Source of the DNA: Promethearchaeota archaeon | GTDB taxonomy: Archaea; Asgardarchaeota; Odinarchaeia; Odinarchaeales; JBHLKK01 | Direction of reading: 5' to 3' | Assembly: GCA_048939465.1 (NCBI GenBank) | Contig: JBHLPL010000076.1 | Coordinates: forward strand, 1 to 9,341 | Length of the DNA: 9,341 bases | Part shown: positions 1 through 9,341 of the stretch, one piece after another | How the letters are laid out: each line of letters begins with the position of its first letter | Numbering within the stretch: the first letter of the stretch is position 1 | Position numbers and translations under genes: made by a program | The notes under the pieces: generated by a model | What the model was told of the DNA's origin: nothing | Seen by the model: the letters and a program-made list of their open reading frames with translations, nothing else | Database searches by the model: none

Positions 1-1201
1 GTTTTCGGACAGAAGGCTTTTCTTTTAGCGGTTTCCTCATAATGAACAAGTACTTAAACCCTCGCAGATAGAAATTAAATCTTCTCGCCCGACCGTACCA
101 TAAACCAGTATGGGAAGTCTGCCCCCTTCTGGTTACGCAAACTGTATCTACGGTCTCGAAATATCTACACAGTCTTCTGTATACCTCGAAACCAACTGGT
201 GTGAATCTTTTCTTGACCCATTGATCGCCTATCAGCCATCCTAATACCTTTCCTCTCTTTAAGATTCTGTGGCACTCTTTCATTACTTTCTCAAGTTCAT
301 CATAAAACTCCTTTTTCTCACTTGAAATCTTACCAATACAATCCTGATGTTCATTATACCTAATATTGTCTCCATATGGTGAATCCACAAAAATCATGTC
401 GGCACTCTCGTCGTCAAGCGGAATACTCCTGGCGTCGTTTTGTCTAATATCGGGCCGGACAGGAGCTATATCATATCCAATAACTTTTCTCTTTTCTTCT
501 TTACAAACATCTATCGTCGTGCCGCTTCCACACATGGGGTCTACAACTAGGTCTCCAGGATCAGTATACCTCCAAATCAGGTTGTAGATTATTAAGGCAG
601 GCGTTACTCCCGGATACTTGTTATCCCCCTTGGGCGTGATACCGTAACTTTGCTTTGGAAAATCCCAAAGGTTTGTGGCCTCAATGAGAGGAATCTCTTC
701 TTCGATGTCTACTTCTTTAATCTTTTTTCTGATCTTCTTTTTCAGTTCGGAAAGTTGGCGAATGGATTCCTTGTCTTGCGCTTTTTGTGCTGTATTTAAT
801 AATGTAGAAGCAGGTATGAAGAGATCCAGAAAACTGTCCAATTTCCTGCCAAACAACGGATTGCTTCTCTTTATTCTAAATCTAGTTAGGATTCTCTTTG
901 CATCATTTAGCCTTATTTTCTCCCCAAGAACTTCAACCTTCACTTGATATGGGTATTTTCCATTCCATGCGTCAGGTTGAACATTTAGATCTCCATTTGA
1001 AACAGCTTTGAAAACCCCATATAAGGAGTCTGTGTCCAGATTGTTTAGAAAAAGAAGATCTCCTCTCCTTATTCTAATAACAATTGGACCATAGGCTCTT
1101 CCGGTCCCAAATAATGACCTTCCGAGGCACTCATCTTCAGTTTTTGTAGTGCAGGCAAAAATGAAGCCACGAATTAGTTGCTCCTTTTGTATCTCTTTCA
1201 T
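1..1201 (-). CDS. DCD (EVE/PUA-like) domain fused to a SAM-dependent amino-methyltransferase (N4/N6 DNA MTase-like); 3' end truncated by the window edge (at least 400 aa)
   Basis: Manual translation: ATG at 1201 with GGGAG 8 nt upstream, open to base 1. The N-terminus MKEIQKEQLIRGFIFACTTKTEDECLGRSLFG...IRRGDLLFLNNLDTDSLYGVFKAVSNGDLNVQPDAWNGKYPYQVKV matches the DCD pattern (GFIFxC, TxxEC, LFG, LFL, GVFxA, NIxPxA, F/YPxQV). It is followed by a basic linker, then LWDFP...YPGVTP...LIWRYTDPGDLVVDPMCGSGTT (motifs X-I, D221), MIFVDSPYG (motif IV, D273, 374-385) and KYLFIMRK near the edge. It is absent from the ORF track because there is no stop in the window. Confidence 0.9.
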   Translation of the reverse strand, partial: MKEIQKEQLIRGFIFACTTKTEDECLGRSLFGTGRAYGPIVIRIRRGDLLFLNNLDTDSLYGVFKAVSNGDLNVQPDAWNGKYPYQVKVEVLGEKIRLNDAKRILTRFRIKRSNPLFGRKLDSFLDLFIPASTLLNTAQKAQDKESIRQLSELKKKIRKKIKEVDIEEEIPLIEATNLWDFPKQSYGITPKGDNKYPGVTPALIIYNLIWRYTDPGDLVVDPMCGSGTTIDVCKEEKRKVIGYDIAPVRPDIRQNDARSIPLDDESADMIFVDSPYGDNIRYNEHQDCIGKISSEKKEFYDELEKVMKECHRILKRGKVLGWLIGDQWVKKRFTPVGFEVYRRLCRYFETVDTVCVTRRGQTSHTGLWYGRARRFNFYLRGFKYLFIMRKPLKEKPSVRK

Positions 1202-1416
1202 TGAGTGTTCTCCCGTTAGAATATTTCTGAGCTCATTCTAATGTTCCTTGGATGGATATATTACCATACCATATTTCTTTTATAAGCATGATGAGGAGTA
1301 GCTATTGCGGTATGAAATCATTCGAATAGGTAGTTGTTTTTTTCTTTTGCTGCTTGTCTCCTTGCCTTTTTATATTTGCTTTAAGAGAATATAATGAGAA
1401 GGTCTAGTGTGGGAAT

Positions 1417-1665
1417 TTGATGAGGGTTTTTGAATTTATTCCAGGGAATTTGCTAGGGTGTGATATTAAGATAGAGCAAATAATGAATTCTGACGAATTC
1501 AAGTGTGGTGGCTGCAATTGGAAGACTGGCCGGTTTTTTGTGGCTGCTGAGTCTGAGGAAGAAGCCATAGACCTACTAAAACGCGGCGATGCAGGTATGT
1601 GTGCTGAGTGTTTTGCCAAAATGCTAACTGAAGAGAAATGGGAACTCTTCGAACCAGAAATATGA
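1417..1665 (+). CDS. Small putative zinc-binding protein (CxxC-x29-CxxC), 81-82 aa
   Basis: ORF contains FKCGGCNW and GMCAECFA with a helical EEEAIDLL segment between them. It sits alone in the gap between two minus-strand genes. ATG at 1420 follows TTG at 1417. Confidence 0.7.
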   Translation: MMRVFEFIPGNLLGCDIKIEQIMNSDEFKCGGCNWKTGRFFVAAESEEEAIDLLKRGDAGMCAECFAKMLTEEKWELFEPEI

Positions 1666-1789
1666 GAGGAGACCTGAAAGCATCTGCTGAGATAATATGT
1701 TCAATAATATTCAGTGAATTTGAAAACAAATGAAGTTTGAGTCGTTTCTGAGTTACTATGTCATGAGTTCTTTTTTCAATGTCGGCTGT

Positions 1790-3373
1790 TTAATCTATGA
1801 ATTCTCTTTTTGTCTCACAGGGCTTGACATCTATCAAAACCGGGTGTTTGAACTGAGGGGATATTGCCAAAGCCTGCCCCACACTGAGAGCTGGAACTGC
1901 CGACCATATTTCTTCAATGACCCCACCAGTGGTATCCTTTATTGCATTGATATTTCCCCGACTCTTGATTGAGTGAACAATCCTCGTGTTGCATAACTCA
2001 AATATCTCCTGTGGTAGATGAGAAGGTTGTTGAGAAATAAACCCCAAGCATAGCCACCTTTTTCTGCCTCGTCTAGCAATTATCTTTAACATATCTATGG
2101 TAGAAGTCATCTTGTCTCTGGCTTCTCTGCTAATGAAAGTATGCGCTTCTTCGATTAACAGGAGAGTTTTTGGAGTTTTATCTGGAGCTTCCAATTTTCT
2201 CAGGAATATCTTTCTCAAAATAGATGCTATTACTACATTTTTGACATAATCACTGCTACTGCTTACATCGATAACACTGACCTTTCCTGGTTCTAACAGT
2301 TCATTTACGTCTATCTCACCCACATCCCTGTCGAATATCCCCAGTCTTTCAAGTTGTTTTATCTTGCCTACCAGCGCATAACCTGTTGCCTTCACAATCT
2401 TTCTATCATTTATCATTGAAAACAGTGTCTTCGTTGCTTCCCCAATTGTGTAGTCGTGCTCTTCAAAACTCGTTCCTTCTATGAATTGAACGGCCTTGCT
2501 CTTCTTCTTCGCAGTCTTCTTCTTCTTTTCTAATTCGTCCACCAGATTACTTAAACCCCTTTGCTGAGGCTCTGTAGCTTGTACTAGTTCAAAAAGAACA
2601 TAGAGATCGACACTGCTGAACTTTATGTCAAATTTCCTGGCACCTCTTCTCTTTTTGCCGTCTACCAATGGAACATCGCCACAGCACGGATAGTATACTG
2701 AAAAATCGGATAAACCATTAGGTCTCCTCTTGTATTTCTTTAGTTTTTCTATCAGCTCCTTAGTCGGATTATCCATCCCGACATATTCGCCTTCAACATC
2801 CACAACTATGACGGCATACTCTGCTTTACTTGCCTCCTCGATAATCACTTGCGCTGTGTTGGTCTTCCCTGATCCTACAGTTCCGAAAATTCCTATGTTT
2901 CTGGGTAGTACTTTCTTGTTTTGACTGTTAAGATAGATGTCTGCCTGGTCATAACCCACTATTTTTCCCATATATAGATCTCCTTCGACGCCTATCAATT
3001 CGCTGACTTCTTTTTGCTCCAACTCTGCAACTTTAGACTTTGGTGTTGGTCTAGTATTTGTTGCAACTAGCCTATTATCGACGAGTTCTCCAAAAATCTC
3101 TATACGACCCAGTGCGTAGTAATTAGGCGTTACAGGGAACTGATCGCCTTTAATTATAGTGGTCTGGGCCACTGCAGAATCTCTTCCAACCTCTTCAGGA
3201 ATATAGAACGGCCCTTCCACAACCCGTCCAATGAATGTTTTTCCATCACCTTCGATCTTTACGTATCTATTACGTAACACGGCCGAGATTTTGTCTCGGT
3301 CGACTAGAAATTCAGAGATATTATTAGGTAAACCAGATCTATCAAAATGGATGTGCCCGATCATAATCCTCAC
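1790..3373 (-). CDS. herA: HerA-family (FtsK/HerA superfamily) ATPase / DNA translocase with an N-terminal HAS-barrel-like region
   Basis: Walker A GTVGSGKT, VIVVDVEGEY strand, Walker B LLLIEEAHTF, arginine-finger region IARRGRKRW, and FISQQPSHL motif. Beta-rich N-terminal ~120 aa. GTG at 3373 overlaps the upstream TGA (GTGA); an alternative ATG at 3364 follows GGTGAGG. Confidence 0.93.
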   Translation of the reverse strand: MRIMIGHIHFDRSGLPNNISEFLVDRDKISAVLRNRYVKIEGDGKTFIGRVVEGPFYIPEEVGRDSAVAQTTIIKGDQFPVTPNYYALGRIEIFGELVDNRLVATNTRPTPKSKVAELEQKEVSELIGVEGDLYMGKIVGYDQADIYLNSQNKKVLPRNIGIFGTVGSGKTNTAQVIIEEASKAEYAVIVVDVEGEYVGMDNPTKELIEKLKKYKRRPNGLSDFSVYYPCCGDVPLVDGKKRRGARKFDIKFSSVDLYVLFELVQATEPQQRGLSNLVDELEKKKKTAKKKSKAVQFIEGTSFEEHDYTIGEATKTLFSMINDRKIVKATGYALVGKIKQLERLGIFDRDVGEIDVNELLEPGKVSVIDVSSSSDYVKNVVIASILRKIFLRKLEAPDKTPKTLLLIEEAHTFISREARDKMTSTIDMLKIIARRGRKRWLCLGFISQQPSHLPQEIFELCNTRIVHSIKSRGNINAIKDTTGGVIEEIWSAVPALSVGQALAISPQFKHPVLIDVKPCETKREFID

Positions 3374-4437
3374 CTTCTTCTCGTACGTGTTTCTTCAATT
3401 TCGCTTCCAAGGACTGAGGGATGTACTTTCGCCATCTTGAACTCAATCTTTCTTCTAAAATCACCAGCAGCCAGAAGCTTGGAGCAGATTGCGTCAGCAT
3501 AATCTATTAACATCGGGAAACCCCGTAGAGATTGGTAGCTAGAGTCTTGAATTATGAGGGCTGCAGCCTTATCAAAAACATCTTTGTGAGCCTCGAATAC
3601 GTAGGGCTTATCCCCCACCTTGTATAGGCCAATCTTAATCTTGGATACCGATTTATCCCCGAAGTCCTTCATCATTTCTTCATCTTCTTTCTTAAAATGG
3701 GCCTTCTCGAGATAGTCATCCCACTCGGCAATTAGTGAGCCGCAATCCATATATTCGAACCTATCAAGAACCTCTCCGGCATTTAGCAGATTCAGTCTTC
3801 GTGTACTTGATATTACTCCAATGACATTCGTTGCTTCGACGAGTTCCTCTGCTAATTCAAGTGAAACCTCCAACGCATCTTTGTACTTTTTGAATCTGCC
3901 TGTCCTGAGTTCGAAAGGTATTAGGGGACCATGGACAAATTTCCACTTTTCATCTCTCTGCAATACTATGTTTCTTTCCTCAAATAGCATAATGGCTCTA
4001 AGCAGTATGTTTGTCATATCATGATCCTTGAGTAGATTAGAAAAATGCTCCATAGCTGTCTTCGACTCTTCTGCGAACTTTCTTTCTGATATGAAAATAA
4101 CACGTTCTACTCTATCGTTTCTGTAAGATGTCGCTACAACACCAATTCTGCATCTGGTGCCGGTAGCCATGTTGTAGTTCGAAATAGTCCCATCCACAGC
4201 ACACACATTCGATTTGAATAACTCATTCTTGGCCCACTCTAGATCTTCTTTTGAGGGAGTCTTAATTCTTTTTTTAAAATTGGGATCTGACAATAGTTCC
4301 TTCTTCAGTTGTCTCTTTCTTTCAACAGAATCCTTGATGTCTTGTTCAATAATCTTGTCAGATTTCTCCAAGTAACCCTCGAAATTCGACCAATCTTTAG
4401 AGTATACGAGGTCTCTAAAGCTTTTGCGACTCCCCAT
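3370..4437 (-). CDS. nurA: NurA-family (RNase H-like fold) nuclease, 355 aa
   Basis: VCAVDGT (D82), MLFEER, KFVHGPLIP, IGVISST and C-terminal GFPMLIDYADAIC match the NurA layout, and the gene is directly upstream of herA. I prefer the ATG at 4437 (MGSRKSF), preceded by GGGGGGT, over the track's TTG at 4485. Confidence 0.85.
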   Translation of the reverse strand: MGSRKSFRDLVYSKDWSNFEGYLEKSDKIIEQDIKDSVERKRQLKKELLSDPNFKKRIKTPSKEDLEWAKNELFKSNVCAVDGTISNYNMATGTRCRIGVVATSYRNDRVERVIFISERKFAEESKTAMEHFSNLLKDHDMTNILLRAIMLFEERNIVLQRDEKWKFVHGPLIPFELRTGRFKKYKDALEVSLELAEELVEATNVIGVISSTRRLNLLNAGEVLDRFEYMDCGSLIAEWDDYLEKAHFKKEDEEMMKDFGDKSVSKIKIGLYKVGDKPYVFEAHKDVFDKAAALIIQDSSYQSLRGFPMLIDYADAICSKLLAAGDFRRKIEFKMAKVHPSVLGSEIEETRTRRR

Positions 4438-4483
4438 GCGACCCCCCCATAATCTAGTAGTTAATAGATATGTGAGAACAATC

Positions 4484-4499
4484 AATATAAGATTTACCG
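4484..4499 (-). promoter_or_regulatory. Putative BRE/TATA promoter for nurA-herA
   Basis: Minus strand cggtaaat-CTTATATT, about 50 nt upstream of the ATG at 4437, inside the 154-nt intergenic gap, with a G-rich SD downstream. Confidence 0.4.
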
Positions 4500-4591
4500 A
4501 CGAAAAGTATAGAATTCAATTTCAAACTTGGATGAGCCTTTTTGGAATCTTTCTTAACATTAACACCTAGGAAAACTCAAGATTGAAGGTC

Positions 4592-6358
4592 TCATATCAA
4601 TCTGTGGAAACCAATTTCAACGTTTCCGTCCTTTATTCCCCTTCTCTCAACATCACAAATGAAATCTTCACTGAAGCCCGATTTTAGATAGCTCATAAAG
4701 GTCCGACCAAGGGCACCCAGAATTGCGATGGCTCCAAGACCTGAAACATTATAGAAGCAACCCCTCATTCTCATCCTAAAACCTCTTTTTAGATCTTCGT
4801 TCACTCCTTCTGTGAAGAAATATCTGTACTTGGCCCCCCCACCGGACCAATATTCCTTTCCGGAAAAGAATCCGATTGCACTTGAGGGCCTTAACGCCAA
4901 TAGAACATCAGCGATAATCTTGTCCAATCTGTGGACCCTCCAGTGCTCTGCGATTTCATCTTCCATTTTTGCCTCGTACCTGTGTAGGGGATCAAATGCA
5001 TCTACTAGGCCGTACCATGCAGAAATTATGAAAAGCTTTAGTCTGCCTTCTCGGATTGAGCCCAAAACGTCGTTGAGGTCAAATTGCCTGTAGATGGTTC
5101 CTTTGTAGAGGTGAATTGCCGAAGTCTTAGGAGAATTAAGATCTATATCAACATCACTTCTTTCAGCAGCTATTCTATCCATCCCGTTCCTGCCCTCCAT
5201 CAATAGATTCCATGCGTATGGTAACTCCTTTTCTGTCAAACCTCTCCCTTCTTCCTCGATGCGTCCGGATGGATTTTTCGTCTTACAGCAAGGGATGAAA
5301 CAAACAACACGGGGTCCTGCAGCCCTTCCCCTGTCCCCTCCCGATACTGGAGAAATCGATTTTGCCAGCTCTCTATCCACGATCTGTTTGAATTCCGATA
5401 TCTCCTGAGATGTCAAGATTCTTGAGCTATCTACGTACTGTGAATTCCATAACCCCGATCTTCTTACCTTTTCTTTGGGTGAAAGGTGGCCAAGCCAATT
5501 GGGAGAGGGCGTGATCTGAGAGCATTTTGCCAAAGTGGCTATTAGTCTTTCCTCGAGGTTTCTCCTATCTTTGTTGGACTCAACTGTTATGCAACTAAAC
5601 GTGAACCTTTCCTTCAACACCTTGCTTACTTCTTTTTCAATCTCAGGGAACGTAGGTGCATTCTGTGTATCCCACTGTTCAAGTCTGGGATCGTTAAGAT
5701 ACTTCCTTCTGGTCAGGACCCCACCTAAACGCATGCGAAATATACTTGAGTTTTTGTTTCCTCTAAAATGATGCCGGATTCTTCTCCTGAAGTTGTCCTG
5801 TTTACTATTAGTTCCGACTCGCACAATCCTTCGGTAGATTATACCATCGATTCTACAGCGTTCCCCATTCTCAAAGAAAAAATAAATTCCATTCTCTGGA
5901 AGTCTATTCTCTGGTGTTCTAGAATCATAGACCGGGAGTTTTTCAACTGTTTTGTGAATCTCTTCACATATTCTATTGATTTCAGTTTGCGTGGTTAAAT
6001 CTCTTTTATCTTCTGGTAGTGGTTTGGCTTGAGCAATAAATCGTTCTTCTCTAGAGATCAACTTGACGGCAAGACGCAGTTTTCCGGAAATTGCTAGCCG
6101 AAATTGTGAGTCTCCGCAATCTTTCATGACATTGTAACTGAGTAGAATTCTGCCCAAAGATTTTGCATGCGCCATTCCTCCGAGTCTAAGTCCTTGTTTG
6201 GAAATCTCTACGATTCCATGCCAGCTACCTCTTTTACCATAATTCTGCAAATCAGAAACATCCAGGCTGCTGCTTAATCCCGTCTCAAATGCTTCATTAA
6301 TTAGTCTCTTGACAGAGTCTAGTCTTCCTTTCCAGTACTTGTCATATTTACTCCCCAT
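4592..6358 (-). CDS. Multidomain protein: unknown N-terminal domain + GIY-YIG-like nuclease + YaaA/DUF6884-like C-terminal domain (588 aa)
   Basis: NGIYFFFE (G157)...IVRVGT (R180), FRRRIRHH, NLEERLI and GLWNSQ fit GIY-YIG catalytic positions. From aa 351, VVCFIPCCKTK...AIHLYKG...LFIISAWYGLV...LHRYEAKM fits the YaaA/DUF328/DUF6884 pattern. ATG is preceded by GGGGAG. Confidence 0.8.
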   Translation of the reverse strand: MGSKYDKYWKGRLDSVKRLINEAFETGLSSSLDVSDLQNYGKRGSWHGIVEISKQGLRLGGMAHAKSLGRILLSYNVMKDCGDSQFRLAISGKLRLAVKLISREERFIAQAKPLPEDKRDLTTQTEINRICEEIHKTVEKLPVYDSRTPENRLPENGIYFFFENGERCRIDGIIYRRIVRVGTNSKQDNFRRRIRHHFRGNKNSSIFRMRLGGVLTRRKYLNDPRLEQWDTQNAPTFPEIEKEVSKVLKERFTFSCITVESNKDRRNLEERLIATLAKCSQITPSPNWLGHLSPKEKVRRSGLWNSQYVDSSRILTSQEISEFKQIVDRELAKSISPVSGGDRGRAAGPRVVCFIPCCKTKNPSGRIEEEGRGLTEKELPYAWNLLMEGRNGMDRIAAERSDVDIDLNSPKTSAIHLYKGTIYRQFDLNDVLGSIREGRLKLFIISAWYGLVDAFDPLHRYEAKMEDEIAEHWRVHRLDKIIADVLLALRPSSAIGFFSGKEYWSGGGAKYRYFFTEGVNEDLKRGFRMRMRGCFYNVSGLGAIAILGALGRTFMSYLKSGFSEDFICDVERRGIKDGNVEIGFHRLI

Positions 6359-6383
6359 AAGAAACTCCCCTACCTTGTTTGCT

Positions 6384-6392
6384 ATTTAATAT
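6384..6392 (-). promoter_or_regulatory. Putative TATA box for the 588-aa gene
   Basis: Minus strand ATATTAAAT, centred about 30 nt upstream of the ATG at 6358. Confidence 0.35.
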
Positions 6393-6452
6393 CCAAAGGT
6401 CGTTTTCCTCCACCCAAATAACCGTCCACACAACAATACCTGCTTTGAAGTC

Positions 6453-6490
6453 TTTTATAACACATGTGCAATAAATAACTAACAGGTGAG
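6453..6490 (+). promoter_or_regulatory. TATA box (TTTTATAA) plus Shine-Dalgarno (AGGTGAG) for the 40-aa ORF
   Basis: The box at 6453-6460 places a start site near 6483, just before the SD at 6484-6490 and the ATG at 6497. Confidence 0.5.
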
Positions 6491-6496
6491 TAACAA

Positions 6497-6619
6497 ATGT
6501 CGGGAAGAGAAGGTATCGGCACGTGGCCCACACCGGAAAAGAGGAGAAAGATCATCAAAATAATAGAAGAAGTGATTGAAAGGCTAGGACGGTTAAGGGA
6601 GTTGCTCGAAGAAAGATAG
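6497..6619 (+). CDS. Small 40-aa helical protein (below the ORF-track cutoff)
   Basis: MSGREGIGTWPTPEKRRKIIKIIEEVIERLGRLRELLEER. Strong SD AGGTGAG at 6484-6490 and TTTTATAA at 6453-6460. Amphipathic heptad-like pattern. Converges on the 6632-6976 gene. Confidence 0.6.
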   Translation: MSGREGIGTWPTPEKRRKIIKIIEEVIERLGRLRELLEER

Positions 6620-6631
6620 ACACTCTCTCCA

Positions 6632-6976
6632 CTACAAACCATTCATTCTTTTTCTTCGCACCCTTTCGCAAACATAAACTGCCGCACAAGACACAAGATA
6701 CCAGAAGACAAGGTCCACAACAAGGTTCATCGGAAAGAAACCCAGCGGTTCCCCTGGTAACAAAGCCCCCCCTGTTCCATCGATTGTCAAGAACGATAGG
6801 GGGAGTCCATGGTGTATGAGAACGGGAGAAGTAAAGAACATGTTTCTACCCCATATCCAGTACCAGATAGAAAACCAGAACAGATCATAAACACAGCTAG
6901 ATAGGAAAAGGAGAGCAAAAACCCCCATCTTTTTCTTATCTGCTCCGAAGAATCGCTTGACTACCTCTCTGCTCAT
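6632..6976 (-). CDS. Small integral membrane protein (about 2-3 hydrophobic segments), unknown function
   Basis: 114-aa ORF with a basic N-terminus, hydrophobic segments (GVFALLFLSSCVYDLFWFSIWYWIW; NLVVDLVFWYLVSCAAVYVC) and a basic tail. A TATA-like box lies about 25 nt upstream of the ATG. Confidence 0.75.
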   Translation of the reverse strand: MSREVVKRFFGADKKKMGVFALLFLSSCVYDLFWFSIWYWIWGRNMFFTSPVLIHHGLPLSFLTIDGTGGALLPGEPLGFFPMNLVVDLVFWYLVSCAAVYVCERVRRKRMNGL

Positions 6977-6996
6977 CGAATGAACTGCGTTGTAAG

Positions 6997-7006
6997 TATT
7001 TAAAAA
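6997..7006 (-). promoter_or_regulatory. Archaeal TATA box for a probably leaderless transcript of 6632-6976
   Basis: Minus strand reads gtaagac-TTTTTAAATA, centred about 25 nt upstream of the ATG at 6976. No SD is present. Confidence 0.55.
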
Positions 7007-7051
7007 GTCTTACATTGAAAGCTCCCAGATCAGTTTTCATCTAGTGTATTG

Positions 7052-7105
7052 AAACACTAACAAAAAACTCACAAAGTTTTTTAGTGTTGATTCTGTAGTT
7101 AGTTG
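7052..7105 (+). repeat. Conserved upstream element, copy 1 (before zinc-ribbon paralog 1)
   Basis: aaacactaacaaa...caaagttttttagtgttgattctgtagttagttg. 7072-7105 is nearly identical to 8638-8672. Perfect inverted repeat AACACTAA (7053-7060) / TTAGTGTT (7081-7088). Confidence 0.8.
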
Positions 7106-7124
7106 ATGGGAGGAGGGGAAAAGT

Positions 7125-7514
7125 TTGAGTACACGTGATAGAAAAGCCAGTGGTGTCATAGGTGGCTTGATGATACTCTTATTATTGGCACTTTACGGAT
7201 TCAGGTTTATTTCACGAATATTCGAATCGATTTCATTCGAAGTTATCTCCGTGTTCTTCATTTTTTTTGGCCTGGTGGGCATAATAATCTTTGGTATGTA
7301 CAGGTCTTCATCAAGACTAGCAGAGGTAGATGAACCTATGGATGATCCTACCACTAGCCCTGTTTACCACGAGGAATCAGCCCCCAAAGACTTCCAGTCA
7401 AAAACGCCGATGCTTTCGTGTCCTCATTGCGGTTATGAGAACCCGGCCGATGCTGATTTTTGCATAAGATGCGGTCGAGACCTGGATGTAACAGATGATG
7501 TAGCTCGATATTGA
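7125..7514 (+). CDS. Two-TM membrane protein with C-terminal zinc ribbon (zinc_ribbon_2/DZANK-like), paralog 1
   Basis: Two hydrophobic helices, an acidic/Pro linker and CPHCGYENPADADFCIRCGRDL. TTG start after GGAGGAGGGG. Confidence 0.85.
   Translation: MSTRDRKASGVIGGLMILLLLALYGFRFISRIFESISFEVISVFFIFFGLVGIIIFGMYRSSSRLAEVDEPMDDPTTSPVYHEESAPKDFQSKTPMLSCPHCGYENPADADFCIRCGRDLDVTDDVARY
7414..7480 (+). repeat. Dispersed direct repeat with 8975-9041 (zinc-ribbon coding region)
   Basis: 61 of 67 nt are identical by manual alignment, including an exact 23-mer gatgctgatttttgcataagatg (7449-7471 = 9010-9032). A second exact 15-mer, caggtcttcatcaag, occurs at 7301-7315 and 8862-8876. Confidence 0.9.
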
Positions 7515-7783
7515 GATCCGATTTTTTCTCTTGATTCATTATCTCACTCCAGTGGTATAAGCTCCAGACAGTCATCCTCTCTACCACCACCGATCCTTAT
7601 AGCCCTTCTTCTTCAATTCTACCTCTTCAAAGCCTTCAGGGTGTCTATCAAATCATCAAAAGCCATCCACTCAAAATCTCTTATATTCCAGAGAATTCCC
7701 CCTCACGCTCCAAAGGAAGGTCTGGTAAAAAAGCTAATATCTGACATACAGACACAGGGATTGCATGGAGGGGGTGATGGCTG

Positions 7784-8080
7784 ATGTATTTGGGTTTGGT
7801 ACTTCTAGTCGTGGGCATCCTTTCAATCTTATTCAGTCAATTGGCATTCTGGTTCAGGCTCCGTATGGAGTATGGCGGTGTAAAAAAGGCTTTTTTGCTG
7901 ATATTCGCGACTCGTTATGATGCCTCAGAAGAGGATATCAGAAAGGCTTCCGAGACTGAACTTGAAAAGCACCTCGAGAAGTTCCCGCTTGCTGAACGGT
8001 TATTCAACGTCCTTTATGGCAGCATTATCGGTCTTTTTTGTATACTTATGGGTGTCATACTTTCGGGATTAGGGATTTGA
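7784..8080 (+). CDS. Small membrane protein (N- and C-terminal TM helices around a charged loop)
   Basis: 98-aa ORF with SD GGAGGGGGTGA upstream. MYLGLVLLVVGILSILFSQLAFWF and LYGSIIGLFCILMGVILSGLGI are hydrophobic. Confidence 0.75.
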   Translation: MYLGLVLLVVGILSILFSQLAFWFRLRMEYGGVKKAFLLIFATRYDASEEDIRKASETELEKHLEKFPLAERLFNVLYGSIIGLFCILMGVILSGLGI

Positions 8081-8144
8081 GAAATAAGATCCTTGAGGTT
8101 GTCCTTCTATTCCTGAGATATAGTCTAAAAGAAATCCAGTTACT

Positions 8145-8183
8145 AAAACACCAGCAAAACAAGATTTGCAAAAATCTTTTTAG
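8145..8183 (+). repeat. Conserved upstream element, copy 2 (before paralog 2)
   Basis: aaaacaccagcaaaacaagatttgcaaaaatctttttag aligns closely with aaaacaccaacaaagcaagatctgcaaagtttttttag at 8614-8651. Confidence 0.75.
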
Positions 8184-8219
8184 CTTTGATATCACAGTTC
8201 TTGTTGGGGGAGTAGTAGT

Positions 8220-8597
8220 ATGAGTGATTCTAGTATGAGTGATTCTGAATTGGGGGCTCGGATTGCCCTACGTGTGCTGTTAACACTCGCTCTAGTATCA
8301 TTGGTTGTATTAGCGTTAGGATTAGCAGGTTTACCATGGTTCATCATAGGAGGTATAGCGATGGTTGCAATACTGGTCCTGGCGGCTTCATATCGATTTC
8401 AATTTTCAGTTGAACCTATAATTGAACCTACAACGGGATCCACTCTTGAAGAAGAAGATACATTAGAAGAAAGCAAAATCGAAACGACTGACCAATTGGT
8501 GCCTTCCGAAATCTCTTGTTCCAAATGTGGCTATAAGAACCCAAGTGATGCGCAATTCTGTATAAGGTGCGGTCGGGATCTAGAGGGAAGCCTATAA
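8220..8597 (+). CDS. Two-TM membrane protein with C-terminal zinc ribbon, paralog 2
   Basis: TM hairpin, acidic linker and CSKCGYKNPSDAQFCIRCGRDL. GGGGGAG upstream. Confidence 0.85.
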   Translation: MSDSSMSDSELGARIALRVLLTLALVSLVVLALGLAGLPWFIIGGIAMVAILVLAASYRFQFSVEPIIEPTTGSTLEEEDTLEESKIETTDQLVPSEISCSKCGYKNPSDAQFCIRCGRDLEGSL

Positions 8598-8613
8598 TCT
8601 TCATCCAATTATC

Positions 8614-8672
8614 AAAACACCAACAAAGCAAGATCTGCAAAGTTTTTTTAGTGTTAATTCGATAGTTAGTTG
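8614..8672 (+). repeat. Conserved upstream element, copy 3 (before paralog 3)
   Basis: Its 5' half matches copy 2 and its 3' half matches copy 1. Confidence 0.8.
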
Positions 8673-8679
8673 TGAGGGG

Positions 8680-9078
8680 ATGAGGAGTTTGAGTGAATGG
8701 TATAGAAAAACTGTCAGCATCATTGGTGCTGTGGTGATGCTCCTGGCATTGGCATTTTGTGGATTTATGGCATCGTTGCAAACATTCGGGGAGCCTTTCT
8801 TCACACTTATCCCCGTATTCGTTTTTATATTTGCCCTTCTGGGCTTGCAGGTCTTTGCCCGCAGGTCTTCATCAAGGGAAGCAGAGGTAGCTGAACTTGT
8901 GGCAGATTCTACCCCTGCCCCCTTTTATTATGAGGAAGCAAAACCCGAAGAAGTTGAATCAGAAACACCTATGGTTTCGTGTCCTGATTGCGGTTACGAG
9001 AACCCAGGGGATGCTGATTTTTGCATAAGATGTGGTCGAGATTTAGACATCAAAGATGACACAGCTCGATACCTATAA
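8680..9078 (+). CDS. Two-TM membrane protein with C-terminal zinc ribbon, paralog 3
   Basis: TM hairpin, RRSSSR stop-transfer segment, linker and CPDCGYENPGDADFCIRCGRDL. GAGGGG directly upstream; the TTG at 8689 aligns with the paralog 1 start. Confidence 0.85.
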   Translation: MRSLSEWYRKTVSIIGAVVMLLALAFCGFMASLQTFGEPFFTLIPVFVFIFALLGLQVFARRSSSREAEVAELVADSTPAPFYYEEAKPEEVESETPMVSCPDCGYENPGDADFCIRCGRDLDIKDDTARYL

Positions 9079-9107
9079 ACTGTTTCTTCTGACCAGTTTG
9101 GCCCTTA

Positions 9108-9341
9108 TCAAAGAAAGAAGTTTAATGTAGCGTGCACGATCAATACGATGTACACCCCACTTACGAGACCCACGTGGAGCGCCCTATTAAAATGAGGGGG
9201 AAAGACTTTTCCGCTTTTCGATTTAATGGGACGGTATCTATACAAATACCCCGTAGCAACAAGCAAAGTTACGAGAATATAGAGCGCTAATCCAGCACCT
9301 AGATCAGGATAAAATTGCAGTGGACGACTAAGTTGACCAGC
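9108..9341 (-). CDS. C-terminal 77 aa of a membrane protein entering from the right edge; possible heme-binding (cytochrome b / ferric-reductase-like) helix
   Basis: Open frame from 9341 to TGA at 9110-9108: AGQLSRPLQFYPDLGAGLALYILVTLLVATGYLYRYRPIKSKSGKVFPPHFNRALHVGLVSGVYIVLIVHATLNFFL. Two TM helices, the last with H-x13-H. Confidence 0.7.
   Translation of the reverse strand, partial: AGQLSRPLQFYPDLGAGLALYILVTLLVATGYLYRYRPIKSKSGKVFPPHFNRALHVGLVSGVYIVLIVHATLNFFL

What the first reader, a model, noticed from the sequence alone, without database searches (positions are those of the whole stretch)
1..6358. Candidate undescribed defence/modification island: GIY-YIG-YaaA-like fusion + NurA-HerA + DCD-methyltransferase
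Seen in sequence: four co-oriented minus-strand genes, all nucleic-acid enzymes, comprising two predicted nucleases, a HerA ATPase and a methyltransferase fused to a DCD domain. Established: HerA ATPases paired with nucleases or other effectors form anti-phage modules (e.g. Sir2-HerA), DCD domains belong with the EVE/PUA-like modified-base readers, and GIY-YIG domains act in restriction and repair. Inference: this is a self/non-self system in which the MTase marks self (or reads foreign marks) and HerA feeds DNA to NurA and/or the GIY-YIG protein. I do not recognise this combination as a named system. Caveat: the genes have separate putative promoters and an opposite-strand gene interrupts them, so they may be independent neighbours in a defence island.
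Basis: partly seen in the sequence, partly recalled or inferred. Interest (0 to 1): 0.8.

Follow-up and report, generated by a model that had tools for sequence, protein, structure and literature searches.

The report
Defence island: three separate nuclease/methylase modules
This stretch of an Asgard archaeon's genome is a small defence island made of three separate parts, and the most interesting is an extra NurA nuclease and HerA motor pair from a family that almost always sits next to a DNA methylase and probably works as an untested kind of restriction system.

Summary
The four minus-strand genes exist and have the predicted domains. They do not form one four-gene system.

1. The DCD-methyltransferase belongs to a very mobile archaeal cassette. 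It shows 68-78% identity across phyla but was found in only 3 of 151 Asgard genomes. In 5 of 5 other contexts its partner is a BsaWI-type restriction enzyme, a pairing already described by Bell et al. 2020. Here the contig ends inside the gene, so any nuclease partner cannot be seen.

2. The orphan 355-aa protein has a NurA fold and is translationally coupled to HerA. This is an accessory pair: the genome has a canonical NurA-HerA elsewhere, and the family was found in 1 of 151 Asgard genomes. Across 104 related loci the pair is constant. In 43 of 50 informative loci a DNA methyltransferase from one of three families lies within two genes. The window's methyltransferase type recurs at 4 other loci. 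This supports a methylation-guarded HerA-NurA restriction module, the methyl counterpart of TdpABC. This scan has noted such methylase-HerA-NurA cassettes before, in over 100 other genomes.

3. The DUF7664-GIY-YIG-YaaA fusion is independent. Its orthologues lack these neighbours and mostly sit in other defence islands.

None of this has been tested experimentally.

The parts
2..1201 (-). DCD (EVE/PUA-like) domain fused to an N6/N4-type DNA methyltransferase. DCD is about nt 920-1168 and the methyltransferase core about nt 32-757. The 3' end is cut by the contig end, with about 10-15 codons missing.
   Evidence: Pfam and PADLOC hits. The alignment with homologues shows intact DPMCGSGTT and DSPYGDN motifs. 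There are 2780 homologues, with more than 120 clusters at 68-76% identity. A BsaWI-family nuclease sits next to it in 5 of 5 other contexts.
1483..1665 (+). Orphan 60-aa ORF with two CxxC pairs (zinc-ribbon-like) on the opposite strand, in the 588-bp gap between herA and the methyltransferase gene.
   Evidence: Read from the sequence. It has no homologue in any fetched locus or elsewhere in the genome and no Pfam or PHROG family. Whether it is a real gene is unknown.
1790..3373 (-). HerA-like hexameric DNA-translocating ATPase (527 aa).
   Evidence: DUF87/HerA Pfam hit. Walker A and Walker B motifs are present. The closest solved sequences are T. kodakarensis HerA (9x1l, 8.7e-20) and S. solfataricus HerA (4d2i); TdpA matches only weakly at 1.7e-5. 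A HerA gene follows the NurA-like gene in every locus with room for it except L098, where that stretch holds only short ORFs.
3370..4437 (-). NurA-fold nuclease (355 aa from the ATG at 4437; the ORF is open back to a TTG at 4485). It overlaps the herA start by 4 nt.
   Evidence: AlphaFold2 model with pLDDT 91. Foldseek top hits are all NurA. Invariant residues D82 (AVDGT), E176, D298, D312 and D315 across 28 homologues. There is no Pfam NurA hit. The family has 314 representative clusters in 1.84 billion proteins.
4592..6358 (-). Stand-alone three-domain protein: DUF7664 (nt 6059-6358), GIY-YIG nuclease domain (about nt 5378-5977) and YaaA/DUF328-like domain (about nt 4595-5329).
   Evidence: Domain evidence. 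Conserved GIY, R193-x3-H197 and E241 residues. About ten full-length homologues at 34-46% identity. Its contexts lack NurA-HerA.

Best explanation
The region is a horizontally acquired defence island made of three modules.

(A) NurA-like and HerA-like genes form a translationally coupled two-gene operon. By analogy with solved HerA-NurA complexes, a HerA hexamer would thread duplex DNA into a NurA dimer, which then degrades it. This step is inferred, not shown. In this protein family the pair is almost always guarded by an adjacent DNA methyltransferase. It therefore most likely acts as the restriction arm of a restriction-modification-like system that destroys unmethylated incoming DNA.

(B) The DCD-methyltransferase is the modification gene of a mobile archaeal Type II cassette whose usual partner is a BsaWI-family endonuclease. 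In this window it is the only candidate protective methylase for NurA-HerA, and I put about 60% on it serving that role. If a BsaWI-type nuclease lies beyond the contig end, as in the five-gene operons of the relatives L010 and L011, NurA-HerA would plausibly load on the cut ends and shred the restricted DNA.

(C) The DUF7664-GIY-YIG-YaaA-like protein is an unrelated single-gene candidate defence nuclease. Its YaaA-like domain probably binds DNA and its GIY-YIG domain probably cuts it.
For: Accessory nature of the pair:
- The genome also has a canonical NurA (PF09376) plus HerA pair on contig C116.
- The NurA-like family was found in only 1 of 151 sampled Asgard genomes, and the methyltransferase in 3 of 151.
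- The family is scattered over many archaeal and bacterial phyla.

Constancy of the pair:
- A HerA gene follows the NurA-like gene in 89 of 100 loci. Ten of the other 11 end within 300 bp of the NurA gene; L098 has room but no intact HerA ORF.

Link to a methylase:
- Of 50 loci with at least 1.3 kb on both flanks, 43 have a DNA methyltransferase within two genes, and in 40 it is immediately adjacent. The families are a 470-aa N6_N4 type (28 loci), C5 (13) and the window's type (2).
- Methyltransferases are 66 of 130 immediately adjacent genes against 7 of 344 genes more than two positions away.
- The partner type follows clades of the NurA tree.

The window's methylase type next to the pair elsewhere:
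- L010: overlaps the NurA start, in a five-gene operon with BsaWI and a second methylase.
- L011: five-gene operon with BsaWI.
- L045: follows a truncated ORF that clusters with SecA, then methylase and NurA 25 bp apart, with no REase gene between them.
- L072: the DCD form, sitting where all sister loci carry the 470-type methylase.
- Sources.

Other points:
- The fusion's independence and its defence-island contexts are shown by DrmE, HNH and GHKL neighbours in L006, AAA_15/21 plus a DEAD_2 helicase in L009, and CBASS plus GmrSD in L134.
- The contig belongs to this genome: a lineage-specific family of membrane zinc-ribbon genes is shared with at least five other contigs, and its composition is within the genome's range.
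Against: - Nothing here has been tested experimentally. The restriction function is inferred from gene neighbourhoods and from homology to end-resection enzymes.
- In this window the methyltransferase is separated from herA by 588 bp that hold an opposite-strand ORF, so it is not operonic with the pair.
- In 5 of 5 contexts without NurA-HerA, its relatives pair with a BsaWI-type nuclease. It could therefore belong only to a truncated Type II system.
- At least four informative loci (L012/L013, L016, L053, L110) have the pair without any recognised methylase. A Thermoproteota clade links it to Piwi and Cas-type genes instead. The pair therefore does not strictly need a methylase.
- The loci are related to one another, so the counts are not independent events.
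- One other locus (L020) has a DUF6884-GIY-YIG gene 1.3 kb downstream of herA. A loose link with the fusion family cannot be fully excluded.
Confidence: 0.6

Rival explanations
1. The modules are independent neighbours. The DCD-methyltransferase belongs only to a Type II system (DCD-methylase plus BsaWI-like nuclease) that is cut by the contig end. NurA-HerA here works without a dedicated methylase, for example by degrading any linear or damaged foreign DNA, or by acting downstream of another sensor.
For: A BsaWI-family nuclease is adjacent to the methylase in 5 of 5 contexts that lack NurA-HerA, and the published description says the same. In the window a 588-bp gap with an antisense ORF separates the methylase from herA. 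Loci without a methylase exist, and so do Piwi- or Cas-linked variants of the pair.
Against: The same methylase type is adjacent to NurA-HerA at four other loci that fall at several separate places in the NurA tree. These include L045 (no REase gene between the methylase and NurA on a short contig) and L072 (no BsaWI match on a 13.7-kb contig). Across the family, methylase adjacency is 86% in informative loci.
Confidence: 0.25
2. All four genes form one integrated self/non-self system. HerA would feed DNA to both NurA and the GIY-YIG protein, and the DCD-methylase would mark self.
For: The four genes are co-oriented and adjacent in the window. One other locus (L020) has a DUF6884-GIY-YIG gene 1.3 kb downstream of a methylase-NurA-HerA trio.
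Against: The three full-length orthologues of the fusion whose contexts I read have no HerA, NurA or this methylase nearby, and neither do two shorter relatives. None of the roughly 100 other NurA-HerA loci except L020 carries a GIY-YIG match. A 150-bp intergenic gap precedes the NurA gene, which has its own G-rich ribosome-binding stretch.
Confidence: 0.06
3. The NurA-HerA pair is a second DNA-repair or DNA-transfer machine rather than a defence module. It could be an end-resection paralogue or a DNA import/export ATPase of a mobile element.
For: HerA's closest solved relatives are repair HerAs. The best NCBIfam hit is CedD, a DNA-translocating ATPase, at 107 bits against a cut-off of 600. 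L012/L013 place the pair among housekeeping genes.
Against: There is no Mre11 or Rad50 in the window. A canonical pair already exists in the genome. The family's distribution is extremely patchy. Its consistent partners are methylases, Vsr, GHKL ATPases, Type IIG enzymes, Piwi and Cas-type genes, not repair or conjugation genes.
Confidence: 0.07

Closest known systems
TdpABC, the phosphorothioate-based defence of thermophiles (An et al. 2025, Nat Chem Biol 21:1160, as cited in PMC12914056; TdpAB structure PDB 8wfd)
   Same: A HerA-like ring ATPase and a NurA-fold nuclease act as the restriction arm and are guarded by a single DNA-modifying enzyme. TdpB (8wfd_G) appears among the fold matches of the NurA-like protein (E 2e-4). 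TdpA is a weak sequence match of the HerA (1.7e-5).
   Different: The modification gene here is a base methyltransferase, not the phosphorothioation enzyme TdpC. Both proteins here are closer to repair-type archaeal HerA and NurA than to TdpA and TdpB. The gene order here is NurA then HerA.
Archaeal and Deinococcus HerA-NurA end-resection complex (PDB 2ygk, 4d2i, 9x1l-p, 7f6d; PMC12977600)
   Same: The NurA fold is shared, the HerA sequences are similar, the genes are adjacent and coupled, and the same motor-plus-nuclease mechanism is presumed. PMC12977600 discusses a double-strand digestion mode on blunt or short-overhang ends as a possible defence against foreign DNA.
   Different: There is no Pfam NurA match, and a profile comparison with the genome's own canonical NurA is not significant. 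There is no Mre11-Rad50 linkage. The pair is an accessory, patchily distributed copy beside a canonical pair, and it is linked to methylases.
DCD-methyltransferase plus PD-(D/E)XK nuclease cassettes (Bell, Wolf and Koonin 2020, PMC7641849)
   Same: The window's methylase has the same fusion of an N-terminal DCD domain to a Rossmann-fold methyltransferase. Close homologues are followed by a BsaWI-family PD-(D/E)XK nuclease.
   Different: In the window the nuclease partner cannot be seen because the contig ends, and none is found in the genome bin. Here and in L072 the neighbour is NurA-HerA, which that paper does not mention (0 occurrences of HerA or NurA).
PADLOC candidate system PDC-M57 (component B)
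   Same: The GIY-YIG domain of the fusion matches PDC-M57B over almost the whole profile (7e-43).
   Different: Component A is absent from the window and from the genome. The window protein carries extra DUF7664 and YaaA-like domains.
MADS (methylation-associated defence system; PMC13662399)
   Same: Defence depends on methylation and includes an ATPase-nuclease module (MAD7-MAD8). The HerA matches the mad8 profile (5.5e-19) and the methylase matches mad2 (1.4e-11).
   Different: MADS is an eight-gene operon with kinase and OLD-like MAD3-MAD4 components. None of the other components is present here, and the NurA-like protein matches no PADLOC profile.
SIR2-HerA and DUF4297-HerA anti-phage systems
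   Same: A HerA-family ATPase is paired with an effector (PADLOC HerA profiles match at 1e-17 to 1e-28).
   Different: The effector here is a NurA-fold nuclease, not SIR2 or DUF4297. The scores are far below what a member of those families would give.

Membership tests
NurA (Pfam PF09376) / HerA-NurA complex | RNase H-like NurA fold | tested here: met
   AlphaFold2 model with pLDDT 91. The ten best Foldseek PDB matches are NurA structures (2ygk E 2.6e-9, TM 0.53-0.58).
NurA (Pfam PF09376) / HerA-NurA complex | Match to the family's sequence profile | tested here: not met
   No Pfam or NCBIfam hit. A PDB profile search finds nothing. hhalign against the genome's own canonical NurA gives E 0.29.
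NurA (Pfam PF09376) / HerA-NurA complex | Conserved acidic catalytic residues, including the N-terminal D-G-[ST] motif | tested here: inconclusive
   D82 (AVDGT), E176, D298, D312 and D315 are invariant, and H284 nearly so, in 28 homologues. I did not map them onto the active site of solved NurA.
NurA (Pfam PF09376) / HerA-NurA complex | Adjacent, co-transcribed herA gene | tested here: met
   4-nt overlap in the window. HerA follows in 89 of 100 related loci, and 10 of the other 11 are truncated contigs.
NurA (Pfam PF09376) / HerA-NurA complex | Linkage to mre11-rad50 (typical of the archaeal repair operon) | tested here: not met
   No such domains among the window's ORFs, and none among the recurrent neighbours of the family.
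TdpABC | TdpC-type phosphorothioation gene next to the ATPase-nuclease pair | tested here: not met
   The only modification gene in the window is a SAM-dependent methyltransferase. The recurrent partners in the family are methyltransferases.
TdpABC | TdpA-like and TdpB-like proteins | tested here: inconclusive
   TdpB is a fold match at rank 46 (E 2e-4). TdpA is a sequence match at 1.7e-5 with no aligned stretch that passes the threshold on its own. Both are more distant than the repair HerA-NurA proteins.
Type II R-M cassette: DCD-methyltransferase plus BsaWI-family nuclease | N-terminal DCD domain fused to a methyltransferase with intact SAM-binding and catalytic motifs | tested here: met
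   Pfam DCD 2.5e-21 and N6_N4_Mtase 2.1e-24. The invariant motifs are present in the alignment. Identity to cassette members is 69-76%.
Type II R-M cassette: DCD-methyltransferase plus BsaWI-family nuclease | PD-(D/E)XK (RE_BsaWI) nuclease gene immediately downstream | not testable with these tools
   The contig ends inside the methylase gene. No RE_BsaWI match above the cut-off anywhere in the 91%-complete bin. No remnant in the 1202-1789 gap.
PADLOC PDC-M57 | Component B (GIY-YIG protein) | tested here: met
   PDC-M57B 7e-43, covering profile positions 2-209 of 211.
PADLOC PDC-M57 | Component A encoded alongside B | tested here: not met
   No PDC-M57A hit among the window's ORFs or in the whole genome.
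SIR2-HerA / DUF4297-HerA | SIR2 or DUF4297 effector next to HerA | tested here: not met
   No such domain in any window ORF.
MADS | Eight-gene mad1-mad8 operon, including the OLD-like MAD3-MAD4 module and a kinase | tested here: not met
   Only weak mad2 and mad8 profile hits. No other mad profiles match. The composition of MADS is taken from PMC13662399.

The most novel reading that the evidence does not exclude
NurA-HerA of this family is a plug-in DNA-shredding effector that different lineages have wired to alternative self/non-self discriminators. These include three unrelated methyltransferase families, complete BsaWI-type Type II systems, short Piwi proteins and CARF/Cas-type genes. In this Asgard archaeon it would cooperate with the DCD-methylase cassette as an archaeal counterpart of RecBCD-style destruction of restricted DNA. 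This would define an ATP-driven restriction class that has no name and no experimental test.
Probability: 0.35. Interest if true: 0.75.

Novelty: new variant of a known kind. Interest (0 to 1): 0.55.

Why it matters
If the methylase-guarded NurA-HerA module works as inferred, restriction-modification would include a class in which a ring translocase and an RNase-H-fold nuclease degrade unmarked DNA processively. That differs from site-specific cutting by a classical endonuclease. The only studied parallel uses sulfur (TdpABC). It would also give a defence role to the many 'extra' NurA-HerA pairs in archaea and bacteria. Archaea lack RecBCD, and this could explain how they dispose of restricted DNA. 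The family has no Pfam or PADLOC model, so current defence finders miss it. The GIY-YIG-YaaA-like family is a second untested candidate that recurs in defence islands. For this particular window the practical message is more modest: it is a mosaic of separable modules, one of which is already described.

Tried and rejected
- PADLOC, NCBIfam and PHROGs scans of all ORFs gave no named system.
- Rfam and tRNA scans of the window found nothing.
- The sigma-70 promoter and terminator scan was no better than shuffled sequence and does not apply to archaea.
- A search for a degraded nuclease gene in the 1202-1789 gap found nothing.
- A repeat search found no direct or inverted repeats bracketing the island.
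- A search for the missing BsaWI-type nuclease elsewhere in the genome bin gave no credible match.
- I tested for avoidance of WCCGGW or CCGG sites in the genome as a sign of an active BsaWI-like system. Observed-to-expected ratios were 0.93-1.06, which is uninformative.
- Foldseek against the PDB for the whole 588-aa fusion placed only the YaaA-like domain clearly. The GIY-YIG match to R.Eco29kI was weak (E 0.23), and DUF7664 found no convincing structural relative.
- Literature searches found no paper describing a methylase-NurA-HerA defence system.
- I did not run complex prediction. NurA with HerA would pass because it resembles solved complexes, and I make no claim that the methylase or the fusion binds the pair.
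- I considered and rejected the idea that the highly conserved DCD-methylase is a housekeeping enzyme, because it occurs in only 3 of 151 Asgard genomes.

Full report
**What is in the window.**
The window is an entire 9341-bp contig (C147) of a 1.96-Mb, 91%-complete Asgard archaeal genome bin. Four minus-strand genes fill positions 2-6358.

- 2-1201 encodes an N-terminal DCD domain (Pfam 2.5e-21) fused to an N6/N4-type DNA methyltransferase (2.1e-24; PADLOC Type II methyltransferase profiles down to 4e-24).
- 1790-3373 encodes a HerA/DUF87 ATPase (3.6e-25) with intact Walker A and B motifs.
- 3370-4485 has no hit in Pfam, NCBIfam, PADLOC or PHROGs.
- 4592-6358 encodes DUF7664, a GIY-YIG domain (PADLOC PDC-M57B 7e-43) and a YaaA/DUF6884-like C-terminus.

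The contig is probably binned correctly. Its composition lies within the genome's range. It also carries three copies of a lineage-specific family of membrane zinc-ribbon genes that has paralogues on at least five other contigs.

**The orphan gene is a NurA.**
- Ninety-nine homologue clusters were found, none with a Pfam domain.
- An alignment of 28 of them gives invariant D82 (in AVDGT), E176, D298, D312 and D315.
- The AlphaFold2 model (pLDDT 91.3, pTM 0.86) has NurA structures as all of its ten best PDB matches. These are S. solfataricus 2ygk at E 2.6e-9, the T. kodakarensis HerA-NurA complex and P. furiosus NurA. D. radiodurans NurA and TdpB of the TdpAB complex rank further down.
- At sequence level the relation is too remote to detect.
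- The gene overlaps herA by 4 nt. Its likely start is the ATG at 4437, behind a G-run.
- The genome also has a canonical NurA (PF09376) and HerA pair on contig C116. The window's pair is therefore an extra, accessory copy.
- The family was found in only this one of 151 sampled Asgard genomes. It has 314 representative clusters among 1.84 billion proteins.

**Comparative genomics of the pair.**
I collected 25 loci from species genomes, 80 from metagenomes and 4 from protein look-ups. After removing duplicates there were 104.

- A HerA gene follows the NurA-like gene in 89 of 100 loci. Ten of the other 11 end within 300 bp of the NurA gene. L098 has 3.6 kb of room but only short ORFs there.
- Of the 50 loci with at least 1.3 kb on both sides, 43 have a DNA methyltransferase within two genes, and in 40 it is immediately adjacent. 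The families are a 470-aa N6_N4 type (28 loci), a C5 type (13) and the window's type (2).
- Two of the six 'none' loci have a methylase three genes away.
- Within these same loci, methylases make up 66 of 130 immediately adjacent genes of at least 150 aa. They make up only 7 of 344 genes more than two positions away.
- The partner type follows clades of the NurA tree.
- Further recurrent partners are Vsr and a 723-aa double-GHKL ATPase with the C5 clade, a 433-aa GHKL ATPase with part of the N6_N4 clade, and an Eco57I/MmeI-like Type IIG enzyme.
- A Thermoproteota clade instead has a short Piwi protein, a Cas1-like gene and a Cas_APE2256 (CARF-type) gene next to the pair. This recalls the nurA-csm6-herA cluster of Pyrobaculum cited in PMC12977600.
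- The loci are related to one another, so these counts are not independent events.

**The methyltransferase.**
- Its homologues are very numerous: 2780 hits, with more than 120 clusters at 68-76% identity from Nitrososphaerota, Bathyarchaeia, Thermoplasmata and Asgard archaea.
- Only 3 of 151 Asgard genomes have it. This pattern indicates recent horizontal spread.
- In all five contexts examined outside NurA-HerA loci, an RE_BsaWI-family nuclease gene lies directly beside it.
- In the window the gene runs off the contig about 10-15 codons before its end. A nuclease partner, if there is one, cannot be seen. None is in the bin, and the 588-bp gap towards herA holds no remnant of one.

**Is the methylase linked to NurA-HerA here?**
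The same methylase type lies next to the pair in four other loci.

- In L010 (NurA 72% identical to the window's), a DCD-less form overlaps the NurA start. It is part of a tight five-gene operon: 470-type methylase, BsaWI nuclease, methylase, NurA, HerA.
- In L011 the operon is NurA, HerA, a 215-aa unknown gene, BsaWI nuclease, methylase.
- In L045 a truncated ORF that clusters with SecA is followed by the methylase and then NurA, 25 bp apart, with no nuclease gene between them.
- In L072 a DCD-bearing form sits divergently upstream of the pair. Every sister locus has the 470-type methylase in that position, and there is no BsaWI match.

The association is asymmetric. The pair nearly always has a methylase, while the methylase usually does without the pair. 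That is what one expects if the methylase protects against a toxic nuclease module.

In the window, the 588-bp gap with an antisense 60-aa orphan ORF argues against co-transcription. I put about 60% on a functional link here.

**The GIY-YIG fusion stands apart.**
- About ten full-length homologues exist at 34-46% identity. Shorter forms carry only GIY_YIG_3 with a YaaA or DUF6884 domain.
- None of the three full-length contexts contains HerA, NurA or this methylase.
- Four of the six other contexts look like defence islands: DrmE, HNH and GHKL genes in L006; AAA_15/21 with a DEAD_2 helicase in L009; CBASS with GmrSD in L134; and a methylase-NurA-HerA trio in L020. The window itself is a fifth.
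- The GIY motif, an R-x3-H pair (R193, H197) and E241 are conserved. From memory, this resembles the catalytic set of R.Eco29kI, which is a weak fold match.
- The C-terminal domain is YaaA/DUF328-like (Atlas TM 0.80-0.86).
- The PADLOC candidate system PDC-M57 needs a component A that is absent here.

**Mechanism.**
Shown: gene content, the NurA fold, conserved motifs, gene coupling and neighbourhood statistics.

Inferred:
- A HerA hexamer translocates duplex DNA into a NurA dimer, as in the solved repair complexes.
- Methylation of host DNA prevents attack.
- Where a Type II nuclease is co-encoded, its short-overhang ends would be entry points. This fits the double-strand digestion mode discussed for the archaeal complex (PMC12977600).

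The closest characterised analogue is TdpABC, in which a HerA-like and NurA-like pair is guarded by phosphorothioation (An et al. 2025, cited in PMC12914056). MADS also contains an ATPase-nuclease module beside a methylase.

**Prior knowledge and prior notes.**
I found no paper describing a methylase-NurA-HerA system. Earlier reports of this scan describe methylase-HerA-NurA cassettes in more than 100 other genomes and reached the same TdpABC comparison. Those are unchecked notes, not support.

**Verdict.**
The island is a mosaic of three modules: a known DCD-methylase cassette, a member of an unnamed methylase-linked NurA-HerA family that current defence databases miss, and an independent GIY-YIG-YaaA-like candidate nuclease.

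Noticed in passing
window 7125-7514 (+), 8220-8597 (+), 8680-9078 (+); upstream repeats 7056-7105 / 8623-8672 and 8134-8180 / 8603-8649: Three paralogous small proteins with membrane helices and a C-terminal zinc ribbon (C-x2-C ... FCIRCGRDL). Each is preceded by a conserved upstream motif of about 50 nt. Further paralogues lie on contigs C58, C103, C130, C141 and C131 of the same genome. This looks like a lineage-specific expanded family of unknown function.
   Followed up: partly
window 1483-1665 (+): A 60-aa ORF with two CxxC pairs lies antisense between herA and the methyltransferase gene. It has no homologue in any fetched locus or elsewhere in the genome. Whether it is a real gene, for example a small regulator of the methylase cassette, is open.
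   Followed up: partly
L017:5157-9074, L073:680-2927, L074:146-4018, L094:4072-9188, L110:2343-5930, L089:94-3574: In a Thermoproteota clade of the same NurA-like family, the pair is not next to a methylase. Its neighbours are a short Piwi-domain protein (about 400 aa), a Cas1-like gene and/or a Cas_APE2256 CARF-type gene. This suggests NurA-HerA could act as an effector for Argonaute- or CRISPR-linked sensing.
   Followed up: partly
L021:8288-14907, L018:8288-17439 and about 25 similar loci: A bacterial and archaeal clade has a larger conserved cassette: Vsr, C5 cytosine methylase, NurA-like, HerA, a 723-aa protein with two GHKL ATPase domains, a 390-aa unknown protein and sometimes an HNH_2 nuclease.
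   Followed up: partly
L010:1032-6478 and L133:3852-6580: BsaWI-family nucleases are flanked by two different N6_N4 methyltransferases, the 470-aa type and the window's type. The 470-aa type is also the commonest sole partner of NurA-HerA, which hints that the trio arose when NurA-HerA replaced the nuclease of such a cassette.
   Followed up: no
P0005; L006:12141-12497; L007:4873-5256: DUF6979 is fused to the GIY_YIG_3 domain in one homologue (P0005). It is encoded two genes downstream of the full-length fusion in L006 and L007, so it may be a partner of that nuclease family. No DUF6979 match was seen in the window.
   Followed up: no
window 3493-4194 (NurA-like gene): Another first-stage note on this window proposes a His/Asp swap in the NurA active site. 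My alignment shows D312 and D315 invariant and H284 nearly invariant, while H169 is not on the conserved list. I did not map these residues onto solved NurA active sites.
   Followed up: partly

Follow-up and report, generated by a model that had tools for sequence, protein, structure and literature searches.

A putative single-chain variant of the phage-defence candidate PDC-M57 in an archaeon of the order Odinarchaeales

What role a nuclease-like domain might play when it is held in one polypeptide with a domain of the YaaA/DUF6884 type is the question raised by a gene of a Promethearchaeota archaeon (order Odinarchaeales), located on contig JBHLPL010000076.1; the contig was analysed as a whole stretch of 9,341 nucleotides, referred to here as the window. 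The gene, defined from the list of open reading frames and its translation, occupies positions 4592..6358 of the minus strand and codes for P0001, a protein of 588 aa that is the sole copy in its genome. The assembly contains no SSU rRNA, and TBP served instead to establish that it is archaeal. Three domains, their folds and their sets of conserved residues are demonstrated for P0001: an N-terminal DUF7664 domain (aa 1-100; 6059..6358, minus strand), matched by Pfam PF24701 with an E-value of 6.4e-31; a GIY-YIG-fold nuclease-like domain of the PDC-M57B type (aa ~125-335; 5354..5984, minus strand), delimited by the PADLOC PDC-M57B profile, the AF2 model, VIA and residue conservation; and a long form of the YaaA/DUF6884-fold domain (aa 350-588; 4595..5311, minus strand), delimited by Pfam, profile comparison, AF2, Foldseek and VIA. 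The last two are separated by a Gly/Arg/Pro-rich linker, PVSGGDRGRAAGP (aa 337-349; 5312..5350, minus strand), which is visible as a drop in AF2 pLDDT, to 66 at the end of the nuclease model and 78 at the start of the YaaA-domain model, and which differs in length between P0001 homologues. A preliminary description of this DNA had quoted the same linker, and its limits for the fusion, 4592-5890, hold in part: the upper bound falls on the GIY motif, but the interval covers aa 157-588 only, while the open reading frame extends to 6358.

The proposal that the central domain is a GIY-YIG-like nuclease, also made in that description, was borne out. The domain matches the PADLOC PDC-M57B models (PDLC04713/04714) with an E-value of 7e-43, the alignment spanning positions 2-209 of a profile 211 positions long; the Pfam GIY_YIG_2 match is weak (E 3e-4, 21.1 bits, cut-off 22.4), and the precomputed label of the domain is PF26468, for which a literature search found no paper mentioning it. 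When the AF2 model (pLDDT 96.5) was compared by VIA with 48,161 PDB representatives, the top six matches were all GIY-YIG folds, at modest Z-scores of 4.2-5.8: T4 EndoII, the N-domain of UvrC (second best, Z 5.2), the catalytic domain of I-TevI (Z 5.0), R.Eco29kI, the 5hmC-specific PD-T4-3 (9u75) and a GIY-YIG-like plant Grx domain. Foldseek returned no significant match for the same model, the best being Eco29kI at E 0.24; a PDB sequence search with P0001 alone gave no match, and one with the nuclease-domain profile gave chance-level matches only (ORF134, E 0.036). The GIY-YIG assignment is thus based on the VIA ranking taken together with the motifs and the weak Pfam match.

As in GIY-YIG nucleases, the elements of the model follow a beta-beta-alpha-...-beta-alpha order, with the GIY tyrosine, an Arg-x3-His pair and a helix glutamate at the expected places, the residues being mapped through the order of secondary-structure elements and without residue-level superposition. 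The GIY motif (aa 157-159; window 5882-5890) is invariant in 78/78 sequences, and the second motif of the hairpin is R180-V-G182, with arginine in 76/78 at the position where YIG has its tyrosine; the positions of the two motifs give a hairpin spacer of ~20 aa, as had been noted, against the usual ~10. R193 and H197, in the model helix 190-199, correspond to the hallmark arginine and the histidine four residues on, and E269, in helix 262-277 after strand 252-257, to the metal-binding glutamate. The conserved residues of the domain comprise G157-I158-Y159, E163, E166, R177, R180-V-G182, R193, H197, E241, E269, W288-L-G290 and W304; among them Y159, H197, E163, E166 and E241 are found in all 78 sequences, and R180, R193 and E269 in 76. 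P0001 differs from the known nucleases of this class in the roughly doubled length of the hairpin, in the arginine that replaces the YIG tyrosine, in the additional invariant acidic residues E163, E166 and E241, and in the canonical asparagine, which is N305 in P0001 but belongs to a column with Asn in 33 and Leu in 35 of the 78 sequences. Given the substituted tyrosine and the unconserved asparagine, we can only infer catalytic competence.

The C-terminal domain belongs, as had been suggested, to the YaaA/DUF6884 group. Pfam YaaA (PF03883) matches P0001 with an E-value of 8.7e-7 (29.1 bits, cut-off 29.6; 30.7 bits in a six-frame search of the genome) and Pfam DUF6884 (PF21818) with 1.2e-3 (19.5 bits, cut-off 30), and the family profile of the domain recovers E. 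coli YaaA (5caj) at E 7.9e-6. The AF2 model (pLDDT 95.1) contains the alpha/beta "cantaloupe" fold of YaaA according to both VIA and Foldseek: VIA aligned it to 5caj with Z 13.4 and rmsd 3.9 over 209/244 residues, the next match being at Z 8.1, and Foldseek gave E 4.3e-6, followed by 1.7e-2. The motifs quoted in the preliminary description, IPCCKTK (355-361), LYKG (417-420), IISAWYGL (444-451) and RYEAKM (460-465), are all present at these positions. They lie within a larger set, C357-x3-K361, L417-Y418-x-G420-x2-Y423, S446-A447-x-Y-G450 and Y461; in the C357-C-K-T-K361 motif Cys is found in 31/32 and Lys in 32/32 sequences, and in S446-A447-W-Y-G450 both Ser and Gly are found in 32/32. CxxxK and (L)SAxxG, both found in P0001, are the motifs of DUF6884 (PMC11701544), and the likeness to YaaA (5caj) and YfjM extends from the matching fold to the aligned core motifs LYxGxxY, SxxYG and xYxxxM. 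Unlike E. coli YaaA (DUF328) and B. subtilis YfjM (DUF6884), which are stand-alone proteins tied to stress or lesions, YfjM being reported among lesion interactors (PMC11701544), the domain of P0001 is tethered to a nuclease and encoded by an accessory gene.

The pairing of the two modules extends well beyond this protein. A survey of 80 loci coding for the nuclease domain in other genomes, from bacteria and archaea, revealed a DUF6884/YaaA-like module alongside or fused to it in 68, in either order, in agreement with the earlier proposal that the two domains work together. The same pair had already been catalogued by PADLOC as the phage-defence candidate PDC-M57, in which A is a DUF6884 protein and B a divergent GIY-YIG-type nuclease; the genes behind it were found inside BREX, DISARM or type I RM systems, and the candidate belongs to a set of 145 PDC systems that are, by their authors' statement, candidates only (Payne et al. 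2024, 10.1101/2024.01.29.577857). In these terms the 68 loci comprise 9 B-A and 8 A-B fusions and, as separate genes, 38 modules just upstream of the nuclease gene (often overlapping it), 8 immediately downstream, 3 loci with a module on each side and 2 with one in the vicinity. In one of these loci (L018) the upstream partner matches both PDC-M57A (1.6e-15) and DUF6884 (6e-17). This recurrent association argues for a common DNA-targeting mechanism.

With moderate confidence, we regard P0001 as a single-chain variant of this two-gene candidate. The protein shares with PDC-M57 the nuclease family and its partnership with a module of the DUF6884 superfamily, in bacteria and archaea; it differs in being one polypeptide in B-A order, in the extra, archaeal DUF7664 domain at its N-terminus, and in the reader, a long (~240 aa) YaaA-like form as against the 138 positions of the PDC-M57A model. 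Indeed, no match to PDC-M57A (PDLC04712) was found in P0001 or its neighbours at E <= 0.1: the equivalent of protein A is the fused long-form domain, which is related to the short A at the profile level only, the two forms being alignable by hhalign (E 5e-5, probability 67.5%). Since PDC-M57 is itself known only as a candidate, a role of P0001 in defence would follow by guilt by association.

We infer for P0001 a course of events whose every element is predicted, from the binding of DNA and the flipping of a base to nuclease activity, the choice of target and a part in defence. The YaaA-fold domain would bind DNA in its basic cleft, and a base would be flipped into a pocket lined by C357, K361, Y418, S446 and Y461; once a given state of this base had been recognised, or the base had been acted on chemically, the GIY-YIG domain of the same chain would be licensed to cleave close by, with Y159, R193, H197 and E269 as candidate catalytic residues and Arg180 where the second tyrosine normally sits, and the invading DNA would be destroyed. 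A type IV-like reading, put forward in the preliminary description with the YaaA-like domain as a presumed sensor of damaged or modified DNA that guides the nuclease, is plausible as a hypothesis, although we know of no instance in which the "cantaloupe" fold of YaaA has been shown to read a modification on behalf of a nuclease, in contrast with type IV readers. GIY-YIG nucleases with reader domains do act as type IV enzymes, for instance PD-T4-3 and the winged-helix-GIY-YIG enzymes dependent on 6mA (PMC11037411), and P0001 resembles them in tethering a presumed DNA-reading domain to a non-specific type of nuclease domain, its own dependence on modification being putative.

The best precedent for recognition of DNA at the level of the base by a DUF6884 fold is DpdC, which acts on a preQ0-modified base within double-stranded DNA; it is the only DUF6884-bearing protein with a demonstrated enzymatic reaction that was found in the literature, and this reaction edits a modified base inside DNA. 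In P0001, the invariant set formed by C357, K361, Y418, S446 and Y461 suggests an active site more than a passive reader, so that the domain may have an enzymatic activity of its own. A more specific version, in which Cys357, Lys361, Ser446 and Tyr461 would attack a flipped base, probably one that is hypermodified (for instance a 7-deazaguanine derivative), by excision, covalent capture or conversion, and the GIY-YIG domain would turn the product into a strand break, is speculative and decidedly unlikely; if true, P0001 would represent a new class of restriction enzyme coupled to base chemistry within one polypeptide. A specific DpdC-like (7-deazaguanine) reader was not supported for P0001, with 0 DpdC matches at E <= 0.1, and no TGT-like or DndB-like gene was found in the window.

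In the first alternative, P0001 is a repair enzyme whose YaaA-fold domain would spot a lesion (an abasic site, an embedded ribonucleotide or an oxidised base) while the GIY-YIG domain would make a nick next to it, in the manner of the N-domain of UvrC in excision repair. The rank of UvrC as the second-best structural match of the nuclease domain is in line with this, as are the literature ties of YaaA and YfjM to oxidative stress and DNA lesions and the many housekeeping genes that adjoin the cassette in related loci. However, the distribution is patchy: the gene is accessory, being present in 1/7 genomes of the order and absent from the other 6, four of which are 93-98% complete, and at the level of the phylum it occurs in 8/400 genomes, in none of them at full length. 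In a set of 5.8 billion proteins 39 homologues were retrieved, most with the same three parts, the closest (P0005-P0012) sharing 36-59% identity; a metagenome scan with P0001 yielded distant or partial relatives only, and 5,576 representative clusters matched any one of the three domains in a profile search. The commonest neighbour family in related loci is that of integrases (4/125), and type I RM, helicase families including UvrD and ResIII and an Hma component occur there as well, in tallies (PADLOC, Pfam) that are descriptive and lack both a control set and a count of members with any match; in one locus (L002) NYN, HNH and HATPase_c_3 genes lie nearby. Both the integrases and the embedding of the cassette in the systems named above (BREX, DISARM, type I RM) speak against repair. 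So do the partners of the reader modules elsewhere, which include variable accessory domains, e.g., SHOCT and zinc ribbons, and, in locus L066, a YoeB/RelE-type toxin domain (a weak, sub-cut-off match, E 5e-3); the latter fusion fits a sensor with interchangeable effectors. Repair is considered an unlikely explanation.

The precedent of DpdC could also be taken in another direction, with the DUF6884-type domain altering a base of the host DNA and the nuclease cutting DNA that lacks the mark. In favour of this self-contained modify-and-cut enzyme are the biochemistry of DpdC as a DNA-base-modifying enzyme, the nearly or fully invariant C357, K361, S446 and Y461, and the weak DpdC matches (E ~1e-3) of stand-alone partner proteins in related loci. 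P0001 itself, however, has no match to the PADLOC DpdC models at E <= 0.1; DpdC requires preQ0 previously inserted by DpdA and DpdB, and neither dpdA nor dpdB adjoins the P0001 gene, in which the partner of the domain is a nuclease; and the balance of modification and restriction would be hard to keep within a single chain. Such an enzyme appears improbable. About equally little credit is given to a toxin-antitoxin or abortive infection module, in which the DUF6884 part would keep a nuclease toxin inactive until released by infection: the usual layout, a small upstream gene overlapping the downstream nuclease gene, and the YoeB/RelE-like fusion are reminiscent of it, but stable fusions in both orders, seen in 17/80 loci, are unusual for such pairs, and the reader, whose fold is a DNA-binding one and whose conserved pocket resembles that of an enzyme, lacks a typical antitoxin fold. 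That P0001 is a GIY-YIG homing endonuclease spreading as a selfish element, an idea to which the I-TevI match lends itself, is hardly credible, since the gene lies outside any intron or intein and has no flanking repeats or target duplication, none of 50,697 phage records matched it, and the nuclease is linked to a YaaA-type module instead of the DNA-binding domains of homing enzymes.

As a natural single-chain form of the pairing, P0001 would be the simplest object for testing, because one gene can be expressed and the halves can be separated at the visible linker; clear sites for point mutants are Y159, R193, H197 and E269 in the nuclease and C357, K361, S446 and Y461 in the reader. If P0001 were a nuclease guided by modifications or lesions, the widespread and poorly understood DUF6884/YaaA fold would gain a function, a catalogued defence candidate would be validated and perhaps a new reagent for the detection of modified bases would be obtained.

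NurA-HerA and DCD-methylase genes lie next to the P0001 gene but do not travel with it. A single system made of NurA, HerA, the methylase and the nuclease was considered and rejected, and the proposal of the preliminary description that P0001 is a second candidate reader beside the DCD-MTase was not supported, as the 80 related loci contained 0 NurA/HerA and three weak partial methylase matches.

The listing of the pair as PDC-M57 and the DUF7664 domain at the N-terminus of P0001 had both been overlooked in the preliminary description. A lookup of the DUF7664 domain in the ESM Atlas returned nothing of use; the same domain also stands ahead of other GIY-YIG subtypes in two related loci (L135 and L140).

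The gene under study, at 4592-6358 on the minus strand, encodes a protein of 588 aminoacids (P0001); the window is the entire 9,341-bp contig, and the assembly that holds it is of 1.96 Mb and 91% complete. The genome encodes a TATA-binding protein, for which, among the control genomes, only the four archaeal ones gave a positive search; thus, the source organism is an archaeon. The ATG is preceded, at about 30 nt, by an AT-rich, TATA-like box, and the stop codon is followed by a gap of 107 nt; both, read from the sequence alone, suggest that the gene forms its own transcription unit. The N-terminal part of the protein is a DUF7664 domain (aa 1-100; Pfam, E 6.4e-31), followed by a region (aa 128-327) matching the PADLOC model PDC-M57B over the whole model length (E 7e-43), where the sole Pfam signal is a sub-threshold GIY_YIG_2 (E 3e-4). 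A Gly/Arg/Pro-rich linker (aa 337-349), at which the confidence of the AlphaFold2 models of both flanking domains falls, leads to a C-terminal YaaA-like domain (aa ~350-588), hereafter the reader, with a borderline match to PF03883 (E 8.7e-7; 29.1 bits against a cut-off of 29.6) and a weaker Pfam match to DUF6884. All the motifs quoted in the preliminary description, which reported a GIY-YIG-like nuclease fused to a YaaA/DUF6884-like domain at 4592-5890, were located where claimed; its upper coordinate is the G of GIY, and therefore that span omits the first 156 residues.

The assignment of the reader is borne out by structure and profile comparisons. In the Foldseek search with the model of this domain (pLDDT 95.1), E. 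coli YaaA (5caj) stands well ahead (E 4.3e-6; runner-up 1.7e-2), and it is also first by exhaustive structural alignment (Z 13.4 across 209 residues; runner-up Z 8.1); the family profile recovers YaaA at the sequence level too (E 7.9e-6), with the LYxGxxY, SxxYG and xYxxxM motifs aligned. According to the Pfam team (PMC11701544), DUF6884 is distantly related to YaaA, and its two conserved motifs, CxxxK and LSAxxG, may make up an active site. The P0001 reader has both CxxxK and SAxxG: in an alignment of 32 sequences C357 is kept in 31, while K361, S446 and G450, and likewise Y418 and Y461, are invariant. By profile comparison, the long form of the reader (~240 aa) is related to the short one (~132 aa), with an hhalign E of 5e-5 and a probability of 67.5%.

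No significant Foldseek match was obtained with the AlphaFold2 model of the nuclease domain (pLDDT 96.5, pTM 0.92), the best rows being R.Eco29kI and UvrC at E 0.24 and above. By exhaustive alignment against 48,161 PDB representatives, the six top matches are all GIY-YIG folds, namely T4 EndoII (Z 5.8), the UvrC N-domain (Z 5.2), I-TevI (Z 5.0), a plant Grx GIY-YIG-like domain (Z 4.8), R.Eco29kI (Z 4.5) and the 5hmC-specific PD-T4-3 (Z 4.2), with Slx1, HIGLE and Hpy188I lower in the same ranking; this enrichment is striking, the individual Z values being modest. A long hairpin (158-170, 173-183) bears R180-V-G182 as well as the invariant G157-I-Y159, R193-x3-H197 lies in a helix, and E269 in the helix that comes after strand 252-257; the order of the predicted elements, from which the residues were mapped rather than by superposition, fits the GIY-YIG family. 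Compared with canonical members, the domain has a hairpin of double length, an Arg replaces the YIG tyrosine (76/78 sequences), three invariant acidic residues are added (E163, E166, E241) and the canonical Asn is not conserved (33/78), in an alignment of 78 sequences from bacterial and archaeal genomes with 25-51% identity to the query. The structural ranking, the motifs and the weak Pfam signal agree with the GIY-YIG-like nuclease first proposed, and the domain is read as a divergent but probably active one.

The combination of nuclease and reader recurs as a module and is listed in PADLOC as PDC-M57, which belongs to a set of 145 "phage defence candidates"; these were drawn from genes lying within BREX, DISARM and type I RM systems. 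A search covering one genome per species gave 469 nuclease-domain loci, and a DUF6884/YaaA-like module, called by HMMs built from the present alignments and by Pfam for two cases, accompanies the nuclease in 68 of the best 80. In these 80, the reader is most often a separate gene just upstream, in many cases with an overlap of a few bases (38 loci), or just downstream (8); it is fused after the nuclease (B-A) in 9, two also with DUF7664, and before it (A-B) in 8, stands on both sides in 3 and nearby in 2, while none was found in 12, several of them truncated or broken. One upstream partner (in locus L018) matches PDC-M57A (E 1.6e-15) and DUF6884 (E 6.3e-17). A two-gene form occurs in L007-L011, L014 and L016 (~10000-11500 in each; Bacillota and one gammaproteobacterial MAG), its reader of 240 aa being 36-44% identical to the P0001 C domain, and 43% in Bacillota such as Desulfofundulus; this similarity suggests transfer between Bacteria and Archaea. 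Unlike the catalogued pair, P0001 is a single-chain B-A form, its reader is of the long YaaA type missed by PADLOC's A model, and it carries an added DUF7664; these features are new here, the two-module pairing itself being already known. In a Thermodesulfobacteriales MAG (L066), a YaaA-like protein (L066:2357-3463) with a weak, sub-cut-off C-terminal match to YoeB/RelE-type toxins (E 5e-3) immediately precedes a nuclease-YaaA fusion of 575 aa (L066:3473-5200), so that one reader fold would apparently be wired to two different effectors.

Downstream of P0001, and also on the minus strand, lie a NurA-like gene (3370-4485), a HerA ATPase (1790-3373; Pfam) and a DCD (EVE-like)-domain N6/N4 DNA methylase (2-1201; Pfam), which is truncated where the contig ends. 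For the first of these genes, the 30 feature hits in the ESM Atlas are without exception NurA (score 0.96), and Pfam and NCBIfam give no NurA match; its TTG start is doubtful, since the Atlas record begins at residue 17 (ATG). It overlaps HerA by 4 nt (start/stop), and the window contains neither Mre11 nor Rad50. In the best 80 related loci NurA and HerA have no match and the methylase just three weak partial ones, and the two full-length relatives for which flanking sequence is present (L002, L003) have different neighbours (NYN, HNH_2, HATPase_c_3, DUF5677, SNase); therefore, the gene stands as a unit of its own within a variable region. The same absence or weakness of neighbour matches rules out P0001 and the methylase as one system, and the earlier view of a second reader beside the DCD-methylase is not upheld. 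The gene occurs in one of the seven genomes of the order, four of the other six being 93-98% complete, and matches were found in 8/400 genomes of the phylum, full-length in none of the 8. Zero matches came from 50,697 phage records, and seven weak ones, mostly haloarchaeal, from plasmids. Among 125 randomly sampled ORFs neighbouring the cassettes of other genomes, tallied without a control, phage integrase is the commonest Pfam family (4); type I RM components, an Hma ATPase, helicase families such as UvrD, ResIII and SLFN-type, and ordinary housekeeping genes are present too.

A sensor-plus-effector logic is supported by the fusions in both orders, by the weak toxin-type match on the L066 reader, by the accessory domains that vary among homologues (e.g., SHOCT, zinc ribbons) and by the accessory distribution. 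By analogy, the best precedent for the action of the reader is DpdC, a DUF6884 protein that turns preQ0 in DNA into ADG with no need of other proteins; a YaaA/DUF6884 fold can thus target an individual base of a DNA duplex. These observations and this precedent tip the balance slightly towards P0001 being a defence nuclease directed at DNA, in which the YaaA-fold domain would inspect or chemically engage a flipped base and thereby license the tethered GIY-YIG domain. Modification dependence resembling type IV systems would be one version of it; the DpdC models gave no match to P0001, so that 7-deazaguanine is not particularly suggested as its target. The main rival, a lesion-directed repair nickase, is suggested by the YaaA and YfjM literature, but the patchy distribution and the island-like contexts weaken it and make it rather unlikely. 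As a single gene, P0001 would be a handy test case for the nuclease-reader family as a whole.

DUF7664 is also found with other GIY-YIG subtypes, and seems to serve archaeal GIY-YIG nucleases as a dedicated N-terminal partner; its role may be guessed as DNA binding or oligomerisation. In L135, from the same phylum, a DUF6884 gene (807-1295; E 1.5e-17) shares 4 nt with a gene (1292-2179) that encodes DUF7664 and a GIY-YIG domain of the classical GVY...YIG kind; this is a counterpart of the cassette on a different nuclease subtype. A further DUF7664 protein, in L140, has yet another, GVY...KVG-type, domain. Some DUF6884 partners (L018:9151-9981, in its last ~70 aa, and also the proteins P0038 and P0026) end with a small conserved tail, with the pattern ...G-Y-P-G-x-N-H-R-M-x-x-C-C-x-x-M ... 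I-R-Y-x-L, which may be a distant relative of DUF7664, as its weak match to a DUF7664 profile built here (E 2e-4) suggests. Directly upstream of P0001, two small overlapping ORFs (6382-6976, minus) have no family match and none in the related loci; one, of 114 aa, looks like a hydrophobic membrane peptide, and the other, of 86 aa, is Cys/Ser-rich and doubtful. Further on, at 7125-9078 on the plus strand, three paralogous genes of ~125-132 aa each carry a C-terminal zinc ribbon (matches to Zn_Ribbon_1, DUF7577 and DUF7575), with a fourth small ORF among them.
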